Shown here one piece after another: positions 1 to 64,000 of a stretch of DNA of 64,000 nt. A model generated the notes under the pieces. It saw nothing but the letters and a program-made list of their open reading frames with translations, ran no database searches and was not told the DNA's origin. The position numbers and the translations under genes are program-made. Every line of letters begins with the position of its first letter. Positions within the stretch are counted from its first letter, which is position 1. Source of the DNA: Promethearchaeota archaeon (GTDB taxonomy: Archaea > Asgardarchaeota > Lokiarchaeia > Sigyniarchaeales > SOKP01); NCBI GenBank assembly GCA_016839705.1, contig JAEOTR010000079.1, positions 1 to 64,000 of the forward strand, in the 5' to 3' direction.

Positions 1-1313
1 GAATCGCTCTTATTTCTCATTTGCGCGTATGTATCATCCCATTTTTTCCAAATTTTTGTGATTATGTCTTTCCTTTCTTCTTCGTTTACAGCCTTGTCTA
101 TTTCTATCTGTATGTCTACAACTTGTGGAAAATCAAAACGTTGGTAGGCATAACCATTTACTGTTACAAACATAGGACCACCCCCTACGAAGAAACTTTT
201 CCGCTTCTGTCCTTTTGCAGGAGATTCCAGACCTTCAGTTAGATACAGCTCATCAAATAACGGACTACAAGGATCAGGGATATTCTCTACGATCTGACGT
301 CGAGCGAGAATCCGTGCCGGCGGAGTTGGTTCCCAAGTAACTTCTATGGGCTGTGGGGGAAGATTAGTGATAGGACGGGATTGTAACATCCAGAGTTTAC
401 CATCAGATATGCCCCATTCGATATCTTGAGGAGCACCTTCGAAAATTTGTTCTACATTAAGTGCAACTGATGTCAGCTCCTTGAGTAATTTTTCAGACAA
501 GGACGACTGGTTGCGTTCATGTTCAGAGACATCTTGTAATACTGTTCCTTGTTTGTCACTGGAAATAATCTTCTGTGCCTTTGGACCGATCATAGTCTCT
601 TTCACGGTAAGAGTTCTCCGATCTACCACATAACTATCCGGTGTTACTTGTCCACCAACTACTGCCTCACCTAGACCAAAGCTTGAATTGATGATGATTT
701 CTGATCTGTCTCCATTTACAGGATTAGCAGTAAATAATATCCCCGATACATCTGAGGGTACCATAATTTGGACAACTACAGCCATAGCTACTATTTCTTG
801 CTTAATCCCCATTTGGTGTCGGTAGCTGATCGCCCGTGGTGTCCAGAGAGATGCCCAACAATCGCGGATTGCTTTTATCAGTTCTTCATTACCATGAACA
901 TTCAGATAAGTATCTTGTTGTCCAGCAAAAGATAAATCTGGTAGATCCTCAGCATTAGCCGAAGAACGTACAGCCACAGCTGGATTCTCTCCACTTAATC
1001 TATCGTAAGCCTGCCGGATTTCATTAGTAATTTCATCAGGCAGTTCCACTCCTTTTATCAGCTTTTGAATATGCTTCGATGCTGATTCAAATGATAGTGT
1101 CTTACCTATAATTTCCGGTTTTGCTAGATTGATGATATCTTTCTGTAAATTATTCTTTTCAACAAAATCCTTGTATGCAGATGTCGTTAAGTAAAAGCCT
1201 GTAGGCACTGACATTCCTGCTGATGCCATCTTTGCTAAAGACTTTCCTTTACCACCGATCAATTCCAAAGAGACTGTTTTCGTATCAATTGGTAAAATAT
1301 ATTTAAAATTCAT
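1..1313 (-). CDS. PEP/pyruvate-binding (PEP synthase / rifampin phosphotransferase-like) protein, runs off the window edge
   Basis: Not in ORF track. ATG at 1313 gives MNFKYILPIDTKTVSLELIGGKGKSLAKMASAGMSVPTGF...; contains AVRSSANAEDLPDLSFAGQQDTYLNV and GLGEAVVGGQVTPD motifs of the PPDK_N ATP-grasp domain. Confidence 0.85.
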   Translation of the reverse strand, partial: MNFKYILPIDTKTVSLELIGGKGKSLAKMASAGMSVPTGFYLTTSAYKDFVEKNNLQKDIINLAKPEIIGKTLSFESASKHIQKLIKGVELPDEITNEIRQAYDRLSGENPAVAVRSSANAEDLPDLSFAGQQDTYLNVHGNEELIKAIRDCWASLWTPRAISYRHQMGIKQEIVAMAVVVQIMVPSDVSGILFTANPVNGDRSEIIINSSFGLGEAVVGGQVTPDSYVVDRRTLTVKETMIGPKAQKIISSDKQGTVLQDVSEHERNQSSLSEKLLKELTSVALNVEQIFEGAPQDIEWGISDGKLWMLQSRPITNLPPQPIEVTWEPTPPARILARRQIVENIPDPCSPLFDELYLTEGLESPAKGQKRKSFFVGGGPMFVTVNGYAYQRFDFPQVVDIQIEIDKAVNEEERKDIITKIWKKWDDTYAQMRNKSD

Positions 1314-1484
1314 TTAAATTTCCTATTCAAATTATAAGTAGGAAAGTATTATACTAAATTTTAATTTTTTGGATTGGTTGATGGCTACCTCTCTAAAAAA
1401 TCATTTAAGCAAATTTAAAATACTTAATGAATTTTGCAGTACTATCGTATTTAAGATAAAATTTAATTTTAGAAGAGAGTTAAT

Positions 1485-2084
1485 ATGAACGATCTTGAAA
1501 AGTGGGAATTCGGTTCTTTAGAGTGGTGCAAGTTTGCTGCTGAAACAGGTGTAAAACTCCTTAACCAAGCAAATTTAGATCTCGATAAATATGAATGGGG
1601 TTTCAGCGAAGAATATACACACATACCAAAACGACTTTTAGCTGGACGTGAAAAAGTAGGCTTTCATTTTATGATCCACAATGGAAAGGTCAGCGGAGGA
1701 GCATCATTACCGATCGAATGCCTAGAACTTCCTGGATTTCATGCTCGTGTCGAGTGGGCAAAAATAGCACATGCCTCATCCTTTATTTATGATCTAAAGG
1801 GTCAAGCAAAACGAGGGAATGATGAAAAAATTCTGGAGAATGACTTGATGATGGTTGGAAAAGGGAGTAAAACAAATACGTTTAGAAGTAAACCAATATG
1901 GCCACCAGGTATTGGAGAGGCACTCGTTGGCATTGATGGTGAGGGACTTCATAATATTACCGCTAGACGCCTTATACATTCACCCGAGGTTAAGGGTTTT
2001 CCTCAAACAGAATTTGGTGTACCCATTCTTACCAAGATGACAGATGAAGAAAAAGAGCGATTCTATAAATTGTTGGGACGATAA
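1485..2084 (+). CDS. hypothetical protein (199 aa)
   Basis: Long ORF with protein-like composition; no motif recognised. Confidence 0.6.
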   Translation: MNDLEKWEFGSLEWCKFAAETGVKLLNQANLDLDKYEWGFSEEYTHIPKRLLAGREKVGFHFMIHNGKVSGGASLPIECLELPGFHARVEWAKIAHASSFIYDLKGQAKRGNDEKILENDLMMVGKGSKTNTFRSKPIWPPGIGEALVGIDGEGLHNITARRLIHSPEVKGFPQTEFGVPILTKMTDEEKERFYKLLGR

Positions 2085-2089
2085 TTGAG

Positions 2090-2800
2090 TTATTTTAACC
2101 AATGTGGAATTGGCACTTTTTTTAACTCTCCATATTCTAATAATAAAAAGTGATCATCTTGTATCGTGAATGCAAATCCGCCCAAGAAATCCACCCATTT
2201 TCGAGTTAGTGGAAGTGCAAACCACCCAAATCTAAGAACCATTATATTAAAATCATGAGTAACAAATATATCTAATCCTTTATCAGGAGAGTTTTTTGCT
2301 TGGTTTAAAATAACATGAGCCATTGATTGACAATATTGGTTGAATGGTATCCAATCTTTAGGATTATAGAAGCCTACTACCCATCGATAAAAAGCTTTAA
2401 GAATAGGCGTGTTATTAAATAGTTCAAAATAAAACTTTTTATCAGAAATTCCAATATATGCAAGGGCTTCAAGTACTCCTAATACATCGCTTGTTCCCCC
2501 AACTTTTTTAAAACCTTCATTGATATCATTAGCAGTTTCTTCGCATCTCCATATAATGCTATGATATAATTTGATAGATCTATTTATGGGTAAACTTTCA
2601 CCAAATTTTTTAGCAATTGCATGACCTTGGGGTGTTAATCTTGTTTTTTGAGCACCTTCCAATGCTGTTTGAGGATTTCGATGAGAATGTCTTAAAACTA
2701 AGATTATTTTTGAATTATCAGGAAACTCTTTAAGCCCATCAATTATTTGACGTGCTTCAGTTGCCCAATCACCTTCTTTCCAAATTTTTTCAGTATCCAT
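2090..2800 (-). CDS. histidine phosphatase family protein
   Basis: LVLRHSHR motif, RCEETA, C-terminal FVTHD. Confidence 0.85.
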   Translation of the reverse strand: MDTEKIWKEGDWATEARQIIDGLKEFPDNSKIILVLRHSHRNPQTALEGAQKTRLTPQGHAIAKKFGESLPINRSIKLYHSIIWRCEETANDINEGFKKVGGTSDVLGVLEALAYIGISDKKFYFELFNNTPILKAFYRWVVGFYNPKDWIPFNQYCQSMAHVILNQAKNSPDKGLDIFVTHDFNIMVLRFGWFALPLTRKWVDFLGGFAFTIQDDHFLLLEYGELKKVPIPHWLK

Positions 2801-2958
2801 TTTTATGAAAATAATTCTTTATTTTAGAAAATTTTCTATTTCATCATCACTCAATTAAACTGTTTAGTAAAATAAAGATTTATGGTTCCGAAAATAAGAG
2901 ATTAAATGGTTAATATTATAGAATATGTAATAATAGAGCCCAGATCAACAATTTTCCG

Positions 2959-3948
2959 TTATTCTCTTTGGATCAATCTTATCATGATATTACCGCTGTT
3001 TTCACGAGCATCAAAACAAACAAAAGCAGGGCCGTTTTTAGGTTTACCACTGAGCACTACGGGCATACCCCTATATATCATAGCTTCTGCTTCTTTCTCA
3101 AGGTCAGCTACTGTAAAGGAAATATCGGCAACACCTTCACCTCTACTCTCCATTGATTCATGATAGACTGAAGCTCCTTCAAGGGGTTGAATGAATTCAA
3201 AAGCCACTGGTCCTACTTGACCAACCCTTACTCTCGTCTTGAATTTCGATTCCTTAGATTCACTGGAAACATTGATTGGATCAAAAGAGCCGCTATTAAG
3301 TTCAGATTCAGATTGAAAATCGATAATGTCTAACTTCTCCCAGTACTCAACTGTTTTATCAAGATCCCTCACTCCAATGCCAAGTCCATGGAATTTCCAT
3401 TCTTTTAGATACGGATACGAACGATGGTGATCTATCCATGCTTTTTCATTTTTGAGTACAGGAGGTCTGAATGATATGTCCACGTTACCGTACTTGCGAG
3501 TATCAATATGATTTTCCAAAATAATATCACCTTGAATGAAATGCATCATTTCGGCACAACCTTTTTCCAACAGGTTTTCTGTCTCTTCGTTGATATTTGG
3601 AACATTGAAACAAATGTGGGTAATTCCTTCTAATGGGATACCCATATCTTCCCCAATTTCAAGTAATAGATCTCCAACCTGGCAATCTTTATCCATATAT
3701 TTATAGAAATTGTCTCGTCTTCCTCGTTTAGATTCCTTCAAAGGTTTTCCTGGTCCCAAACCTCCCCTTGTCCGCGGAACGTCTTTATTAAAGTAGGAAT
3801 CGACAGGTCCACCATCTCTATAATCCAAGCCCATTACTTGAGGTCCTACATTTATTCCCATTCTTTTATTTTGATAATATTCTATAGTTTTATTCCAATC
3901 CCTAACAACGAGACAAATATGGTGCAATTCCCAGTCTTTTTTCAACAT
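2959..3948 (-). CDS. tandem VOC/glyoxalase (methylmalonyl-CoA epimerase-like) protein
   Basis: Two repeats: HHICLVVRD...GITHICFNV and HGLGIGVRDL...FEFIQPLEG...GEGVADISFTV. Confidence 0.75.
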   Translation of the reverse strand: MLKKDWELHHICLVVRDWNKTIEYYQNKRMGINVGPQVMGLDYRDGGPVDSYFNKDVPRTRGGLGPGKPLKESKRGRRDNFYKYMDKDCQVGDLLLEIGEDMGIPLEGITHICFNVPNINEETENLLEKGCAEMMHFIQGDIILENHIDTRKYGNVDISFRPPVLKNEKAWIDHHRSYPYLKEWKFHGLGIGVRDLDKTVEYWEKLDIIDFQSESELNSGSFDPINVSSESKESKFKTRVRVGQVGPVAFEFIQPLEGASVYHESMESRGEGVADISFTVADLEKEAEAMIYRGMPVVLSGKPKNGPAFVCFDARENSGNIMIRLIQRE

Positions 3949-4344
3949 TTTATTTTACACTTTAGTTGATTGAATATTAATTGTTTTAACTTTTCTAAAT
4001 ACTCAAATGAAGAATATAAAAAAAGGTTTTATTTAAAGATCCGATGCTGATTAAATATTGATATTTTTAAACTAAAACAATAGCATTTTAATTCTAGGTA
4101 TCCCGTTATTATTATTCCCTTTACCAGATTATTTATCGTCAATAAATTGGATAATGTAATCATTTAATAAATTTGTATAGTCAAAAATATTTGCGCCAAC
4201 ACTTTTCTGTGCGACTTAATTAATCCTCGTAGATATGAATGAAATTGTAATCTATATGTTTAAAATGTTCAGTATGGGTAGAGAAAGACAATGATCTTAA
4301 TATATAAGTATAAGTAAAAACTTGTAACTTTAAAACAAATTAAA

Positions 4345-5865
4345 GTGATCAATATGAGAACTAAAGAAGAATATATGGAAGATTTAGGTAAAATGAAGAA
4401 CAACATTTACTTTAATGGTGAAAAAATCAATCGTTTAGATGAACAACAGATTAATACTATCAATACAATGGGAACGACGTTTGAGGTTATTGATAAATAC
4501 GCTGATTTAATGAAGGTAAAATCCCATTTAACTGGTGAGATTATTAGTAGATTTACACACATCCATCAAAGTACAGATGATCTTCATAAAAAGCAGGATA
4601 TGACACGTAAACTTTGTCAAATAGTTGGTGGTTGTATCCAACGTTGTATGGGTTGTGATGCATCTAATGCTTTATATAACGTTACCTATGAAGCGGATAA
4701 ATCAAATAATGGAGAAACTAATTATCATGGGAACTTTATAAAATGGTTGGAACGATTTCAGAAGGAAGATTTGGTTGCTGCCTGTGCACAAACCGATGTT
4801 AAAGGTAATCGAATAAAACGCCCCGCAGATCAAGAAGACCCTGATATGTATGTTCATGTTGTAGACAAACGAAGTGATGGAATAATAGTTCGCGGTTGTA
4901 AACTTCACATTTCAGAAGCGTCTGTATCTGATGAAATCTTGGTTGTCCCCACAAGAGGATTGAGACCAGAAGATAGTGATTATTCTGTAGCATTCGCATT
5001 ACCTGCAGATTATGAAGGGGTAAAACATGTGGTTACCATTCATAATTTGCGGGAAAGGAAACATTTTAAGCGTGGTTTTATGCCGGGGGGTACAGACTCA
5101 TATATCATTTTTGATGATGTATTTGTTCCATGGGAAAGAGTTTTTCTCTGTGGTGAACATCAACATGGTGGTGTTCTTGCCTTATTATTTGCTTTATTTC
5201 ATCGCCATAGTTATTCTGGATGTAAACCGGCTATTGGGGATTTAGTTGTTGGTACTGCTGCTTTAGCAGCAGAATATAACAATATTCATAGAGCCTCACA
5301 TGTAAGGAGTAAATTAGCTGAATTAATTATGGTTTCAGAACTTGGGTATGCTGCAGGATACACCGCTTCTGATTTAGGTAAACCAGAAGTCTATATGCCT
5401 GGCTTAGGAGTTATTCCATATGGACCAGGAAGTTATATTCCAAATTCAATTTATTGTAATGTTGGAAGATGTTTATCGGGAGAAAATGTATTTCGGGAAG
5501 CTGAAATTATAGTTGATCTTTGTGGAGGTATTCCAGCAACTTTTCCACATGAAGGAGATTTTGTTAATCCTGAAATTAAGGATTATCTAAATAAATACAT
5601 AATGAGAAATCCTAATATTTCACCTGAAAATGCAGCGCAATTCTGGCGGTACATTGGTGACGTTTGCGTTTCTGCGACGTCAGGAGTCTCTCTCTTTGGA
5701 AATTATCATGGAGGCGGATCCCCTGTAATGGAAAGTATCGCAATAACGAGTCAATATGATATCGAATCCAAGAAAGAAATAGTCAAAAGAATTGCTGGAA
5801 TTAGCGATGAATTAAATGAAGAAATGAAAAAAGAGAAAAAAGTAATTTTAGAAACAAATATATAA
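4345..5865 (+). CDS. abfD: 4-hydroxybutyryl-CoA dehydratase / HpaB family FAD-[4Fe-4S] enzyme
   Basis: GCIQRCMG, QTDVKGNR, HRHSYSGCK and HGGGSP motifs with the Fe-S ligands present. Confidence 0.8.
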   Translation: MINMRTKEEYMEDLGKMKNNIYFNGEKINRLDEQQINTINTMGTTFEVIDKYADLMKVKSHLTGEIISRFTHIHQSTDDLHKKQDMTRKLCQIVGGCIQRCMGCDASNALYNVTYEADKSNNGETNYHGNFIKWLERFQKEDLVAACAQTDVKGNRIKRPADQEDPDMYVHVVDKRSDGIIVRGCKLHISEASVSDEILVVPTRGLRPEDSDYSVAFALPADYEGVKHVVTIHNLRERKHFKRGFMPGGTDSYIIFDDVFVPWERVFLCGEHQHGGVLALLFALFHRHSYSGCKPAIGDLVVGTAALAAEYNNIHRASHVRSKLAELIMVSELGYAAGYTASDLGKPEVYMPGLGVIPYGPGSYIPNSIYCNVGRCLSGENVFREAEIIVDLCGGIPATFPHEGDFVNPEIKDYLNKYIMRNPNISPENAAQFWRYIGDVCVSATSGVSLFGNYHGGGSPVMESIAITSQYDIESKKEIVKRIAGISDELNEEMKKEKKVILETNI

Positions 5866-6155
5866 TTATTTTTTACATTATATTTATCTCGGGTAATTTA
5901 AACAGAGCAGATACAAAACACCACATCCATTTGGCAGACATTAGAAAAATTTTATGAAACAAGTCAAGTCCTTGAATTAAGAGACAATCCTCCCCTAAAA
6001 TCACTTATAACAGAGATATTTATCAGTAAAAAATTATAAATACTGTTTTTCAAACTCTATCAAAATTTCATTAAATATTTGTGAAATCCAATTTTTTTTA
6101 AAACAACTTTAATTTCAATACATAGTTGTCATTTTTAATCTGAGGAGATCATAAG

Positions 6156-7808
6156 ATTATCGAAGAGGAAGAATTCATAGATTATGCGGAGTTTTTAGAG
6201 AAGATTAGAGCATGCGAGGTAAAGATTAGGGATATCGATGATCCCGTGAAGAGAACAGAATCAATACAAGAAATTATCTCATCATCGATTAACTATTCTA
6301 ATGAAATTGCACAGTCCGGGGAATATTTTGAAGCTGGTGAGTTTTTATATGCAGCGGCAATGATTATAGAGGATCTTGATTTTTCTGAAGCGCTTAAATT
6401 ATATGAACGGATTATTGAGTTATATAAGAAGCAAATTGTTGATTATAAATTACAGGCAAAGCTTCACGAAATCGCGGAGTTATATCTCAGAATTTCCGAA
6501 ATATCCATGGAAAAATTTCAAGACATAATTTCGGAAAAAAAAAATATCTTGAGCAGTATACAATTCTTAAAGCAAGAAAGCACTCTCCTAAAGGAATTTA
6601 ATGAAACAAGGAAACTTGCCCAAAATTACCAAAATATTGCAGAGTTATATCTAAAATTATCTGATTTTAAGAATTCTATAAAGTATTACGGTAGAGTTAT
6701 CAAAATTTCGAAAATTCATTATTACTATGATATGCTTTCTTACTCCTATCAGCAAATTGGTACTTGCTATGAAGAAATAGATGATTATAGCACATCTCAA
6801 GACATAATTTTAGAAGGTGTAGAATTTTTCTCAAATTTGGCAACAGAACTCGAAGAAAATAACGAGAATTTAACCTTAGCTCAAATATATCAGATATTAA
6901 AAAACCTTTATAAGATTTTAGCTGAAGAAGAAAACTATATTAATTTTTCCAAGAAAGAAGCTGGAGCTTACTTAGATATAGCAGAAGGTCTAGAAAAAAA
7001 CACTGAAAATTATCATAAGATTGCAAGATATTATCGGGGCGCGGGATTATGTTATCAAGAAATTGAAAATAATTTGATTGAATGCGCTTCCTGTTTTCTA
7101 TTAGCTGGAAATTTTTCTGAGAAAATTGAAGATTATAGTCAGGCGGCTATGAACTTTTTCGACGGTGCGAATATATTCAAGGGATTGAATAATATGGATT
7201 TAGCTTATAAAAATTTTATAAAGGCAGGGGATGATTACTGGAAAATAGGAAGTATTAATGAATCTACTGAAAGTTACTTGAATGCGTATGATATTGCTAT
7301 TGAAGGACAATTGGAATTTGACAGATACGGTATTTTCAATCAAATTGTTAGGGGATTAAATAAAATAGCAGAAGAAGATTTAAAAAATAAGAAGTTTTTT
7401 ACCGCAGCAACTCTCATTTTGGAGAGTATAAAATTTTATGAACAACTTGATACAGCCAAAGATTTTCTTTTACGGGAGATGGTTAATAATGTGTATCGCT
7501 ATTATTACCGTGCGGCAAATCTTAAGAAGATAAGTTCATCTCACATCATATTAAGCTATGTATTAGCCTCAATTTCATTAATTTTAAATGGGAAATTAGA
7601 TAAAGCTTGGAAAGTCATCTCGGAAATTGATTCAGAAGGTATTACTGTAAGAAAATTCAAAGAAATAATAAAGATAATGATTAATCGAATATCCGAAGGA
7701 GAAGAGGTTGTATTAGATGATTTTCCTTATAATTTAAGGAGACTCATTGAAAGTTCAGGAGAAATACTGTTTCTTTTAAAGTTATTTAAAGGATTTAAGT
7801 TAAATTGA
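6156..7808 (+). CDS. alpha-SNAP-like TPR solenoid protein
   Basis: Repeated helical A..Y..A repeats (ARYYRGAGLCY, AAMNFFDGANIF, KAGDDYWKIG); frame is open upstream of GTG 6246 to ATT 6156, which follows GAGGAG. Confidence 0.65.
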   Translation: MIEEEEFIDYAEFLEKIRACEVKIRDIDDPVKRTESIQEIISSSINYSNEIAQSGEYFEAGEFLYAAAMIIEDLDFSEALKLYERIIELYKKQIVDYKLQAKLHEIAELYLRISEISMEKFQDIISEKKNILSSIQFLKQESTLLKEFNETRKLAQNYQNIAELYLKLSDFKNSIKYYGRVIKISKIHYYYDMLSYSYQQIGTCYEEIDDYSTSQDIILEGVEFFSNLATELEENNENLTLAQIYQILKNLYKILAEEENYINFSKKEAGAYLDIAEGLEKNTENYHKIARYYRGAGLCYQEIENNLIECASCFLLAGNFSEKIEDYSQAAMNFFDGANIFKGLNNMDLAYKNFIKAGDDYWKIGSINESTESYLNAYDIAIEGQLEFDRYGIFNQIVRGLNKIAEEDLKNKKFFTAATLILESIKFYEQLDTAKDFLLREMVNNVYRYYYRAANLKKISSSHIILSYVLASISLILNGKLDKAWKVISEIDSEGITVRKFKEIIKIMINRISEGEEVVLDDFPYNLRRLIESSGEILFLLKLFKGFKLN

Positions 7809-7961
7809 CTCTTCTGTAAGATCTCCTTATAAAGCATGGTTAAACATATTAATAGAAATTTATATCTTTCTTTTAATATCGAACCAAATTAGAAATTTAG
7901 ATATATATCTAATTATAAATTGGTTACACTGACAAATCAAAGTTCGATAAAGGGTTAAAAT

Positions 7962-9128
7962 ATGAAGAAAGCGACTAAACATTTAGTGTTTATAATTATC
8001 TTAGGGGTAATTCTAGGGGCGGGTATCCCTATTACCTATGTATACTTTTTTAAAACTTCTACTGCTCCTCCTGGACCTGTTCATCCTGCACATGTTCGTA
8101 TCTACGTCAATTCTACAATATACACTAGTTTATCAACAGAAATTTCTCAATATAGTCAAGATATCATCGATCAAGGATATACTGTAGAAACTGTTAACTG
8201 GTCGAATAACAACGTAACAGTTTTAAGAAATGATTTGATTAACGCAAGTATTCAAACTCAAGGTTTAGAGGGTGCTGTGTTAATTGGAGATCTTCCTTCC
8301 GCCATGATGCAATACTTCGATATTCCTTGGGGGGTTTGGAGGACTTATCCAATAGATCTCTATCTTACTGATTTGGATGGTCAATGGGTTGATATTGATC
8401 AAGCAGATGATCTATTTGATGCTCATAATAACGGAACAGGGGATATTTATCCAGAAATTTGGGTGGGGAGAATTTGTCCTGAATCATTAAATAACACCAA
8501 TCACCTTTCAGCTTATCAAAATTATTTTGCTCGTAACCATGCTTATCGTATCGGCCAACTTTCTCGGCCTCATTCACAATTAGTCTATATTGATGATGAT
8601 TGGGCAACAACGCAACAACTCGTGGATGAATGGCTAGGTGATATGACAGCCTATAATAATTTGACAAGTGTTAGTTTACCTACGACCACAACAACAGCAG
8701 CAGATTACCTGAACCGTTTGACACACTCTTATGAATTTATTCATATCTTTGTACATTCTTGGCCTTATGAACACATGTTTGGACCAGGTGGTTTTGGAGC
8801 AGAAGGAAAGGTTACTTATACTAATATCTTAAATGCAAACACTCAGGCACTATTTTATAATCTCTTTGCGTGTTCTGCAGCTAATTTTGAATATCAGAAT
8901 AACTTAGGGACTCAATATCTCTTTTCTAATAACACATTGACAGTAGTGGGATCATCAAAAATAGGAGGCATGACAATGAATAGTTATTTTTACACTCCTC
9001 TAAGCCAAGGAAAAGTCTTTGGTGAAGCAATGCGGTTATGGTACTGGAATCCATTACATGGTCCGAGTGATCCTAATTCAATGGGTATGACAATATTAGG
9101 AGATCCCCTGCTCACGATCTTAATGTAA
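7962..9128 (+). CDS. membrane-anchored/secreted C25 (gingipain-like) cysteine peptidase
   Basis: N-terminal hydrophobic helix; AVLIGDLP, DLYLTDLDG, PEIWVGRI, His (VHS) and Cys (FACS), C-terminal LGDP. Confidence 0.75.
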   Translation: MKKATKHLVFIIILGVILGAGIPITYVYFFKTSTAPPGPVHPAHVRIYVNSTIYTSLSTEISQYSQDIIDQGYTVETVNWSNNNVTVLRNDLINASIQTQGLEGAVLIGDLPSAMMQYFDIPWGVWRTYPIDLYLTDLDGQWVDIDQADDLFDAHNNGTGDIYPEIWVGRICPESLNNTNHLSAYQNYFARNHAYRIGQLSRPHSQLVYIDDDWATTQQLVDEWLGDMTAYNNLTSVSLPTTTTTAADYLNRLTHSYEFIHIFVHSWPYEHMFGPGGFGAEGKVTYTNILNANTQALFYNLFACSAANFEYQNNLGTQYLFSNNTLTVVGSSKIGGMTMNSYFYTPLSQGKVFGEAMRLWYWNPLHGPSDPNSMGMTILGDPLLTILM

Positions 9129-9212
9129 AAGATAAAATCCTAAACTTCTTTTTTTTTTAATATTTATACTTCAAGAAAAACAATATAAAATTCCCTAACT
9201 TATGGATTAAAT

Positions 9213-9887
9213 ATGCATAATTCTCAGAAGACTATTTTAAGCTTTGATTTGGATTACACCTTAATTGATAATAGGAAAGGAATTGTCAAATCTTTTAATT
9301 ATGCTATGAGGAAATTTAATCTACCTGAAGTAAGTAAATCTGTCATTGAAAAAATGATAGGTATTCCTTTAAATGATATGTTTGCAACATTCACTAAATT
9401 AGAACCTTCGAAATTATCATATGCTTTTCGAGAATATTATGGGGCTAAAGGAATATATCAGTCTAAATTGCTATCAGGTGTCAATAATAAATTAAAGGAG
9501 TTAAGAGACTATGGCTTCCAATTAGGAGTCATAACCTCAAAAAAGCGGGAACTTGCTATTAAAATAGCAGAACATTTGAAAATTGCTGAGTTTTTCGAGT
9601 ACATTCTAGGAGAATCAGATCAAATAAAAAGTAAATTGGATCAAAATCTAAAGTCAATTTTATATGAAAAATATCCAAGATCTAGTTTTATAATAATTGG
9701 AGATCATCCTAAAGATGCCCTCCTTTCCAAAAACCTGAACTGTCCGTTTATAGGTGTATTGACTGGTTCTCACACTGAAGACTCATTAAGAAAAGCTAGA
9801 GCAAATATCAAACTAACTTTAATTTTAAAAAGTGTAAAACAAATTAGTATCGGTAAGATCTTGACTCTATTAAATAAAACTAATTAA
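9213..9887 (+). CDS. HAD family phosphatase
   Basis: FDLDYTL, GVITSK, IGDHPKD. Confidence 0.85.
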   Translation: MHNSQKTILSFDLDYTLIDNRKGIVKSFNYAMRKFNLPEVSKSVIEKMIGIPLNDMFATFTKLEPSKLSYAFREYYGAKGIYQSKLLSGVNNKLKELRDYGFQLGVITSKKRELAIKIAEHLKIAEFFEYILGESDQIKSKLDQNLKSILYEKYPRSSFIIIGDHPKDALLSKNLNCPFIGVLTGSHTEDSLRKARANIKLTLILKSVKQISIGKILTLLNKTN

Positions 9888-9935
9888 AAATAACAGAATT
9901 TATTTTTCAAAAAGATAAAAGAAGAAAAAACTTAT

Positions 9936-11387
9936 TTATTTTTCCCAGGATTCATATTCTTTCATAAATTCATCTGGTTTCCATTGAGATTCCATGAATT
10001 TGAGAATTCCACTGCTATCTCGTGGTCCAACCACAACAAAAGCATCAGCTTCATCTTCTAGAGCACCACTTAAACGTGCAGCCATACCAGGAATAACAAG
10101 GACTCGATGTTTCACGTTATCAAACACATTAAACTCTTTAACTGCTTCTGCAATTCCTCCGGCATTAAACTGACCACCTGCTACGGCACTTTCAATACCT
10201 ATTCCTTCTGTATCAACAACTAAAAGCCAACAGTTCAGGTTAGCTCCTTGCAAATCCTGTTCAACAGGGATCTTCGTCATACGATAATTACTCGTGACGA
10301 AAATTGGGTCCATTTCACCTGGTTCGCCAACTTTATAAAGACCAGCATCAACAGCAGGATATATTCTCGGATCTGAAAATACACTCTGGCGTAAAGTCAT
10401 TAATGCTAAGAGTGCCCAAATATCCTCCTTTTTCTGACCTGTATGTAAGATAATTAAGCTGGTGCCAATGGATTCCATTATTGCTCCCATGATTATTTCT
10501 TGAAATTTATGCTCCCATAGTTCTTTATCCTCCCCGATCTTCACTTGACTCCAATATACAGCCGGAACTCCCATAACTGGCCATCCTGCGTTAACATCTT
10601 CTTTGTCAATAGCAGCACTTCTTAATTGCATAATATTATCGTAGGTTACTGAAAGATTACCAGGACCGAAAAACGAACCTGAATCTAATACTATTTCTTT
10701 TACTCCTAACTTCTGTAATGTTGCGCTAACTGACATAAGTTCATCCAGATCGTTTGAAAACACAGCAACGGGTAAGTTATTCTTTACAGCAAATGTTCCT
10801 AATTGTTCCCAAGAATCCTTTGTTGCAGCATAGAGTAATGGTTTTTTACTTTTTATTGCTTCTGCGGCATATAACAAATTATCAGTATTAAAGGTGCATA
10901 ACATAATGGGAAGGTTTGAAACCTCTCCTATTTTGTTAGCAGCAAGTTTAAATTGTTCCTTATCTCCCGATACGTTTCGTAAAGCAATACCATCTAAAGT
11001 AAGCACATCACCAATCCTCTCTAACTTAATATCAGTAAGATATTTGATAGTTTCCTCTAAATCCGCATCATCGTCTGCGATTTCAATGAATATTGCGGTT
11101 TGATTGTAAAAAGTTAATTGATGCCTCATTAGCACTTCCTCTCCACCTATAGTAACAGCACGTTCACCAGTTCCAATGACTACTGGTTTTTGAGGGGGTG
11201 TGATTAATTTAATAAGCTTGTCTCGATTTTTTGCCTGTTTAGGTAGGCTTAAATGAGTACAATCCCGAACACTTACCTTTCTTTCTAGGATATCTGTCGC
11301 GAAAGCCATGCAGGTATCATATCCGCATTCTTTACAATTACTTTTATCTAAAACAGCGTAAACTTCTAATGGACTTGGCCTCGGCAT
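9936..11387 (-). CDS. cdhE: acetyl-CoA decarbonylase/synthase gamma subunit (corrinoid Fe-S protein large subunit)
   Basis: N-terminal NCKECGYDTCMAFA...C cluster, IGGEEVLMRH, FVTSNY, IPGMAARLSG, VGPRDSS. Confidence 0.92.
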   Translation of the reverse strand: MPRPSPLEVYAVLDKSNCKECGYDTCMAFATDILERKVSVRDCTHLSLPKQAKNRDKLIKLITPPQKPVVIGTGERAVTIGGEEVLMRHQLTFYNQTAIFIEIADDDADLEETIKYLTDIKLERIGDVLTLDGIALRNVSGDKEQFKLAANKIGEVSNLPIMLCTFNTDNLLYAAEAIKSKKPLLYAATKDSWEQLGTFAVKNNLPVAVFSNDLDELMSVSATLQKLGVKEIVLDSGSFFGPGNLSVTYDNIMQLRSAAIDKEDVNAGWPVMGVPAVYWSQVKIGEDKELWEHKFQEIIMGAIMESIGTSLIILHTGQKKEDIWALLALMTLRQSVFSDPRIYPAVDAGLYKVGEPGEMDPIFVTSNYRMTKIPVEQDLQGANLNCWLLVVDTEGIGIESAVAGGQFNAGGIAEAVKEFNVFDNVKHRVLVIPGMAARLSGALEDEADAFVVVGPRDSSGILKFMESQWKPDEFMKEYESWEK

Positions 11388-11990
11388 ATCATTTTCTCCA
11401 AATACTTAATTCTTGATATCTCTCTTTAGAATATTTTGATGATTAGACTAATTGTAAATTCAATTAAAATGTTATTAAAGAGTATTTTAATTCCATTAAA
11501 TTTTGATAATCAAACAATAAAATACATCATTTTTAATCTAAGCTTATAGGAAACATTTTAGGAAAGTAAAAATAATTTAACCTTACAAATCTTGATATAA
11601 GATAATTTTAGGAATCTTTCATTTTTCTGATTCTTTTTTAAGCACTGGCATAACTTACAATTCTTTTTGACAAATAAATTAAGGATGCAGGAAAATCTTA
11701 ATATAATAAAAGAAATATAGAGTTAGAATCCAAATTGGATTCTACTAATCCTTTATGGTTGTGTCTCCCCTTGAAATGGCATTGTAGTAAACCTCTTCCC
11801 CAACTATAAATGCTTAGGTAGTTACATATCATATTTTATTTATATAAAGTACGAGAAAAAATGGAAGGATCTTAGCACGGCAAAAATCTTATAAGTAAAT
11901 TTATCGAAGTAAAATTATATATATCTAACAAGATTATTAAAAAAGTAGAAGATTTTCAACAACGGGTTAAAAATGTAAATATAATTATTC

Positions 11991-14900
11991 ATGTCAACTC
12001 TAAAAAATTTAAACATATTGAATAAAATATTTAGCATACAAGAAAACAAGTCGATTCAATATTATTTTGAATTAATAATAACGGATTTAGGTGATTATTT
12101 AGATTTACAGCCAATTAATAAAAATGTTGAAATTAGGTTACTTTCTGAAGATATTGGAGTTGAAGAGAATGTAAAAATCCTTGATCTAGGTGTTAATAGA
12201 ACCTATAAAAATAGTTCTCTCATAATTGAGATCTATGAAAAGAATGAGGATTTTCTGCCCTTTATTTTACTTCGGGAGGCATATTACTGTTTTGTGCCAA
12301 AGGAAGTGAAAGACAATGAAATGATTAAAGTTTATATTAATCAAATTATAGAAAATGATCTTGAGAAAGCAGATGGTTTTAGAAATTGGCATACTTTTAT
12401 TCGAGATAAATTAGTCGATAGAGATTTTTTAATTGCACAAGTGGATAAACTACGGAAGTTTTTTAAGATTGAAGCATCTGAAGAGCATGAAACCCCAGTT
12501 CAATTTTTTTTTAGCGAGATTCATGAAAACGCATTAATTATTGAAAATCGAAATATAGCTAATTTCTATAATGAATTATTTGAGAAATACACATACAAAA
12601 CTTCAAAATCTCTCTATAATGAAGATATCATTAAAACTCTACAAAAATTATTGAAATTATTTTATAAAAACAAAAAATATGTGAATCTTACAGATTATCA
12701 AAATTTGTACAAAAAACTATTAGAAGAGGAGAAGATAGAATCAAATTTAAGTTCATTAAGATTTTATAACAACTTGTTATGGATTAATAATTGTACATCA
12801 ATCGCTCCTAGCTATAATATTGTTTATAATGCAATAGGTCGTTCTCCTCTTATTTGTGAAATAACATTCAATCCTCTTTTAGAAAGGAATAAAGTAAAAA
12901 GATTATTTGAAAATTTCCCCTTTGTAAGTTCACCAAAAACCATAGAAAACAGTTTTGCTAGTAAAATTACTATGGTAATTAATCTACCAAAAGTTTATTT
13001 AAAAGACTTAAAAAAGTATTTAAATAAATGTAAAGCACACGGATATATTATTGACAAGCGTGTTTACTTTTTTAAATCCGTAAAGAACTTTCTAAATTTA
13101 AACTATTATTCAGATATCTCCAACTCCTCAAAAATAATTAATCCATCGTTAAGAAGTTACAATAAAGATTATGAGTGCGAACATTTAATTAATTTTCCCT
13201 TTAATCCTCCTATATATCCACTCTCACTATTTGAGAGTACTATTCTTGATAGAATAACTTATCTTTCGGTTACAGGGTTAACATTTGATAAAAGAGTTGA
13301 GACTTTAAATGCTATAAAAGAGGATGTAGAAAATGAATACCGAAAACAATTGACATATATAACAGATTTCAAGGAAAGTTTTAAAAAATTGTTAAATTCT
13401 GCACAATTAAAGGAAGAATTCATAACCTTTCTTACTCAAAATCAAAATCAAGGTTTTTTCTTTGTGCATGAAACTTTGAGCTTGTTAATAAAGAATTTAA
13501 CTGTGATAGAAAAAATTTCAAATAAAAATCCGAAAATCTCAAATGCTTATAAACTCACTAATTTCTTACAAAAAAATAACGTTTCTAATGTTCTTGAAGA
13601 AAATTTACTTTTCCAAGACATTACTATTAAAAAAATTATTTTTAATGATATTCTTCCAAAGTATTTTCAATCTATTATATCACTTAAGAAAGAAATTGAA
13701 AAAATGCAGTTGTTTTACGAAGTAATAAATTCTTGTTATAACCTTAAACTCTTTAATATAAATTCAATAACCTCCATTATAAAAAATCCAGATTTAGTTA
13801 CAAAGATAAATAGAACAAAAGAAGAAAGGCTGAAAAATGCATTCAAACGTGCTAAATCATATAAAATAACAAATCAAAAAATTGAAGCAACTATTACCAA
13901 ATTCTTAGCTAACACGCCCCCTATTATCGTTCCAATGCTTCTAAATACGATTATAACGAGTCAATTTGCTAAATATTATCCCGAGACATTTCTCAAAGAT
14001 ACTCCTGAAAATCATAAGAAGCTTGAAAAATTTAAATCATATTTTCCCCGAGTTCTAACTTCAGAATTGGAAGATAGTGACACTAAAGACAAGCTAATAC
14101 AAATATTACCTTATTCTGTAAATATCAATGAAAAGGGGAAATATATTTCAAGTTTATTTCAAACCTTCAAGGAGGATTTGATTGCAACAAGAAGGAATTT
14201 TTGGAGAGGTATTGTCAGAAAATCCCAAATTAGAGTAAAAGATTTTTATGATTTTGAGAACAAGGAGTTTTTTTATACTAAAGATTTCTTCGAACAGTTT
14301 TATATTTATTCTCAAAAGATTTTAGGTAAAGGTAACTTAGGGAAATATGAGAAAAAGAGAAAATCATTAAGGCCTAATTTGTTCTGGTCAACGGATCATA
14401 GGATGGAAAATTTAATAAAAAATGAAAGAAAAAGAGTCTCTCATCAAAAAATTAATTTTGATTCAAATAATATAAACAAATTAATTGAATTTAGAACCGA
14501 GTTAGAACACTTATTATTAGACCATGGTGAGTTCATTGATGCAAAATCATCTGATTTTTTTAACACTTATGTTAAGTCGATAAAGTTTATACCAGCTTTT
14601 AGAAAATATGGTCTAGCTCAATATTACATATTTTTTTTACCTCACGATTGGAATGATATAGACTTAAAACTATTATTTATCAACTCATTTCAGAGTATTA
14701 AATATCCTGCTCAATTTGAACAGAATCAACCAGTATTCATAAAATCTCTTTTTCCTTACAGAACACCTAACAAATCATATATAAACTGGCTAGCTAAATC
14801 AAAAAAAGCAGTACAGGAGTGTTGTTTCTTTTTTATCAAAAAATTTTATGATACAACTCATTTTGATCATAGCATCAGCACTGCGGGATGGCATTATTCA

Positions 14901-15665
14901 TCAAATCATTTCAAACTTCACACCCAAAATGTTCTTTTTAACCCAACTTATATCCCTCAAATAAAAAACGTAAGAGAATTTAATATTGATAAATATTCTA
15001 ACACAGCAGTGTTTGGTCCTGAAACCCCCGAGTTTGAAATGTTGACTCAAATTTATAATTGTCGTCCTTTGGATATTAAATCTTACTTAGGAACTAATAA
15101 ACAATCAATTATCAATAGAATTACTTCTCTTCTAAGGAAAGAGTTAATTTTTCCTATCCTCTCATTTAAAAATTTAGGATTTCAAGAAAAAATCTCACTA
15201 ATTCTGCCTAATGTTAAAACAGACTTAAAAGATAAGATAGTTAAATTATTCAGTTTCTTCAATAGGTGTCGGATATATGAGATTGAAGGAGATTTTTATT
15301 TCCATGGTTTTAAGGAGATGAAGTCATTTGAGACGGGATTTTTGATTGAAATTTGGTTCCCCAAATGTGAATTGGACGAAATTTTTGATGTGTTTGTTTA
15401 TTTGTTTGAATATTTAGAAATAAATCACTATCTTATATTAACTGATTTAGTCAATGGTAATACTCTAATTAAAAATGCATTTGGTAATTTAAAATTCTTA
15501 GAAAAATATAATCCACTAATTAACCTCAAATGGAATGCTAAAGATAAAATTTGGATGAACCATAAAATATTCAATGAGAAATTTGAACCAATTTATCCCG
15601 ATTTGTTTTATGGTTCTAAAATAGATAAAACTAAATTTAGTGATAGAGATTATGAAGATCAATAG
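11991..15665 (+). CDS. large hypothetical protein (1224 aa), possibly tandem wHTH-Lrp/AsnC-like units
   Basis: 3.7 kb ORF; recurrent linker motifs APSYNIVYNAIG, FIPAFRKYGL, IFPILSFKNLG resembling Lrp/AsnC HTH-RAM junctions. Confidence 0.55.
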   Translation: MSTLKNLNILNKIFSIQENKSIQYYFELIITDLGDYLDLQPINKNVEIRLLSEDIGVEENVKILDLGVNRTYKNSSLIIEIYEKNEDFLPFILLREAYYCFVPKEVKDNEMIKVYINQIIENDLEKADGFRNWHTFIRDKLVDRDFLIAQVDKLRKFFKIEASEEHETPVQFFFSEIHENALIIENRNIANFYNELFEKYTYKTSKSLYNEDIIKTLQKLLKLFYKNKKYVNLTDYQNLYKKLLEEEKIESNLSSLRFYNNLLWINNCTSIAPSYNIVYNAIGRSPLICEITFNPLLERNKVKRLFENFPFVSSPKTIENSFASKITMVINLPKVYLKDLKKYLNKCKAHGYIIDKRVYFFKSVKNFLNLNYYSDISNSSKIINPSLRSYNKDYECEHLINFPFNPPIYPLSLFESTILDRITYLSVTGLTFDKRVETLNAIKEDVENEYRKQLTYITDFKESFKKLLNSAQLKEEFITFLTQNQNQGFFFVHETLSLLIKNLTVIEKISNKNPKISNAYKLTNFLQKNNVSNVLEENLLFQDITIKKIIFNDILPKYFQSIISLKKEIEKMQLFYEVINSCYNLKLFNINSITSIIKNPDLVTKINRTKEERLKNAFKRAKSYKITNQKIEATITKFLANTPPIIVPMLLNTIITSQFAKYYPETFLKDTPENHKKLEKFKSYFPRVLTSELEDSDTKDKLIQILPYSVNINEKGKYISSLFQTFKEDLIATRRNFWRGIVRKSQIRVKDFYDFENKEFFYTKDFFEQFYIYSQKILGKGNLGKYEKKRKSLRPNLFWSTDHRMENLIKNERKRVSHQKINFDSNNINKLIEFRTELEHLLLDHGEFIDAKSSDFFNTYVKSIKFIPAFRKYGLAQYYIFFLPHDWNDIDLKLLFINSFQSIKYPAQFEQNQPVFIKSLFPYRTPNKSYINWLAKSKKAVQECCFFFIKKFYDTTHFDHSISTAGWHYSSNHFKLHTQNVLFNPTYIPQIKNVREFNIDKYSNTAVFGPETPEFEMLTQIYNCRPLDIKSYLGTNKQSIINRITSLLRKELIFPILSFKNLGFQEKISLILPNVKTDLKDKIVKLFSFFNRCRIYEIEGDFYFHGFKEMKSFETGFLIEIWFPKCELDEIFDVFVYLFEYLEINHYLILTDLVNGNTLIKNAFGNLKFLEKYNPLINLKWNAKDKIWMNHKIFNEKFEPIYPDLFYGSKIDKTKFSDRDYEDQ

Positions 15666-16042
15666 AACTCAGCTTTGATATATAATTAAGATTAAGATTT
15701 ATGTTATAAACGCCGATAATTAATATTCTTATAGCTTTCTTTATTATTATTAGCAAAATTCTCTAAGCTATTTTTTTCCATAACTACTTTGGTTATAAGT
15801 TTCACTTTTTTCAACACAAAATACAATTTTCCTCAATTGACAATTATGTTAATGAGGACTAAAATTGAAATTTTCTAGAATTCGACATTATTGTCAAATC
15901 GATTTTATAGAGTAGAACGCTTCTACTTACCGATCAAGTCTCTCATGATTATATTTAAATATAATACTCCTTCCCAATATCTTTTAAGACAAAATTTTTC
16001 GGTAAGAAAAGTTATTATCCAGAGTGAGGCAGGAAATAATTT

Positions 16043-16077
16043 TCCTCCAACCAATAACGTTGGAGGATCCTTTTTTT
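16043..16077 (+). terminator. perfect 9-bp hairpin followed by a T-run
   Basis: TCCTCCAAC-caataac-GTTGGAGGA then TCC TTTTTTT. Confidence 0.5.
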
Positions 16078-16179
16078 CTTGACTACTTGTTAGGTAAATA
16101 TTCCTTTAATTTTTTGAGTTACTCGTTAAATGTAATAAAAAGAAAAAAATAAAATTATCTTTATTCATTCAAATTGAAG

Positions 16180-16746
16180 TTAATAGTACTCCGTTTTCGA
16201 CACTAGCAAAGCGAAGAATCCATAGAAAATAATATTTACTATACAACTGATAACCAGAAAGATTATCATCACTTCGACTGTAATTGTAATCACAATTGTA
16301 GACCAAGCTGGACCATATAAGGTTGTCAAGGTTCCTTGAAATATAGGGCTTAAAAATGCACCAATAATTACCGCTACAGTACTTATAACAGCAGTTAACA
16401 ACCATCCTGCAAATCCTTGAAACTTACTCTCCGCGAATTTTCCCGCTAGAATCGCTGCGATAAGAGGTGCAATTAGAAATCCCAATCCCACAATAAGAAA
16501 ATCCATTACATTTGGGGGAAAAATAGGTAGAATAATAACCCAATTTAAAATTATTGAAGGGATACTAGCGATCGAGCCAAATAGATAATATATAATCATA
16601 AGTGGGGCATATTGAGGTGAACTAGGGTTAAATCTATTAAGCAATTCACCAAATCCTGGTCCTAATGCTAAATACAATATTGAAAATATAAAATTTAATC
16701 CCACGAAAGCAACTAAACTTAATAAAAATGTTTTCCCAAATCCCAT
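16180..16746 (-). CDS. multi-pass membrane protein
   Basis: About 5 hydrophobic segments. Confidence 0.75.
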   Translation of the reverse strand: MGFGKTFLLSLVAFVGLNFIFSILYLALGPGFGELLNRFNPSSPQYAPLMIIYYLFGSIASIPSIILNWVIILPIFPPNVMDFLIVGLGFLIAPLIAAILAGKFAESKFQGFAGWLLTAVISTVAVIIGAFLSPIFQGTLTTLYGPAWSTIVITITVEVMIIFLVISCIVNIIFYGFFALLVSKTEYY

Positions 16747-16994
16747 TTTTCTCAGACTCGTCTATTAATTAATTTTAATTAAGAATACTATTTATTAAGA
16801 TATAAACGTAAATAATTTTTAAATTTTAGTGTAAGAGAAAATTAAAATTCAGCTATGTCAAACTAAACATAAAGTTCTTTGTTAAATATTAAATGAGATT
16901 AAAAGGAGCATATTAACTTGGTTAAATCAAAAAACATGAGGAACGGTAAAACCAAATTTAAATATTTTTATTCTCTTAATATATTGATTATTAA

Positions 16995-18023
16995 ATGAGA
17001 AGAAATAGCAAGAACTTTGCTCTTGGAAAACTTAAACACAAATATTTAGCTGACTTAATTGCGAATCTCGAAATTCATGATGAAAGGGTAATTTCGGGTT
17101 CTAAAATCGGAGAAGATGCTGCGGTGATTGACATTCCAGGTGATAAATATTTAGTAGCTAAGACTGATCCAATCACCTTTGCCACAGAAGAGATAGGATA
17201 TTATGTAGTAAATATTAATGTTAATGATCTTGTATGCACTGGAGCAAAACCGCAATGGTTTCAATCTACAATATTACTACCTGAAAAAAACACCACTGCG
17301 GAACTAATTGAAAAAATATATGAGGATATTAATAACGCATGTAAATCTATGGGAATTACCGTAATCGGGGGACATACCGAAATTACACCACAACTCAATA
17401 GACCAGTGATCATAGGTTCATTATTAGGAGAAGTCGAAAAGAATAAACTTGTTCTTACTTCTGGTGCAGAGCCGGGAGATGCATTAATATTAACTAAAGG
17501 TATATTCATTGAAGGAACATCTATAATAGGGCGCGAGAAACAAAAGCAGTTAGTAGATCAAGGATTTGATCATGATTTCATACAAAAGTGCCAAGATTAC
17601 TTATTTGATCCAGGCATAAGTGTTTATAGAGAAGCTTTACTAGCACATAGTAATTTTGAAATCAAATCCTGTCATGACCCCACTGAGGGGGGATTATATA
17701 CCGCGATAGCTGAAATGACAATTGCTTCAATGACAGGAGTACAAATCGAAGAAGAAAAAATTACTATATTACCTGAGCCCAAAATCCTTAGTAAATTGTT
17801 TAATCTTAATGCTTATAATACAATTTCATCTGGATCCTTATTAATCGCTGCAAATCCAGAAGATTCACCTGAGTTAATTGATCTTTTAAGAAAAAATAAA
17901 ATAATTGCAGAAAAAATTGGAAAATTTGTATCTCAAGAAAAAGGGTTAAGAGTTAAGAAGAAGGATGGTAAATTTTATCCCTTAAAATACTCAGAAACTG
18001 ATGAGATAACAAAAATCTTTTAA
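16995..18023 (+). CDS. AIR synthase-related protein (HypE/PurM superfamily)
   Basis: IGEDAAV, KTDPITF, NVNDL, IGGHTE, CHDPTEGGL. Confidence 0.88.
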   Translation: MRRNSKNFALGKLKHKYLADLIANLEIHDERVISGSKIGEDAAVIDIPGDKYLVAKTDPITFATEEIGYYVVNINVNDLVCTGAKPQWFQSTILLPEKNTTAELIEKIYEDINNACKSMGITVIGGHTEITPQLNRPVIIGSLLGEVEKNKLVLTSGAEPGDALILTKGIFIEGTSIIGREKQKQLVDQGFDHDFIQKCQDYLFDPGISVYREALLAHSNFEIKSCHDPTEGGLYTAIAEMTIASMTGVQIEEEKITILPEPKILSKLFNLNAYNTISSGSLLIAANPEDSPELIDLLRKNKIIAEKIGKFVSQEKGLRVKKKDGKFYPLKYSETDEITKIF

Positions 18024-18161
18024 CTCATAATAAAATTGATTTGTTTTAAAGAATATACTAATATTTTTATTTTCAAAGTTTTATTTTATTAGTAAATAGC
18101 TTTAATTTGGGTTGTAAGGTATCGAATATTCTACACTTAATACATACATAATTGATAAAAT

Positions 18162-20090
18162 TTGGATAATAAAGGATTAGGTACTACATTAGAATATTTA
18201 GAAGAAAAAGTTAAAGGATTAGGGTATGACCTTAAATTGGAAACTGGTGTGCTCTTCGAAATTTTAGAAAGAAAAGAAGAGGATTTCAAAGAATTTCAAA
18301 ACGAAATCATTTTAAAATGGGATGAGTTTACCCAAAAAAACCAGAAAAGGGTTATAAAGAGAACATTTACAACCTTTTTCTATGATAATTTTCATAATTT
18401 TTTTAAATATTTTTTGCGTAACTTCTTTGGATTTAATGAAGGTTCTTTAGAATTGATAAATAAAGAGAAAGTTTCTGATGAATTCTTATTTTTGGAGTAC
18501 AATTATTACTTAACCCAAGAGGAAGAAGAACTTTTTCAAAAATTTTCACGAAAATTCGAATCTGAAGTTTTTTTTGGTTTTTCTTTTCCAATGGGGTATC
18601 TCTATTTTATTATTCGACTTTTAGGTATTTTATTTCGGAAAGCAATTAAGGAACATATATTCATCTTGCTAGATGCAGCGATCGTCAAAACAAGCGACGA
18701 GAATACATCGTTGAATTTTATGATTATAATCAAGAACAGTAAAGATGAACTTTTACATAGCTACTTTGACATGGTGCTTTACTATTTTCTTAGACCCATT
18801 AAAGGCATTTCCGAAGATTACTTCAACAAACTTCTGAAAGGAAGAGAAAAATTATATCAAATGGCCCTGAATGATTATCCATTTGCAAAAGAAAAATTAG
18901 TTGATTTATTATATTATTTTTATACAAAATGTAGACTATTACAAAGCTTTTCTCCATTGTTGGATTTTTTTAATTTTGTGGGAGCAAGGGTGGAAGATTC
19001 TATATTTTCGAAAGTTAATATTATAAGAAAGGAATTTTTAGCAAATCTGGATGATTATAGTACTGAGAAAAAAAATGCTTTACTAGGATTTTTTGATTTC
19101 CTTGATAAAAAATCAACATTATACTCAACATTTCAAGCAAACAATCTACCCTCTCAAAAATCGCAACTAAATTTGTTTCTTTTATATTTGAAATATTATT
19201 TTGGAAGTGGACTTGAAGCTTTAGAAGTTGGAGATCTGCTCTTTTTACCCACAGTTTTTAAGAAAGCCTTAGATAGACACAATAAGAAAGTAGAGGACGT
19301 AATAGGGACAAATTCGATAAAAAATATTAAAAATTTTTTGAAATTCCTCTACACTCTGTCTAACATTGAGCATATTGATCTCTTTTTCTTAAAAATCTTC
19401 AAAAAAACCATATCACATGTGAATTATGGCTTTTTTAAGACTTTTTTAAAAAGCTTCAACTCGAATTTTACATCTAAAATTAATCAAGAAAATGAACTAC
19501 TCTCGGAAAACCCCGAAAACTTTCCCTTTACCTTTGATATAATTGTAGATCATATATGTAGAATTCTTTATGTAATAATCGATAAAATTTTTCTAAGGAC
19601 TAATCCTGATGATGCCTCCAAAAACTTTATTGATCCTAGGAGTCGTTATATAGGGAAAAACATTGCATTGAGGGTTTTAGAATTATTTGTATTTCAAGAT
19701 ATCAACTATAGCGACGATATTTGGCCCGATTTCGTAATTAGCTTAAATAAAGAACAGATTAGGAAGAATATTAAAAAAAAGTTCGATATTTTAATTCCAG
19801 AGACAAAATTCTATACAGATGAAGAGTTAACACAGATAATGATTACTTACAATATACAATCTTTCTCAGATCATCCATATTTTGAGGAATGGTTGATTGA
19901 CGAAGTGATCATCCCATTAAATGATTTCATTCTAAATATCCGTAATTTAGTAAAGGAACCATCTAGTGACATTGAAGTATACGAACAGCTAAGAGAGTAC
20001 TTCCTCTCTGATATTGAAGATAAAGAAATAATAAAAGAGTTTAAGTTTATTTGTCAGGAACTTGCCCCATTTTGGAAAAATCTTGATTAA
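18162..20090 (+). CDS. hypothetical protein (642 aa, helical)
   Basis: Long ORF; no motif recognised. Confidence 0.65.
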   Translation: MDNKGLGTTLEYLEEKVKGLGYDLKLETGVLFEILERKEEDFKEFQNEIILKWDEFTQKNQKRVIKRTFTTFFYDNFHNFFKYFLRNFFGFNEGSLELINKEKVSDEFLFLEYNYYLTQEEEELFQKFSRKFESEVFFGFSFPMGYLYFIIRLLGILFRKAIKEHIFILLDAAIVKTSDENTSLNFMIIIKNSKDELLHSYFDMVLYYFLRPIKGISEDYFNKLLKGREKLYQMALNDYPFAKEKLVDLLYYFYTKCRLLQSFSPLLDFFNFVGARVEDSIFSKVNIIRKEFLANLDDYSTEKKNALLGFFDFLDKKSTLYSTFQANNLPSQKSQLNLFLLYLKYYFGSGLEALEVGDLLFLPTVFKKALDRHNKKVEDVIGTNSIKNIKNFLKFLYTLSNIEHIDLFFLKIFKKTISHVNYGFFKTFLKSFNSNFTSKINQENELLSENPENFPFTFDIIVDHICRILYVIIDKIFLRTNPDDASKNFIDPRSRYIGKNIALRVLELFVFQDINYSDDIWPDFVISLNKEQIRKNIKKKFDILIPETKFYTDEELTQIMITYNIQSFSDHPYFEEWLIDEVIIPLNDFILNIRNLVKEPSSDIEVYEQLREYFLSDIEDKEIIKEFKFICQELAPFWKNLD

Positions 20091-20100
20091 ATTAAATAGG

Positions 20101-20622
20101 TTATTTAATTTTAAATATTTCTAAGAATTTTTGAAAGTCTCTTTCAAGCTCTAATATAGGTGGATCATAAATAATATCTCTATACTTTTCATCAGAGCAG
20201 ATTATTCCTGTGATCATTTTAACATTTTTCTTCAACTGTGGTTCAATCTCCTCTAAATTTTTTACACATAATAGAGTTGGATGGTTCAAATGTCGGAATC
20301 CTTCAGTAAAAAACAAGTCTATATCATATGGACCTTTCTGAAGCCATGTAATAAGTCCATCTAGATTATCTTCTTTGATTTTTAAAAAAATACCAATATC
20401 GTTAGTAATGTTTTTAATAATTGAAAATAATGCACCAGATTCTGCGAATCTATATGAATCTTTTCCCTCTTTATCTATTTGGTGATGTTTAACGTTCTTA
20501 ATAACAGCTACCTTATAATTCATCTGCTTTTTAAGTAATTCTATCGCTTTTGCTATAAAATATGTCTTACCTGAACCAGAATATCCAATAACATCAATTA
20601 TTTTAATTGAAATCACACACAC
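20101..20622 (-). CDS. mobB: molybdopterin-guanine dinucleotide biosynthesis protein B
   Basis: GYSGSGKT, VAVIK, DKEGKDSYRF, TEGF. Confidence 0.9.
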   Translation of the reverse strand: MCVISIKIIDVIGYSGSGKTYFIAKAIELLKKQMNYKVAVIKNVKHHQIDKEGKDSYRFAESGALFSIIKNITNDIGIFLKIKEDNLDGLITWLQKGPYDIDLFFTEGFRHLNHPTLLCVKNLEEIEPQLKKNVKMITGIICSDEKYRDIIYDPPILELERDFQKFLEIFKIK

Positions 20623-20764
20623 TAATTTTGAATATTTCTCAAAGTTTAACTACCTTAGTTGTTTTTAATTATACTATTTTCAATAAAAAAGATTATAATA
20701 TTTTACTATTTAATATTTATTTAGTTAAGATTTTCTATATATCTCAAAATTAAGTTATTCTCGA

Positions 20765-22756
20765 ATGCCCGATAAAAAACAAAGGTTAGTGTTTGACGCC
20801 AATTTCTTCATTTGTATGCTACAAATTAGAGCCCGTAATATTATAGAAAACCTAGCCAAAGCTGCTAAGGAATTGGGTTATGAATATTATATCTCAGAAA
20901 TTGTGTTTGATGAAATAAAGGCACCTCATACTTACAAAGATAAATTGAGGCAAATTATAGACGTAGAAAAAATCTTACCCATTGAAATTGAAGATGTAAA
21001 AAATGACCTTATTCCATTTAACGTAAGGTTCCCGGCACAAGATCCAGATCTATCTCTTGTTTATATAGCAAAAAATTTACTAGAAAAAGCTGATTCCTCA
21101 CCTGTTCACCTGGTAACGGATGATTTTAAACTAGTAAAAAACACGAATATGCTCTATAAAGGGAAAATTAACATCTTGTCTCTTTCAAGTTTTTTATTAA
21201 AAGTTCAGAGAAGCACTACTAATTCTCAAATGAGAAATTATTTTAAAGATATCTGGAAAAGAAGCCTTAATTATACTTTATCATATATGATTGAACGATC
21301 TAAAACTTATCCTGCTGAACAAAAAATTACTTGGTTAATTGAAAAAGCAATAACAGTTACAGAGGACTCAATTTTAACTCAAGATATTGAAATCGAGAAT
21401 CCAGATGTGGGAGTGAAATTTGAAATCGGAGCATCTCGACATTTAGAAGAAATAAACATTGCTGAAAAATATATTTCCAATCAAGATCTCCCTCAAAGTG
21501 AAGAGGAACAAGTAGTCGGTATTATTAAGTTTCTTGAAAATTTGAGAATTTCTAGAGAATATGTTAATAGGGCAAGAGAAGCGATTGTAAAAAGTGAATC
21601 AAAGGATGCAATAAAATATTTGAAAAAAGGAAATCAGTTTTTAATATCTTTACTTCAGGTGGCTTCAGGAGAATTAACAAAAATAAAAGAATATGAGATT
21701 ATTGAACAAATTATTTGTTCGGAAATTAGTAAAATGGAATTTTTGCGAGCTTTTTTACTAGTTTCACTAGGAAGGATAAATTCATCCATTAGCTCACTTG
21801 AAAGAGCAGCATTATTCTCAACCATTATTCATAATCATAAAACTTGTTTAACTCTTAATTATGTCAAGGCTTTGATCTATTTGTTCCATGGATTATACAA
21901 GAGTGCAATAATGCAATATAATTTTACTGAAGAATTGGCAGAAATTTATAATGACGATCGATTAAAACTCAAATGTTTAATTGGAAAAGCGATTTCTCTC
22001 TATATTCAAGGAGATGATAAGGATACTGCCATAAATATTATGGAACATATCTCAAGTATAAATTTGGATGAAAATTTTCTGGATGCTGTTATTGTATTTA
22101 GTGAACTTGGGGATTATTTTTTAGCATTAGGGCATTCCCAAATTGCCGCAAATTTATATAACCAAGCATTAGAGGTATCTATTGATTATAAATTAACTCA
22201 TAAAAGTGAAATCTTAATAGAGAAACTCAAAAGGGCCTATATTTCCACCGTGTTAGAAGGATATTCTGCGGAGGACATGGTTGATAAACTAGATCTACTA
22301 TTAGATAAAGCATATAGTATAAAAGATGTTGAAAAATATAACGAACAAATCAAAAAGATATCAAGTTTTAATCTTTTATTTTACACCCCATTTCCATATA
22401 TTACTGGGAAGAAGAAGGTAATTTCGTTTTCAAACTTACCAAAAGAACTAAAGGAAGATTACCTTGAGGTGGTATATTTTCAAAAAACAACAGAAAATCA
22501 AGATCAAATACTTTTTATAGTGTCTCATTTTGAATTAGGACTTTTAGGTATTAAAGTCAAAACTAGTCAAAATATAACTGGAATTGCGGAAAACTATACC
22601 TTAAAAATAAAACCCACAGCAAAAGCAAAAATCTACAAACCTGATGAGACTTTAAAAAATGACTTCTTGATCCGGGCTATTATTGAAATAACACAGAAAG
22701 ACACAGTTCAAATTAACTATTCTCTTCCATCTTTTTTTAAACAGTTAAATTTGTAA
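20765..22756 (+). CDS. PIN-domain + TPR protein
   Basis: N-terminal LVFDANFF...VFDEI...QDPDLSL...LVTDDFKL (PIN acidic residues) followed by TPR-like repeats (ELGDYFLALGHSQIAANLYNQAL). Confidence 0.75.
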   Translation: MPDKKQRLVFDANFFICMLQIRARNIIENLAKAAKELGYEYYISEIVFDEIKAPHTYKDKLRQIIDVEKILPIEIEDVKNDLIPFNVRFPAQDPDLSLVYIAKNLLEKADSSPVHLVTDDFKLVKNTNMLYKGKINILSLSSFLLKVQRSTTNSQMRNYFKDIWKRSLNYTLSYMIERSKTYPAEQKITWLIEKAITVTEDSILTQDIEIENPDVGVKFEIGASRHLEEINIAEKYISNQDLPQSEEEQVVGIIKFLENLRISREYVNRAREAIVKSESKDAIKYLKKGNQFLISLLQVASGELTKIKEYEIIEQIICSEISKMEFLRAFLLVSLGRINSSISSLERAALFSTIIHNHKTCLTLNYVKALIYLFHGLYKSAIMQYNFTEELAEIYNDDRLKLKCLIGKAISLYIQGDDKDTAINIMEHISSINLDENFLDAVIVFSELGDYFLALGHSQIAANLYNQALEVSIDYKLTHKSEILIEKLKRAYISTVLEGYSAEDMVDKLDLLLDKAYSIKDVEKYNEQIKKISSFNLLFYTPFPYITGKKKVISFSNLPKELKEDYLEVVYFQKTTENQDQILFIVSHFELGLLGIKVKTSQNITGIAENYTLKIKPTAKAKIYKPDETLKNDFLIRAIIEITQKDTVQINYSLPSFFKQLNL

Positions 22757-22777
22757 TACAATCTAGAAATAGAATGG

Positions 22778-23050
22778 CTATTCTTTCCTTAAACTTTTAT
22801 CTCGTTGTGAGATTTGATGACCATGGATGGCGCACGAAATACAGTAGTATTTTGTCTTACTTGGAGCTTGAATTATCGTTCCTGACTTTTTTAATTCAGT
22901 ATACATCCGGGAGTCAACTAGAGAGACCCTTCTTGTTACCGCTTTAGCTTTGCTACGAGCAACAGTTCTACCACACTTAGTGCACTGAACTTTAGCATAC
23001 TGACCTTTTCTCGAGCCGCTCTTTCCACCGCTTTTTCTCTTTTTTGGAAT
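22778..23050 (-). CDS. rps26e: ribosomal protein eS26 (ATT start)
   Basis: Not in ORF track. (M)PKKRKSGGKSGSRKGQYAKVQCTKCGRTVARSKAK...YYCISCAIH..., 90 aa, with the eS26 zinc motif. Confidence 0.93.
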   Translation of the reverse strand: MPKKRKSGGKSGSRKGQYAKVQCTKCGRTVARSKAKAVTRRVSLVDSRMYTELKKSGTIIQAPSKTKYYCISCAIHGHQISQRDKSLRKE

Positions 23051-23190
23051 AACTATCAGCTAGTTTTTATTTTTTTACGATTTAATTTCACGTTTATTTA
23101 CTAATTGAATTTTAGAAAACTTAAATATTTTTTCCTTAAGCGTAAAGAATTATGAGAATAAAATTAGAAAAAGAAAGAGTGTAGTTTACG

Positions 23191-23931
23191 TTAACTTTCC
23201 TTTTGATTTACATTCGCGTTCTTTAAATTTCTAAAAGTAAAGCTTAATCTCTGGATGATCGTGTAAACTAATGTAAATATAAATATAATAATACCTATGA
23301 GAAAAATCGGTGTAACAGGTACTCGGGTTATTAATGGTATATAAATGGTTAAGGGTTCACCATATATCAATAATGTTGAAAAATAAAAGATTAAATCAAT
23401 ACTGATTGTAAATAATAAAAAAAGTAGTCGTTCAGCTCGTTCCATGAATCCAACTCCTTTCATGTTTACTCCTTCATTTTCAGCTCTTGAGCGTGTATAA
23501 GATATCATTATGACCAAAAACAAAAGAATGTAACCCAATAAAAAATTAATCAAACCTCCATATATCAAACCTAAAATAAGTAGACCATCGGAAAGTCTAT
23601 CTAAATTCGAATCTAGATATGCTCCTGCTGGTGTTTCATTGCCCGTTCTTCTTGCCACTGCTCCATCGAAGAGATCAAAGGCTCCTGCTAATCCAATAAA
23701 GGCAGGAATAATCCAAGAAAACCAAAGGGATGCATATAACCAACCCATTGCGATTAAAAATGACCCTAATAATGATAAGCTGAATCCTATAAAAGATATC
23801 TTATTTGGTGTTATATTATGCTTAATTAAAAATTCCACGGGGAGTTTTATGTATCTATTTGAAATTTCTCTCTGTCGAGTTCTTTTTTCTGTTTCTTCTA
23901 TGTCGTTCAATTCCTTGACAAATCCTAACAT
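23191..23931 (-). CDS. pgsA: CDP-alcohol phosphatidyltransferase (archaetidylinositol phosphate synthase-like)
   Basis: DLFDGAVARRT...GAYLDSNLDRLSD signature; SYTRSRAE; GFMERAER. Confidence 0.88.
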   Translation of the reverse strand: MLGFVKELNDIEETEKRTRQREISNRYIKLPVEFLIKHNITPNKISFIGFSLSLLGSFLIAMGWLYASLWFSWIIPAFIGLAGAFDLFDGAVARRTGNETPAGAYLDSNLDRLSDGLLILGLIYGGLINFLLGYILLFLVIMISYTRSRAENEGVNMKGVGFMERAERLLFLLFTISIDLIFYFSTLLIYGEPLTIYIPLITRVPVTPIFLIGIIIFIFTLVYTIIQRLSFTFRNLKNANVNQKES

Positions 23932-23981
23932 TCAATAATTTAGATTATTATTTTTAAAATTTCTCTCTAATAAAAAATTTG

Positions 23982-24575
23982 TTATAATGCAAAGATTTGT
24001 AATTTCAATAATCGAATGACTGAGGAGGCTAAATAAGATTGAGTTCCAATACTAACAATTGGTAGATTTAATGCTTTTAATTCTTTTGAATTAAGAAATT
24101 CATCTTCTTGACTTCCAAGGATGAAAACAATATTTTTATTTTCTAAAAAAGTATTTCCTAATTTTAAAAAATTTACCCCTTCTTCTCTTAAAGCATAGAT
24201 TTTATAATTTTGAGTTTGAAACTTTTTGATAGCGTCTATTATATTTAAGTTAGAGATTCTAATAGAGTTCAGTGGATTATGGATGAGTTGTTTTCTTGAG
24301 TTTAATTTTAGTAAAAGGTCAACAAAACAATCGGTGAGTAACAACTCATTTTTTGGTAATTTCTCATAATTTAATTCAGAGTTAAAAATGAAAGTGCCAT
24401 AATTATCTAAAAACGCCCAGATTTCAATATTTTCTTCAAAGCCATCCTTTTTTATTATAGCTGCAAGAATACACCTCGAGATTACATCTAATCTGCCGGA
24501 AGACCCGGGAATATCTTTAATGGTATAGTTATCTATGTTAACTGTTGATGATTTAATAAAAAAAATTAGATTCAT
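23982..24575 (-). CDS. trmY: tRNA (pseudouridine54-N1)-methyltransferase
   Basis: DIPGSSGRLDVISRC, LREEG, FILG, SIGTQSYLASSVI (SPOUT). Confidence 0.85.
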   Translation of the reverse strand: MNLIFFIKSSTVNIDNYTIKDIPGSSGRLDVISRCILAAIIKKDGFEENIEIWAFLDNYGTFIFNSELNYEKLPKNELLLTDCFVDLLLKLNSRKQLIHNPLNSIRISNLNIIDAIKKFQTQNYKIYALREEGVNFLKLGNTFLENKNIVFILGSQEDEFLNSKELKALNLPIVSIGTQSYLASSVIRLLKLQIFAL

Positions 24576-24686
24576 AAATAACTCAGAGTTGATTCGTATT
24601 TTACTAAATAGAAACTGTTTACTATAGATTTTTTAACAATATAAATTTGGATATGTGTAATTTAGAAACAATATAACAAATTTTTT

Positions 24687-24884
24687 TTATGTTTTCTTTT
24701 TCCTTACCAGTCTTAAAAAGTAAAAAACAGACATGATGATTCCTAAAGTAAGAATAATACCTATAAAACCAGCAACATAATCGTTTGAGATCCAATTTAA
24801 GAAAGGTATCCAAGGAGAAGCGAGATTATCCAGCCATTCTTCTCCGTATTGATGTTGTAATAAAATCCGGTTTAACCTTATCAT
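24687..24884 (-). CDS. small single-TM (tail-anchored-like) protein, 65 aa
   Basis: ATG preceded by a purine-rich run; C-terminal hydrophobic helix followed by RLVRKKKT. Confidence 0.55.
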   Translation of the reverse strand: MIRLNRILLQHQYGEEWLDNLASPWIPFLNWISNDYVAGFIGIILTLGIIMSVFYFLRLVRKKKT

Positions 24885-24939
24885 ATGATGATATTCTCTC
24901 TCTTTTTACAGAAAAAGAATAAAGCTTAAATGATTAAAA

Positions 24940-25258
24940 GTGGCATAGATTTAGCCTAAGGACACTAACACGATATTTTCATTTTAGGGTAATGCCTTTA
25001 AAATCAAATACGTTCTCTCGTGCTAGGCAATAACCTCTATGCGCTTTTGGGGCCATAATCATGTCTGCAATCTAGGGATTACTGACTCAATCCTCATTGC
25101 ACTGGTGTTTACCTTTGCTAAGATAAGAGCCCATATAGTTTATGCATTTTTTGATTATTAAACTCAAGATTTTCGCGTTGTTTTGCACTACATAATCATT
25201 TTTTAGTCATATAAGTCCTCGATAACGCGGTTTTTTCCGTCATCGTGTTCCCGTTACT
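24940..25258 (-). ncRNA. putative structured ncRNA / long 5' leader
   Basis: Intergenic, GC-richer than flanks, no credible ORF; multiple stems with G-U pairs favouring the minus strand; TTTTATAA box at about 25276-25283. Confidence 0.5.
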
Positions 25259-25287
25259 ATAACAGAATAATAAGGTTATAAAATTAT

Positions 25288-25785
25288 TTATTTTTTCGTG
25301 AAAGGAAAAGGTTCTTTTTTACTTATGCCTTTGATCTTATCTTCAATTCTTAAAATTAAGCTTTGTAAGCAATTAAAGAGAATTTTTCTTATTATTTCAT
25401 AGTTAAGGTCGATTTCAATATCATTATCATGAAATTCATCAAATTTATAAAAGGCTTTGTAAACATTTTCAGTTTTTAGGATTTTATAAGAAGAATCGAC
25501 TAAAAAAGCATATAAATCTTCACTGTTATATTCGATTTTCATTATTAGAGAAAGCATAGCAAATTCTTTTTTACCACGAGCCCACTTAGACGGAAGCTCA
25601 AAATGGAAATTGATGATTTTCTTTTTCTTTGTAATAAGAACGATTTCAAAAAATGTGTCATCGATCTCTAAGTCAAAAAATTTCTTTAACTTATTTATGA
25701 TGTTTTCTTCTAGTCTTTCATCTGGAAAGGAAAGTAACACACTTGGACCTTGTATCCCGTCAAAATAAGACAAAACTAAATGCAC
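25288..25785 (-). CDS. longin/uDENN-like domain protein
   Basis: N-terminal LSYFDGIQGP motif typical of uDENN/NPR2-like longin folds, then beta-rich WARGKKEFAMLSL. Confidence 0.6.
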   Translation of the reverse strand: MHLVLSYFDGIQGPSVLLSFPDERLEENIINKLKKFFDLEIDDTFFEIVLITKKKKIINFHFELPSKWARGKKEFAMLSLIMKIEYNSEDLYAFLVDSSYKILKTENVYKAFYKFDEFHDNDIEIDLNYEIIRKILFNCLQSLILRIEDKIKGISKKEPFPFTKK

Positions 25786-25822
25786 CTAAATACTCACCAG
25801 ATGGTTATAATATTTTTTTAGC

Positions 25823-26293
25823 TTACAACAATCCAACGGAATCGGATCGAAACAATTCTTTCATTTCCTTGCTCATTTGACCCTGTTCTGCTTGTAAATA
25901 CTGATTTAGTATTGCAGCAATACGGGGTGCATGTTTTTTCATAGTAGCAATAATGAAACCAATTTGAACTTTTTTATCAGTAGCAATACATAAAACTCCT
26001 TTCCCTACTTTCATTGAAAAGATCATTCCTTCAAAATATTCTGTAATCTGTAAGGATATATTTCCATATCCTAAGATATGGCCTTGTTCTTCCCCAGCAA
26101 TAAAGACTGCGCCCCCAATCGCACCAATTTTTTCAATGGATATTGTATTATTATCAGAAAAAGTAAATTTAGATTGACTCAAAATAGTAATTCCTGTATC
26201 ATCAACAATTACTGCATATTTCAATCCAGGAGTACTATTGATAATATTATTTAGAATTTTTTTTAATTTTAACTCATCTTCTGAAAAACTCAA
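25823..26293 (-). CDS. Roadblock/LC7 domain protein
   Basis: helix-GLKYAVIVDDTGITI-helix (KIGAIGGA)-three strands-helix pattern. Confidence 0.85.
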   Translation of the reverse strand: MSFSEDELKLKKILNNIINSTPGLKYAVIVDDTGITILSQSKFTFSDNNTISIEKIGAIGGAVFIAGEEQGHILGYGNISLQITEYFEGMIFSMKVGKGVLCIATDKKVQIGFIIATMKKHAPRIAAILNQYLQAEQGQMSKEMKELFRSDSVGLL

Positions 26294-26498
26294 ATGTATG
26301 TCAACCTAATAAGTGTTATAACGATATAAAATGGTTTTCTTAGATTTTAAAACTATTTATTAAAACCTAACGTTATATTTTTTCTCAAACCTACTTTAGT
26401 AAATGATGAAATTTTATGTATAAAAATTTTAGTAAACTTTATGTTTTTTTACGGTTCGCTATAAAAAACTCTAATTAATCTGTTTGGAGATTAAAATC

Positions 26499-26834
26499 CT
26501 AGAAAAGTTCCTGTGATTTAATTAAGGTTTTTAGAGGTTTTAAACGATTTTTGTAATCCTTAGATTTTTCTAATAAAATCATTAACCTATAGTTTTTGCT
26601 CTTATCTAAATCACGCTTTATTTGAACCAACTTAGAGTCTTCTATAAAATCACGATTTTTTGTAATGGCAGATAATGCTAAAGTGTTTTCAAGTACCCAT
26701 AATTTCTTAGAAATCTTACTGGCTAAAGGAAAACCATGTTTGTCGGTAATAATTCCTGCTACAAAATTAGGGAAGTTTTTTTCTATCCTATATAAGAAGT
26801 AATTAACATCATCTTGATTTAGTATATTACCCAA
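26499..26834 (-). CDS. Roadblock/LC7-like protein
   Basis: FVAGIITDKHGFPLASKI motif. Confidence 0.6.
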   Translation of the reverse strand: MGNILNQDDVNYFLYRIEKNFPNFVAGIITDKHGFPLASKISKKLWVLENTLALSAITKNRDFIEDSKLVQIKRDLDKSKNYRLMILLEKSKDYKNRLKPLKTLIKSQELF

Positions 26835-26910
26835 TTTTATAACACCTAATCTATCAATTTTTCAAGTTAATAATTAAGAAATAAAAAAGTTCAGTCATTA
26901 AATGTTATAT

Positions 26911-27044
26911 GATGGGGATATTACGCTTAGAACTAAGGATTTGAAATAATGCAAATCGAATCTATCAATCATCACGATGATATCTTTGCTCTTTCTTGGG
27001 ATTACCCCTATTAGAATATCCATCTGTTTGCCAATATCCCAATC
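26911..27044 (-). ncRNA. putative structured RNA element upstream of the Roadblock cluster
   Basis: Closing stem GATTGGGATATT/AATATCCCCATC enclosing four small hairpins. Confidence 0.35.
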
Positions 27045-27157
27045 TATCTTCCTTTAGAGATGTAATTGTAATTGAATAATTTAAAACTAATATTACTTTA
27101 AACTTTTTTGATATAAAATTCTTTGGGTAAATAATAATATTACTAAGAAGAAGTTAA

Positions 27158-28135
27158 TTATTTCGAGGTTTTTTTTAATGATATACCCAGATTAAGGTTT
27201 TCAACAAGCTCACTAAAACGATTCCGAACAGTAACTTCTGTTACACAACTAACACGAGCTATACTTCTTTGAGTTCTACGTTCATTAGCAATAATACTTG
27301 AAGCATAAATCGCAGCAGCACATACACCTGTAGGCCCTCTACCTGAGGTCAATCCACGACTTTCTGCCATTCTAATAATTGATTTCGCTGTTTTCTGGCA
27401 TTCTGTTGTTAAATCTAACTCTGAAATAAATCTTGTAAGAAAATCCATTGGTTTAGTAGGATTTAGATTAAGCTCGAGCTCGATTGAAATAAATCTAAAC
27501 GATCGACTGATTTCTTTTTTGTCGACACGAGCAACTTCAGCAATTTCGTTCAACGTACGTGGTACTTTATACATTCTACATGCAGCATATAAACTTGCTG
27601 CTGCAACTCCTTCAATACTCCTACCACGGATTAAATGAGCACCAACAGCATCACGGTAAATTTTTGCGGCACACTCTCTTAAGTTTTTTTGAAGATCAAG
27701 ATTTGAAGCCATTCTATCAAGTTCACTAAGAGCAAATGTAAGGTTTCTTTCAGTTGCATCAGCTACTCTTATTCGACTTTGCCACTTTCGAAGTCTATAT
27801 ATTTGATCTCTTAATTTTGCAGGGATTTCCTTGCCAAAGATATCCTTGTTTTTCCAATCTATCATAGTACTGAGTCCTTTATCATGTATCATATACGTCA
27901 TAGGAGCACCGGTTCTAGTTCTCTTCTTCTTCTGATCTGCATCGAATGCTCTCCATTCTGGACCATTATCAATATATTTTTCGGAGTGTACTAAACCACA
28001 ATCTTCACAAACTAGCAAACCTCTATTTTCATCAAAAAATATATCATTCCCGCATTCTGTACAAATATCACCTTCTATTATCAAGTTTTCATTAGAACCC
28101 GAGTTTTTTTCTCTCCAACTTGAAATAGATACCAC
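27158..28135 (-). CDS. tfb: transcription initiation factor IIB
   Basis: Zn ribbon CTECG...CEDCG, GPEWRAF, two cyclin repeats, [14 protein letters not shown]. Confidence 0.97.
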
Positions 28136-28179
28136 CTTTTTAATTTAAAACTAATATTTCGATTAGAACTTGTTATAAA

Positions 28180-28434
28180 TTAAGGTAATTTTGTATAAAA
28201 CCTTAGATTAGGGTCAAATTGTGAATTTGGATGAGTTTTTATAGAAACAAATGGTAGGGTGATCGGACCAAAAATATCTTTTACTAAGCCTATGACTTTA
28301 TAGTTCTCATCATATATGGGTTGTTTTAAAATTCTCTCAAGATTATTATTCCATTGTTTTACTCTAAAAATTTGGTGCTTTTTTGCTGATTGTCCAATAT
28401 AGAATAGGTTTAATTTAACCCATTTTTTTTTCAA
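28180..28434 (-). CDS. gar1: Gar1/Naf1 H/ACA RNP protein
   Basis: IGLVKDIFGPITLPFVSIK; position next to tfb is typical of archaea. Confidence 0.85.
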   Translation of the reverse strand: MKKKWVKLNLFYIGQSAKKHQIFRVKQWNNNLERILKQPIYDENYKVIGLVKDIFGPITLPFVSIKTHPNSQFDPNLRFYTKLP

Positions 28435-28647
28435 GAGATCCCCTTGCTAAATAGAACAAAATTTAATTTAAAATTTAAGATGGTAGCTAATATTTAAATA
28501 TAATGTTTTTTACTAGTCAACGTTACAAAAATGGCAAATAAGTTATAGCTGGGTTTTCCATACAGGAGACGCTCAAGCAGTAAAATAAAGAAGCTGTTTC
28601 TTAATATTAAATTGTTAATAAGGACTTACAAATTAGTAGGCGTAAGT

Positions 28648-29760
28648 TTAGTAGAAATATTTTTGTAATTGATATTTTCTTCTACAATCGCATTCAACTT
28701 CCACGTTTTCTAATGAAGCTAATTCCTGAGAGAAGACAAAATGTTGAAGCCTATTTTGAGCGGTTTTCTCACATTCTCTTTTTAAACAATTATGAATCCC
28801 TCTTTTTGTTCCAGCTCCCGACGGATCAGAAATAACTCTTACTGTTGCTAGATCCTTTTGAGTTAGGGATTTTCTTAAGACTTTAAAAAGTGAATGAAAC
28901 CAAGGTGGGCGATATTTATTTTTGTACCATAAATATTCTGCAAGAGTTCCTCGCTGAATATTTAAAGGATTAATGGATATAGTATTGATTTTTAAATCAA
29001 TTAACTTTCTAATAGAATTTATACAATCATCGATTGCTCCTGCTTCGTTGAGGAAGGGAGGTTTAAGCAATAGATAAGCTTTTAAACCTACCGTATTTTC
29101 TTTACAAATTTGTAATATATTTTTAAAATCCTCAAATCTCATGCCTTTATTTATGTAAATATTTCTGAAATAATCATTAACAGTCTCAATTCCAATCGCA
29201 ACTTCAGTATATTTTCCTTTTAGTTTTTCTTTAAGATCTTTAAGTTTTTCTGCGTCTATATACTCTAAACGACTTTCTATCGTGAATTCTTTAATATTTT
29301 CAATAGTTACAACCTTTTCATAGATATATTGCCTAGTTTCTTCAGATATTTCATTTTCATCGAAAAAGCTACCGGAATTGAATATTTTTAAAGAGTACTT
29401 CTCATCATCCTCTGAGATTTCATTAATTTTATTGTTTAACACATAATCTATTTGACTTTGTAATTGTTTTTGATTTACTTCTTCAATATTAGCATCTTGA
29501 ATGTAACCACACATTGTACATCCACCAGTCTCACCTAAAGACCAACTACACCCCTTTGTTCTTAGAATAATAGTTAATGTTTTCCCAACTTCACGGATAA
29601 GTCTGTCCTTTTTAATCCAAAAACTAACAGGGCGGTTCAAATCGGTTCCACTAATTCGTTTCCTCTTTTTCAAGGCTTTTTGCCTGATAGATTTTATTCT
29701 CTCAGAGAATAATTGTTGATAATTATTAGAACTGCTATTTTTTCTCACTAATTTTAACAA
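28648..29760 (-). CDS. archaeosine biosynthesis radical SAM protein RaSEA
   Basis: LRTKGCSW...GGCTMCGY, FNSGSFFD, KAYLLLKPPFL, YRPPW, RGIHNC; adjacent to arcS. Confidence 0.9.
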   Translation of the reverse strand: MLKLVRKNSSSNNYQQLFSERIKSIRQKALKKRKRISGTDLNRPVSFWIKKDRLIREVGKTLTIILRTKGCSWSLGETGGCTMCGYIQDANIEEVNQKQLQSQIDYVLNNKINEISEDDEKYSLKIFNSGSFFDENEISEETRQYIYEKVVTIENIKEFTIESRLEYIDAEKLKDLKEKLKGKYTEVAIGIETVNDYFRNIYINKGMRFEDFKNILQICKENTVGLKAYLLLKPPFLNEAGAIDDCINSIRKLIDLKINTISINPLNIQRGTLAEYLWYKNKYRPPWFHSLFKVLRKSLTQKDLATVRVISDPSGAGTKRGIHNCLKRECEKTAQNRLQHFVFSQELASLENVEVECDCRRKYQLQKYFY

Positions 29761-31825
29761 CTCTCCCTGTTTTAGAATTTTTAATAAAATTTGAGCCGAC
29801 AGTTAGCGTACCAGTTCCAATTATCTCCTTTTTTTCTTTATCAATAATGATGACACAATTATTAGAGATCAGATCTGGACTAAATTCTAAGATGCCTTGT
29901 CGAAATAGATTATTACCTCGAATATTTTCCCCATCAAAAACGATTAGATTAGAATCAATAGAAAATGGTAATTGAACCATTCTTTCCAATCCGTGTATCG
30001 TTAAAATTATTTGACCTGATGAAGTACTAAATACTCCTAATTTTTTCTTAGTTTTTAAATCTATCAAGTCTATTTGTGAACTAGAATGAATTTTGATGGG
30101 ATATAGTTCGTTTTTAATAATATTGCGTCCTGATTCCTGACCAAATTGATAATCTAAAATTTTTACAAATTTTCTAATCCATTTGTTAGATAAATAACCA
30201 CTTTCAGGTATTTTTTTTAAAGGTTTAAAATCCTTTATATGCTGCTCTACTATTGACTTGAGAGATTTAAGAGATTCTTTAGAAGTCACTTTTTCATCAA
30301 CATTTGTAAAGTAGAATTTATGCGGTAAGTTAGAATTGACTTTTTCAGCAATTTCACGATAATCACTCTCAAGATGACAAATTATCGGTATATTTTCATC
30401 ATATTTTGTCAGAATTTGGTATAACATACCTGCAGTAATTTCTTTTTCACTATCATCCCATTCTCCGGTAACAGATATATCATATAAATTAACGGGATAA
30501 ACGTTTTCTAGCTGTCTTGGAATAGCTCCAAGAGGTGATGTTAGAATAATTTCTTGAAAATCAGTGAACTCTGGAAACTTCCCAAGCACACTGTGAAAAA
30601 GTTTATGTGATTTTGAGAATGAATAAGGTTTCTTAGCTGAACAGGGTAGTAAAATAATCATAGTTGTCCAAGTCTCTGGTACAAAATTTCTAATCGTTCT
30701 TAACCTAAATTCACTAAAATCAGGTCTATAATATGAGGAAAGTCCTAGACATTTAATTTTTTTAACTTTTTGGGTGATTGGGGTTTCATACCGGATGGTA
30801 TCAAAATAATCTTTATCCAAAATTTTCAACATTGAAATTAAGGCTGTATCATCAAGAGATGACTTTTCGACAAATACTCTATAATCTTCATACCGTAGAT
30901 ATTGTTTGATTTTCATCATGTAATTATAGGCTGTTATTAGGTTATGTAAGCAGAGTAAATCTATCTTTTCACTAGAATATTTAGCATCAACTAGATTTTT
31001 TAAGTTTCCTTTACATACAATGCAAGAGCATGTCAAATATTTTACTTTATATATTGGAAGTAAATATTCTATTGTATCATATAAACTTTCTGCCGATAAG
31101 TATAGTAAAAAGGAGGTGTCAATTAGGTCTACCCCTAGGTAAACCAACATAGGAAAATATTTAGGAATTATTCTCCCAGATGCCATAATAACAATATTGT
31201 TATCCAACTGTGTTTTTATTTCGATAATAGTGGTTATAATCTTCCTAAAATTGCTAAAGTTATCAAATAAATCAACTAAATTGAGGATTTTTATGTTATC
31301 ATTTTCCTTAATTATTGGGAGATAAAGAGATATTAACTCTGAATAATCAAAAAGTCTAATTGATAAACCAAAACTAATTGTGGGATGAACTTTTAAAATT
31401 TTGACCACGTTAGTAAGATAATTTCTAATTTCACTCTGTGCAAATTCTCTCCCAATTGTCGCTGAGGGAATGTTAAAAGGTATTATCGATATTACATTAT
31501 CTTTTGTGAAAATCTCCTTATTTTTATTTAAAATCTCTTCATAATTTTCGAAGATCCCAGGATAGGAAAAAATAAATCCTGTATTTTTGAATTTTTCTCT
31601 AAGAAAACCTATTTTCAAGAAAATTTCTTTAGATATAACGAATAAGTCATGATTTTCAAATTCTTGTATGAAACTAAATTGCTTCATTAAGACATTTTTA
31701 ATTGGGATTATGACATTAGGTGTTCTTATATAGAGTTTCCTCTCTTTTGATAAATTAATCCTACCTATTCTTGAAAAACCTATTCTATTTTCCAACAGTT
31801 CAAAAAAATGACTCATTCTCTTCAA
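29735..31825 (-). CDS. arcS: archaeosine synthase subunit alpha (TGT-like + PUA)
   Basis: LLPCSAKKPYSFSKSH, TSPLGAIPRQLE, YDISVTGEW, C-terminal PUA-like region. Confidence 0.9.
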   Translation of the reverse strand: MKRMSHFFELLENRIGFSRIGRINLSKERKLYIRTPNVIIPIKNVLMKQFSFIQEFENHDLFVISKEIFLKIGFLREKFKNTGFIFSYPGIFENYEEILNKNKEIFTKDNVISIIPFNIPSATIGREFAQSEIRNYLTNVVKILKVHPTISFGLSIRLFDYSELISLYLPIIKENDNIKILNLVDLFDNFSNFRKIITTIIEIKTQLDNNIVIMASGRIIPKYFPMLVYLGVDLIDTSFLLYLSAESLYDTIEYLLPIYKVKYLTCSCIVCKGNLKNLVDAKYSSEKIDLLCLHNLITAYNYMMKIKQYLRYEDYRVFVEKSSLDDTALISMLKILDKDYFDTIRYETPITQKVKKIKCLGLSSYYRPDFSEFRLRTIRNFVPETWTTMIILLPCSAKKPYSFSKSHKLFHSVLGKFPEFTDFQEIILTSPLGAIPRQLENVYPVNLYDISVTGEWDDSEKEITAGMLYQILTKYDENIPIICHLESDYREIAEKVNSNLPHKFYFTNVDEKVTSKESLKSLKSIVEQHIKDFKPLKKIPESGYLSNKWIRKFVKILDYQFGQESGRNIIKNELYPIKIHSSSQIDLIDLKTKKKLGVFSTSSGQIILTIHGLERMVQLPFSIDSNLIVFDGENIRGNNLFRQGILEFSPDLISNNCVIIIDKEKKEIIGTGTLTVGSNFIKNSKTGRVVKISEKK

Positions 31826-31969
31826 TAGGGAGGATTAATATTTTGATTTAAATTTATTCACTTTAAGTTCTCTAATCCGCCAAATTTATTAAGAATTTAG
31901 TAAAAAGAAAATTGTTCATTGGTGAAGAGAATAATATAGTTTCATAAATCATTTGGAGACCTCTTTTTT

Positions 31970-33268
31970 CTAAGAAATGATAAAATTTGTATAGGTTATT
32001 AGCTCATCCAATACAAAATTCGTATAAGTATCTTCAATTTCATCCGTATTATATAAATTCTTGATGAATTCGGCATAATTTTCGATTTCTCTTACCCTTA
32101 CAATAGCAAATAGTCCATATTGTTCGCCTATTCTAAATAAATCAGTAATACTCTTTTTCATAGCTAATCTAACCGCAATTTCATTATATTTTGAAGGATC
32201 TTTTGGCTTAATGCGAAGAAGAAATTTTCCCTTAAATCCCATTTTTTTCGGACTAAAATTCACAGTATAATTTAAGATAACACCCTCTGTTTCAAGCTTT
32301 TTAATTCTGTTATGAATAGTTGATTGGGAAATTTCTAACTCAAGTTGTTCTTTAAAAACTCTACTTATCTCATAGGTAGATATTGGTTTAAGTCCTTGAC
32401 TATCTCGTAATATTTTTAAAATGCTATAATCAATATTGTCTAATTCAAAATTTAAACCAATTTTTTTTTTTTTTAAATTAAAACCAGAATTATTTTTGAT
32501 TTCATTAATTTTGTTTATAACAAGTTCTGCTTCTGTTGCATTCTTTAAACCCTTCACAACCATTTTACCATTTGAGAAGATTATAATTGATATAGACAGA
32601 TTTTCAATCTTAATAACAATCCCAGGGAACCTCTCCGGATTATAATCAATAAATTCATTGTTTTGAGCAATTTGATACAAATCAATTCTTTCTGGAATAT
32701 TAATTTCTATATTTTCATTTTCATAGACCTGTTTTTCTTCGATTTTATCAATTAATCGATCTAAAAGTTTCTGAAGAAGAGCTTCTTCAATAGTCATTTT
32801 TGACTTCTTTAGACTAATCCCATTCGTTTTAAAAACCATGATAGTGTCAATTATTTGATATTTTTTAAAATATGATTTTGCCATTATTTTGTCAATAGTA
32901 TTTAATATCTGATAATATTCCTCAGGGGAATTGAAGATAAATAAGGCGAATAAAGAAAAGTCTCCAATTATTCCATCCAACATTCTTAACTGGGGAACTT
33001 CTAACAATTCTTTGACCAATTCAGGTTCTTTAGGGTTGGTTTTGATTTCAAGCATCACGTATTTCAGATTATTTGGATAAATACGTGGATTAATATTTAT
33101 AGTGAAATTGGTAATTATTTGTTGGTCTCTCAAGCCATCAAGCTTGTTTTGATAAGTTTGTCTTGTAAGTCCTACGGCACGAGAATTTCTTGATATAATA
33201 AATTTGGTTTTTCCACTTAAATTTTTAATATAACTTTGAGCTTCTAGCTTATTATTAGTGTTCTCCAT
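31970..33268 (-). CDS. double Lrp/AsnC regulator with an inserted TBP-like domain
   Basis: Two HTH-RAM units (GLTRQTYQNKL; ISQSTIHNRIKKLETEGVI) flanking IDYNPERFPGIVIKI...IIFSNGKMVVKG. Confidence 0.85.
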   Translation of the reverse strand: MENTNNKLEAQSYIKNLSGKTKFIISRNSRAVGLTRQTYQNKLDGLRDQQIITNFTININPRIYPNNLKYVMLEIKTNPKEPELVKELLEVPQLRMLDGIIGDFSLFALFIFNSPEEYYQILNTIDKIMAKSYFKKYQIIDTIMVFKTNGISLKKSKMTIEEALLQKLLDRLIDKIEEKQVYENENIEINIPERIDLYQIAQNNEFIDYNPERFPGIVIKIENLSISIIIFSNGKMVVKGLKNATEAELVINKINEIKNNSGFNLKKKKIGLNFELDNIDYSILKILRDSQGLKPISTYEISRVFKEQLELEISQSTIHNRIKKLETEGVILNYTVNFSPKKMGFKGKFLLRIKPKDPSKYNEIAVRLAMKKSITDLFRIGEQYGLFAIVRVREIENYAEFIKNLYNTDEIEDTYTNFVLDELITYTNFIIS

Positions 33269-33405
33269 TTTCTTACAATTTTTCAGATTTTTTATTTGTT
33301 GTTAATCAAATGTTAAATTTCATTTATAAATATTTGCCCTTCACCAAAAAAAGCTTTATTAATTAATTAAAACTAATAATCTTAAAAATCAAAAAGTGAA
33401 TTCAA

Positions 33406-34674
33406 ATGGTAAATTTTAAAATTGCTGACGAAAATTTAGCAGAAAAAGGATTAGAAGCGTTATATGTTGCGGAAAACAAGATGCCGGTGACTGCTAAGGT
33501 TATTCGGGAGCGATTCGCAAAGGAAAAACCTTTGGAAGGCATAACTATTGCAGGATGCTTACATATAACTAAAGAAACTGCCAATCTAGCGCGAACCTTA
33601 AAAACTGGTGGTGCTGATGTTTGGTTATGTGGTAGTAATCCATTATCCACTCAAGACGATGTAGCTGCCGCTTTAGTAAAGGAAGATATCAATATTTTTG
33701 CATGGCACGGCAATACTGATGAAGAATTTTATTGGTGTATTCGTGAGTGTTTAAAAGCTAAACCTAATATCCTCATTGATGACGGGGCTGATATGATCGT
33801 TACAGCTCATAAGGAGTTTCCCGAATTAATAACTGATGGTGTAATCATAGGGTGTCAAGAAGAAACAACTACTGGTGTAAAGCGTTTTAAGGCAATGGAT
33901 GCAGCCGGAGATTTGAAAGTCCCTCTCTTCCCTGTAAATGATGCTCGATGTAAAAATCAGTTCGATAATGAGTTAGGAACCGGGCAAGGAATAGTGGCTG
34001 CAATCTATGGGATGCATGTGCTATTTGCCGGTAAGACCGTAGTAATTGCAGGTTATGGACATTGTTCTTCTGGTATGGCTTTAAGAGCTCGGGGATTGGG
34101 TGCTGATGTAATAGTGACTGAAATAGATCCGATTAAAGCTCTTCAAGCTAGATTTGCTGGTTTTCAGGTAATGCCAATTGAAAAAACACTCCCAATTGCT
34201 GACATAATCCTAACTGCTACAGGATGTAAGCATGTAATTCAACCATCAAAAGAGATGTTTGATAAACTAAAGGAAGGTGTTATCCTCGGTAATTTGGGTC
34301 ATTTTGACATTGAGATTCCCACTAAAGAATTGTATGAATATGCTAAGGAAATAAAACCTATCAGGCAGAATGTTGAAGAATTAATTTTTCCTGATGATAA
34401 AAGGATATATCTCCTAGCTAAAGGAAGATTAGCTAACCTGGTACTCTCTGAAGGACATCCTGCTGAAGTTATGGATATGTCATTCGGTCTTCAATCTTTA
34501 ATGTCCGAATTTATTGTCAAAAATAAAGATTTATTAAAACCAGGAATGGTTGATATACCTGTAGAGATAGATGACAGAGTAGGATTCCTAAAACTTCAAT
34601 CAATGGGTGTGGAAATAGATAAACTCAGTAAGGAGCAATATAATTATATCCACGGCTATGAAGAAGGAACCTAA
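33406..34674 (+). CDS. ahcY: adenosylhomocysteinase
   Basis: CLHITKETA, SNPLSTQD, DDGAD, EETTTG, GHFDIEI, GHPAEVMDMSF. Confidence 0.97.
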   Translation: MVNFKIADENLAEKGLEALYVAENKMPVTAKVIRERFAKEKPLEGITIAGCLHITKETANLARTLKTGGADVWLCGSNPLSTQDDVAAALVKEDINIFAWHGNTDEEFYWCIRECLKAKPNILIDDGADMIVTAHKEFPELITDGVIIGCQEETTTGVKRFKAMDAAGDLKVPLFPVNDARCKNQFDNELGTGQGIVAAIYGMHVLFAGKTVVIAGYGHCSSGMALRARGLGADVIVTEIDPIKALQARFAGFQVMPIEKTLPIADIILTATGCKHVIQPSKEMFDKLKEGVILGNLGHFDIEIPTKELYEYAKEIKPIRQNVEELIFPDDKRIYLLAKGRLANLVLSEGHPAEVMDMSFGLQSLMSEFIVKNKDLLKPGMVDIPVEIDDRVGFLKLQSMGVEIDKLSKEQYNYIHGYEEGT

Positions 34675-34728
34675 AATCTTCCTTTCTTTTTGACCTGAAT
34701 CTCAAATATTTTAAGTTTATTTCTAATT

Positions 34729-35742
34729 TTAAGGGCTTAGAATGTCGTTTGGATTATTGATATCCCCATAAACCTCACGAGCTAAGTTTCTTAATCCTTT
34801 TAAACCAAAAGGTTCTTTTTCAAGTCTATTCGATTCCCAAATCTTTAAATTTTTAAATTCTTTTCGAATCTGTCCCACATAATTAAGTTGAATATTCCGT
34901 ACATTGCTACAAAACTCACATTCATCATGTTGCGGAGTAATTAAATTAATATGTACCCCATCAAGATTGATATATTTCTCCGTTAAGTCTCTGGCTCTTT
35001 TTATTTCTTCAAAACTTGGTTTTTCTGCTATTGTTACAAGCCGTAATGATCCAAAAGTATGGATTAACTCCGTTATTCTTTCCCCACGTTCTTCTAGATC
35101 TACCAACATCTTAAAAATTTCCTTCCCTAATTCTCGTCTTTTCTTAGGATCATCAAAAGGCTTTATAATATTTCTGAAAACTTTGGAAAATTTTCTTACA
35201 GCATCTTTAATTGAATTATAGAAATTCAAAGAATATTTTAATACAACTTTAACCTGATCTTCGGGTATTTCAAATAAAGCAACCATGTTTCCTGTTGGGG
35301 GGAAATCTGCTACAATTATGTCAAATTTTTGGGATTGTTGATTTTCAGCATCTAAAATTTCCTGAAAAAACATTGCATTTTTTAGTGCAAGTGGGATAGA
35401 ATCAGCCGTAAATGTAGTATCCATAAACTTCTCTATTTGAGGAATTAATCCTACTAAGGGCATTTCTCTCATTAATGCTTTCATCTTCGATATTAAATTT
35501 TTTGTGTATTTCTCAGCATATTTATGTGGATCTGGCTCAATTGCCCATAGGTTATCAGATATAAGGGTTAATTTATTCCCAATTTCAGAATTAAATAAAT
35601 CCGTTAGGTTATGAGCCATATCAAAGGAAATAAGAAGGATCTTTTTATCAGGGAGAAGATCTGATAAGACTACTGCTGTAGCTGCACTTATAGTGCTTTT
35701 GCCAACACCCCCTTTTCCCCCAAGTACAATAATTTTCTCCAA
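34729..35742 (-). CDS. ArsA/Get3 (TRC40) family ATPase
   Basis: GGKGGVGKST, SFDMAHNL, DFPPTG, C-terminal CEFC. Confidence 0.88.
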   Translation of the reverse strand: MEKIIVLGGKGGVGKSTISAATAVVLSDLLPDKKILLISFDMAHNLTDLFNSEIGNKLTLISDNLWAIEPDPHKYAEKYTKNLISKMKALMREMPLVGLIPQIEKFMDTTFTADSIPLALKNAMFFQEILDAENQQSQKFDIIVADFPPTGNMVALFEIPEDQVKVVLKYSLNFYNSIKDAVRKFSKVFRNIIKPFDDPKKRRELGKEIFKMLVDLEERGERITELIHTFGSLRLVTIAEKPSFEEIKRARDLTEKYINLDGVHINLITPQHDECEFCSNVRNIQLNYVGQIRKEFKNLKIWESNRLEKEPFGLKGLRNLAREVYGDINNPNDILSP

Positions 35743-36323
35743 TTACTTAATTCTCCACAGATTCCTTAATTTTGCATAACTATTTACTTAATTTTATATT
35801 ACAAAAACAAATATGACATAAAAAACTAACCAAATGATTTAGATAAGTGTTTTAAAATTCTTTAAATTAACAAAAAATAAATACTTTGTAAGATGTTATG
35901 AGTATATAAGATTACTATTATACATATCTTAAAATTTAAATCAAAAAGATTAATCAAACAGATTACATCATTATAATTTTCAATCAAATTAGTAAAATAT
36001 CAAATTTTATCAATTAGTAAAAAAAATTATTCAATTACATAAATCAAACAAAAAAATTATTAGAAATATAATCCGTTCAGTAAATTTAAATATAATTGAT
36101 CAGACTTATAACAAGATATAAGAAGTAGGTTCATAAGTTAAGCTTAACAATAATCATAAGATTTCTATAATATCTAAAAGATATAGTATCTCTATTAGGA
36201 AAATCTAATTAGCATTGTTTCTAACTTAAAGAGTTAGATACTACTTCTTTTTTATGAGTTTACTCTAAATTTTGATTTATTGAATATAAAAATCAAACAT
36301 TAAATATGAAATAATAAAAGGAA

Positions 36324-37508
36324 GTGATTAGAATTAATACTCAATCAGATTTTACAACTAAATATATTATTGAAGTGAAATTTAATATTAAAGGTGTGGT
36401 GGAGAAGAGTGACATTGTGGGGGCTATTTTTGGACAAACAGAAGGTCTGCTTTTGGATCTAGATTTAAGAGATCTTCAAAAATCTGGAAGAATAGGTAGA
36501 ATAGAGGTTGAGACTGAATCAAAAGAGGGAATATCAGAAGGTATCATCAAAATTCCCTCATCTTTAACTCGAAAGGAGACAGCATTATTAGCAGCTACTG
36601 TAGAAACAGTTTCAAGAGTTGGTCCTTGCGAAGCTGAGATTTTACTGATAGAAATCCGTGATGTGCGTGAAACTAAACGTCTGAAAATTATAGAGAGAGC
36701 AGCAGAACTTTTAAAAAAATGGGATCAGAAATCATTGGAGCAGAGTGAAATTGAAGAAAAGATGGATACTGACATTAAATTAGGAGAAATAATAACTTGG
36801 GGTCCTGAAAAACTCCCAGCCGGTCCGGAAGTAGATAGTGATAAAGATCTTATTATTGTGGAAGGTCGAGCCGATGTTCTTAATTTGTTACGTATAGGTA
36901 TTAAAAATACGATAGCAGTTCAGGGGACCCAAATACCCAAATCAGTGAAGGATTTAGTAAAAACGAAGAAAACAATCACTTGTTTTCTTGATGGGGATCG
37001 TGGTGGTACTATTATATTAAACGAATTAATGCAATTGATGAAATTAGATTATGTTGCAAGAGCTCCCGATGGATTTGAAGTTGAGGAATTAACAAGAAAA
37101 CAATTGGTTAAAGCATTGCAAAACAAGAGACCACCAAAAAAACTTAAAGAATTAAATACTAAAATTACAGAAGAAAGCGGAGATAGTAGTAAGGGAAACA
37201 GGCTTCATAAATTCTTAAAAAAGATGAAAATAAAAGATGATTCTAAAATAATGGAATTCATCAATGGGATTAAAACCGGTCATAGTATAGGTTTGGATAA
37301 GAATCTTGAGAAACTATTTGAGATTCCAGTTGGCGAATTGTTCGGAAAGATTAGAACCTTTAAGGATACTCATTACTTAATAATTGATGGAATTTTAACA
37401 AAACGTTTACTCTCGATTTCTATAAACATGAAAATTAAATTTATTGCTTGTAAAAATAAGGAAGAGGAATTAACCATTCCCGAGCAAATAATGGTGTTTT
37501 ATATTTAA
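36324..37508 (+). CDS. dnaG: archaeal DnaG (primase / exosome subunit)
   Basis: GAIFGQTEGL, IVEGRADV, FLDGDRGG (TOPRIM). Confidence 0.95.
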   Translation: MIRINTQSDFTTKYIIEVKFNIKGVVEKSDIVGAIFGQTEGLLLDLDLRDLQKSGRIGRIEVETESKEGISEGIIKIPSSLTRKETALLAATVETVSRVGPCEAEILLIEIRDVRETKRLKIIERAAELLKKWDQKSLEQSEIEEKMDTDIKLGEIITWGPEKLPAGPEVDSDKDLIIVEGRADVLNLLRIGIKNTIAVQGTQIPKSVKDLVKTKKTITCFLDGDRGGTIILNELMQLMKLDYVARAPDGFEVEELTRKQLVKALQNKRPPKKLKELNTKITEESGDSSKGNRLHKFLKKMKIKDDSKIMEFINGIKTGHSIGLDKNLEKLFEIPVGELFGKIRTFKDTHYLIIDGILTKRLLSISINMKIKFIACKNKEEELTIPEQIMVFYI

Positions 37509-37545
37509 AAAACATCCATTTTATTTTGTTTAAAGTATTAATTAA

Positions 37546-37785
37546 TCAACCAATGGGTAAGGCTACAGAAAAGATTAGTTGGATAACAAAGGAAAGAGCG
37601 CCCAAAACAACAGATCCTATAGCACATATTTTAAAAACAGTAAAATAATCTTTTCTACTAGGTTTATTAGCTATTTTTAATATTCTTCTTGAATTTTGAT
37701 AGAAAATCCCTAACCGTGCAAAAAAACCAGGCTTTTTTTGCTTATCATGTCTTGAATATTTTTCATATTTGGGGTAGTTTGACAC
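37546..37785 (-). CDS. secE: protein translocase SecE/Sec61 gamma
   Basis: RRILKIANKPSRKDY plus C-terminal TM; downstream of ftsY. Confidence 0.9.
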   Translation of the reverse strand: MSNYPKYEKYSRHDKQKKPGFFARLGIFYQNSRRILKIANKPSRKDYFTVFKICAIGSVVLGALSFVIQLIFSVALPIG

Positions 37786-37837
37786 ATTAAATTAAATCAA
37801 TAAAGTTATATTAAGTTTATCTACTTCGAAAAATACC

Positions 37838-38749
37838 TTATTTGAAATCAAGAATACTTGAGAGAAAAATATCTCGATTGAATGGTTTTAAGTCGTTATA
37901 TCCTTGTCCGATACCTAATAAGATAATCGGTTTTTTTGTTTCATAAGCGATAGATAAGGCAGCGCCCCCTTTCGCATCAGCATCTATCTTAGTTAAAATA
38001 TTTGCATCGATTCCAACTTGTTTATCAAATTCTCTAGCTTGGTATAAAATATCATTTCCCGCTAGGCTATCTCCTATAAACACCTTCAAATCAGGATTAG
38101 CAACTTTACAGATTTTTTGCATTTCCATCATTAAATTCCGGTTTGTTGTTTGCCTTCCAGAAGTATCAATCAAAACCACGTCGATGTTTTTAGCTCTAGC
38201 ATGTTCAATAGCATCCCAAGCAACTGATGCTGGATCTGATTTATATTCGTGTTTTATAACCTTAATTCCTACATTATCCATATGCTTAGTTAGTTGTTCA
38301 ATAGCTCCCGCTCGGAATGTGTCTGAAGCAGCTGCCACAGAACTTATGCTATTATCTTTTAGGAAATTAGCAACTTTAGCAATTGTAGTGGTTTTTCCTG
38401 TTCCATTTATTCCAAAAAAAACAAATACATATGGTAAACCTAACGAGTTTTTTGCTTTAATTTCTTTAATTATATCAATTTCCTCTTCAGGTGTTAAGAT
38501 TTCAATTATAACTTCTTTTAATGTATCTAATAATATTTTTTTAGTTGATGTTAATCGAGTAATTTGTTGACCTTTAAAAGATCCAATAATACTATTACAA
38601 ATTTCATCAGCTGTGTCAATTGCAACATCATTACTAATAAGGAGAATTCTCAACTCATGTATAGCATCATCTAAATTTTTTTCAGTTAAAGTTTTTTTAA
38701 CAAATGTTGAAAATACATTTTTTAGTTTTTCAAGCATATAATTCTCCAC
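37838..38749 (-). CDS. ftsY: signal recognition particle receptor FtsY
   Basis: GINGTGKTTT, DTFRAGA, DTSGR, TKIDADAKGG. Confidence 0.96.
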   Translation of the reverse strand: MENYMLEKLKNVFSTFVKKTLTEKNLDDAIHELRILLISNDVAIDTADEICNSIIGSFKGQQITRLTSTKKILLDTLKEVIIEILTPEEEIDIIKEIKAKNSLGLPYVFVFFGINGTGKTTTIAKVANFLKDNSISSVAAASDTFRAGAIEQLTKHMDNVGIKVIKHEYKSDPASVAWDAIEHARAKNIDVVLIDTSGRQTTNRNLMMEMQKICKVANPDLKVFIGDSLAGNDILYQAREFDKQVGIDANILTKIDADAKGGAALSIAYETKKPIILLGIGQGYNDLKPFNRDIFLSSILDFK

Positions 38750-38806
38750 AAAAATTAGAATTCTTATCGTAAATTTTGTTAAACTACACTAGTTAACCAA
38801 GTTTAA

Positions 38807-39220
38807 TTACTTCTGAAGATATCCCTGTTGAAGAAGTTGAGATGTTTTTTGTAAATTTATTTCAAAATTCTGTAATTGAGTTCTTATAAACTGTATTTCT
38901 TTATTGTGTTGTTCTATCCGTTTCTCAAGGAATTCAATTGCGGCATCTATGCCTTTCTCAATTATCACATCTTGAGTCACAGCTACCAATACCTTTTCAG
39001 TGTCTTTAATAGTTGCTTTAATATTTGCTAATCCTCCAATTGGTAAAAGAATTTCATCACCCACTTTTACACCTTCTTTTATATTTTCAAGGGTAGCCTT
39101 AGTATTTAAATAATTGGCAAGAATAGCATTGACATATTCTAATTGTCCCTGATATACATCTCTTTGTTGCTTTAAATAGCTAAACATTTGTAATTGATCC
39201 TGATAAGTTTGAGGTTCCAT
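38807..39220 (-). CDS. pfdA: prefoldin alpha subunit
   Basis: Coiled coil - EILLPIG beta hairpins - coiled coil; conserved context. Confidence 0.92.
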   Translation of the reverse strand: MEPQTYQDQLQMFSYLKQQRDVYQGQLEYVNAILANYLNTKATLENIKEGVKVGDEILLPIGGLANIKATIKDTEKVLVAVTQDVIIEKGIDAAIEFLEKRIEQHNKEIQFIRTQLQNFEINLQKTSQLLQQGYLQK

Positions 39221-39247
39221 TTTCTTTTGCTCCGTTTAATAAATTAT

Positions 39248-39475
39248 TTATTCTGATAATTCCCTTATCAGATAATCTTGAGATTCTTCAAAGGTTATTT
39301 CCCTAATATCTTGAATATTAATTTGGCGTCTATAAATTCCTATAGATGTAATTTGACTTAGTACCTTTTCAATAGCATCTTCCTCTTTCAAAGCACGAAC
39401 TTCTTTACGAAACAAATATTTCTTGAAATTTTTTCTGTAATTCCCAATGATTCTATAAATTTTTATCTCTGACAT
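39248..39475 (-). CDS. rpl18a: ribosomal protein eL20 (LX/L18a)
   Basis: KIYRIIG...FRKEVRALKEEDAIEKV...RRQINI; ATG 39475 preferred over the upstream TTG. Confidence 0.88.
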   Translation of the reverse strand: MSEIKIYRIIGNYRKNFKKYLFRKEVRALKEEDAIEKVLSQITSIGIYRRQINIQDIREITFEESQDYLIRELSE

Positions 39476-39569
39476 TGCTATTAAGATCCATTGATTCAAT
39501 GTTTATAAAAAAGACTAATATTATAAAAAATATTAAATTTTGCTTTTTACCAATACTTCTTCTTAAGTG

Positions 39570-40250
39570 TTATAACTGCAGAACGCTTGTAATTCTCATC
39601 ATTTCAGGTCCTGTACAATTTGCACCAAAAATACCACTTCTATCATTTACGATTGCCCCTGAACTTAGATAAGGTATCCCCCGATTTACAGTTGAGACGT
39701 CCGTTTCATTCACTTTCAATATTGAAGATATATATTCTATTTCATCATCAGTAGAGAGAGGATGCACCAAACAACCATTGTTATTCACTAATGAAATTGA
39801 ACCGGGAAGGTAACTATTAGCGAATTCATAAACTACAGTTTCAACACATAGAGTATCTTCAATTTCTTTCCTATAATCTTTTAACAGAGAACTAATAATA
39901 GCCCCTTTATCGTTACAGAGAATCAAATTACCATATGCATTATCTATGGATTTAAGGACGCCTATTTGAGAGGGATTTTTTTCTTCCTTCAAAAATTCTC
40001 TTAACTGATCCAACTCATCATCCTTAATAATGTGTGGCACGATTATCCCAAATTTATTTGACGCGGTATAGGCTCCTAAGAGATAAGAATTATGAATTGT
40101 AATAGGATAAAAAGGTACTTGAAAAATATTTCTGAATTTTTTAAGTATTGGTTTTAGTAATGTTGGTGGATAAAGTATGTATGCATTGTTAGCAGTAAGA
40201 TAAACTCCAATTAAACTACGTCCAAAAACTTGAGATCTTAAAATTGCCAT
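39570..40250 (-). CDS. eif6: translation initiation factor 6
   Basis: IGVY, GNLILCND, LVHP, TVNRG, TGPE. Confidence 0.95.
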   Translation of the reverse strand: MAILRSQVFGRSLIGVYLTANNAYILYPPTLLKPILKKFRNIFQVPFYPITIHNSYLLGAYTASNKFGIIVPHIIKDDELDQLREFLKEEKNPSQIGVLKSIDNAYGNLILCNDKGAIISSLLKDYRKEIEDTLCVETVVYEFANSYLPGSISLVNNNGCLVHPLSTDDEIEYISSILKVNETDVSTVNRGIPYLSSGAIVNDRSGIFGANCTGPEMMRITSVLQL

Positions 40251-40324
40251 GTGATAAATTTGTACTTGTTTAATAAATATATTAAAAATAGGATACTTCC
40301 GTCAAAATTAATTTAGTTTATTTC

Positions 40325-40780
40325 TTATGCTAAATATACAACACAGAGGCCATCAATATTTTTTGTTACTCTTACCTTTAATTTTCTCGGTGGTTTCTGA
40401 ATTCCACGTTCCCATATTCGTTCATTAACTTCTTGAGATATTACTAGAGATTCTGGTTTAAAATGACGGGTCATGAATTCTCTAAGATATCGGATCGATT
40501 TTTTAGCCCATTTATTTCTAGGTCCTTTTCTAGCTTTCGCAAGGGGGATAATATAAATTCTCTCATCAATAATTTCTTCTTCAGGAGCTAGTTCTTCAAC
40601 TTCTTCAACAGCTTCAATCTCCTCTTCAAAAATCTCACTTATTTCTTCTTCTTCTGAAATTTCATCTAAACTAAATTCCTCAATCTCTTCAATTTCTTCT
40701 TCAGGTACTTCTTCCTCTGTGTCTACTAACTCTTCTTCCAAATTATCTAAATTAATTTCCTTTGATTTCTTTTTAGCCAT
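40325..40780 (-). CDS. rpl31e: ribosomal protein eL31 with acidic N-terminal extension
   Basis: ERIYIIPL...WERGIQKPPRKLKVRV. Confidence 0.93.
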   Translation of the reverse strand: MAKKKSKEINLDNLEEELVDTEEEVPEEEIEEIEEFSLDEISEEEEISEIFEEEIEAVEEVEELAPEEEIIDERIYIIPLAKARKGPRNKWAKKSIRYLREFMTRHFKPESLVISQEVNERIWERGIQKPPRKLKVRVTKNIDGLCVVYLA

Positions 40781-40816
40781 TTTGATTACGACATATTTTT
40801 TTCTGCTAATTTAAAT

Positions 40817-40978
40817 TTAGTCTTTCTTTAACTTCGTATTTCTCCAGGTTCTATTAGAATGTGGGCTACTCCTTACTTTTCCTTTTGTTCTCATCACAAT
40901 CCAATTCGGGATAGAATTATTTTGATTCATCTTTTTTGCTCTACGCAATTTGGAGGGAAGATTTTTATTACGAGCCAT
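40817..40978 (-). CDS. rpl39e: ribosomal protein eL39
   Basis: Not in ORF track. MARNKNLPSKLRRAKKMNQNNSIPNWIVMRTKGKVRSSPHSNRTWRNTKLKKD. Confidence 0.95.
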   Translation of the reverse strand: MARNKNLPSKLRRAKKMNQNNSIPNWIVMRTKGKVRSSPHSNRTWRNTKLKKD

Positions 40979-40988
40979 TTTTCTCTCT

Positions 40989-41330
40989 CTACTTTTTAAT
41001 TTTATACTGTTTTTTATTTCCTAATGTTGCTAATTGCTCTAAGAGATTTTTAAATGCTTTATCTGGTAAAGGTATTGCTCCTCTCAATTTTCCGCTTTGT
41101 AATAGTTGAATAAGTTGGATCTCGATTTGCTCTGCATATTGTGGTTTTACAATTCGAATATTTTCTAATCTTTGTCTGCCCTCAACACTAAGAATTTTCC
41201 TCATTAGTATGTATTTTTTTTCTTCAAATTCTTTTTGCTGAGATTCAGCAATATGTTGTTGTGCGGCTTGCTGTTGTAATTCTTCTAACCTTCTCCTTCT
41301 AATTTTCTCTAATTCGTCGTCTTCACTCAC
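40989..41330 (-). CDS. PDCD5-like DNA-binding protein
   Basis: ELEKIRRRRLEELQ, RQRLENIRIVKP, QLIQL. Confidence 0.92.
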   Translation of the reverse strand: MSEDDELEKIRRRRLEELQQQAAQQHIAESQQKEFEEKKYILMRKILSVEGRQRLENIRIVKPQYAEQIEIQLIQLLQSGKLRGAIPLPDKAFKNLLEQLATLGNKKQYKIKK

Positions 41331-41361
41331 TCTAAATCCCTAAGATATGCCATTATTTTTA

Positions 41362-41790
41362 TTATTGGTCTTTACTTCTTAGAATCTCATATGCCGTTCG
41401 TTCTATTAAACTCGTTCCTTCAGCAGAAAGAACTCTTCCTCGTCTTTCATTCATTACTAATAAATTTGCATCTCCAAGTTGTTGGAGTGCAACCCTTATT
41501 ATTTTTCCACTTGCTTTAGCAGAATGATGTAACCCTCTCCCCTTCCTATTTTTCCCACCGTAGTATTTCCGAAGTTTATTGACCCCTATAGGTCCATATT
41601 TCTTCACTTTTCTAAGTATTGAAGCACATCGTATGTACCAGAAATTCTCTGAATCCGATGGGGCTAATTCCTTAAAAAATGCAGTTTTCCAAAATTCTGA
41701 ACCTTCCGGGGGTGATATCTCTGGATATTCTTTTAATTTATTTGCTAAATTTTCAATTATCTTCTCCGGTTGAACGACAAAGACGGACAT
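41362..41790 (-). CDS. rps19e: ribosomal protein eS19
   Basis: KELAP, WYIRCASILRK, YGG, SGKIIRVALQQL. Confidence 0.95.
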   Translation of the reverse strand: MSVFVVQPEKIIENLANKLKEYPEISPPEGSEFWKTAFFKELAPSDSENFWYIRCASILRKVKKYGPIGVNKLRKYYGGKNRKGRGLHHSAKASGKIIRVALQQLGDANLLVMNERRGRVLSAEGTSLIERTAYEILRSKDQ

Positions 41791-41891
41791 GTTAATCTTT
41801 AATTCAATATTTCTTTAATATATATAATAGGTTTTTAAAGCTAAAATAGGTTAAAAATTTTTGTATTTTGTTATTTTTGAGCTCTGGAACG

Positions 41892-42164
41892 ATGGATTAT
41901 AATAAAGAATTTAAGAAAGTGTTATTATCACAACCTCATTGTATTCTGGGCAAAAGTGGAATTACAAATGATTTTATCAGCCACGTAGATAAAATGTTAA
42001 AAAGGTATAAGGTTATTAAAATAAAGGCATTAAAAACAATAGCAACCAAGTTAAACGTTAAAGATTTAGCTAATGAAATCTCACAATTAACAAATTCTCA
42101 TTTATTAGACATAAGAGGTAGAATATTTATTCTTTCACTTAAGTATACAAAAAAATTGAATTAA
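41892..42164 (+). CDS. YhbY/CRM RNA-binding protein
   Basis: ILGKSGIT, VIKIK, IRGRIFIL. Confidence 0.85.
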   Translation: MDYNKEFKKVLLSQPHCILGKSGITNDFISHVDKMLKRYKVIKIKALKTIATKLNVKDLANEISQLTNSHLLDIRGRIFILSLKYTKKLN

Positions 42165-42180
42165 TAGTTAGTTATTTGAA

Positions 42181-42537
42181 ATGGGGAAAAAAAGAAAGAA
42201 CCACCGCGCTATAATAAAAAAAATAGCAAGAACTCGGATGATTTATTTACTTCAAAAAGCTCATGAAATTTTTCCTAAAAACAAAGAACTTTCAAACAGA
42301 TACATTTATTTAGCTAGACGGTATGCCCAAAGAGCAAAAGTTGAAATACCTCTTAAATGGAGAAGACGAATTTGCAATAAGTGTAAAAAATTTTTATATC
42401 CTGGAATGAATTGTAGAATTAGATTACACTCACATAAGGGAAAGGGTTCTCATGTCTCTTTAACATGTTTTGAATGTAACCATACAACCCGATATTTTAT
42501 AAAAATAAAGAGAGAAAAAAAAGAACTTTTTAATTAA
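42181..42537 (+). CDS. rnp4: RNase P protein Rpp21
   Basis: IARTRM, RRICNKC, TCFECN. Confidence 0.92.
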   Translation: MGKKRKNHRAIIKKIARTRMIYLLQKAHEIFPKNKELSNRYIYLARRYAQRAKVEIPLKWRRRICNKCKKFLYPGMNCRIRLHSHKGKGSHVSLTCFECNHTTRYFIKIKREKKELFN

Positions 42538-42559
42538 AATTAACTATTTAAAGAAAAAA

Positions 42560-43234
42560 ATGCCTTTAATTATAATTTTAGTAGAATGTGGCATAGAATT
42601 AATACCAAAGGAAATTAGAAACCATTCTGCTGTTAGAAAAAATTTTTCAACTCAACTATATTCCTCACAACTTTTAGATACAGCACTCCATCATACTGCT
42701 ATGAGAAATTTAAAAAATCCAGAAAAAAGAGGTAGGCCTGATATAGCTCATCTATGTTTACTTAATGCTTTAGGTTCACCCTTAAATAAATCAGGAAAGT
42801 TAAAGCTATATATTCATACAATCAATAATAAAATTTATAGATTTAACCCAGAAATTAAAATAGCAAGAAATTACAATCGATTTAAAGGATTAATGGCAAA
42901 AATTTTGATTGATGGAGATGTAAATTTAAATGGGATACCACTAATTTCGGAGTTCAAAGGAGAATTGCAGGAAATCATTGATAAGTTTAAATCTCCTAGA
43001 ATTTTTTTATTTTCAAGCAGAGGAAAACTAATCCAAAATTATAAAGAATTATTTGGTGATGAGGAATCTGAAGAGATAGTAGCAATTATTGGGGGTTTTC
43101 AGAAAAGCGAGTTCTCAGATTATATTAAGCATTTATCTAAAAATATAATTTCTATCTCAAAGTATTCTTTAGATGCATGGGTAGTTATAAGTAAGATTAT
43201 AAATTTCTATGAACTGTCTTACAGCGTTATCTAA
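42560..43234 (+). CDS. nep1: 16S rRNA pseudouridine N1-methyltransferase Nep1
   Basis: RGRPDIAH, RNYNRFKGLM, IGGF. Confidence 0.92.
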   Translation: MPLIIILVECGIELIPKEIRNHSAVRKNFSTQLYSSQLLDTALHHTAMRNLKNPEKRGRPDIAHLCLLNALGSPLNKSGKLKLYIHTINNKIYRFNPEIKIARNYNRFKGLMAKILIDGDVNLNGIPLISEFKGELQEIIDKFKSPRIFLFSSRGKLIQNYKELFGDEESEEIVAIIGGFQKSEFSDYIKHLSKNIISISKYSLDAWVVISKIINFYELSYSVI

Positions 43235-43308
43235 ATTTACTAAAAGCAGAAAAGTTAAAAGAAACTAAACACTTTATTTTATACTACTATTAATCAATGG
43301 TGTATAAA

Positions 43309-43380
43309 GCGCTCGTTGTGTAGTGGCTATCATCCAGGACTTCCAATTCTGGGACCCGGGTTCAATTCCCGGCGGGCGCA
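43309..43380 (+). tRNA. tRNA-Gly(UCC), intronless
   Basis: GCGCTCG/CGGGCGC acceptor, CAGGA-CT TCC AA-TTCTG, CCGGG TTCAATT CCCGG. Confidence 0.95.
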
Positions 43381-43625
43381 TAGCTAATTTCTAAACTATA
43401 TTTTAAATATATTAAGTTATTTTTTGAAAACCAAAAAATTATATTTACAAAGTTGTATGTTATAATCGAAAAAGCGTCAGCTAAATTTTTTTTCCATTTC
43501 CATAGATCACTTTTTTGTTTAACTGGCGTTTTTTCTCATTTTAGATCTTACTTCTGTATTGTTCTTTTCAATAATCTTAAATTTTTACATTTATTATTGA
43601 GGAATACAAAACTTTTTTCAATGTC

Positions 43626-44762
43626 ATGGTCAAGTATAGATATAAGGAATTTAAATCAGTCTTAAACAAACTAAAATACCCTGATTCATGGTTTTGGGCA
43701 CGATATACATTGAACACATATTCTGGGTGCGCTCATGCTTGTATTTATTGTGATGCACGAAGTCAGCGGTATTATTTAGAGGATTTTGAAAATGAAGTTG
43801 TAATCAAAACCAACTTTGATAAAAAACTTGATCAGAGGCTGAAAAGAGCGCGTACATTATTACCTGATGTAATCGCCCCAGGGGGAGTAAATGATGCTTA
43901 CCAGCCTATTGAAAAAAAGATTGAACATACGAAAAAAGTTCTACAGGTGATTGCGAAACATAAATTTCCTATCAACATTGCTACTAAATCAAATTTAGTT
44001 GTAAGAGATAGTGATATTTTACAAAACATCGCCACCGATACTTGGTGTACCGTAGGCTTTTCAATTACTACAACAAATGAAGAACTCGCAAGTTTTTTAG
44101 AACCTTATTCTTCACCTCCCTCGGAAAGATTTGAAGCTATAAAGAAAATAAAAAAGCAAGCCCCTAATATTCAAGTTGGTACATATTTAATGCCAATTAT
44201 TCCGTTTCTTGAAGATGACGATGATAATTTAGAAGATGTAATTAAACAATCCAAAAATTCTGGTGCAGATTTTGTCTTGTTTTCACCAGGATTGACACTA
44301 CGTGATTCCCAAGCCAATTTTTTTATAAAAAAATTAATGAACAGTAAATATAATAAAGTTGTGAAACCATTACTTGAACTATATAAGGGTCAGATATATC
44401 CTCCTGCTGAATATTTCAGAAAGATACACCCTAAATTACTGAATTTATGTGAAAAGTATAATATTCCTGTCAGAGTCAAAAGGTGGATTCCCTCTGATTA
44501 TCGTAAATGGAATTATAAGATTTCAGAATTGTTATTGAATAAAGAATATCTAAACGGCTTAAGAACAGGAAAATCAGGTAAAACAATGATGTGGGCAGGT
44601 TTAAATCTAAATAATTTAGAAGAATCTATTATAGATGTATTCAAACGAGGAGAACTTTCACAAATAAAAAATTTTACAGGTAAAATAATTGAATTTATAA
44701 CCCCATATTTAGAAAAGACTAAAGATCTAAAACAGAATACGGGTATTGATAAATTTTTATGA
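43626..44762 (+). CDS. SplB/Rv2578c-like radical SAM DNA repair protein
   Basis: YSGCAHACIYCDA, DAYQPIE, TKSNLVVRD, LEP. Confidence 0.85.
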   Translation: MVKYRYKEFKSVLNKLKYPDSWFWARYTLNTYSGCAHACIYCDARSQRYYLEDFENEVVIKTNFDKKLDQRLKRARTLLPDVIAPGGVNDAYQPIEKKIEHTKKVLQVIAKHKFPINIATKSNLVVRDSDILQNIATDTWCTVGFSITTTNEELASFLEPYSSPPSERFEAIKKIKKQAPNIQVGTYLMPIIPFLEDDDDNLEDVIKQSKNSGADFVLFSPGLTLRDSQANFFIKKLMNSKYNKVVKPLLELYKGQIYPPAEYFRKIHPKLLNLCEKYNIPVRVKRWIPSDYRKWNYKISELLLNKEYLNGLRTGKSGKTMMWAGLNLNNLEESIIDVFKRGELSQIKNFTGKIIEFITPYLEKTKDLKQNTGIDKFL

Positions 44763-45499
44763 TTGAGAAGATAATTAGTGAGATTAAGGCATTTTTAAAG
44801 AGAAACGCTCCTCAATTAACAAAGGAACAAAAATTGAGAATGTATAAGATTTTAAACTCCGATAATCCAAATTTTGTTATTTATGGAAATAAACATTCTG
44901 AAATAGAAAAATTTGTTAGGAATATTCACAATAATTTTAATTTATCATATGGCACTGCTTCTGAGATTTTTGAACGCTTGGTTAAATCTAACGTTCATGA
45001 TGAAAGAATTACAGGAATTTTCTTATTAAATCGATTTAAAAAATATTTCAACGAAGAAACGGTAGATATGATCCACAAAGTGATTCCCGATTATTTTGAT
45101 ACTTGGGCAATAACCGATACAACCATGATAAGAGTTGTTGGACCATATCTCGCAAAAAGTGGGAACGAAAAACTAGCAGAAAAAACTATTGAAAAATGGT
45201 CTAATTCAGAAAATTTATGGATACGACGTGCAGCTTTAGTCATTTTTCTCAAAATTATAATGGTTAAAAAGGAATTCAATAGTGATAATGTATTTAAACT
45301 CGTAGAAAGAATGCGTAAAGATCCAGAAGATTATATTCAAAAAGGAATCGGGTGGCTTTTAAAAACGTGCTCTAATTATAAATCCGAAATAATATTTGAA
45401 TATTTAATGAAAAATACTGAAAACCTCTCTCGGACAATCCTTAGATATGCAAGTGAAAAATTACCAAAAGATAAAAGAACACAAATATTAAAGAAATAA
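44759..45499 (+). CDS. DNA alkylation repair protein (AlkD-like)
   Basis: WAITD, WIRRAA, YIQKGIGWLLK, RYASEKL. Confidence 0.85.
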   Translation: MIEKIISEIKAFLKRNAPQLTKEQKLRMYKILNSDNPNFVIYGNKHSEIEKFVRNIHNNFNLSYGTASEIFERLVKSNVHDERITGIFLLNRFKKYFNEETVDMIHKVIPDYFDTWAITDTTMIRVVGPYLAKSGNEKLAEKTIEKWSNSENLWIRRAALVIFLKIIMVKKEFNSDNVFKLVERMRKDPEDYIQKGIGWLLKTCSNYKSEIIFEYLMKNTENLSRTILRYASEKLPKDKRTQILKK

Positions 45500-45526
45500 A
45501 AAAGTAATGGTAGAAAATGTTCAAAT

Positions 45527-46882
45527 ATGACCAAAGAGAATTTAGAAAAAAGCGATAATGATACCTCAATTTCTGAGGAATTGGTAGTTATTATTAAAAA
45601 CACGATTGAGAAATTCAATAAATCTGACCTTGTATTAGATGAAATTGAAGAATGGAAGGGAGTTATCCAATTTAATTTGGATGACAATTCTTCTTTTTAT
45701 ATTTTCAATTCGGACTCAAAAATAAAATACACTGAGGGCAAAGCGAATGATCCAGACTTTACCTTAATATTAACCCCAATGTTAGCTAAGAAAATTTTTT
45801 CTGGAGAAATGGACATTAGGAGTTTCTTTAACGCATTAACAAATAAAGAATTGGAATTACAAGGAGATTCCTCTCATTTTATGAAACTTACTGTACTACT
45901 TGAATTTCTTGAAGAGAATAAAAGTCAAGAATTAAAAAGTGGGAAAGAAGATTGGATTGTAGAAACCCCAGAGAACCACGGAATGAGATCAGATCTTCTA
46001 GAGGATGCTGCTAGAAAATTGAAAGAAATAGATATAAATCGTAATAGTTTTGTGGTAATTCGACATGGAGTATTAATATATGAAGAATACTATGGCCAAC
46101 GCAGTTATGACACACGCCTAAAATGGCATTATGATATTGCTTCAGTTACCAAAACAATAGCTGCTTTAGTCGTCGGAGTTGCAGTAACTAAAGGATTATT
46201 TAGTGTTGATGATCTTATTACTGATTGGATTCCTAATCCTGCAAATGGTATCGTACCCGGTTCAAAAATTAAACATGTATTAACTCAAACCTCTGAAAGT
46301 GAACCAGCTGGAACAAAATTCAAGTATAATAGTGAAGATGAAGTAAATACATTAGGTAAAATCATAACTATAGCATCTGGAATACCCTCTAAACAATTCG
46401 CACAAACTAATCTCTTCCAACCCTTAGGAGTTAATAATTATTCCTGGGGTGAGGTAGTAGCTGATATGACTGATCTTCCAATTGGTTATGGAATGAAAAT
46501 ATCCTCTAGAGATGCAGCAAAACTGGGGCAATTAATGCTAAACAAAGGTAGATGGAATGGGAAACAACTTATATCTGAAGAATATCTAGAAGAAATGACT
46601 AAACCTAGTTTTCTTGAGACTAATAGTGGTTATGGATATCTTATGTGGTTAAACAACTCTTTAGGAAAATGGCAAAGACCGTTTAAAAATGGTACAGGAA
46701 GTATGATCCCTAACGCTCCCGAGGATATGTTTATGGCAACTGGCTTCTATGGACGATTTATTTTTGTAATTCCTAGTTTAGATATAGTTATCGTCACCTT
46801 TGGGAAAAAATTTGTAATGGAAAGCCTGGATACAGCAAGAAAATTTTTTAACGCATTTGCACCAGCATTACCTTCTCAATAA
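45527..46882 (+). CDS. SCP2 + serine hydrolase (beta-lactamase family) fusion
   Basis: N-terminal SCP2-like (PDFTL...LELQGD); ASVTK, FKYNS, YGYLMW, ATGFYG. Confidence 0.8.
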   Translation: MTKENLEKSDNDTSISEELVVIIKNTIEKFNKSDLVLDEIEEWKGVIQFNLDDNSSFYIFNSDSKIKYTEGKANDPDFTLILTPMLAKKIFSGEMDIRSFFNALTNKELELQGDSSHFMKLTVLLEFLEENKSQELKSGKEDWIVETPENHGMRSDLLEDAARKLKEIDINRNSFVVIRHGVLIYEEYYGQRSYDTRLKWHYDIASVTKTIAALVVGVAVTKGLFSVDDLITDWIPNPANGIVPGSKIKHVLTQTSESEPAGTKFKYNSEDEVNTLGKIITIASGIPSKQFAQTNLFQPLGVNNYSWGEVVADMTDLPIGYGMKISSRDAAKLGQLMLNKGRWNGKQLISEEYLEEMTKPSFLETNSGYGYLMWLNNSLGKWQRPFKNGTGSMIPNAPEDMFMATGFYGRFIFVIPSLDIVIVTFGKKFVMESLDTARKFFNAFAPALPSQ

Positions 46883-46997
46883 ATTTTTCAAATTTTCATA
46901 ACAACCAGAATTTTGTAATAGAATTTATGAAGAGATAAGTTATTTAAATACAAAAAATAAATAATAAAAAAGAGATTTTAGAGGTGAAAAAAATAAA

Positions 46998-48026
46998 ATG
47001 CGAGCCGCCTTAATTCAAGAATATGGTAAAGTTAGTATAGTAGATGTTCCTAAACCTTCTCCCGCATCTGGGGAAGCCCTAGTTAAAATTACTACCGCAG
47101 GTGTTTGCCATTCGGACTTGCATCTTGTAATGGGCGATTGGATGAAACTACCAACACCACGTCCTATTGGTCATGAAGGTATTGGGATAGTTGAGGAATT
47201 GGGTCTTGACAATAAATCTGATATAAAAGTAGGTGATAGGGTTATATTAGGACTTGGTGGAACAGGCGGATATTGGTGTGGAACCTGTGAGTATTGTCTT
47301 GCTGGAGAAACTAACTACTGTCCCCAAAGTAAACCTATATTCGGAATATTTAGTGAATATATTTCTCTTTGGGCACCCTCTTTGGTAAAAATTCCTGATG
47401 AACTAAGTGATACTGAAGTACCTTTAGCATGCGGTGGGTTAACTGCCTATGGAGCAATCAAAAAACTAAAGAGGCTGAACATATCCCCTGGGAGTAATAT
47501 TGCCATTATCGGAGCTGCTGGAGGACTTGGTCATTATGCTGTGCAGATCGCAAAAACATTTGGGTATAAAGTTATTGGTGTTGATACAGGTCCAGAAAAA
47601 TTAGAAATCGTCGAGAAACTTGGTGCTGACTATGCAATAGATGTTAGTGAAGCAGGGAAATTTGTTACACAAAATTTAAAGGGAGTTCAAGCAAGCATAG
47701 TATTTGCAGCAAATATTTCTGCTTATAACCTTGGATTAAGTTTACTCAAGGTAGGAGGAACATTAATTGGAGCAGGCTTACCGCCATTCAGCGAAGGAGG
47801 AATCACAATTACCCCATTCATCCTAATAATGAGAAATTTACACATCACTGGATCTAAAACTGGGACTGTAGAAGATATGAAAGATTTAGTCCAATTAGCT
47901 GTAGAAGGCAAGGTTAAAACTCATGTCGGTAGAACTGCAAATCTTTCAGAACTTAATGAAGTATTTGAGGAAATGCTCAACGGAAAATTCGTAGGAAGAG
48001 CCATTATTAATAATCTCATGAAATAA
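46998..48026 (+). CDS. zinc-dependent alcohol dehydrogenase
   Basis: GVCHSD, GHEG, CGTCEYC...C, GAAGGLG. Confidence 0.92.
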   Translation: MRAALIQEYGKVSIVDVPKPSPASGEALVKITTAGVCHSDLHLVMGDWMKLPTPRPIGHEGIGIVEELGLDNKSDIKVGDRVILGLGGTGGYWCGTCEYCLAGETNYCPQSKPIFGIFSEYISLWAPSLVKIPDELSDTEVPLACGGLTAYGAIKKLKRLNISPGSNIAIIGAAGGLGHYAVQIAKTFGYKVIGVDTGPEKLEIVEKLGADYAIDVSEAGKFVTQNLKGVQASIVFAANISAYNLGLSLLKVGGTLIGAGLPPFSEGGITITPFILIMRNLHITGSKTGTVEDMKDLVQLAVEGKVKTHVGRTANLSELNEVFEEMLNGKFVGRAIINNLMK

Positions 48027-48079
48027 TACCATGAAAAATTATTCTAATTGCGATAATCTAAATAGAAAATTAAAATCCT

Positions 48080-48760
48080 ATGAAATACAAGGCTATTATT
48101 TTTGACCTATTTGGTACTCTTGTCGATAGTTATTCTGTTCAAGGATACAACAAATTATTAACAGATATGGCTTCAGCTCTCGAATTACCTCGTGAAGGTT
48201 TTTCAAAGCTTTGGCGTGATACAACTTATGAACGTGGAACTGGGATTTTTAAAACCACTGAAGACAGTATAAAGTATATTTGTGATATTCTTAAAGTATC
48301 TATAAGTGAGGAAAATATTAAGAAATGTGAACAGATCAGACAAAAAACTTCACGCAAAGCTTTAGCTCCTAAAAATGGAGCTGTTGGGATTTTAAAACGT
48401 TTAAGAGGATTAGGATATAAGATTGGATTAATAACTAATTGTTCTGCCGAAGTACCTCTCCTATGGAAAAATACAGAATTTTCTCATTTATTTGATGTTA
48501 CCATATTCTCCGCTTCAGTTGGTATGAAAAAACCCGACGCTCAAATATATAATTTAGCATGTGAACAATTGGGTGTCGAACCAAGTGAATGCCTCTACTT
48601 TGGGGATGGTGATAGTAATGAACTATCGGGAGCTTCTCAGCTTGGTATGGATGCTGTTATGATTCGGGATCCGAATGAGTTGGACCCCTATCGTTTAGTT
48701 GAGGTCGTGTGGGATGGTCGGAAAATTGAAAATTTCACAGAGATAATGGATCTGATATAA
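48080..48760 (+). CDS. HAD family hydrolase
   Basis: FDLFGTL, KKPD, GDG. Confidence 0.88.
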   Translation: MKYKAIIFDLFGTLVDSYSVQGYNKLLTDMASALELPREGFSKLWRDTTYERGTGIFKTTEDSIKYICDILKVSISEENIKKCEQIRQKTSRKALAPKNGAVGILKRLRGLGYKIGLITNCSAEVPLLWKNTEFSHLFDVTIFSASVGMKKPDAQIYNLACEQLGVEPSECLYFGDGDSNELSGASQLGMDAVMIRDPNELDPYRLVEVVWDGRKIENFTEIMDLI

Positions 48761-48839
48761 CTGTTTTTATATTATCAAAAAAGAAGTTTCCTTTTAAGAA
48801 CTAAAAATATTTTTCTATTTATTTTAATTGTTTCAAATG

Positions 48840-49714
48840 AAATTTCATTGAAATCAGACCCCGAATTTACCTTTCCATTTCAACTTCACAGAAAATTGGG
48901 AAGAAATTTAAAAAAGTTCTAATCTTGTATCTCTTATTATTATTTGATAATAGATCCTGGAGGTTCAGATTAATTCATATTTAATAGGCTTGAAGTATAT
49001 TTCTTTATTTCCTCAGAATTTTTTTTCAACTTATTTTAAAAGTATTTCCTTCTAAAAGTATTAAAATCAGAAAATCTTTTAAAATCAAATTCATTGTTGG
49101 TATTAATTATCATAGAAATTAGAAATCAAAAATATGCAATTCGACATGAAAAAATTTATTAAAATAATTTTAGGAGTTTTCTCAATCTTCATAGTTTTAT
49201 TTGCACCTTATGGATATCATATTCATTTAAATCCTGGTCCTAATTCAATAGTCGCTATGATTTGGGAATATTCTACCTATTACTCTTTTAGATATTTTTC
49301 TCCATTAGGTTATTATATTGAATTTTATATATTTCGAATTGTTGTTCTTTACTACATTTTTAGATTCCTTTTAGAAAAAACTTCAAAAAAGAGAATGATT
49401 ATTTTAGGTATAATTAATGAGATAATACCCTTAATTCTATCAATTCTAGGCGCGTTAATAGTTAACTCAGAAGGGGAATATCTCAGGGCTATCATAATTT
49501 CGATCCCAATTCTATTTTTATTTGATCTTTTCGTTGTTTATATATATCCTAAACTCAATAATATCGTCTAAAAAATATACTATTTTCGAGAGTGGACATC
49601 ACGGGGGAGAGAGGTAAAATAAAAGTAGAAAATATGATGATTAAAATAAATCTATAAATATGATTCTCTTCTAAATTAAATTTCATTGAAACCAAAGTCT
49701 GAATTTACCTTTCC
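48840..49714 (+). repeat. imperfect 37-bp direct repeat flanking the 49134 gene (48840-48876 and 49678-49714)
   Basis: AAATTTCATTGAAA-N9-GAATTTACCTTTCC present twice with identical spacing. Confidence 0.7.
49134..49571 (+). CDS. membrane protein
   Basis: About 4 hydrophobic segments. Confidence 0.7.
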   Translation: MQFDMKKFIKIILGVFSIFIVLFAPYGYHIHLNPGPNSIVAMIWEYSTYYSFRYFSPLGYYIEFYIFRIVVLYYIFRFLLEKTSKKRMIILGIINEIIPLILSILGALIVNSEGEYLRAIIISIPILFLFDLFVVYIYPKLNNIV

Positions 49715-49993
49715 GGAGATTTAAGAAGTCTTGAATCTTAATATACTTCCCTTTAGAAAAAATAATTAGTGGTGCATTTCTAAATTAGGAAATCTTTAAG
49801 AAACCGCGGATAAATGAAAAAAAAATTTTAAATGAGATTTCTTCCCCTTGAATTTGTACTTTTTATCCCTTTTCTCACTTTTTATGTTCTCATTTAAGGA
49901 CTAAAAATATTTTTATGAGATTCTTTACTTTAATTTCTATCTTATTTATGATAATAAATTGTATATTATCAAAAAATAAGATATTTCATAGGT

Positions 49994-50195
49994 GCCAAGG
50001 TGGCGTAGCCCGGTTCATCGCGTTAGAGCTCCTTATTGTAGGGTAAGAACGCACCAGATTCATCGGAGTTACCGATAAAGGTGAAACTGAAGATCTGGGT
50101 ATCGAGAAAAAATTGGGTCTCTTCGACCGTTTTCGGGAAGGTTCAAAAGAAAAACCCGCATTCGAGCTTTTTGGGAACTCCCTCCCTTGGCACCA
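49994..50195 (+). tRNA. tRNA-Phe(GAA) with four putative introns (50014-50046, 50058-50085, 50107-50139, 50148-50178)
   Basis: Joined exons give GCCAAGG TG GCGT AGCCCGGGA ACGC A CCAGA CTGAAGA TCTGG GTATC GAGGG TTCAAAT CCCTC CCTTGGC ACCA with all four stems perfectly paired; BHB-like junctions. Confidence 0.85.
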
Positions 50196-50347
50196 CTCTT
50201 AAGATTTATTATTGATTATTTATATCCCTCTTCTTCTTAAAATTAGATTCTAGCTCTTTTACTACTCCTTTACCATATATATTTAATTTCCCAAATCCTT
50301 TCCTTTTGTCCGTTAATGCTTTTTCAATTGCTTTTATAATTGTATTA

Positions 50348-50995
50348 TCATTTACCAATAATAAAACCTTTCACTTTATCCAATTTCTTTACAACAGCTT
50401 TGGTTATCGAAGTTAATTGCTCATAGTTTTGATGCCCATTAGCAATTAAAACGTGATTACAATCGCATTCTTGAGAAACTTCGAAATCATGGCTCGTATC
50501 ACCTATGAACCATGTTTTTTTCGGGTCTAAATCAGAATTTTCGATAAAATTTTTGGCGATAACGGCTTTACTAACAGCTAAATTATTTGATAAACCTAAA
50601 ATTGAATGAAAAAAACCATTTATCTTTTTTTCTCGCACAGATTTGGTTAAGATTCCTTGTTCCATAGCAGATATTATCGTTTGCTTGTAACCCAATTGGG
50701 AAAAATAGTGCAGATTTTCTTTTACACCGGGAAATAGTTGACAAGATGGTAATCTGGAATTATATTCTGATATGAATTCTTCGGTGATTTTCTTAAAATT
50801 TTCTGTGGATGTATCAAAACCTAATTTGCTGTAGTAATTTTGAACTGGGAACGTGAATATTTTTTTATAGGATTCTTTAGAAATAGTTTTTTTATTATAT
50901 TTTGACAATAAAGCATTGATCGAATCAATGCAGATATCAACATCATCTAAGAGCGTACCATTCCAATCCCAAATGATCGTAAAATTGTCTATCAT
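50348..50995 (-). CDS. HAD family phosphatase
   Basis: WDWNGTLLDD, FIGDTSHD. Confidence 0.88.
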   Translation of the reverse strand: MIDNFTIIWDWNGTLLDDVDICIDSINALLSKYNKKTISKESYKKIFTFPVQNYYSKLGFDTSTENFKKITEEFISEYNSRLPSCQLFPGVKENLHYFSQLGYKQTIISAMEQGILTKSVREKKINGFFHSILGLSNNLAVSKAVIAKNFIENSDLDPKKTWFIGDTSHDFEVSQECDCNHVLIANGHQNYEQLTSITKAVVKKLDKVKGFIIGK

Positions 50996-51149
50996 TACGT
51001 TTTATTTATTTCTTGTTCCGATTTTTTAGTTGTATATATAAAATAATTTCCTGAAAACCAGTATTTCTTTAATTAAGTGGGTTTTTCAAATTAAATTTTT
51101 TTATTAAATCCATAACATCGGAAAACCAACAATTGCTTTTAAGAAAATC

Positions 51150-51680
51150 TTAAGTGAGAATGTCTTTTCTTCTTACATCATATTTTATAAATTCTTGAAA
51201 TTGTTCATTATCCTCATCAATAAACTCCCAAAACTCATCGTAGAGTTCCCGCAGTGTTTTGTCTTTATTTTCTGATTTGATCTGTATCTCTTGTTTTTGA
51301 AAATTCTTAATTTTATTCTGACGATTCGGTATATATTCGAGATAATCCCCCTCTAAGACTAAATTTTCAAATAATTCCTGATCATCTTTGATACTGTTCT
51401 TAGGTTGTTGGTTTTGTTCGATCTTTGTCTTTTCAAATTCAAAATCTACTCTTTGATACCCTCTTACCACAAAATTTTTATCTACAAACGCTTGAAATTG
51501 GTGTTCACAAACTAGACCTCTTGCTATTGACATTGTAGTTAAACCTTTTGTTTTATCAACAATTGATCTAGGAGATTTCAAGCTTTTTTTAGATTTACAA
51601 ACGGGACAGATAAACTGAATCTGGGTAAAATTAGTTGAGGTAATTATTTCGGGGCTTTGGGCTAGTTTAGTAACTGCCAT
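51150..51680 (-). CDS. zinc-finger protein of a family I recall as common in Lokiarchaeia
   Basis: CPVC...VCEHQFQAFVDKNFVVRGYQRVD. Confidence 0.65.
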   Translation of the reverse strand: MAVTKLAQSPEIITSTNFTQIQFICPVCKSKKSLKSPRSIVDKTKGLTTMSIARGLVCEHQFQAFVDKNFVVRGYQRVDFEFEKTKIEQNQQPKNSIKDDQELFENLVLEGDYLEYIPNRQNKIKNFQKQEIQIKSENKDKTLRELYDEFWEFIDEDNEQFQEFIKYDVRRKDILT

Positions 51681-51785
51681 AATAACACCTTCTTTTTATA
51701 CTCAGAAATTAAACATAAAAACTCCTATATAAATTATAACAGAGTGAAAGGAAAAGTAAAACCCAAATTTCAAAACTTGGGATTA

Positions 51786-52328
51786 TTAGGTATTTTGAGG
51801 ATCAAGTTTTAAATTCATGTTTGTTTCATCCAGCTCAAAATTAATTATGAAATTTGACACTATATCGCTTTCAATTTTAAAAACATGCTTACCCTCAACT
51901 AAATTTTCTAAAATACTCGCGTTAAGCTTAAATAATACACTGATGGTATCACCTAATTCTATCATTCTACCACTAAATTTACCTTCAAGAATGTCGTCTA
52001 AATCAAATGATTCTCCTTTATGATAAATGATAAATTGACTCTTTAAATTTTCAATTTTAATTGATTCTTTTGGAATATTGATTGGATTATCGTCTAAATA
52101 CAGTGTTGCGTATTCAGATAAATCAAAAGTGTTTATATCAATACTGTTTAAATCAAAATCCCCAAGTTCGATATTTTCTGGAACTGAAAAGGGGATTATT
52201 AAATTTTTTACCTTTATTTTTAAGGAATCTGCTTTTCCATCTCCCGTTGTATCTATTGTAAACACGCTTTCTTTAGGAGGAAAAAGCCTTTTAATTAAAA
52301 CTTTAAAAGCAGATAAATCAAATGGAAT
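51786..52328 (-). CDS. hypothetical protein (probable ATT start)
   Basis: Frame is open from ATT 52328 (8 nt after GGTG) through the GTG 52265 used by the ORF track. Confidence 0.6.
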   Translation of the reverse strand: MPFDLSAFKVLIKRLFPPKESVFTIDTTGDGKADSLKIKVKNLIIPFSVPENIELGDFDLNSIDINTFDLSEYATLYLDDNPINIPKESIKIENLKSQFIIYHKGESFDLDDILEGKFSGRMIELGDTISVLFKLNASILENLVEGKHVFKIESDIVSNFIINFELDETNMNLKLDPQNT

Positions 52329-52398
52329 ATTCTATACACCAATTTTTTAAAATTAACTTTTAGAATTTGGGGTACTTTATTAAAGATTTTATTTTAAA

Positions 52399-53421
52399 CT
52401 ATAGATTAATTTCAGAAATCTTTACAGGGCGATTTTCTTTGTATGATCTCTGAACTGCAGTTGCTATTATCGCATTTATTAAACCATCTTCTCCGTTTGG
52501 AGAGGGTTCATTATTATAACGTAAGCTTTCGAAGAACGAATGTAATTCTAATGCATATGATTCCATATATCTCTCTAAGAAGAAGTATGGGATGTTGTCT
52601 TCCTTTGTCTTTTCAGCTGTATAGAGGCGAACAGTATTGGTCGGTTCATTATCCGCAACAGCACATCCTTTCGAGCCAAAAACTTCAACTCTTTGGTCGT
52701 ATCCATATATAGCTTGACGAGAGTTATCAATTATACCAATAGCACCATTATCAAGTTTTAAAATAATCGCAGCAGTATCAATATCTCCAATTTTCCCTAC
52801 TTCAGGATCAACAAGAGCTGCTCCAGTAGCATATACTTCTTCAACTTCGCTTCCCGTTTGAAAGCGTACCATATCCCAATCGTGTATTGTCATATCAAAA
52901 AACATTCCTCCTGAACTTTTTAAGTACTCAATTGAAGGGAGTGCTGGATCTCGAGCAGTCACTTTAACGATTTGAGGGATTCCGATTTGGCCGGATTTAA
53001 CAATCTCTCTAACTCTTTTAAAGTTTTTGTCAAATCGCCTATTAAATCCAATCATAAGTTTGATTCCTTCATTTTTAACAATTTCTAGAGTTTCCTTGAT
53101 GAGTTTCAAATCTGTATCAATCGGTTTCTCACTAAAAACATCTTTTTTAAGGTGGGCTGCTTTTTGAATGAACTTAACATGTGTATCTGTAGAGGAAGCA
53201 ATCACTACAGCATCAATCCCAGGGTCATTAAAAATATCGTCTGCATCTTGGATGAGTAAAGGAACTCCTACTTTCTTTGCCCATTCTTTCATTTGATCAT
53301 CGATGTTAATATCAGCAACCATTTTCAACTTTAATCCGGGTACATTCCGTATAATATTTTCAATGTGTATTTTCCCAATTCTACCGACGCCTATAACCCC
53401 AACATTAAATGTAGACTTCAC
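52399..53421 (-). CDS. iolG: myo-inositol 2-dehydrogenase (Gfo/Idh/MocA)
   Basis: GVGRIG, SEKP, GFNRRFD, DMTIHDWD, YGYDQRVEVFGS. Confidence 0.9.
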   Translation of the reverse strand: MKSTFNVGVIGVGRIGKIHIENIIRNVPGLKLKMVADINIDDQMKEWAKKVGVPLLIQDADDIFNDPGIDAVVIASSTDTHVKFIQKAAHLKKDVFSEKPIDTDLKLIKETLEIVKNEGIKLMIGFNRRFDKNFKRVREIVKSGQIGIPQIVKVTARDPALPSIEYLKSSGGMFFDMTIHDWDMVRFQTGSEVEEVYATGAALVDPEVGKIGDIDTAAIILKLDNGAIGIIDNSRQAIYGYDQRVEVFGSKGCAVADNEPTNTVRLYTAEKTKEDNIPYFFLERYMESYALELHSFFESLRYNNEPSPNGEDGLINAIIATAVQRSYKENRPVKISEINL

Positions 53422-53579
53422 AATATATCACATACAACGCTTTGTTATCTAATTGGAATATGAAAAATGAAAACTACCTTTAAAATCTATAAATGAGAAT
53501 TAAAGTTTTAAATTTATGTAAGTCTAAATTGAATTAATCACATAAAAATTTATTAACAATTAATAAAAGTGTAAGTTTA

Positions 53580-54791
53580 ATGAATGAAACGAATATACAA
53601 GTGTATAGCTATAGATGGATTGAGTTATTACTATTTATGTTTGTGAATATAACATTACAGATGCTCTGGATTAGTTTTGCAGCAGTTACTTTAGAAGCAA
53701 CAGCCTTTTATAATGTAGATGAGTTATTAATATTACTTTTATCAATGTCCTTCATGATTGTTTATATTCCAATCACATTTCTAGCATCTTGGTTGATAGA
53801 TAAATATGATTTTAAAATTGGGGCAGGAATTGGTGCGTTATTAGCTGCCATATTTGGTTTCTTAAGATTTTTTGCCTTCACCGATTACACTTTAGTATTA
53901 GTATTTCAAATTGGAATAGCTATTAGTCAACCATTTATTTTAAATAGCATAACAAAATTATCCTCAAACTGGTTTCCAGAATCGGAACGTACTACTGCTA
54001 CGGGATTATCTCTAATTTCTCAGTTTTTGGGAATTGCCTTCGGGGTGTTAATAACTCCTATCCTCGTTACAGGAAATGATTTGGGTCTAATGTTATTAAT
54101 ATATGGTATAATAGCAATGATTTCAGGCATTTTATTCCTGGTGTTTGCTAAAGACAAACCCCCTACTCCACCATCAAAAGTAGCTACAAGTGAAAAAGTA
54201 TTCATGTCTGAGGGGCTTAAACAACTATTTACCAATAGACAATTCTTGATTTTAGTAATGATATTTTTCATCGGATTAGGCACATTTAATATGATTACCT
54301 CCTATATCGAATTAATAGTTATTCCTAGAGGTTATGGAGCAGAAGAAGCTGGGATTCTTGGAGGGATAATGTTGTTTGGCGGAATCATTGGTGCGATTGT
54401 AATGTCTGCTCTATCTGATAAATTCAAAAAACGGAAAATCTTGATACTTATTTCTGTTTTAATTGCCGCTATTTCTCTATTTGTTCTGTCTTTTACTAAT
54501 GATATTACTTTATTATATGTTTCTAGCTTTTTACTAGGATTTGGAATTCTGTCTGCGGGACCTGTTGCTCTTGAATTCGCTGTAGAAAAGACACGACCTG
54601 TTCCAGAATCGTCTTCAAATGGCATCTTAATGATGATAGGACAAGTTGGTGGTATTCTGTTTATTCTTGGACTGGTAGATTTCACCCTTAATGGAGATTA
54701 TCTCCCTGCATTACTTCTGCTGGCAAGCTTAACGGTTTTGATATTCATTTTAGGATTTTTCTTAAAAGACACAAAACATGAAATTGATTGA
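53580..54791 (+). CDS. MFS transporter (FLVCR-like)
   Basis: About 12 TM segments; YSYRW, WFPESERTTATG. Confidence 0.88.
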   Translation: MNETNIQVYSYRWIELLLFMFVNITLQMLWISFAAVTLEATAFYNVDELLILLLSMSFMIVYIPITFLASWLIDKYDFKIGAGIGALLAAIFGFLRFFAFTDYTLVLVFQIGIAISQPFILNSITKLSSNWFPESERTTATGLSLISQFLGIAFGVLITPILVTGNDLGLMLLIYGIIAMISGILFLVFAKDKPPTPPSKVATSEKVFMSEGLKQLFTNRQFLILVMIFFIGLGTFNMITSYIELIVIPRGYGAEEAGILGGIMLFGGIIGAIVMSALSDKFKKRKILILISVLIAAISLFVLSFTNDITLLYVSSFLLGFGILSAGPVALEFAVEKTRPVPESSSNGILMMIGQVGGILFILGLVDFTLNGDYLPALLLLASLTVLIFILGFFLKDTKHEID

Positions 54792-54894
54792 TTAATCTTT
54801 TCTTTATTTTTTTTATTTCTTTTATTCAAACAAAACTTTTTATATCATTTTAGTCTATTTTTTGTTATTCCTTACTTATTGGAGATTTAAGCAA

Positions 54895-55563
54895 ATGAAC
54901 GAAGACAGTAAAAATGGATTTGAGAATGAAGAAGAGGATCTTGAAATAAAAGAAGTTGAATTTGATAAAGAGACAGAAAATAAGAAGCAAGAAATTGCTA
55001 CTAAAAAAAAATTAGCTTTTTTATTAGACCAATCAAAAGATTCGGTGGAAGAAAGTAATGAATGGGGTACTTTTAGAATAAGATCAACTAATTCTACCGA
55101 AATTTTAGAAAATGAATCATTTTACAGAACTCCTCTAACAAATGTGATTGAAAATGAGACCGAATATTTTTTTCTTGTAGAATTACCTGGATTGGATAAA
55201 CGACATGTAAATATTACTCTTCAGGAAGATATATTAGAAGTGTTAGGTGAAAAAACGCTAAAACATGTAGAAGAAAAAGAAGAGAAAAAAAAGAAAGAAA
55301 AAAAGGAAGATAAAGAAAAAAAAGATGAGAAGAAAGATAAGCATAAAGATAAAAAAGACAAGAAAAAAGAGAAACACAAAGATCTCAAAGGAGATTTTTT
55401 AAGAAGAGAATTTAGGTCATCCAGCTTCTATAGAAGCTTTGTCCTCCCTGAAGAGATAAATTCAGAAGGTATCGATGCAAGTTTTAAAAATGGCATTCTA
55501 AGATTAAGAATACCCAAAAAGATTACTGAAATTGGGGATAAAAAGACAATTGAAATAAAATAA
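54895..55563 (+). CDS. Hsp20/alpha-crystallin protein with K/E/D-rich insertion
   Basis: VELPGL, RREF...FYRSFVLPE, ASFKNGILRL. Confidence 0.9.
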   Translation: MNEDSKNGFENEEEDLEIKEVEFDKETENKKQEIATKKKLAFLLDQSKDSVEESNEWGTFRIRSTNSTEILENESFYRTPLTNVIENETEYFFLVELPGLDKRHVNITLQEDILEVLGEKTLKHVEEKEEKKKKEKKEDKEKKDEKKDKHKDKKDKKKEKHKDLKGDFLRREFRSSSFYRSFVLPEEINSEGIDASFKNGILRLRIPKKITEIGDKKTIEIK

Positions 55564-55614
55564 AATTCATTTTCTATCTCATTTTTTTTTAAAAAAAGGG
55601 AAAAAACTAAATTT

Positions 55615-56112
55615 TTAGATTTTCGCACCACAATAGGCACAATATTGCGCAGACTCCTTAGTTTTGGGAGTACCACAATTTGCACAAAACTTTGCTTGCT
55701 CTCCCGAAGTTACTTCTTTTTCTGGGTGTAAAAGATGTTTCATTTGGCCTGTTTGTGAGCTAAATTTTGCTCGAAGTTGACCTGATGCTTTAAGATCCAG
55801 TACTATTGCGTGAATATCTTTTATCGTAATTCCTGTACTCTTGCTGACCTCTTCTACTGTAGCCTCTGGATTCTCATTAAATTCAGTTAGTACAACATTT
55901 CTTAGTTTACTTCTGTTTGTCAACGCGAAAATTTGTCCGATTAAAATTGCTAAGCCGATTCCCGTTGATACAAAACCCCACCACTCCCAGCCTCTGCCCC
56001 AGTTTATAAATCGTTCAATCCCCCACCATAGAAACGCCCCAGCAATAATTAGGGTGCATATTGAGAACCCATCTGAATATTGGTTTTTCTCATATTTCAT
56101 TTTTTTTTTCAC
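55615..56112 (-). CDS. 2-TM membrane protein with wHTH-like region and C-terminal double zinc ribbon
   Basis: Two TM helices; FCANCG...YCAYCG. Confidence 0.7.
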   Translation of the reverse strand: MKKKMKYEKNQYSDGFSICTLIIAGAFLWWGIERFINWGRGWEWWGFVSTGIGLAILIGQIFALTNRSKLRNVVLTEFNENPEATVEEVSKSTGITIKDIHAIVLDLKASGQLRAKFSSQTGQMKHLLHPEKEVTSGEQAKFCANCGTPKTKESAQYCAYCGAKI

Positions 56113-56256
56113 TTATTTTTCTGTTTCTGAATTATTAAGATTTAATTCTGTTAAGTAATTTACTTGCTATTATAAATTTTACTCTAGGAATCTCTTTCAA
56201 ATGAAGAAAACAATGGTAAATTTTTTAGATTTACCAGATGGAACTCCTTTACTGAT

Positions 56257-56610
56257 TTAATTAGTAATTATACATTTGTTTATTATATCAAAAATAGATG
56301 AAAAATCAATTTGATCTTCCATAAGAAGTATAATAATCTTATTTAAGATTTTTAGTGAAAGCACGTAGAAGTTATCTGAGTGAATTACTGTGAAGTCAGG
56401 AGAGTGTACACCAATATCAGAAGTGATTTCCTCAGCTAATTCATATAATTGAGACACATTTAACCCTATTGACGTTTTATTGAATTCTTGGTTAATATAT
56501 GACTTTATAACTGCACCATTTTCAGAGGTTATTAGTATGAAATATAGTCCAGAACCTAGTTCTTTTACTAAAGTATCCAATACTAAATCAACTTCTAGAG
56601 TTGCAGTCAT
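56257..56610 (-). CDS. Roadblock/LC7-like protein
   Basis: LYFILITSENGAVIKS plus the helix/strand pattern; ATG 56610 preferred. Confidence 0.65.
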   Translation of the reverse strand: MTATLEVDLVLDTLVKELGSGLYFILITSENGAVIKSYINQEFNKTSIGLNVSQLYELAEEITSDIGVHSPDFTVIHSDNFYVLSLKILNKIIILLMEDQIDFSSIFDIINKCIITN

Positions 56611-56766
56611 TGTGATATAATTTATTAGTCTGTTTATATATAATTTGTGGTGAAAATTATTATTTCGATACAATTTCTCAAACATAAATCATCTTTCTAA
56701 ATTTAAAAATGTTGATTAGATTTTGTTTGAGTATGATTAATTCTATAAAATACTGTAGAAAATACT

Positions 56767-57240
56767 TTAAATCTCAAAATATTGGTCTATAACAGTGTCA
56801 AAACTGTGAAAAGGTGAAACATCTCCTTTAAAATTAGTGATATAAGGATAATAATATTTTTCTATAAATTTGTCTACTACTATATGAATGTACTTATCGA
56901 AATTTTCCGTGAGTTTATCTCTTTCAATAAAATACGCAAAAATGACATTATTCTTGATATTAACATAAAAATGATGACTTCCCAAATTGATATCTTCGAG
57001 CCTTAATTCAGGATCCTCACCACTGATAAAATCCTTCGAATAGATTAATATCGCTGAAATAAAACCAGCAATTTGAAATATGTTTTTAGATATCTTTTTT
57101 CTATTTTTATTCACTTTAGAGAAGTATAATAGTCCTGTTTTATCTAAAGCAAGAAAGCATACTAAACCTTTTGCTCGAGGAAATTGAATTGATTTAATAT
57201 AAATTCTTTTTTTTACATATAGATACGAGATAATGGACAA
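56767..57240 (-). CDS. longin-like domain protein (start uncertain)
   Basis: LALDKTGLLYFSK...IAGFISAI...FYV...IFAYF...FKGDVSPF pattern. Confidence 0.6.
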   Translation of the reverse strand: MSIISYLYVKKRIYIKSIQFPRAKGLVCFLALDKTGLLYFSKVNKNRKKISKNIFQIAGFISAILIYSKDFISGEDPELRLEDINLGSHHFYVNIKNNVIFAYFIERDKLTENFDKYIHIVVDKFIEKYYYPYITNFKGDVSPFHSFDTVIDQYFEI

Positions 57241-57274
57241 AAAATCTTTTTATAAAATAATATTTTTAAAATAA

Positions 57275-57664
57275 TATTTAGATATCCCGGAGAGACGAGA
57301 CTTCAATGTAGATAGAATTAGACTCCAGCAAGTAATTACTAATATCTTATCTAATGCTATTAAGAATACGCCTTTAAATGGGATTATTTACCTTAGGTTA
57401 ATTAATAAACCTGAATATGTCGATATTATTATAAGAGATACTGGAGTGGGGATAACACCAAAAGAAAAAGAATTATTATTTGAGAAATTTGGCAAAATTG
57501 AAAGATATGCTATGGATTTAGGTGTAGACATCGAAGGTTCTGGTCTGGGTCTATACATATCAAAGGAAATTGTAGAATTACACGGTGGTCAAATACTAGT
57601 AGAGTCTGAAGGAAGAAATAGAGGATCCCGGTTTATCATTCGATTAAGTAAACCTCAGTTTTGA
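57275..57664 (+). pseudogene. isolated HATPase_c fragment of a sensor histidine kinase
   Basis: DRIRLQQVITNILSNAIKNT, DTGVGI, GSGLGLYISKEIVELHGG; in-frame TAA at 57272, no H-box, no ATG/GTG/TTG before the N-box. Confidence 0.7.
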
Positions 57665-57672
57665 ATAAAAAG

Positions 57673-57806
57673 TGGGCCAGGCAGGATTCGAACCTGCGAC
57701 ATCCCAAAACGAAGTTCGCCGAAAAACGCCGAATTTGTCCGAAGCCGGGCACCCTTGCTGGTGTTTTCCATATTGGAAATAAAAATCCAGGCTAGATTAC
57801 AGGCCC
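57673..57806 (-). tRNA. tRNA-Arg(UCG) with two introns (D-loop 57756-57784; ~39/40 57707-57736)
   Basis: GGGCCTG...ATCT AGCCTGGAT|A GGGT G CCCGG CT TCG GA C|TGGG ATGTC GCAGG TTCGAAT CCTGC; the D-loop BHB has a perfect CTGG/CCAG helix. Confidence 0.88.
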
Positions 57807-57975
57807 ATAGTTGGTCTAAATGTGATATTTTCTTAAATTTAATTCTTAAAAATTAAAATCATCTAACTTATAATATTTTCATCTATTATTTCAAAAAAAC
57901 ATTTGCTTGTATTCTTCAAAATTTAATTCAATAGAATTGATATCGATCTCATGATCAAGAAAATATAATTTAGAA

Positions 57976-58082
57976 TGGCGCGGCTAGCGGGATTTTCTAA
58001 AAAGCTCGAAGGGAACTTTCTTTTGAACCCGCGTCGCAGGAGTGACAGTCCCGAATGCTAGACCGGGCTACACTATAGCCGC
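57976..58082 (-). tRNA. tRNA-Asp(GUC) with T-loop (59/60) intron 57993-58021
   Basis: GCGGCTA/TAGCCGC acceptor, CGGGA CT GTC AC TCCTG, GCGGG TTCAAA|T CCCGC, encoded CCA. Confidence 0.92.
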
Positions 58083-58254
58083 ATTTTCAGATTTTTTTTT
58101 AAAAATCTAGAGTACTAAATCAATAAAAATATAAAAATTTTCCGTTTAGAAGGCAATTAGACTTCGAAAAGACTAATAGAAACATTTATATTAATAAAAA
58201 GTAATGTAGATTATAAGGAGTATAGAGGTATAACAATATATTTTATTCGGTATT

Positions 58255-58692
58255 TTGCCACAAGTATATATGCTCAATTCAAAAAGTTTCAGCTCAGTTG
58301 TACACGAATTAGAAAACAACGATGAAGAGTTTGTTACCACAATAGATAGAGTTATTAGTTTTGCGGTAAATATTATTAGGAATACTGAAGAACTTAGAGA
58401 AGAAATTCGAGATTATAATGATTTATATCAAATTCTATTGACTGATATAAATTTTAATTTTTGGTTAAAAGTATCCAATGGTTCTATAATATACAAAAAA
58501 GGGATTAACAGAAGTGCGACATTTAGAGTTACATATGCAAAGGATATTTTCATTAAAATTCTTAAACGCGATATAGCAGGAACGGATGCATATATGAAAG
58601 GTCAAATTAAAGTGGATGGTAATCTGAGTGATGGTTTAAGATTCATTAAAATTTTTAGGTTGTTTATAAAATATATTGAGAATATAATGTAG
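58255..58692 (+). CDS. SCP2 sterol-binding domain protein
   Basis: FWLKVSNG, DAYMKGQIKVDGNL. Confidence 0.85.
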   Translation: MPQVYMLNSKSFSSVVHELENNDEEFVTTIDRVISFAVNIIRNTEELREEIRDYNDLYQILLTDINFNFWLKVSNGSIIYKKGINRSATFRVTYAKDIFIKILKRDIAGTDAYMKGQIKVDGNLSDGLRFIKIFRLFIKYIENIM

Positions 58693-58902
58693 AAGAGATA
58701 ATTTTCTTTTCATACTTTGAAAGTTTTGAATTTGAACCTGGGTTTTTCAAAAATTTTATTAGTTGTCTCTGGATTCATAGATCTTCTATCAAAAGCGACA
58801 CAAATAAAACCTTTTTATACTACTAAATCCTTTTAATATTGTTATTTTAAAGAATATTCATCTATAATTCTCAAGATAATAGAGAAAAATTATACAAAAA
58901 GG

Positions 58903-59349
58903 TTGAAAATAAAAATGGTTGATGAATCATTATTAAAGGAAATTAAAGCCGCTCAAGATGCGGGAGCTTCAGCTGCTTCAGCTGATGACGTGAAGAAATC
59001 CCTAGCTTTTATTAAACAAGTTTCTGTAGAAAACGAAGATCTTAAGGAAGAACTCGAAGATATGGATATTGCAATACAGTTAGTTTTTTCTGATGTTGAC
59101 ATAAAGTTCTGGTTGACAGTAAAAGAAGGAGATTTAGATTTTGGGGAAGGTGATGTTGATAATCCCTCATTCACGCTGACCTCCACCCTGGAAGTTGGAG
59201 CGGGAATTGTTATGGGTGAGGTTGATGCGACTTCCGCTTACATGGCTGGTGATATTACCGTTGAGGGCAATCTTCAGGATGCAATGGCCTTTCAAGAGAT
59301 AATTGAACTCGCTCTCGAAGCTTTCGAAGATCTTGTTGAAGATTTATAA
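58903..59349 (+). CDS. SCP2 sterol-binding domain protein
   Basis: FWLTVKEG, SAYMAGDITVEGNLQDA. Confidence 0.88.
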   Translation: MKIKMVDESLLKEIKAAQDAGASAASADDVKKSLAFIKQVSVENEDLKEELEDMDIAIQLVFSDVDIKFWLTVKEGDLDFGEGDVDNPSFTLTSTLEVGAGIVMGEVDATSAYMAGDITVEGNLQDAMAFQEIIELALEAFEDLVEDL

Positions 59350-59377
59350 AAAAACAATAATTTAAAACAACCTAAAC

Positions 59378-59404
59378 GGCTTTTAAAGAAGCCCCTTCTT
59401 TTTT
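59378..59404 (+). terminator. hairpin plus T-rich tract after the SCP2 pair
   Basis: GGCTT-ttaaag-AAGCC followed by CCTTCTTTTTT. Confidence 0.4.
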
Positions 59405-59656
59405 ATTTATAAATTACTTTTTTCTTTTTTTAGTAAATTAACACTAAATAAAATGGTTTTATTTTATTTTTATAACGGGAAGTATCAAATTATAAAAAAA
59501 GACAATTTTCTTTCACATAGTATTATTTTTATATTATTTAGCTTTATTACCCAATTCAGAAAAATATTGGGTGATAAAGCAAAAAATTAAATCCTTGAAT
59601 TATCATGAATCTTTTAAAGAAGATATCTTGACAAAATTAGGAGTTATATCTGAGAG

Positions 59657-60274
59657 ATGAGTATGGATCAATTGTTAGAAGCAACGAGTAATCTCATTGA
59701 ACAACAATTCAAGATTCCAGGTAGAGACATTATCATTGGTAGAACTCCAGAAGTTTCTGTAAAGATAAGCAAATCTGGTCAAATTGTAAAAAAATTTAAG
59801 GATCTATTCAATTCCAATTTACATTTATTTATTGAAGGTAAATATCTGCAATTTCTAAATTTATTTAAAAAAATCAAGGGGATAGATGAGAATCATATTA
59901 ACGAAATCTATCAAGACCTTGAGCTTAAGTTTGAAAATTTAAAAGATACTGACAACATAAATATTGTTGTTCTGTACGCGATGGTATTGAATTCTCTTAT
60001 TTCAAGTATAAGAGATCTCAATTTTGCTGAAACAATAAGGGAAATAAAAAAACGTGTAAAAAATAGGATTTCTGCTAACGAAACCCAAATTCAGAAGGAA
60101 TTGGATAAACTCTTTATGATGAACGATGGTAATGTGTCGATTTTATATAATATATCTTATTTAGATACCTTAGCAGAATCCTTTAACTATAATAAGGTTG
60201 CTCACACTTGTAAGATTCAGGAGAGTAAATTTATTAACCGAATTGTAAACCTAATTATTTCTCCAAATAATTAA
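59657..60274 (+). CDS. hypothetical protein
   Basis: 205-aa ORF with GGAG upstream. Confidence 0.65.
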   Translation: MSMDQLLEATSNLIEQQFKIPGRDIIIGRTPEVSVKISKSGQIVKKFKDLFNSNLHLFIEGKYLQFLNLFKKIKGIDENHINEIYQDLELKFENLKDTDNINIVVLYAMVLNSLISSIRDLNFAETIREIKKRVKNRISANETQIQKELDKLFMMNDGNVSILYNISYLDTLAESFNYNKVAHTCKIQESKFINRIVNLIISPNN

Positions 60275-60292
60275 ATGATTCTTCCACAATTA

Positions 60293-61063
60293 CTATTTCT
60301 CAAGAAATTCCTGACTTAGAATATGTGCAAGAACATCTAAAACAATTCCCCTGAACTTATTATCCTGAATTCTAATTCTATCTGAAAATTCAATTTGTAT
60401 TGCTTGACTTCTTGGAATTTGAGAAGCACCATATTCTTTTGTTATATAACCACCAGTTAATACGTATTCTTTTCTCTTGGGATGACCTGGAGCAATAGGT
60501 ATTTCCAAATCAAGAAAATTTTGGATTATTTTCCCACGTATGTTATTTCCTAGATCTTTTCTAGGTATTGGCTCAGGGAAGAATGATTCTAAATTATTCG
60601 TTCCTAAAATGATATCTACATCTCTAAAACCTGGTGGACGTTTATTTTTTTCAAAACCATGGATATCAATCAGTAGAGAACAATTAAACAGTTTTAAATT
60701 ATCCATTACATAATCTTTAATTTTATCATGATAAATCTTGTAGATCCTTTTAGCGATACTAGAACTCTGAATAAATGCTTCCTTTTCCTCTCGATTCATA
60801 TCGATTTTACTACGACGAACCTTAGAAATTACATATGAAGGGATTTTATATTCTAAACCATGTTCCTTATATTTTGATTTAATACTTTCAATTAACATTT
60901 TAGCAATCTCAATAGTCCTACCATCAATTCCTAAAATACCTTGCGATCTTTTTGGGATTTTCTCACATTCTAAAGTTCCACCATGCGGCACAGAGATGAT
61001 TAAGGGTAACGTACCTTTTTGAAATTCCACACAATCTTTCAGATTTACCATTTCATTAAACAT
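60293..61063 (-). CDS. N-formylglutamate amidohydrolase family protein
   Basis: ISVPHGG, IDMNR, LIDIHG, GGYIT, AIQIE. Confidence 0.82.
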   Translation of the reverse strand: MFNEMVNLKDCVEFQKGTLPLIISVPHGGTLECEKIPKRSQGILGIDGRTIEIAKMLIESIKSKYKEHGLEYKIPSYVISKVRRSKIDMNREEKEAFIQSSSIAKRIYKIYHDKIKDYVMDNLKLFNCSLLIDIHGFEKNKRPPGFRDVDIILGTNNLESFFPEPIPRKDLGNNIRGKIIQNFLDLEIPIAPGHPKRKEYVLTGGYITKEYGASQIPRSQAIQIEFSDRIRIQDNKFRGIVLDVLAHILSQEFLEK

Positions 61064-61149
61064 TAATAATATAAAAAGATAATTAAGATTTTTTTAAATG
61101 ATCGGGGAGATATGAGAAATAAGAAAATGGAAATATAGAATAGTGGAAA

Positions 61150-61605
61150 TTAAAATTCAAGAACCAAATAGATTACAAAGAATACCACGAACAAAAGAGC
61201 ATTGGAGAGAAAAAACAGTAGAAATTCATATTTCCTCACTTTTTCATATAAAAGATAACCAAAACCCCAAATTATTAGAGCACTAATACTACCTAGAACT
61301 ATATCAGCAATGGCATTTATTATACTATCTGCTTGATTCATATGTTTTAAACCCCATTGTAATATAAGAGTATTTTCTACAATCTCCCAAATTACCGCAA
61401 ATATAACTGTACCAACAAAAAACCACATCCAATGAGATTTTTGGATCTTAAAATGATTAGGATCAAAAAGATTTCTTATCGTTGAAACTAATGAGAGAAA
61501 CGAGAAAACGGCGACTCCCATCGCTAAATGACCAAAACTAAAGAAATCAAACACAGATTGACCGACCTCACTTGGTAAAATTGCCCATAACCAATTAAAT
61601 ATCAT
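61150..61605 (-). CDS. membrane protein with putative intramembrane H/E/D metal site (DUF2585-like)
   Basis: DFFSFGH, WEIVEN, DSIINAIAD within TM helices. Confidence 0.65.
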   Translation of the reverse strand: MIFNWLWAILPSEVGQSVFDFFSFGHLAMGVAVFSFLSLVSTIRNLFDPNHFKIQKSHWMWFFVGTVIFAVIWEIVENTLILQWGLKHMNQADSIINAIADIVLGSISALIIWGFGYLLYEKVRKYEFLLFFLSNALLFVVFFVIYLVLEF

Positions 61606-61728
61606 TATAATATCAAATAATATCCTTTTTTTATTGTTATAGAATAACTAACTATAGATTTAGTTTAAAAAATATTGTAATATATTATATCTAATCATTC
61701 ATCGCATAATATTTAGGTTAGCCTTTAC

Positions 61729-63009
61729 TTGAAAAAAATTGCTTTTGTAATCTATTATCATAGACAGAACTTTTATAGCTTGAATGCAATAGCTGGTGCA
61801 CTCGAGACAGATAAGATATTTGAGAGTATTGACTTTTACTTCTCAAGCTCTATTGAAGAACTCATGGAAACCCTCAAAGAGTTAGTCAAATCCTATAATA
61901 AAATTATAGTGGGGATTTCATTTTTCACTTCCCAACTCTTTGAAACTCATGACTTAGTTCAAAAGATAAAAAAAAAATATGATATGAAGTGCCTGTTGGT
62001 AGCAGGCGGTTCTCATCCAACAGGAGACCCCGTTGGCACCATTAAAATGGGATTTGATATAGTAGTAGTTGGTGAGGGTGAAGAAACGATAATTGAACTC
62101 ATGCAGAAAATAAAATCTGACGAAAATCTAAATAAAGTGAGAGGAATTGTTTATAGAAATAAAGCAGGTGAACATATCTTAACAAGCAAACGCTCTTTAA
62201 TCAATATGAATGATTATCCTCCTTTTCCTTTAAAAAATACGAGATATGGAGCTATTGAAATCACAAGAGGTTGCCCTTATGTATGCTATTTCTGTCAAAT
62301 ACCCTTTATTGTAGGCACTATCCCAAGACATAGAAGTATCGAAAATATATGTAAATATGTCCAAGAGTTGCATAATCATTATGGAGATCTTACCGATATA
62401 AGATTTATAACACCAAATGCCTTTTCGTATGGTTCAAAAGATGGAAAAAGTTTAAATTTAGAAAAACTTGAAACTCTACTAATAAATATTAGAAAAATTA
62501 TTGGTACAAAAGGGAGAATATATCTTGGAACGTTTCCCTCAGAAGTAAGGCCTGAACATGTCACCCAAGATACATTAAATTTAGTTTTAAAGTATGGTAA
62601 TAATGACAATATTACTATTGGGGCACAATCTGGTAGTCAAAAAGTCCTTGACTCATGCCATCGAGGACATACAGTTGAAGATGTTAATCGAGCAGTAAAA
62701 TTGACTTTAAAAAATAACCTTAATATAAATGTAGATTTCATTTTTGGCTTGCCGGGAGAAGATGATGAAGATGTCAAGCAAACAGTAGAACTTATGACAC
62801 ATTTATCAACTCAGGGTGCAAAAATTCATGCCCATGCGTTTATTCCTTTACCTCAAACACCGTTCTCAAAAACAAAAGCTAAAAGAGTTAATGATATTTA
62901 CAAGAATGAGATTAAAACCCTAATTTCAAAGGGATTAGCTTTTGGTAATTGGAAAAACCAAGAAAAATTAGCAAGGAAAATTACTGATTATTTTAAGAAT
63001 AGAAATTGA
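61729..63009 (+). CDS. B12-binding domain / radical SAM protein (TIGR04013-like)
   Basis: AGGSHPTGDP, GEGE, EITRGCPYVCYFCQ, FPSEVRPE. Confidence 0.88.
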   Translation: MKKIAFVIYYHRQNFYSLNAIAGALETDKIFESIDFYFSSSIEELMETLKELVKSYNKIIVGISFFTSQLFETHDLVQKIKKKYDMKCLLVAGGSHPTGDPVGTIKMGFDIVVVGEGEETIIELMQKIKSDENLNKVRGIVYRNKAGEHILTSKRSLINMNDYPPFPLKNTRYGAIEITRGCPYVCYFCQIPFIVGTIPRHRSIENICKYVQELHNHYGDLTDIRFITPNAFSYGSKDGKSLNLEKLETLLINIRKIIGTKGRIYLGTFPSEVRPEHVTQDTLNLVLKYGNNDNITIGAQSGSQKVLDSCHRGHTVEDVNRAVKLTLKNNLNINVDFIFGLPGEDDEDVKQTVELMTHLSTQGAKIHAHAFIPLPQTPFSKTKAKRVNDIYKNEIKTLISKGLAFGNWKNQEKLARKITDYFKNRN

Positions 63010-63028
63010 TTTCTAGAATATTCAATAG

Positions 63029-63889
63029 TCACTTTACTATATATACAATTTCTTCTTTGATTTCAATAAATTCTTCCTTTTCTAATTGAGAAAGAATAGT
63101 TTTAAGTTTTTTATTATCAACAGTTTTTAATTGTTTCTCGATTTCAGATATATTGAAGGATTTACCTGAAATTAACATTTTTAAAACTTTTCCCCTAATT
63201 TGTCTATTTGAGCCTTTGAATGATGCTTGTTTTCGGTAATGAGCACTTCTTTTATTCAAATCGGGATGTAATTTTTTGAGCATAACTCCATAATCCATTA
63301 GGGCATAATACCATTCCCGAGGATTAGTTTTATCCATTGTTTTCTCCACAATTGGAAATATTTCTTTATCTGTGATATCATCCTTGCTGCGAAAGAAAAA
63401 ATAGATGTAAACTCTCCTAATATTTGTCTCAATAAAAATCGTAGATTTATTAAACGCAAACGTAGCAATTGAGGATGCAGTATTATGTCCAATTTGAGGA
63501 AAGGATTTTAATATTTCTATTGAATTAGGTAAATTACCATTATATTCATTGATTACAATATCGGATATTTTCTTTAATGCTATTGCCCTTCTATTATACC
63601 CTAAACCTTGCCAAGCTTTAAGAACATCTTCTAGTGGGGCTTTTGATAAGACTAAAAAACTTGGAAATTTTTCTATAAAAGTTAAAAACTTTTCTGAGAC
63701 TCTTCCTGTCTGAGTTTGCTGTAGCATGATTTCAGATACTAGTACATTATAAGGAGTGATCTTTTCTCTAAAGGGAAAACTTCTTCTATGTTGTTTATAA
63801 TAACTATAAATTATAGTTCGGAATTGGCTAATAATTTCTTTTGACAACCCGTGTTCTTTATAAGATTTATGGAATTCAGATATAAGCAA
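63029..63889 (-). CDS. mutY: A/G-specific adenine glycosylase (MutY-like, no Fe-S motif)
   Basis: LVSEIMLQQTQ, WQGLGYNRRA, HhH FPQIGHNTA, ETNIRRV, ALMDYG. Confidence 0.85.
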   Translation of the reverse strand: MLISEFHKSYKEHGLSKEIISQFRTIIYSYYKQHRRSFPFREKITPYNVLVSEIMLQQTQTGRVSEKFLTFIEKFPSFLVLSKAPLEDVLKAWQGLGYNRRAIALKKISDIVINEYNGNLPNSIEILKSFPQIGHNTASSIATFAFNKSTIFIETNIRRVYIYFFFRSKDDITDKEIFPIVEKTMDKTNPREWYYALMDYGVMLKKLHPDLNKRSAHYRKQASFKGSNRQIRGKVLKMLISGKSFNISEIEKQLKTVDNKKLKTILSQLEKEEFIEIKEEIVYIVK

Positions 63890-64000
63890 ATATATTCACT
63901 ATATTTTAGTTTTTATTATCTAAATCTATTCAATTAGAATGTGACCTCCTCATTTTGAAAGACTAAAAACGAATTCAGTTACTCCCCCTTCGATTCTTTT

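What the first reader, a model, noticed from the sequence alone, without database searches (positions are those of the whole stretch)
24940..25258. ~320-nt switch-like structured RNA ahead of a small tail-anchored protein
Seen (minus-strand sequences): 5' hairpin CGATGACG/CGTTATCG (25245-25220); TGCAAT-GA-GGATT..AATCC-CTAG-ATTGCA hairpin (25101-25066) inside GGGC/GCCC; long 3' hairpin with GCATAGA/TCTATGC (25042-24943) and CTAGCACGA/TCGTGTTAG. The 5' segment AACACGAT (25249-25242) is also perfectly complementary to ATCGTGTT (24974-24967), which is mutually exclusive with both local hairpins. G-U pairs favour the minus strand, a TATA-like box lies about 25 nt upstream and a short U-run follows. 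I could not match it to SRP, RNase P, C/D or H/ACA consensus. Inference: an uncharacterised ncRNA, riboswitch-like leader, or type-I-toxin-like leader controlling the 65-aa membrane peptide at 24687-24884.
Basis: partly seen in the sequence, partly recalled or inferred. Interest (0 to 1): 0.7.

Follow-up and report, generated by a model that had tools for sequence, protein, structure and literature searches.

The report
Three-hairpin H/ACA guide RNA, Asgard variant
This is a real, conserved RNA gene of about 310 bases in Asgard archaea that most likely guides pseudouridine formation at three or four conserved spots of the large ribosomal RNA; it is not a switch, and the small 'protein' behind it is the leftover end of a deleted cobalt-transporter gene.

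Summary
The structured RNA is real, but it is not a switch or a leader. It is single-copy in 107 of 117 family genomes and folds into three box H/ACA hairpins, each with a K-turn or K-loop, a pocket and an ANA box (93% of cells paired, 22 of 58 pairs covary). The pockets match 23S rRNA from relatives: hairpin 1 U2496 (textbook), hairpin 3 U1915/U1917, hairpin 2 U2586 and/or U2554 (E. coli numbering). Order and guide words match HgcG/Pab40/Pf7/Afu-4. A distant Asgard homologue hits both Rfam HgcG (43 bits, below the cut-off) and my model. Extra over HgcG: a C/D-like K-turn encloses hairpin 1 across Asgard, and further helices frame hairpins 2 and 3. The 65-aa ORF follows the RNA in 1 of 50 loci and is the C-terminal remnant of CbiM after an apparent deletion. 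Expression and pseudouridylation were not tested. The scan found this RNA before on other genomes. New variant of a known kind; modest interest.

The parts
25276..25283 (-). TATA-like box about 25 nt upstream of the predicted 5' end
   Evidence: Sequence; position conserved in homologues. Function inferred.
24936..25253 (-). Whole RNA gene, about 310-318 nt; ends are predicted from conservation, not mapped
25249..25253 (-). 5' strand of closing helix P0; pairs with 25052-25048 and closes hairpins 1 and 2
   Evidence: 95.5% of cells paired; also found unaided by RNAalifold
25237..25247 (-). C-box-like strand of the extra K-turn (3-bp stem, 3-nt bulge, GA, two pairs)
   Evidence: Helices 2 and 3 (92.6% and 98.9% paired, with double changes); motif table
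25174..25229 (-). H/ACA hairpin 1: lower stem, pocket (5' guide 25222-25217, 3' guide 25186-25183), upper stem and K-loop (25209-25195); predicted target 23S U2496
25170..25172 (-). ANA box 1 (AAA here; ACA, AUA or AAA in homologues), 14 nt from the start of the 3' guide
   Evidence: Both A columns invariant in 45 sequences; distance
25161..25168 (-). D-box-like strand of the extra K-turn that encloses hairpin 1
   Evidence: GA invariant
25152..25157 (-). 5' strand of the helix that encloses hairpin 2; pairs with 25061-25056
   Evidence: 99.3% paired, two pairs with double changes
25066..25146 (-). H/ACA hairpin 2: 5' guide 25134-25130, K-turn (25120-25119 with 25098-25094), 3' pocket strand 25084-25075; predicted target 23S U2586 and/or U2554; looks partly degenerate in this genome
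25062..25064 (-). ACA box 2
   Evidence: Both A columns invariant
24943..25042 (-). H/ACA hairpin 3 with outer helix (25042-25036 / 24949-24943): 5' guide 25019-25015, K-turn (25006-25004 with 24983-24979), 3' guide 24969-24965; predicted targets 23S U1915 and U1917 (helix 69)
24950..24952 (-). ANA box 3 (AAA here, ACA in most homologues)
24881..24922 (+). Last codons of the convergent ABC-ATPase gene (cbiO-like) that is otherwise missing here; its antisense strand supplies the ATG of the 65-aa ORF
24687..24884 (-). 65-aa ORF: C-terminal remnant of a CbiM-type cobalt/nickel ECF transporter gene; not part of the RNA system
   Evidence: 56% identity to residues 266-326 of a 339-aa CbiM protein; weak PDGLE hit
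28180..28434 (-). Gar1, one of the four H/ACA RNP proteins, 3 kb upstream beside tfb
   Evidence: Pfam Gar1, E 6e-8, over the cut-off

Best explanation
A stand-alone, three-motif archaeal box H/ACA guide RNA, most likely the Asgard counterpart of HgcG/Pab40/Pf7/Afu-4. How it works: the RNA is transcribed from its own TATA promoter (inferred). L7Ae binds the K-loop or K-turn of each hairpin, and Cbf5-Nop10-Gar1 bind the lower stem and ANA box (established for the class, not shown here). Each pocket pairs on both sides of a uridine in 23S pre-rRNA (pairing shown in silico with relatives' rRNA), and Cbf5 turns it into pseudouridine (inferred). Hairpin 1 targets U2496 (about 90%). Hairpin 3 targets helix-69 U1915 and probably U1917 with an enlarged unpaired stretch, as Haloferax sR-h45 does (about 80%). 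Hairpin 2 targets U2586 ancestrally (about 60%) and in this family may also or instead target A-loop U2554 (about 45%). A fourth, C/D-like K-turn and three extra helices frame the hairpins; most likely the K-turn binds one more L7Ae and the frame protects the ends and keeps the AU-rich RNA folded (inferred).
For: Single copy and conserved. Invariant columns are the guides, the GA steps and the ANA boxes. H/ACA model: 93.4% of cells paired, 22 of 58 pairs with double changes, against 34-45% when slid; RNAalifold finds both stems of hairpin 1, P0 and the stems of hairpin 3 unaided. Hairpin 1 ranks U2496 first of 1024 uridines; hairpin 2 ranks U2554, U2585 and U2586 first, second and fourth. The invariant guide words of hairpins 1 and 3 fit only U2496 and U1915/U1917 in 23S plus 16S. 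Numbering checked on an E. coli 23S. Homologue L203 hits Rfam HgcG (E 1.3e-10) and my hairpin-1 model (37.8 bits), and the HgcG consensus shows the same 5' guide of motif 1 and the same 3' guides of motifs 2 and 3. Pab40 motif 1 guides P. abyssi 2588 and motif 3 guides 2016 in helix 69 (PMC2377435). Cbf5, Nop10, Gar1 and L7Ae-family genes are in the genome.
Against: No Rfam hit for this sequence, and none to HgcG in its genome. The genome's own rRNA is not assembled, so targets come from relatives. Hairpins 2 and 3 break the textbook rules: 3-5 unpaired target bases, and ANA distances of 16-17 (U1915) and 13-20 (U2554). A crude G-U-tolerant score put U1917 second and U1915 fifth for hairpin 3. 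In this genome the plain energy model prefers other hairpins over hairpin 1 (K-turns and proteins are not modelled), and the 3' guide of hairpin 2 is weak. The sequences are kin, so covariation counts overstate.
Confidence: 0.92

Rival explanations
1. Riboswitch-like or type-I-toxin-like leader that switches between local hairpins and a 5'-3' pairing to control the 65-aa membrane peptide.
For: The 8-bp complement and both local hairpins exist in this genome; the ORF has one hydrophobic helix (mean hydropathy 2.3) and starts about 50 nt downstream.
Against: The 8-bp pairing is not conserved and is at chance level. The ORF follows the RNA in 1 of 50 loci; most homologues end at a convergent gene. 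The ORF is a CbiM fragment whose ATG comes from the antisense strand of another gene's remnant.
Confidence: 0.01
2. Nested composite C/D-H/ACA RNP: the extra motif is a true C/D motif that recruits Nop5 and fibrillarin as well as L7Ae, as in eukaryotic U85-type scaRNAs (U85 layout from my own knowledge).
For: The 5' strand often reads as a full C box and the partner as a D-like box; the motif with covarying stems is kept in distant Asgard homologues and is missing from the HgcG consensus.
Against: No conserved antisense guide lies upstream of the D-like box: that stretch is the lower stem and ANA box of hairpin 1 and varies. The D-like box varies at the positions that are CU in true D boxes. 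No C'/D' pair was seen. A plain K-turn explains the same letters.
Confidence: 0.07
3. An H/ACA-fold RNA with another main job (pre-rRNA chaperone, like snR30/U17 or snR10), whose atypical pockets 2 and 3 pair with rRNA without modifying it.
For: Pockets 2 and 3 break the 14-16 nt and two-unpaired-base rules; pocket 2 can pair with both strands of helix 92. In P. abyssi many predicted sites proved inactive (PMC2377435).
Against: Pocket 1 is textbook. Haloferax sR-h45 modifies both helix-69 uridines with four unpaired bases and distances of 17 and 19 (PMC7075261). Distant homologues keep the U2586 guide at exactly 14 nt.
Confidence: 0.06
4. A divergent SRP RNA or RNase P RNA.
For: Length about 310 nt, single copy; no SRP RNA was found in this genome with RF01857.
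Against: RNase P RNA lies elsewhere (C1:10811-11133, 129 bits). No SRP or RNase P hit at E up to 10. The conserved elements are explained by the H/ACA anatomy.
Confidence: 0.01

Closest known systems
HgcG / Pab40 / Pf7 / Pho40 / Afu-4 three-motif H/ACA sRNA (Rfam RF00064; PMC2377435, PMC4652768)
   Same: Three motifs in the same order; K-loop in motif 1; same 5' guide in motif 1, same 3' guides in motifs 2 and 3. Motif 1 target P. abyssi 2588 equals U2496 (same guide words; offset 92 inferred), motif 3 target is helix 69. The two sites argued for Afu-4 motif 2 (P. abyssi 2647 and 2678) map by that offset to about 2554/2555 and to 2586, the two sites predicted here.
   Different: Sequence too far for the Rfam model (no hit here; 43 of 77 bits in the best Asgard homologue). 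A C/D-like K-turn encloses hairpin 1, and helices enclose hairpin 2, hairpins 1+2 and hairpin 3; the HgcG consensus has no K-turn around motif 1. The 5' guide of hairpin 3 leaves more of helix 69 unpaired. AU-rich, 33-40% GC.
Haloferax volcanii sR-h45 (PMC7075261, PMC2584109)
   Same: One hairpin for both helix-69 uridines with four unpaired target bases and long ACA distances; another for the U2586 site; both described as homologues of Pf7 stems.
   Different: Two hairpins with a long spacer; no U2496 hairpin; no enclosing K-turn described.
Pab21 / snoR9 (RF00065), archaeal H/ACA plus C/D transcript
   Same: H/ACA motif and C/D-type motif in one RNA.
   Different: In Pab21 the two modules lie in tandem and a form without the C/D part exists; here the C/D-like motif encloses a hairpin and has no methylation guide.
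Eukaryotic guides for the same sites: snR191 and U19 (helix 69; PMC7075261), snR46 (yeast 2865) and snR10 (yeast 2923) (the last two from my own knowledge)
   Same: Same rRNA positions.
   Different: Two-hairpin snoRNAs with an H box and no K-turns; separate RNAs per site. No sequence relation was tested.

Membership tests
Archaeal box H/ACA guide RNA | Hairpin with lower stem, internal pocket and upper stem | tested here: met
   Three hairpins. Lower stem of hairpin 2 read per sequence (two covarying types), not counted.
Archaeal box H/ACA guide RNA | K-turn or K-loop about 10 layers above the pocket | tested here: met
   Invariant UGA steps in all three hairpins; 9-10 layers counted by hand from the sequence; rule from PMC4652768. 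The non-bulge G of K-turn 2 varies.
Archaeal box H/ACA guide RNA | ANA box after each hairpin | tested here: met
   Boxes 1 and 2 invariant in 45 sequences; box 3 present in all 36 tabulated.
Archaeal box H/ACA guide RNA | 14-16 nt from pocket to ANA box | tested here: inconclusive
   Hairpin 1: 14 in 35 of 36. Hairpin 3: mostly 16-17 for U1915, so 14-15 for U1917. Hairpin 2: 14 for U2586 in most, 13-20 for U2554.
Archaeal box H/ACA guide RNA | Two-part complementarity around a uridine of rRNA | tested here: met
   with rRNA of relatives; targets identical in 10 family 23S sequences except A/U at 2555.
Archaeal box H/ACA guide RNA | Cbf5, Nop10, Gar1 and L7Ae encoded | tested here: met
   (two L7Ae-family genes; which one is L7Ae was not resolved).
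Archaeal box H/ACA guide RNA | Binds Cbf5/L7Ae and directs pseudouridine formation | not testable with these tools
   Needs reconstitution or rRNA modification mapping.
Archaeal box H/ACA guide RNA | Expressed as a discrete RNA | not tested
Rfam HgcG / Pab40 (RF00064) | Reaches the family's gathering score (77 bits) | tested here: not met
   No hit in the window or genome; best Asgard homologue 43 bits. So not filed as an RF00064 member; orthology is inferred.
Rfam HgcG / Pab40 (RF00064) | Three motifs, same order, same guide words and targets | tested here: met
   HgcG consensus; bridge sequence L203 scores with both models.
Box C/D methylation guide | C box and D box forming a terminal K-turn | tested here: met
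   Found in 49 of 50 close and most of 13 more distant homologues; D-like box is degenerate.
Box C/D methylation guide | Conserved 10-12 nt antisense guide upstream of a D or D' box | tested here: not met
   By inspection of the alignments: that stretch is the variable lower stem plus ANA box of hairpin 1. No separate complementarity scan was run.
Riboswitch or translational leader | Conserved position upstream of a co-oriented gene of one function | tested here: not met
Riboswitch or translational leader | Conserved mutually exclusive pairings | tested here: not met
Type I toxin-antitoxin | Stand-alone small membrane toxin linked to the RNA | tested here: not met
   The ORF is a transporter fragment and is unlinked elsewhere.

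The most novel reading that the evidence does not exclude
The Asgard-wide C/D-like motif around hairpin 1 is a true C/D protein-binding site (L7Ae plus Nop5/fibrillarin), making this a nested composite C/D-H/ACA RNP in the archaeal relatives of eukaryotes, a layout otherwise known from U85-type scaRNAs.
Probability: 0.07. Interest if true: 0.72.

Novelty: new variant of a known kind. Interest (0 to 1): 0.32.

Why it matters
It fills an annotation gap: an H/ACA guide that Rfam misses in nearly every genome of this Lokiarchaeia-type family, and for which I found no description in the papers searched. It predicts pseudouridines at U2496, U1915/U1917 and U2586/U2554 in Asgard 23S rRNA, sites in the peptidyl-transferase region and helix 69, of which the helix-69 and 2496 sites are also modified in eukaryotes (PMC7075261, PMC2377435). 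That is testable in cultured Lokiarchaeia. The framed layout with a fourth K-turn is a structural variant worth one binding experiment. The class and mechanism are known, so the surprise is modest.

Tried and rejected
Rfam scan of the region at E up to 10: only chance hits. SRP and HgcG models on the own genome: no match; RNase P RNA is elsewhere. Own rRNA is not assembled. A first target scan that demanded exactly two unpaired bases found only hairpin 1's site and missed hairpins 2 and 3. An unfiltered column-pair scan was swamped by G-U pairs and was not used. A pattern search meant to fetch Pyrococcus or Archaeoglobus rRNA returned only other archaea, so the P. abyssi-to-E. coli offset is inferred from the papers. 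The bacterial promoter/terminator scan is uninformative for an archaeon. Two scripts stopped part-way; the tables they printed are used, and the rest was rerun. I first assigned hairpin 2 to U2554 alone; distant homologues lack that 3' guide but keep the U2586 guide, so U2586 is now preferred. SECIS, U3-like and bulge-helix-bulge readings were considered from the sequence and dropped because the H/ACA anatomy explains the same motifs.

Full report
Observation. The region is an intergenic stretch between a 165-aa gene (25288-25785) and a 65-aa ORF upstream of a trmY-like gene. Folded alone it is only mildly more stable than shuffles on either strand, and Rfam gives nothing. It is, however, strongly conserved: one copy in this genome, BLAST hits in 58 of 60 family genomes, and hits to a model of its first hairpin in 107 of 117 family genomes plus four genomes of other families of the class. 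A model of the third hairpin reaches several other families of the phylum weakly; several of those loci proved to be true homologues.

The 5'-to-3' 'switch' pairing is 8 bp only in this genome and 2-5 bp in 44 homologues. On the alignment 65% of its cells pair, with four of eight pairs broken in about half or more of the sequences. It has zero weight in the ensemble, and 48.5% of dinucleotide shuffles contain such an 8-bp inverted pair. The long 3' hairpin is real.

What the RNA is. The invariant columns of a 45-sequence alignment fall into three repeats of one design: lower stem, pocket, upper stem, a K-loop or K-turn built on AUGA, and an ANA triplet after the hairpin. A hand-built H/ACA model of 58 pairs has 93.4% of cells paired and 22 pairs with changes on both sides, against 34-45% paired when slid by 1-3 columns. 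The sequences are related and the model was drawn from them, so these numbers overstate; but RNAalifold recovers both stems of hairpin 1, the closing helix and the stems of hairpin 3 unaided. The four H/ACA proteins are encoded: Cbf5, Nop10, Gar1 3 kb upstream in the window and two L7Ae-family genes.

Targets. This genome has no assembled rRNA, so I used rRNA from relatives; the target stretches are the same in ten family 23S sequences apart from A/U at 2555. Numbering was checked on an E. coli 23S. Hairpin 1 pairs on both sides of U2496 with exactly two unpaired bases and the ANA box 14 nt away in 35 of 36 homologues; it ranks first of 1024 uridines and is the only site that fits the invariant guide words. 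Hairpin 3's invariant words fit only U1915 and U1917 in helix 69 under Watson-Crick pairing, with 3-5 unpaired target bases; a looser score ranks these fifth and second. Haloferax sR-h45 modifies the same two uridines with one hairpin in just such an atypical setting (PMC7075261). Hairpin 2 has two candidate sites, A-loop U2554 and U2585/U2586. Distant homologues lack the A-loop 3' guide but keep the U2586 guide exactly 14 nt from ACA, so U2586 is the likely ancestral site. In this genome that guide is imperfect and the A-loop guide lies 20 nt from the box, so hairpin 2 may be weak here; one clade of close relatives has lost the U2586 guide and keeps the A-loop one at 13 nt.

Closest known RNA. 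Pab40/Pf7/Afu-4 (Rfam HgcG) has three motifs; motif 1 guides P. abyssi 2588 and motif 3 guides 2016 in helix 69 (PMC2377435), and for Afu-4 motif 2 the sites equal to P. abyssi 2647 and 2678 have both been proposed (PMC4652768). With an offset of 92 (inferred: 2678 is the site modified in H. marismortui, 2621 in that numbering, which I take as E. coli 2586 from my own knowledge), these are U2496, helix 69, about U2554/2555 and U2586. The window sequence does not score with RF00064, but a homologue from a distant Asgard genome (L203) scores 43 bits, E 1.3e-10, below the cut-off of 77, and also scores 37.8 bits with my hairpin-1 model. The HgcG consensus printed carries the same 5' guide in motif 1 and the same 3' guides in motifs 2 and 3. 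So it works like HgcG and is probably its orthologue, but it is not a formal RF00064 member.

What is different. A C-box-like strand at the 5' end and a D-box-like strand just after ANA box 1 form a fourth K-turn that encloses hairpin 1. Its stems covary (helices 2 and 3), it is present in 49 of 50 close homologues and in most distant ones including L203, and the HgcG consensus has no such element. A 6-bp helix encloses hairpin 2 (99% paired), a 5-bp helix joins the 5' end to the region after it, and an outer helix encloses hairpin 3 where both its strands are present. There is no conserved antisense guide before the D-like box, so a methylation-guide role is unsupported; an extra L7Ae site that stabilises the RNA is the simplest reading (inference).

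The 65-aa ORF. It follows the RNA in 1 of 50 loci; in most others the next gene is convergent, usually a roadblock gene. Its homologues lie in 42 of 53 genus genomes, in 34 of them as the end of a reading frame of about 290-365 aa and in most others in a frame of about 100 aa. Residues 4-65 are 56% identical to the end of a 339-aa CbiM-type protein. In close relatives an ABC ATPase, cbiQ and cbiM lie between the RNA and trmY; here DNA similarity to the ATPase gene stops at about 24880 and similarity to cbiM starts at about 24875. About 2.7 kb are therefore missing, and the ORF's ATG is the antisense of the ATPase gene's last codons. A misassembly is not excluded.

Limits. Paper searches found no description of Asgard H/ACA RNAs, but the library is incomplete. 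I reached the H/ACA reading before looking at earlier scan notes (notes); the scan has reported the same RNA from at least five other genomes, which is not independent evidence.

Verdict. Real RNA gene; known class and mechanism; a framed, four-K-turn Asgard variant that Rfam misses. Interest 0.32.

Noticed in passing
window 24687-24922: Apparent deletion of about 2.7 kb that removed the cbiO/cbiQ/cbiM cobalt-nickel ECF transporter genes and left a chimeric 65-aa ORF; could also be a misassembly.
   Followed up: partly
L084 (G038:C48:89800-94200) and L092 (G111:C87:36000-40400): Relatives' 23S rRNA genes carry insertions just after helix 69 (30 and 31 nt) and, in L084, 125 nt in the helix-93 region; they may be archaeal rRNA introns.
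   Followed up: no
L200:181-258 (G141:C17:42380-42457, minus): A second, isolated copy of hairpin 3 with an altered 5' guide lies about 600 nt downstream of the full RNA in one genome.
   Followed up: no
L186:1389-1590 (G253): A distant Asgard homologue has only hairpins 1 and 3, with hairpin 2 missing, and still keeps the enclosing K-turn.
   Followed up: partly
L194 (G073:C831) and L184 (G192:C93): Hairpin 2 looks degenerate in L194; in L184 only a hairpin-3-like match was found.
   Followed up: no
G000 whole genome: No SRP RNA was found with RF01857 at E up to 10, and no rRNA genes are assembled, in a genome rated 93% complete.
   Followed up: no
window 25288-26834: Two roadblock-type genes and a 165-aa gene without a Pfam hit lie upstream; in relatives the RNA sits beside or between these genes in several orientations, so the block has been rearranged repeatedly.
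   Followed up: partly
window 27158-31825: tfb, gar1, a radical-SAM gene and an archaeosine-synthase-like TGT/PUA gene form an RNA-modification neighbourhood with the guide RNA and trmY.
   Followed up: no

Follow-up and report, generated by a model that had tools for sequence, protein, structure and literature searches.

The window analyzed here, a 64,000-nucleotide stretch of contig JAEOTR010000079.1 from a Promethearchaeota archaeon, contains at 49994-50195 a locus that becomes a 77-nt tRNA-Phe(GAA) once four internal segments are removed (Table 1). Run on the joined exons, ARAGORN reports this tRNA with 21 of 21 stem pairs and an encoded CCA at the 3′ end. The four introns and five exons, and every boundary given for them in a preliminary description of the locus, are exact. 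In Sprinzl numbering the introns lie at 19/20, 30/31, 51/52, and 59/60, and the 37/38 site is empty.

Table 1. Exons and introns of the tRNA-Phe gene, and the neighboring tRNA-Asp gene (positions in the window).
Feature	Position	Strand	Description
Exon 1, tRNA positions 1-19	49994..50013	+	20 nt; acceptor 5′ strand, D-stem 5′ strand, D-loop to G19
Intron 1, site 19/20	50014..50046	+	33 nt; helix GCCC/GGGT, bulges GGT and AAG
Exon 2, positions 20-30	50047..50057	+	11 nt
Intron 2, site 30/31	50058..50085	+	28 nt; helix CACC/GGTG, bulges AGA and AAA, good inner helix (HBh')
Exon 3, positions 31-51	50086..50106	+	21 nt; anticodon GAA at 50089-50091
Intron 3, site 51/52	50107..50139	+	33 nt; relaxed helix ATCG/CGGG, 4-bp inner helix
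Exon 4, positions 52-59	50140..50147	+	8 nt
Intron 4, site 59/60	50148..50178	+	31 nt; helix TTCA/GGGA, 5-bp inner helix
Exon 5, positions 60-76	50179..50195	+	17 nt; discriminator A, encoded CCA
tRNA-Asp(GTC)	gene 57976-58082; intron 57993..58021	-	29-nt intron at 59/60; 8 kb from tRNA-Phe

All four intron junctions stand in bulge-helix-bulge (BHB) register, with predicted cleavage after the second bulge base, each showing the marks of an EndA-type intron: a 4-bp helix between 3-nt bulges, at least one flanking helix, and a cloverleaf that is restored on removal. The central pairs in register number 4/4 for intron 1 (one of them G-U) and for intron 2, and 3/4 each for introns 3 and 4, which are relaxed motifs with both flanking helices present. 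The outer helix of intron 1 is the D-stem, following an A14-A21 mismatch, and its inner helix has one pair in register; that of intron 3 is non-native, with five pairs joining positions 41-45 to 53-57. An equivalent placement exists for intron 2 only, a slide of 1 nt, and the slid register abolishes the helix. The preliminary description named one fold that would overturn this structure, an alternative D-arm with a TTAGA anticodon stem; it is ruled out by intron-free orthologs with the same exons. A split or permuted tRNA was likewise rejected, the five exons being collinear within 202 nt and second exon copies not being found in the genome.

ARAGORN and Rfam miss this gene, as had been anticipated for standard tRNA finders: they give no match at the genomic locus, and ARAGORN with an intron search and a relaxed threshold returns noise only; an annotation relying on ARAGORN and Rfam would report a genome lacking tRNA-Phe, an error that the gene corrects. 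We scanned the 3.36-Mb assembly with a score combining a tRNA profile and stem pairing, in which inserts of 11-75 nt may occur in any number and the splice motif plays no part. The scan found all four inserts unaided, placing intron 1 2 nt off, and scored the locus at 92. Real tRNA genes score 65-122 and the best non-tRNA parse in the genome reaches 47; hence the structure is not a product of chance. The tRNA-Phe gene with four non-canonical BHB introns is genuine, and we put the probability that it is functional, with splicing inferred from the motifs, at roughly 90%.

A second tRNA-Phe, which the preliminary description had proposed looking for, is not among the 43 tRNA genes that the genome-wide scan recovered, and every exon marker tested is single-copy in the assembly. 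Very probably, this is the sole tRNA-Phe gene of this Promethearchaeia (Loki) archaeon; the assembly is 93% complete with 6.8% contamination, and some isoacceptors are missing from the scan, so that a second gene could be absent from it. Altogether the genome has ~48 introns in 43 tRNA genes, or ~1.1 per tRNA, a count that is approximate because of imperfect parses at C76:23868, at C25:73787, and in a Sec-like gene. Eleven genes have no intron, 19 have one, 11 have two, one has three, and one has four, which makes tRNA-Phe the extreme case of this genome.

Orthologous genes put the locus in a wider context. A search for the exact 20-mer of exon 1 gives 52 GTDB records, almost all with the title Promethearchaeota, Promethearchaeia, or uncultured archaeon, and the same-genus genome G081 (contig C34) has the same gene as JAUVXW010000002.1 (Promethearchaeota); these named relatives point to a Loki-type Asgard host. 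Across 102 distinct orthologs, the number of introns per gene is one in 22, two in 30, three in 27, four in 19, and five in none; four genes are intron-free, one of these being a weak, truncated alignment. As the orthologs are not independent, these counts describe constraint and not a number of events. Exons are near-invariant, with compensatory stem changes, and the mature sequence of our gene is the commonest variant (17/102). The intron-free orthologs L017/L072 and L065 have the same exons save for compensatory stem changes. Orthologous introns concentrate at lengths of 28-31 nt and at few sites: 30/31 (55 orthologs), 19/20 (53), 59/60 (43), 51/52 (24), 15/16 (24), 58/59 (13), 22/23 (10), and 37/38 (6). 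Each of the four sites used here is unoccupied in 46-76% of the orthologs, and 14 of the 102 have exactly the set 19/20, 30/31, 51/52, 59/60.

At 19/20 all 53 orthologous introns pair 4/4 in the central helix, as do all 55 at 30/31, where an exon with CACT faces an intron with GGTG or AGTG. At 51/52, seven of 24 pair 4/4 and 17 pair 3/4; at 59/60 the figures are 21 and 22 of 43. Thus 175 of 175 orthologous introns at these four sites have at least 3/4 central pairs in BHB register, with registers picked only among sequence-equivalent slides. Shuffled introns reach at least 3/4 pairs in 5.5-14.5% of cases and 4/4 in 0.3-1.5% (the intron 1 shuffle null is 0.8%).

Several minor observations emerged from this survey. 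The exon-1 20-mer is also present in a few records with other titles (L045, L033, L050, L060, L063, L064). One Gemmatimonadetes-titled record has it as a chance match and gives no tRNA-Phe parse. Those titled Hermod-, Hod-, or Odinarchaeota have alleles of the Loki kind; L033, L050, and L060, at the least, correspond to genomes that GTDB puts in the host's family, and the record titles may be outdated. L223 (G146, of another genus) has a 59/60 intron belonging to a family placed at 58/59 in L005, L015, L040, and L168, a one-base site shift, and its 14-nt upstream leader is identical to that in the window. One metagenome-assembled genome (MAG; JAGXNO01, G004) has two tRNA-Phe genes, L043 and L048, with different intron sets, reflecting a strain mixture or a duplication. 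An 11-nt insert at 3/4 in L008 was discarded as an alignment artifact. Searches for viral carriers (two exon patterns against IMG/VR) and for the exact intron-1 pattern in JGI metagenomes gave no matches.

Judging from its genes, the host encodes a predicted broad-specificity EndA, with the loop lysine, and an RtcB ligase (C25:19832-21139). The EndA catalytic subunit (197 aa, G000:C56:35901-36491) has Aeropyrum pernix EndA as its best solved relative (3p1z_B, E 1.3e-34), and its K55 aligns with K44 of the Crenarchaea-specific loop. This loop has been tied to the cleavage of relaxed, non-canonical motifs and has been reported in Asgard enzymes (PMC5829648). A second EndA paralog, the presumed β subunit, is present in five of five congeners and was not found in this assembly; its neighbor genes are missing too, and an assembly gap is therefore likely.

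We propose that one precursor of about 200 nt would be transcribed from the locus, that an (αβ)2 EndA of the broad-specificity TACK/Asgard type would cut each intron at its strict or relaxed BHB after the second bulge base, and that RtcB would ligate the exons, as in the established pathway. The introns would leave singly, with local refolding between steps, because exon 4 cannot simultaneously be the outer helix of intron 3 and the central helix of intron 4, and because the intron 2 helix takes C25 from the D-stem flanking intron 1. Such competition for exon bases was recognized in the preliminary description, which also argued for an ordered pathway; the first point stands, and of the second there is left a soft bias, with no obligatory order. 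Each central helix is built from six exon bases upstream and the intron's own 3′ end, so that none requires the prior removal of another intron. The full precursor can accommodate all four cores in register, each together with one flanking helix or more, and we found no core that forms only after another intron's removal. With intron 3 present, intron 4 retains two outer pairs (exon 4) and here gains four more from the 3′ end of intron 3, an addition seen in 2/14 orthologs.

Constrained folding of all intermediates suggests that kinetics would favor an order, most likely one with 3 before 4, without imposing strict nesting. Removing intron 3 eases the intron 4 motif by 0.9-4.1 kcal/mol in 14/14 orthologs, and the reverse effect of intron 4 removal on intron 3 is ~0 kcal/mol. 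Here the easing is 0.9 kcal/mol, with a modeled P(3 before 4) of 0.61; 4-before-3 is favored in 4/14 orthologs. The best full order differs among orthologs, and the most probable order for our gene has a probability of 0.18. Relative to the unconstrained precursor ensemble the motifs cost 5.7-9.1 kcal/mol, in a model that leaves out enzyme binding, modifications, and co-transcriptional folding. A soft kinetic bias toward 3 before 4 is plausible on this modeling, rather than a fixed pathway. The introns themselves would be dispensable inserts at a few splice-permissive sites, subject to fast turnover.

An obligatory nested order for the same gene, with intron 4 cleavable only once intron 3 has been removed and the exons ligated, as in some Thermoproteales, is unlikely. 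It would agree with the easing of the intron 4 motif in all 14 orthologs, with the sharing of exon 4 by the motifs of introns 3 and 4, and with the T-loop intron that accompanies the 51/52 intron in 23 of 24 orthologs (relatives that are not independent). The small effect computed here, the four orthologs that prefer the opposite order, and the central helices available in the full precursor speak against it. RNA data bear on the same question. In the one metatranscriptome run (0.05 share), two contigs cover 49974-50106 only, one of them a fold-back. A 137-nt RNA contig of a close relative agrees with 49982-50106 apart from one nucleotide deleted at 50019; it keeps introns 1 and 2, its exon 3 runs straight into exon 4, and it ends 5 nt past the 59/60 cut with five unmatched bases. 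As a splicing intermediate it would favor the nested order, but the exon 3-exon 4 join occurs as DNA in G081/L046 and in the metagenome contig L144, both of which have the same 1-nt deletion in intron 1 and no intron 3 in DNA, and it may be a genomic allele. The contig is thus ambiguous between an intermediate without intron 3 and an allele without it. The mature junctions appear in no read or contig. A sigma-70 promoter scan, a model unsuited to archaea, gave chance-level results.

We also considered whether the locus could be a pseudogene, decayed or left unspliced, with a working tRNA-Phe in an unassembled part of the genome. The incompleteness and contamination of the assembly, the isoacceptors missing from the scan, and the two relaxed motifs would allow for it; against this, the mature sequence is that of the commonest ortholog variant with all 21 pairs intact, the neighborhood is syntenic with congeners, and 13 other distinct orthologs have the same four sites with diverged introns and intact helices. 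We regard a pseudogene as very improbable.

The literature already has four-intron tRNA genes from Asgard archaea, and this gene is a further example rather than a new kind, extending such genes to the Loki class. In three complete Asgard genomes, introns are present in 92-95% of tRNA genes; the four-intron genes listed are Arg-TCT, Ile2-CAT, and Leu-GAG of Freyarchaeia and Trp-CCA of Atabeyarchaeia-2, two of which had all four introns called by tRNAscan-SE 2 (Valentin-Alvarado et al. 2024, PMC11291895 and its Supplementary Data 4). In a 2026 Asgard census (Goswami et al. 2026, bioRxiv 10.64898/2026.10.13.758758), genes of the focal families average 2.2 inserts, with a maximum of five. The ceiling of about three introns given in the preliminary description holds for Thermoproteales, for which the reviews PMC4033280 and PMC3978253 give a maximum of three (Sugahara 2008; Fujishima 2010), and fails for Asgard archaea. 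With an Asgard host, at least two introns, and four non-canonical sites, our gene belongs with the Asgard multi-intron tRNAs (Atabeyarchaeia, Freyarchaeia/Jordiarchaeia). It has in common with them several ~30-nt non-canonical BHB introns at D-arm and T-arm sites, a presumed (αβ)2 EndA, frequent recent gains, and invisibility to standard annotation. The differences are the host, a member of the Promethearchaeia with ~1.1 introns per tRNA versus the 2.2 given for the focal families in the census, whose main text leaves Loki lineages unnamed, and the number of introns in tRNA-Phe itself, three in the published Asgard examples and four here.

Multi-intron tRNAs of Thermoproteales resemble ours in their non-canonical sites, relaxed motifs, EndA with the Crenarchaea-specific loop, and related introns across tRNA species. 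In their nested cases, as reviewed in PMC3978253 (Tocchini-Valentini 2009), the last motif needs the other introns removed, whereas no such motif is seen here. Within-genome sharing of introns across tRNA types at 80% identity or more amounts to 28% in Thermoproteales and to 0/48 in our genome, which shows none of the large-scale transposition of the Thermoproteales type. The closest experimental model for the proposed pathway is, by analogy, Cyanidioschyzon merolae, whose tRNAs also have independently foldable BHB motifs, and in which experiments showed the introns to be processed one after another, the order being flexible in part and correlated with the stability of the motifs (Soma et al. 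2013, PMC3728597). Those are eukaryotic nuclear genes with at most three introns, and the 37/38 intron, a site empty here, is out last. With an 8-nt exon common to two motifs, our gene offers a compact substrate for Asgard EndA acting on crowded, relaxed motifs; according to the census, splicing has yet to be demonstrated for any of the Asgard inserts that it newly identified.

How the four introns came together is a separate question. Compared with G081, identity is 97% for intron 1, 100% for intron 2, and 71-78% for the flanking genes. The G081 tRNA-Phe gene has its own upstream region, lacks intron 3, and carries an unrelated intron 4 (52%). Other same-site introns common to the two genomes are 67-95% identical; the 97-100% identity of introns 1 and 2 is high, yet not wholly beyond this range. 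More generally, 514 pairs of loci differ at 2.8-3.1 sites whether their flanks are 60% or 90% identical. Where flanks are more than 90% identical, the intron set differs in 6/9 pairs, and one pair at 94% has no common site. Intron and flank identity are weakly correlated (rho 0.35-0.43), so vertical descent contributes.

A second tRNA gene in the window is also pertinent. The tRNA-Asp(GTC) gene (Table 1), missed by ARAGORN and Rfam, has a 59/60 intron 71% identical to intron 4 of tRNA-Phe and 87-90% identical to the 59/60 intron of tRNA-Phe in the congener G014. The 71% match, the best of any intron pair within the genome, is reached by 3/40 shuffles, and the best-of-239 shuffle maximum is 0.73. 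Across genomes the family is clear: its members sit at the tRNA-Asp 59/60 site of our genome and of three congeners, at 83-93% identity to the Phe versions; a single ancestral Phe-Asp transfer would account for its presence in tRNA-Asp. Families of this cross-isotype kind are rare (1.5%) in the focal lineages of the census. The tRNA-Asp ortholog of G081 lacks the 59/60 intron and has a D-arm intron instead.

Intron sets that barely track the flanks, the near-identical introns 1 and 2, and the Phe/Asp family together suggest recombination through exons. As a tentative reading, somewhat short of even odds, Loki-type Asgard tRNA introns may be modules that pass from one species to another, and at times from one tRNA type to another, when recombination or gene conversion acts through near-invariant exons. 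As part of that reading, and held just as tentatively, the four-intron gene may be a mosaic stacked from swapped tracts. The comparisons behind it are made among draft MAGs and short, constrained sequences, with flank identity taken from whichever genes align and no species tree. An assembly chimera of co-occurring Loki strain alleles, stitched through identical exons, would give the same mosaic look, with introns 1 and 2 near-identical to those of G081 and introns 3 and 4 like those of other species, but is scarcely credible given shared exons of just 8-21 nt and a four-site architecture that recurs in 13 more distinct sequences, all drawn from genomes and metagenomes independent of this one. 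The census describes repeated recent intron gains and BHB enrichment with no general arrival route, and calls intron arrival the central open problem; within-genome copying, mobile elements, and reverse transcription are tested there, and interspecies exchange is not among the routes tested. If true, exchange between species would supply a route that the census leaves open. Intron arrival can be studied in the series formed by these 102 natural alleles, whose near-fixed exons carry 25-plus combinations of introns.

Other tRNA genes were noted along the way. In the window, tRNA-Arg(TCG) at 57673-57806 (-) has two introns, of 29 nt in the D-loop and 30 nt in the anticodon stem near 41/42, and its G081 ortholog has one anticodon-loop intron; tRNA-Gly(TCC) at 43309-43380 (+) is intron-free and is the sole tRNA found by standard tools in the window. 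Elsewhere, the three-intron gene at G000:C87:134764-134939 (+) has inserts in the D-arm, anticodon loop, and variable region, and its best BHB splice gives the anticodon TAT, that is, tRNA-Ile(UAU). Archaea seldom have this tRNA. The genome-wide scan recovered no Ile2(CAT) gene, and an Ile-TAT gene of Atabeyarchaeia-2 is listed as a possible pseudogene (PMC11291895). A gene resembling tRNA-Sec (UCA anticodon), apparently with an insert in the D-arm, lies at the end of C16 and at the end of C87 (about C87:137433-137553, -); an ARAGORN "SeC" call on C18 looks spurious. Three tRNA-Ser(CGA) genes (C93:1708-1812, C81:106524-106628, C48:1729-1815) and two tRNA-Arg(GCG) genes (C92:68245, C67:494) were found, the extra copies on 2-5-kb contigs that may belong to the 6.8% contamination.

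Upstream of tRNA-Phe, an element at 48807-49695 has imperfect inverted repeats as its bounds and encloses a 145-aa ORF (49134-49571) with no Pfam match. The left end of this element is multi-copy in congeners, and the whole is possibly a small mobile element. It sits within a 4.4-kb block (45527-49900) between tRNA-Phe and its upstream neighbors, a block that is absent at this position in G081.

Follow-up and report, generated by a model that had tools for sequence, protein, structure and literature searches.

Can an intron pass from one tRNA gene into another of a different type and, if so, by which route? The question is raised by a window (the whole stretch of DNA analysed, 64,000 nucleotides) from an Asgard archaeon of the Lokiarchaeia, represented by a MAG (93% complete, 6.8% contamination), as were all the genomes with which it was compared. 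Genes for tRNA-Phe and tRNA-Asp, 7.8 kb apart in this genome, each carry a short intron directly after the motif TTCAAA.

The tRNA genes and the predicted excision of their introns

The tRNA-Phe(GAA) gene (49994-50195, + strand) comprises five exons and four introns and encodes its CCA. Intron 1 (50014-50046, 33 nt), at 19/20 in the D-loop, and intron 2 (50058-50085, 28 nt), at 30/31, both have a 4-bp central helix; the former is 32/33 identical to its counterpart in G067, a non-sister genome, and the latter belongs to a Phe-only family found in at least 24 genomes. Intron 3 (50107-50139, 33 nt), at 51/52 in the T-stem, interrupts the outer helix of intron 4 (50148-50178, 31 nt), which lies in the T-loop. 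Excision of all four left a 77-nt tRNA-Phe(GAA) recognized by ARAGORN, and orthologs carry 0 to 4 introns. The tRNA-Asp(GTC) gene (57976-58082, - strand), also with an encoded CCA, has a single T-loop intron (57993-58021, 29 nt), forming a 9-bp hairpin with a 5-nt loop, and was likewise called by ARAGORN after splicing. Neither gene was detected in its unspliced form by standard ARAGORN or Rfam; intron-containing tRNA genes were found with a purpose-written, intron-aware profile scanner. The original prediction took the match between the two T-loop introns as support for the boundaries of Phe intron 4. The match does agree with them, but they are better fixed by the splice geometry and by the intron-free orthologs, which exist for both tRNAs.

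Both T-loop introns belong to a family, hereafter family F, whose members are hairpins of 29-31 nt with no encoded ORF or endonuclease and no ribozyme core. Neither copy in this genome has the canonical structure, a central helix of 4 bp flanked by two bulges of 3 nt: 3 of the 4 central pairs are present in each, and some orthologous copies have all 4. The Asp intron forms a relaxed BHB (5-bp T-stem, 3-bp helix, 9-bp intron stem) with a folding energy of -16.9 kcal/mol (z -3.65). In tRNA-Phe, the outer helix around intron 4 has 2 bp and grows to at least 4 bp when intron 3 is removed, giving the number of pairs of a relaxed BHB, though the lowest-energy fold differs. RNAalifold returned no structure for 26 bare family F introns, and we therefore claim no covariation count. 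The genome encodes one EndA and RtcB, and no second EndA subunit was found in it. Judged from sequence, family F most probably consists of ordinary endonuclease-spliced introns of the relaxed BHB type, their splicing being predicted.

Homology of the Phe and Asp T-loop introns

The main observation from which the original prediction started was borne out: both introns sit at Sprinzl position 59/60, and an exact 12-mer lies at 50161-50172 (+) in Phe intron 4, where it covers the end of the loop and the 3' arm of the hairpin, and recurs at 57999-58010 (-) in the Asp intron, ending six bases before the 3' splice site in each. The pair, with a global identity of 22/31 (71%), ranked top among the 903 intron pairs of the genome. 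The two are also more alike than shuffled introns. Among 20,000 dinucleotide shuffles, the score was reached by 1 and the 12-mer by 9; when the shuffling spared both ends and the stem arm, these figures were 384 and 7. Only 1 of 150 shuffled intron sets had a maximum as high as that observed.

The pair itself is only 71% identical; the homology is settled by the relatives, which reveal the family. Family F was found in tRNA-Phe of 17/43 genomes of the genus and in tRNA-Asp of 6/47. One match between the two types, Phe of G014 with Asp of G071, is 28/30, while the Asp intron of our genome matches Asp of G021 at 27/29 and Phe of G014 at 26/30. Pattern scans that did not specify the tRNA type gave 15 matches across GTDB, 14 of them family F at 59/60 in Phe or Asp, and 24 in metagenomes, 21 of them at Phe and Asp 59/60. 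Outside tRNAs, the best matches in the genome itself (23-24/30) were at background level. Val(CAC) of G092, found by the family's own pattern and 22/30 identical to it, is a possible third host.

We considered the possibility that a common position, a common hairpin plan and AT-rich DNA had produced look-alikes without common descent. These introns are indeed stereotyped (36 families measure 30 nt and 15 measure 29 nt; 34 have 5-nt loops), there is some excess of TTC[GA] near the loop (17 against an expected 10), and 71% identity lies in the range where an Asgard preprint (bioRxiv 10.64898/2026.10.13.758758) finds chance matches to be common. Yet the median score of 683 cross-isotype 59/60 pairs outside family F (the possible Val(CAC) member left out) was 8, with 1 pair reaching 32, as compared with a median of 27 and a maximum of 54 within the family; at least 10 other 59/60 introns under the same constraints are unlike it; and 28/30 identity across isotypes refutes convergence for family F. 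We therefore regard this explanation as very improbable. By these sequence comparisons, the homology of Phe intron 4 and the Asp intron was confirmed.

The same does not apply to Phe introns 1 and 2, which had been said to begin alike, with the suggestion that introns were perhaps copied between positions as well. Intron 2 begins one base earlier (A at 50058), so that the two starts are out of register, and a TTCAT start is present in only 2 of 27 intron-1 orthologs. The pair scores 14, and the comparison across orthologs gave a mean of 9 and a maximum of 23. We rejected this homology as a chance likeness. No cross-position family was found among 290 introns, and both cross-isotype families identified here keep their position.

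Proposed routes between genes and between species

The explanation that we favour, with a probability of about 60%, is an older jump from tRNA-Phe to tRNA-Asp guided by the likeness of their T-arms, followed by spread between species through exchange of tRNA alleles. Diversity and range point to tRNA-Phe as the older host (mean identity 0.67 within Phe and 0.84 within Asp; copies known from three genera for Phe and from one for Asp), with at least one jump to tRNA-Asp probably taking place earlier in the genus. A single Asp clade on the intron tree was not rejected (AU p = 0.29). This tree, built from 30 columns, has none of its branches starred, which makes the direction and number of jumps soft; the Phe copy of G014 could, for instance, be a back-copy from Asp.

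The jump itself would most likely have been a gene-conversion-like copy at the DNA level, anchored on the T-arm, the part common to tRNA types. As its position is kept, the 3' end of the intron should still pair with bases 54-57, leaving the intron removable. The three Phe copies most like Asp are all in GTGGG T-stems (a stem found in 10 of the 30 copies listed), and a Phe allele with this stem matches Asp (GCGGG) at 11/12 bases before the site and 5/6 after it. Such associations rest on related genomes, and their link to host choice, softened by this kinship, is put forward with reserve. No exon base co-converted with a family F intron was found. Remnants of tRNA 5' ends upstream, tried as recombination scars, were rejected (6 seen, 0-7 in control windows).

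Several observations speak for the proposed spread of intron-bearing alleles from one species to another, which would have come about as orthologous tRNA genes recombined. The Asp carriers of family F required 6 changes for 6 genomes on the rpoB tree and were rejected as a clade; the nearest relatives, G027 and G077, lack the intron, and flanking-protein trees agree with rpoB on these sister genomes. The species tree is based on this one gene, with weak deep nodes. The Phe gene of G023 is a mosaic: its exons, its intron 1 (31/31 with G028) and its downstream flank are those of the G011/G028 group, and its intron 2 is that of its own clade. The Asp alleles of G029 and of our genome are likewise taken to be mosaic. 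The tRNA exons are nearly identical across the genus, and exchange extends to D-arm introns and 5' acceptor bases. High identity is by itself no proof of lateral movement, because short introns can persist vertically: the rnhB intron is at least 90% identical in 3 of 176 distant pairs.

Could vertical descent suffice, with one ancient jump before the radiation of the genus, many losses and no exchange? One jump is enough for the intron tree, and several intron families are preserved throughout the genus. However, a different family occupies the same Asp site in the non-sisters G010 and G033 (AU p = 7e-7), which counts against purely vertical descent, since no ancestor could have carried both families at one site. 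The Asp acceptor stem exists in two types that differ by four base pairs and are spread near-randomly (12 changes versus 14.8 when shuffled), and mosaic Phe alleles with foreign flanks also speak against this explanation, which we consider unlikely. Equally, 20 genomes have their Phe and Asp genes at a distance of 8-17 kb from each other, and both genes carry family F here, so that closeness might have helped a recent direct copy between them. Yet each copy has much closer relatives in other genomes, their pairing as sisters was rejected (AU p = 0.023, 30 columns), and the two copies occur together in only 2 genomes, at 71-73% identity. There is hardly any room left for such a copy; the tree conflict suggests instead that the Asp intron of our genome arrived from another species and not from its own Phe gene.

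An excised intron might also have been re-ligated into another tRNA by reversed endonuclease and RtcB, and then reverse-transcribed to DNA. This route equally predicts jumps to the same position, because the 3' end of the intron must pair with bases 54-57; the jumps are precise and keep their position, EndA and RtcB are encoded, and stereotyped 30-nt BHB inserts are also found in protein genes, into which homology to tRNA cannot have guided them. Against it, no reverse transcriptase was found in the genome, the Asgard preprint (bioRxiv 10.64898/2026.10.13.758758) reports finding no reverse-transcription signature, and the required T-loop pairing is offered by nearly all tRNAs, yet hosts match the donor T-stem. 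Furthermore, no mRNA insert is homologous to any tRNA intron: for the candidates in rnhB and mevalonate kinase, single pairs scored 32-36, but family means were 16-23, versus 38-41 within a family. The RNA route is the less probable one, though it deserves some weight. We give less to integrative elements whose attachment site would include a tRNA 3' end together with its T-loop intron, which would be delivered when the element integrates, at times into a non-cognate tRNA (model of PMC3293823). They would account for the T-loop bias and for movement between species, and in G061 a second Phe 3' end comes after a downstream stretch of 38 nt that is 37/38 identical to G003, with a similar remnant in G034. 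Still, three IMG/VR scans revealed neither family in tRNA context, in a collection where Lokiarchaeia elements are thinly sampled; neither 3' half is partially copied in the source genome; and a 3' attachment site does not account for the exchange of D-arm introns and 5' acceptor bases.

Cross-isotype introns in other systems and a second T-loop family

Cross-isotype copying of tRNA introns is already known from one other archaeal group. In Thermoproteales, as here, related short BHB introns occur in different tRNA types, by a process thought to act on DNA, and 28% of introns fall in within-genome cross-isotype families at 80% identity (Fujishima et al. 2010 via PMC4090602; PMC4390854; bioRxiv 10.64898/2026.10.13.758758). 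Related introns recur there at different positions, whereas both families described here keep their T-loop position, and are visible as cross-isotype families only across species. The copies of family F also appear to travel between species. In Caldiarchaeum tRNA-Thr (PMC3293823), an intron was gained at an attachment site by recombination between similar sequences, one of them intron-bearing, as we propose. Unlike in that case, the present introns could be linked to no element, integrase or partial copy of a tRNA. Homing introns, of group I or of the LAGLIDADG type, invade empty sites in orthologous genes and can also pass from one species to another. The spread proposed here is similar, but concerns 29-31 nt with no ORF or ribozyme fold and with no evident driver of biased spread.

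An October 2026 census of Asgard tRNA introns with a focus on Jordiarchaeia and Atabeyarchaeia (bioRxiv 10.64898/2026.10.13.758758) found copying between isotypes to be rare (1.5% versus 0.6% shuffled) and left open how intron DNA enters tRNA genes; its text never uses the terms Loki-, Promethe-, horizontal, lateral, recombination and gene conversion. The present genes share with the census (see also PMC11291895) multi-intron tRNAs, non-canonical positions, BHB boundaries and repeated change at the same positions. The Phe/Asp locus provides a worked Lokiarchaeia case and points to a further route, untested in the census, by which related species would exchange tRNA alleles. The within-genome test of the census at 80% identity would give zero for the source genome, where no cross-isotype pair reaches this value and at least 3 of 43 introns nonetheless belong to cross-isotype families; such a test misses the copying because donor and recipient are by then found in different species. 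It is conceivable, if rather speculative, that Lokiarchaeia T-loop introns form a mobile pool, copied where T-arms match and handed on from species to species as tRNA alleles are routinely exchanged, that much of the repeated 'gain' on Asgard trees would then be lateral arrival, and that the same 30-nt module in conserved mRNAs of the genus would reflect one generator of endonuclease-spliced micro-introns.

The tRNA-Arg(TCG) gene of the window (57673-57806, - strand; introns at 20b/21, 57756-57784, and 39/40, 57707-57736) has no family F copy, and tRNA-Arg(TCG) of relatives has its own, unrelated 59/60 family. The second cross-isotype family lies at 58/59 in the T-loop of Ser(GGA), Val(CAC), Arg(CCT), Thr(CGT), Ile(TAT) and Lys(TTT), and occupies one of these host types in the source genome. 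Between types within one genome, its members match at 24-27/30 in G145, G117 and G143, which reaches 80% (Thr-Ile in G145, 27/30). All hosts have GGGGG T-stems, a stem present in 13 of the 43 tRNAs of the source genome and also frequent among hosts of unrelated 58/59 introns (3 of 5). One host, Ser(GGA), is a class II tRNA, a class in which PMC4390854 was aware of no translocatable intron.

tRNA introns of the window and its genome

ARAGORN and Rfam called a tRNA-Gly as the sole tRNA in the window. Therefore, we wrote a profile scanner that tolerates introns wherever they occur and uses splice geometry to refine them. Applied to the whole genome (G000), it yielded about 45 tRNA genes with 43 introns, most of them 27-31 nt long. 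The window carries tRNA-Phe(GAA) with four introns (49994-50195) and, on the minus strand, tRNA-Asp(GTC) with one (57976-58082), the spliced form of each being accepted by ARAGORN. The typical intron comprises one bulge base, a 9-bp stem, a 5-nt loop, a 4-nt helix partner and two bulge bases, a stereotyped plan that raises the background likeness among introns. Size and shape were strongly stereotyped among all introns collected (family lengths of 30 and 29 nt being the commonest by far), and the 9-bp stem with 5-nt loop is typical of tRNA introns and mRNA inserts alike, with unrelated sequences. The tRNA-Arg and tRNA-Asp genes are 170 bp apart in the window, versus about 800 bp in relatives. 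The segment 57241-57670, between an ORF ending at 57240 and tRNA-Arg, resembles by eye a histidine kinase C-terminus and has no listed ORF of 80 aa.

An intron family common to tRNA-Phe and tRNA-Asp

Phe intron 4 (50148-50178, plus strand) and the Asp intron (57993-58021, minus strand) occupy the same position, 59/60, and share an exact 12-mer that lies at the same distance from the 3' splice site in both. They are 22/31 identical, and their score was equalled by 1 of 20,000 dinucleotide shuffles; with the ends and stem arm fixed, 384 shuffles matched the score and only 7 gave a 12-mer. The pair ranks first among the 903 intron pairs of G000, and 1 of 150 shuffled intron sets had a maximum as high. 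By itself this likeness is significant but not overwhelming.

As judged from their sequences, relatives settle the homology of the pair. Among genomes of the genus from which the genes were recovered, related introns, termed family F, were present at 59/60 of Phe in 17 of 43 and of Asp in 6 of 47; the Asp intron of G036 may be a derived copy and would be the seventh. Of about 25 multi-member families sampled from Phe, Asp and Arg, family F alone crosses tRNA types, the best cross-type pair being G014 Phe and G071 Asp (28/30). Unrelated cross-isotype 59/60 pairs had a median score of 8, and the 32 of the window pair was reached by 1 of 683 in a set excluding a possible Val member; pairs inside the family had a median of 27 and a maximum of 54. 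A pattern derived from family F, with tRNA type not specified, gave 15 matches in 185,579 genomes, of which 10 were in Phe and 4 in Asp; metagenomes yielded another 24, with 19 in Phe and 2 in Asp. Phe copies were present in two further genera of the same taxonomic family, and no copies were found in the other taxonomic families searched. These findings bear out the original prediction that introns have been copied between tRNA genes. A Val(CAC) intron at 59/60 in G092 (L184; 22/30 to family F) is a possible third host.

The further suggestion that copying had perhaps occurred between positions, with Phe introns 1 and 2 beginning alike, did not hold. Intron 2 starts one base ahead of the motif then quoted, only 2 of 27 intron-1 orthologs start with TTCAT, and comparisons between the two families give a mean score of 9. 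None of the families examined spans different positions.

We considered direct copying between Phe and Asp within G000. Yet the window Asp intron is closer to G021 Asp (27/29) and G014 Phe (26/30) than to its own Phe neighbour, and a tree joining the two window copies was rejected (AU p = 0.023), which argues against this possibility. A tree with a single Asp clade was not rejected (p = 0.29). Phe is the likelier first host, since its copies are more diverse (mean identity 0.67, versus 0.84 for Asp) and more widespread; with an intron tree of 30 columns and no starred branch, this order is inferred. The G014 Phe copy could be a back-copy.

Proposed exchange of tRNA alleles between species

In an rpoB phylogeny covering 52 genomes, G000 lies beside G027 and G077, as it does with the proteins flanking both tRNAs; the Asp intron of family F is absent from these two genomes. 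Accounting for the six genomes with an Asp copy takes six changes on this tree, and a one-clade arrangement of them was rejected. Loss alone could explain this scatter, and the rnhB control indicates that vertical conservation of short introns can be good. However, a second family fills the same Asp site in G010 and G033, two non-sister genomes with a common ancestor from which family F carriers also descend. Furthermore, the Asp acceptor stem comes in two types that differ by four base pairs and require 12 changes versus 14.8 at random. Finally, G023 Phe has the second intron of its own clade, but its exons, downstream flank and first intron (31/31) are those of the G007/G011/G028 group. These three observations point to exchange of tRNA alleles between species. 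The window's own tRNA genes look mosaic as well: Phe introns 1 and 2 match the non-sister G067 (32/33 and 28/28), and in Arg the 39/40 intron is 28/30 identical to that of the distant G061. Chimeric assembly might underlie individual cases; the Asp copies of family F, however, turn up repeatedly in records from several studies.

Discrete acceptor stems, two in tRNA-Asp and three in tRNA-Phe, are scattered over the species tree, and the internal intron is often unchanged where the stem differs (L001-L030, L090-L129). One MAG (G004; contamination 9%) has three tRNA-Phe(GAA) alleles with different introns in each (L097, L053, L127). A second tRNA 3' end lies 39 and 67 nt downstream of tRNA-Phe in G061 (L091) and G034 (L042), the G061 spacer being 37/38 identical to the G003 downstream flank. 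Identical tRNA-like genes with anticodon TCA, probably tRNA-Sec, occur on two G000 contigs (C87:137433-137553 and C16:22955-23075), suggesting duplication or bin contamination.

A second family, possible mechanism and mRNA inserts

The 58/59 intron of G000 tRNA-Ser(GGA) (C87:126155-126286, minus strand) resembles Val and Thr introns. Starting from this case, a pattern search of 135 genomes identified as hosts Ser(GGA), a class II tRNA (in G000), Val(CAC), Arg(CCT), Thr(CGT), Ile(TAT) and Lys(TTT) (L290-L315). Thr and Ile copies inside G145 match at 27/30; links among the remaining hosts are weaker (20-24/30). A GGGGG T-stem is common to all six host types and occurs in 13 of 43 tRNAs of G000, and the Phe copies of family F most Asp-like in sequence sit in the Phe T-stem nearest to that of Asp. 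These associations would fit copying guided by flanking likeness, though they are suggestive only, because unrelated 58/59 introns favour GGGGG too and kin are non-independent. The anticodon TAT for Ile is uncommon in archaea; the putative Ile(TAT) genes (L305, L310-L312, L314, L315), from several genomes of the taxonomic family, have a predicted 47-49 nt intron near 39/40.

EndA and RtcB are both present in G000. Splicing would proceed through a relaxed bulge-helix-bulge, Phe intron 3 probably being removed before intron 4, since it breaks the outer helix of the latter. The introns would most likely have been copied at the DNA level, anchored on the T-arm, with exchange of alleles among congeners afterwards. 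The transfer route may also have been RNA re-ligation with reverse transcription; no reverse transcriptase was found in G000. Delivery by an integrative element, as modelled in PMC3293823, may be another route; neither viral copies in a tRNA context (IMG/VR) nor partial copies (G000) of the intron families were found.

Cross-isotype tRNA intron transposition is established in Thermoproteales (PMC4090602); the case described here lies in a lineage where it was reported nearly absent. An Asgard census preprint on other classes, which assigned 1.5% of introns to cross-isotype families versus 0.6% after shuffling, terms intron arrival an open question, and its text mentions neither Lokiarchaeia nor recombination or lateral transfer (10.64898/2026.10.13.758758). 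The present result agrees with the census that copying is the exception, but a within-genome 80% identity test, as used there, misses the Phe-Asp copying found here.

Hairpin inserts of 30-31 nt with flanking bulge-helix-bulge geometry also interrupt the reading frames of RNase HII, mevalonate kinase and thioredoxin in G000 (C25 about 55280, plus strand, L260-L289; C29 about 8702, plus strand, L230-L259; C49, minus strand). Among the 30 best-matching orthologs, the rnhB insert is present in all and that of mevalonate kinase in 26, being cleanly absent from 4. Several genomes have joint changes of exon and insert in the 4-bp helix. The inserts look like a case of mRNA splicing of the tRNA type that is conserved across the genus.
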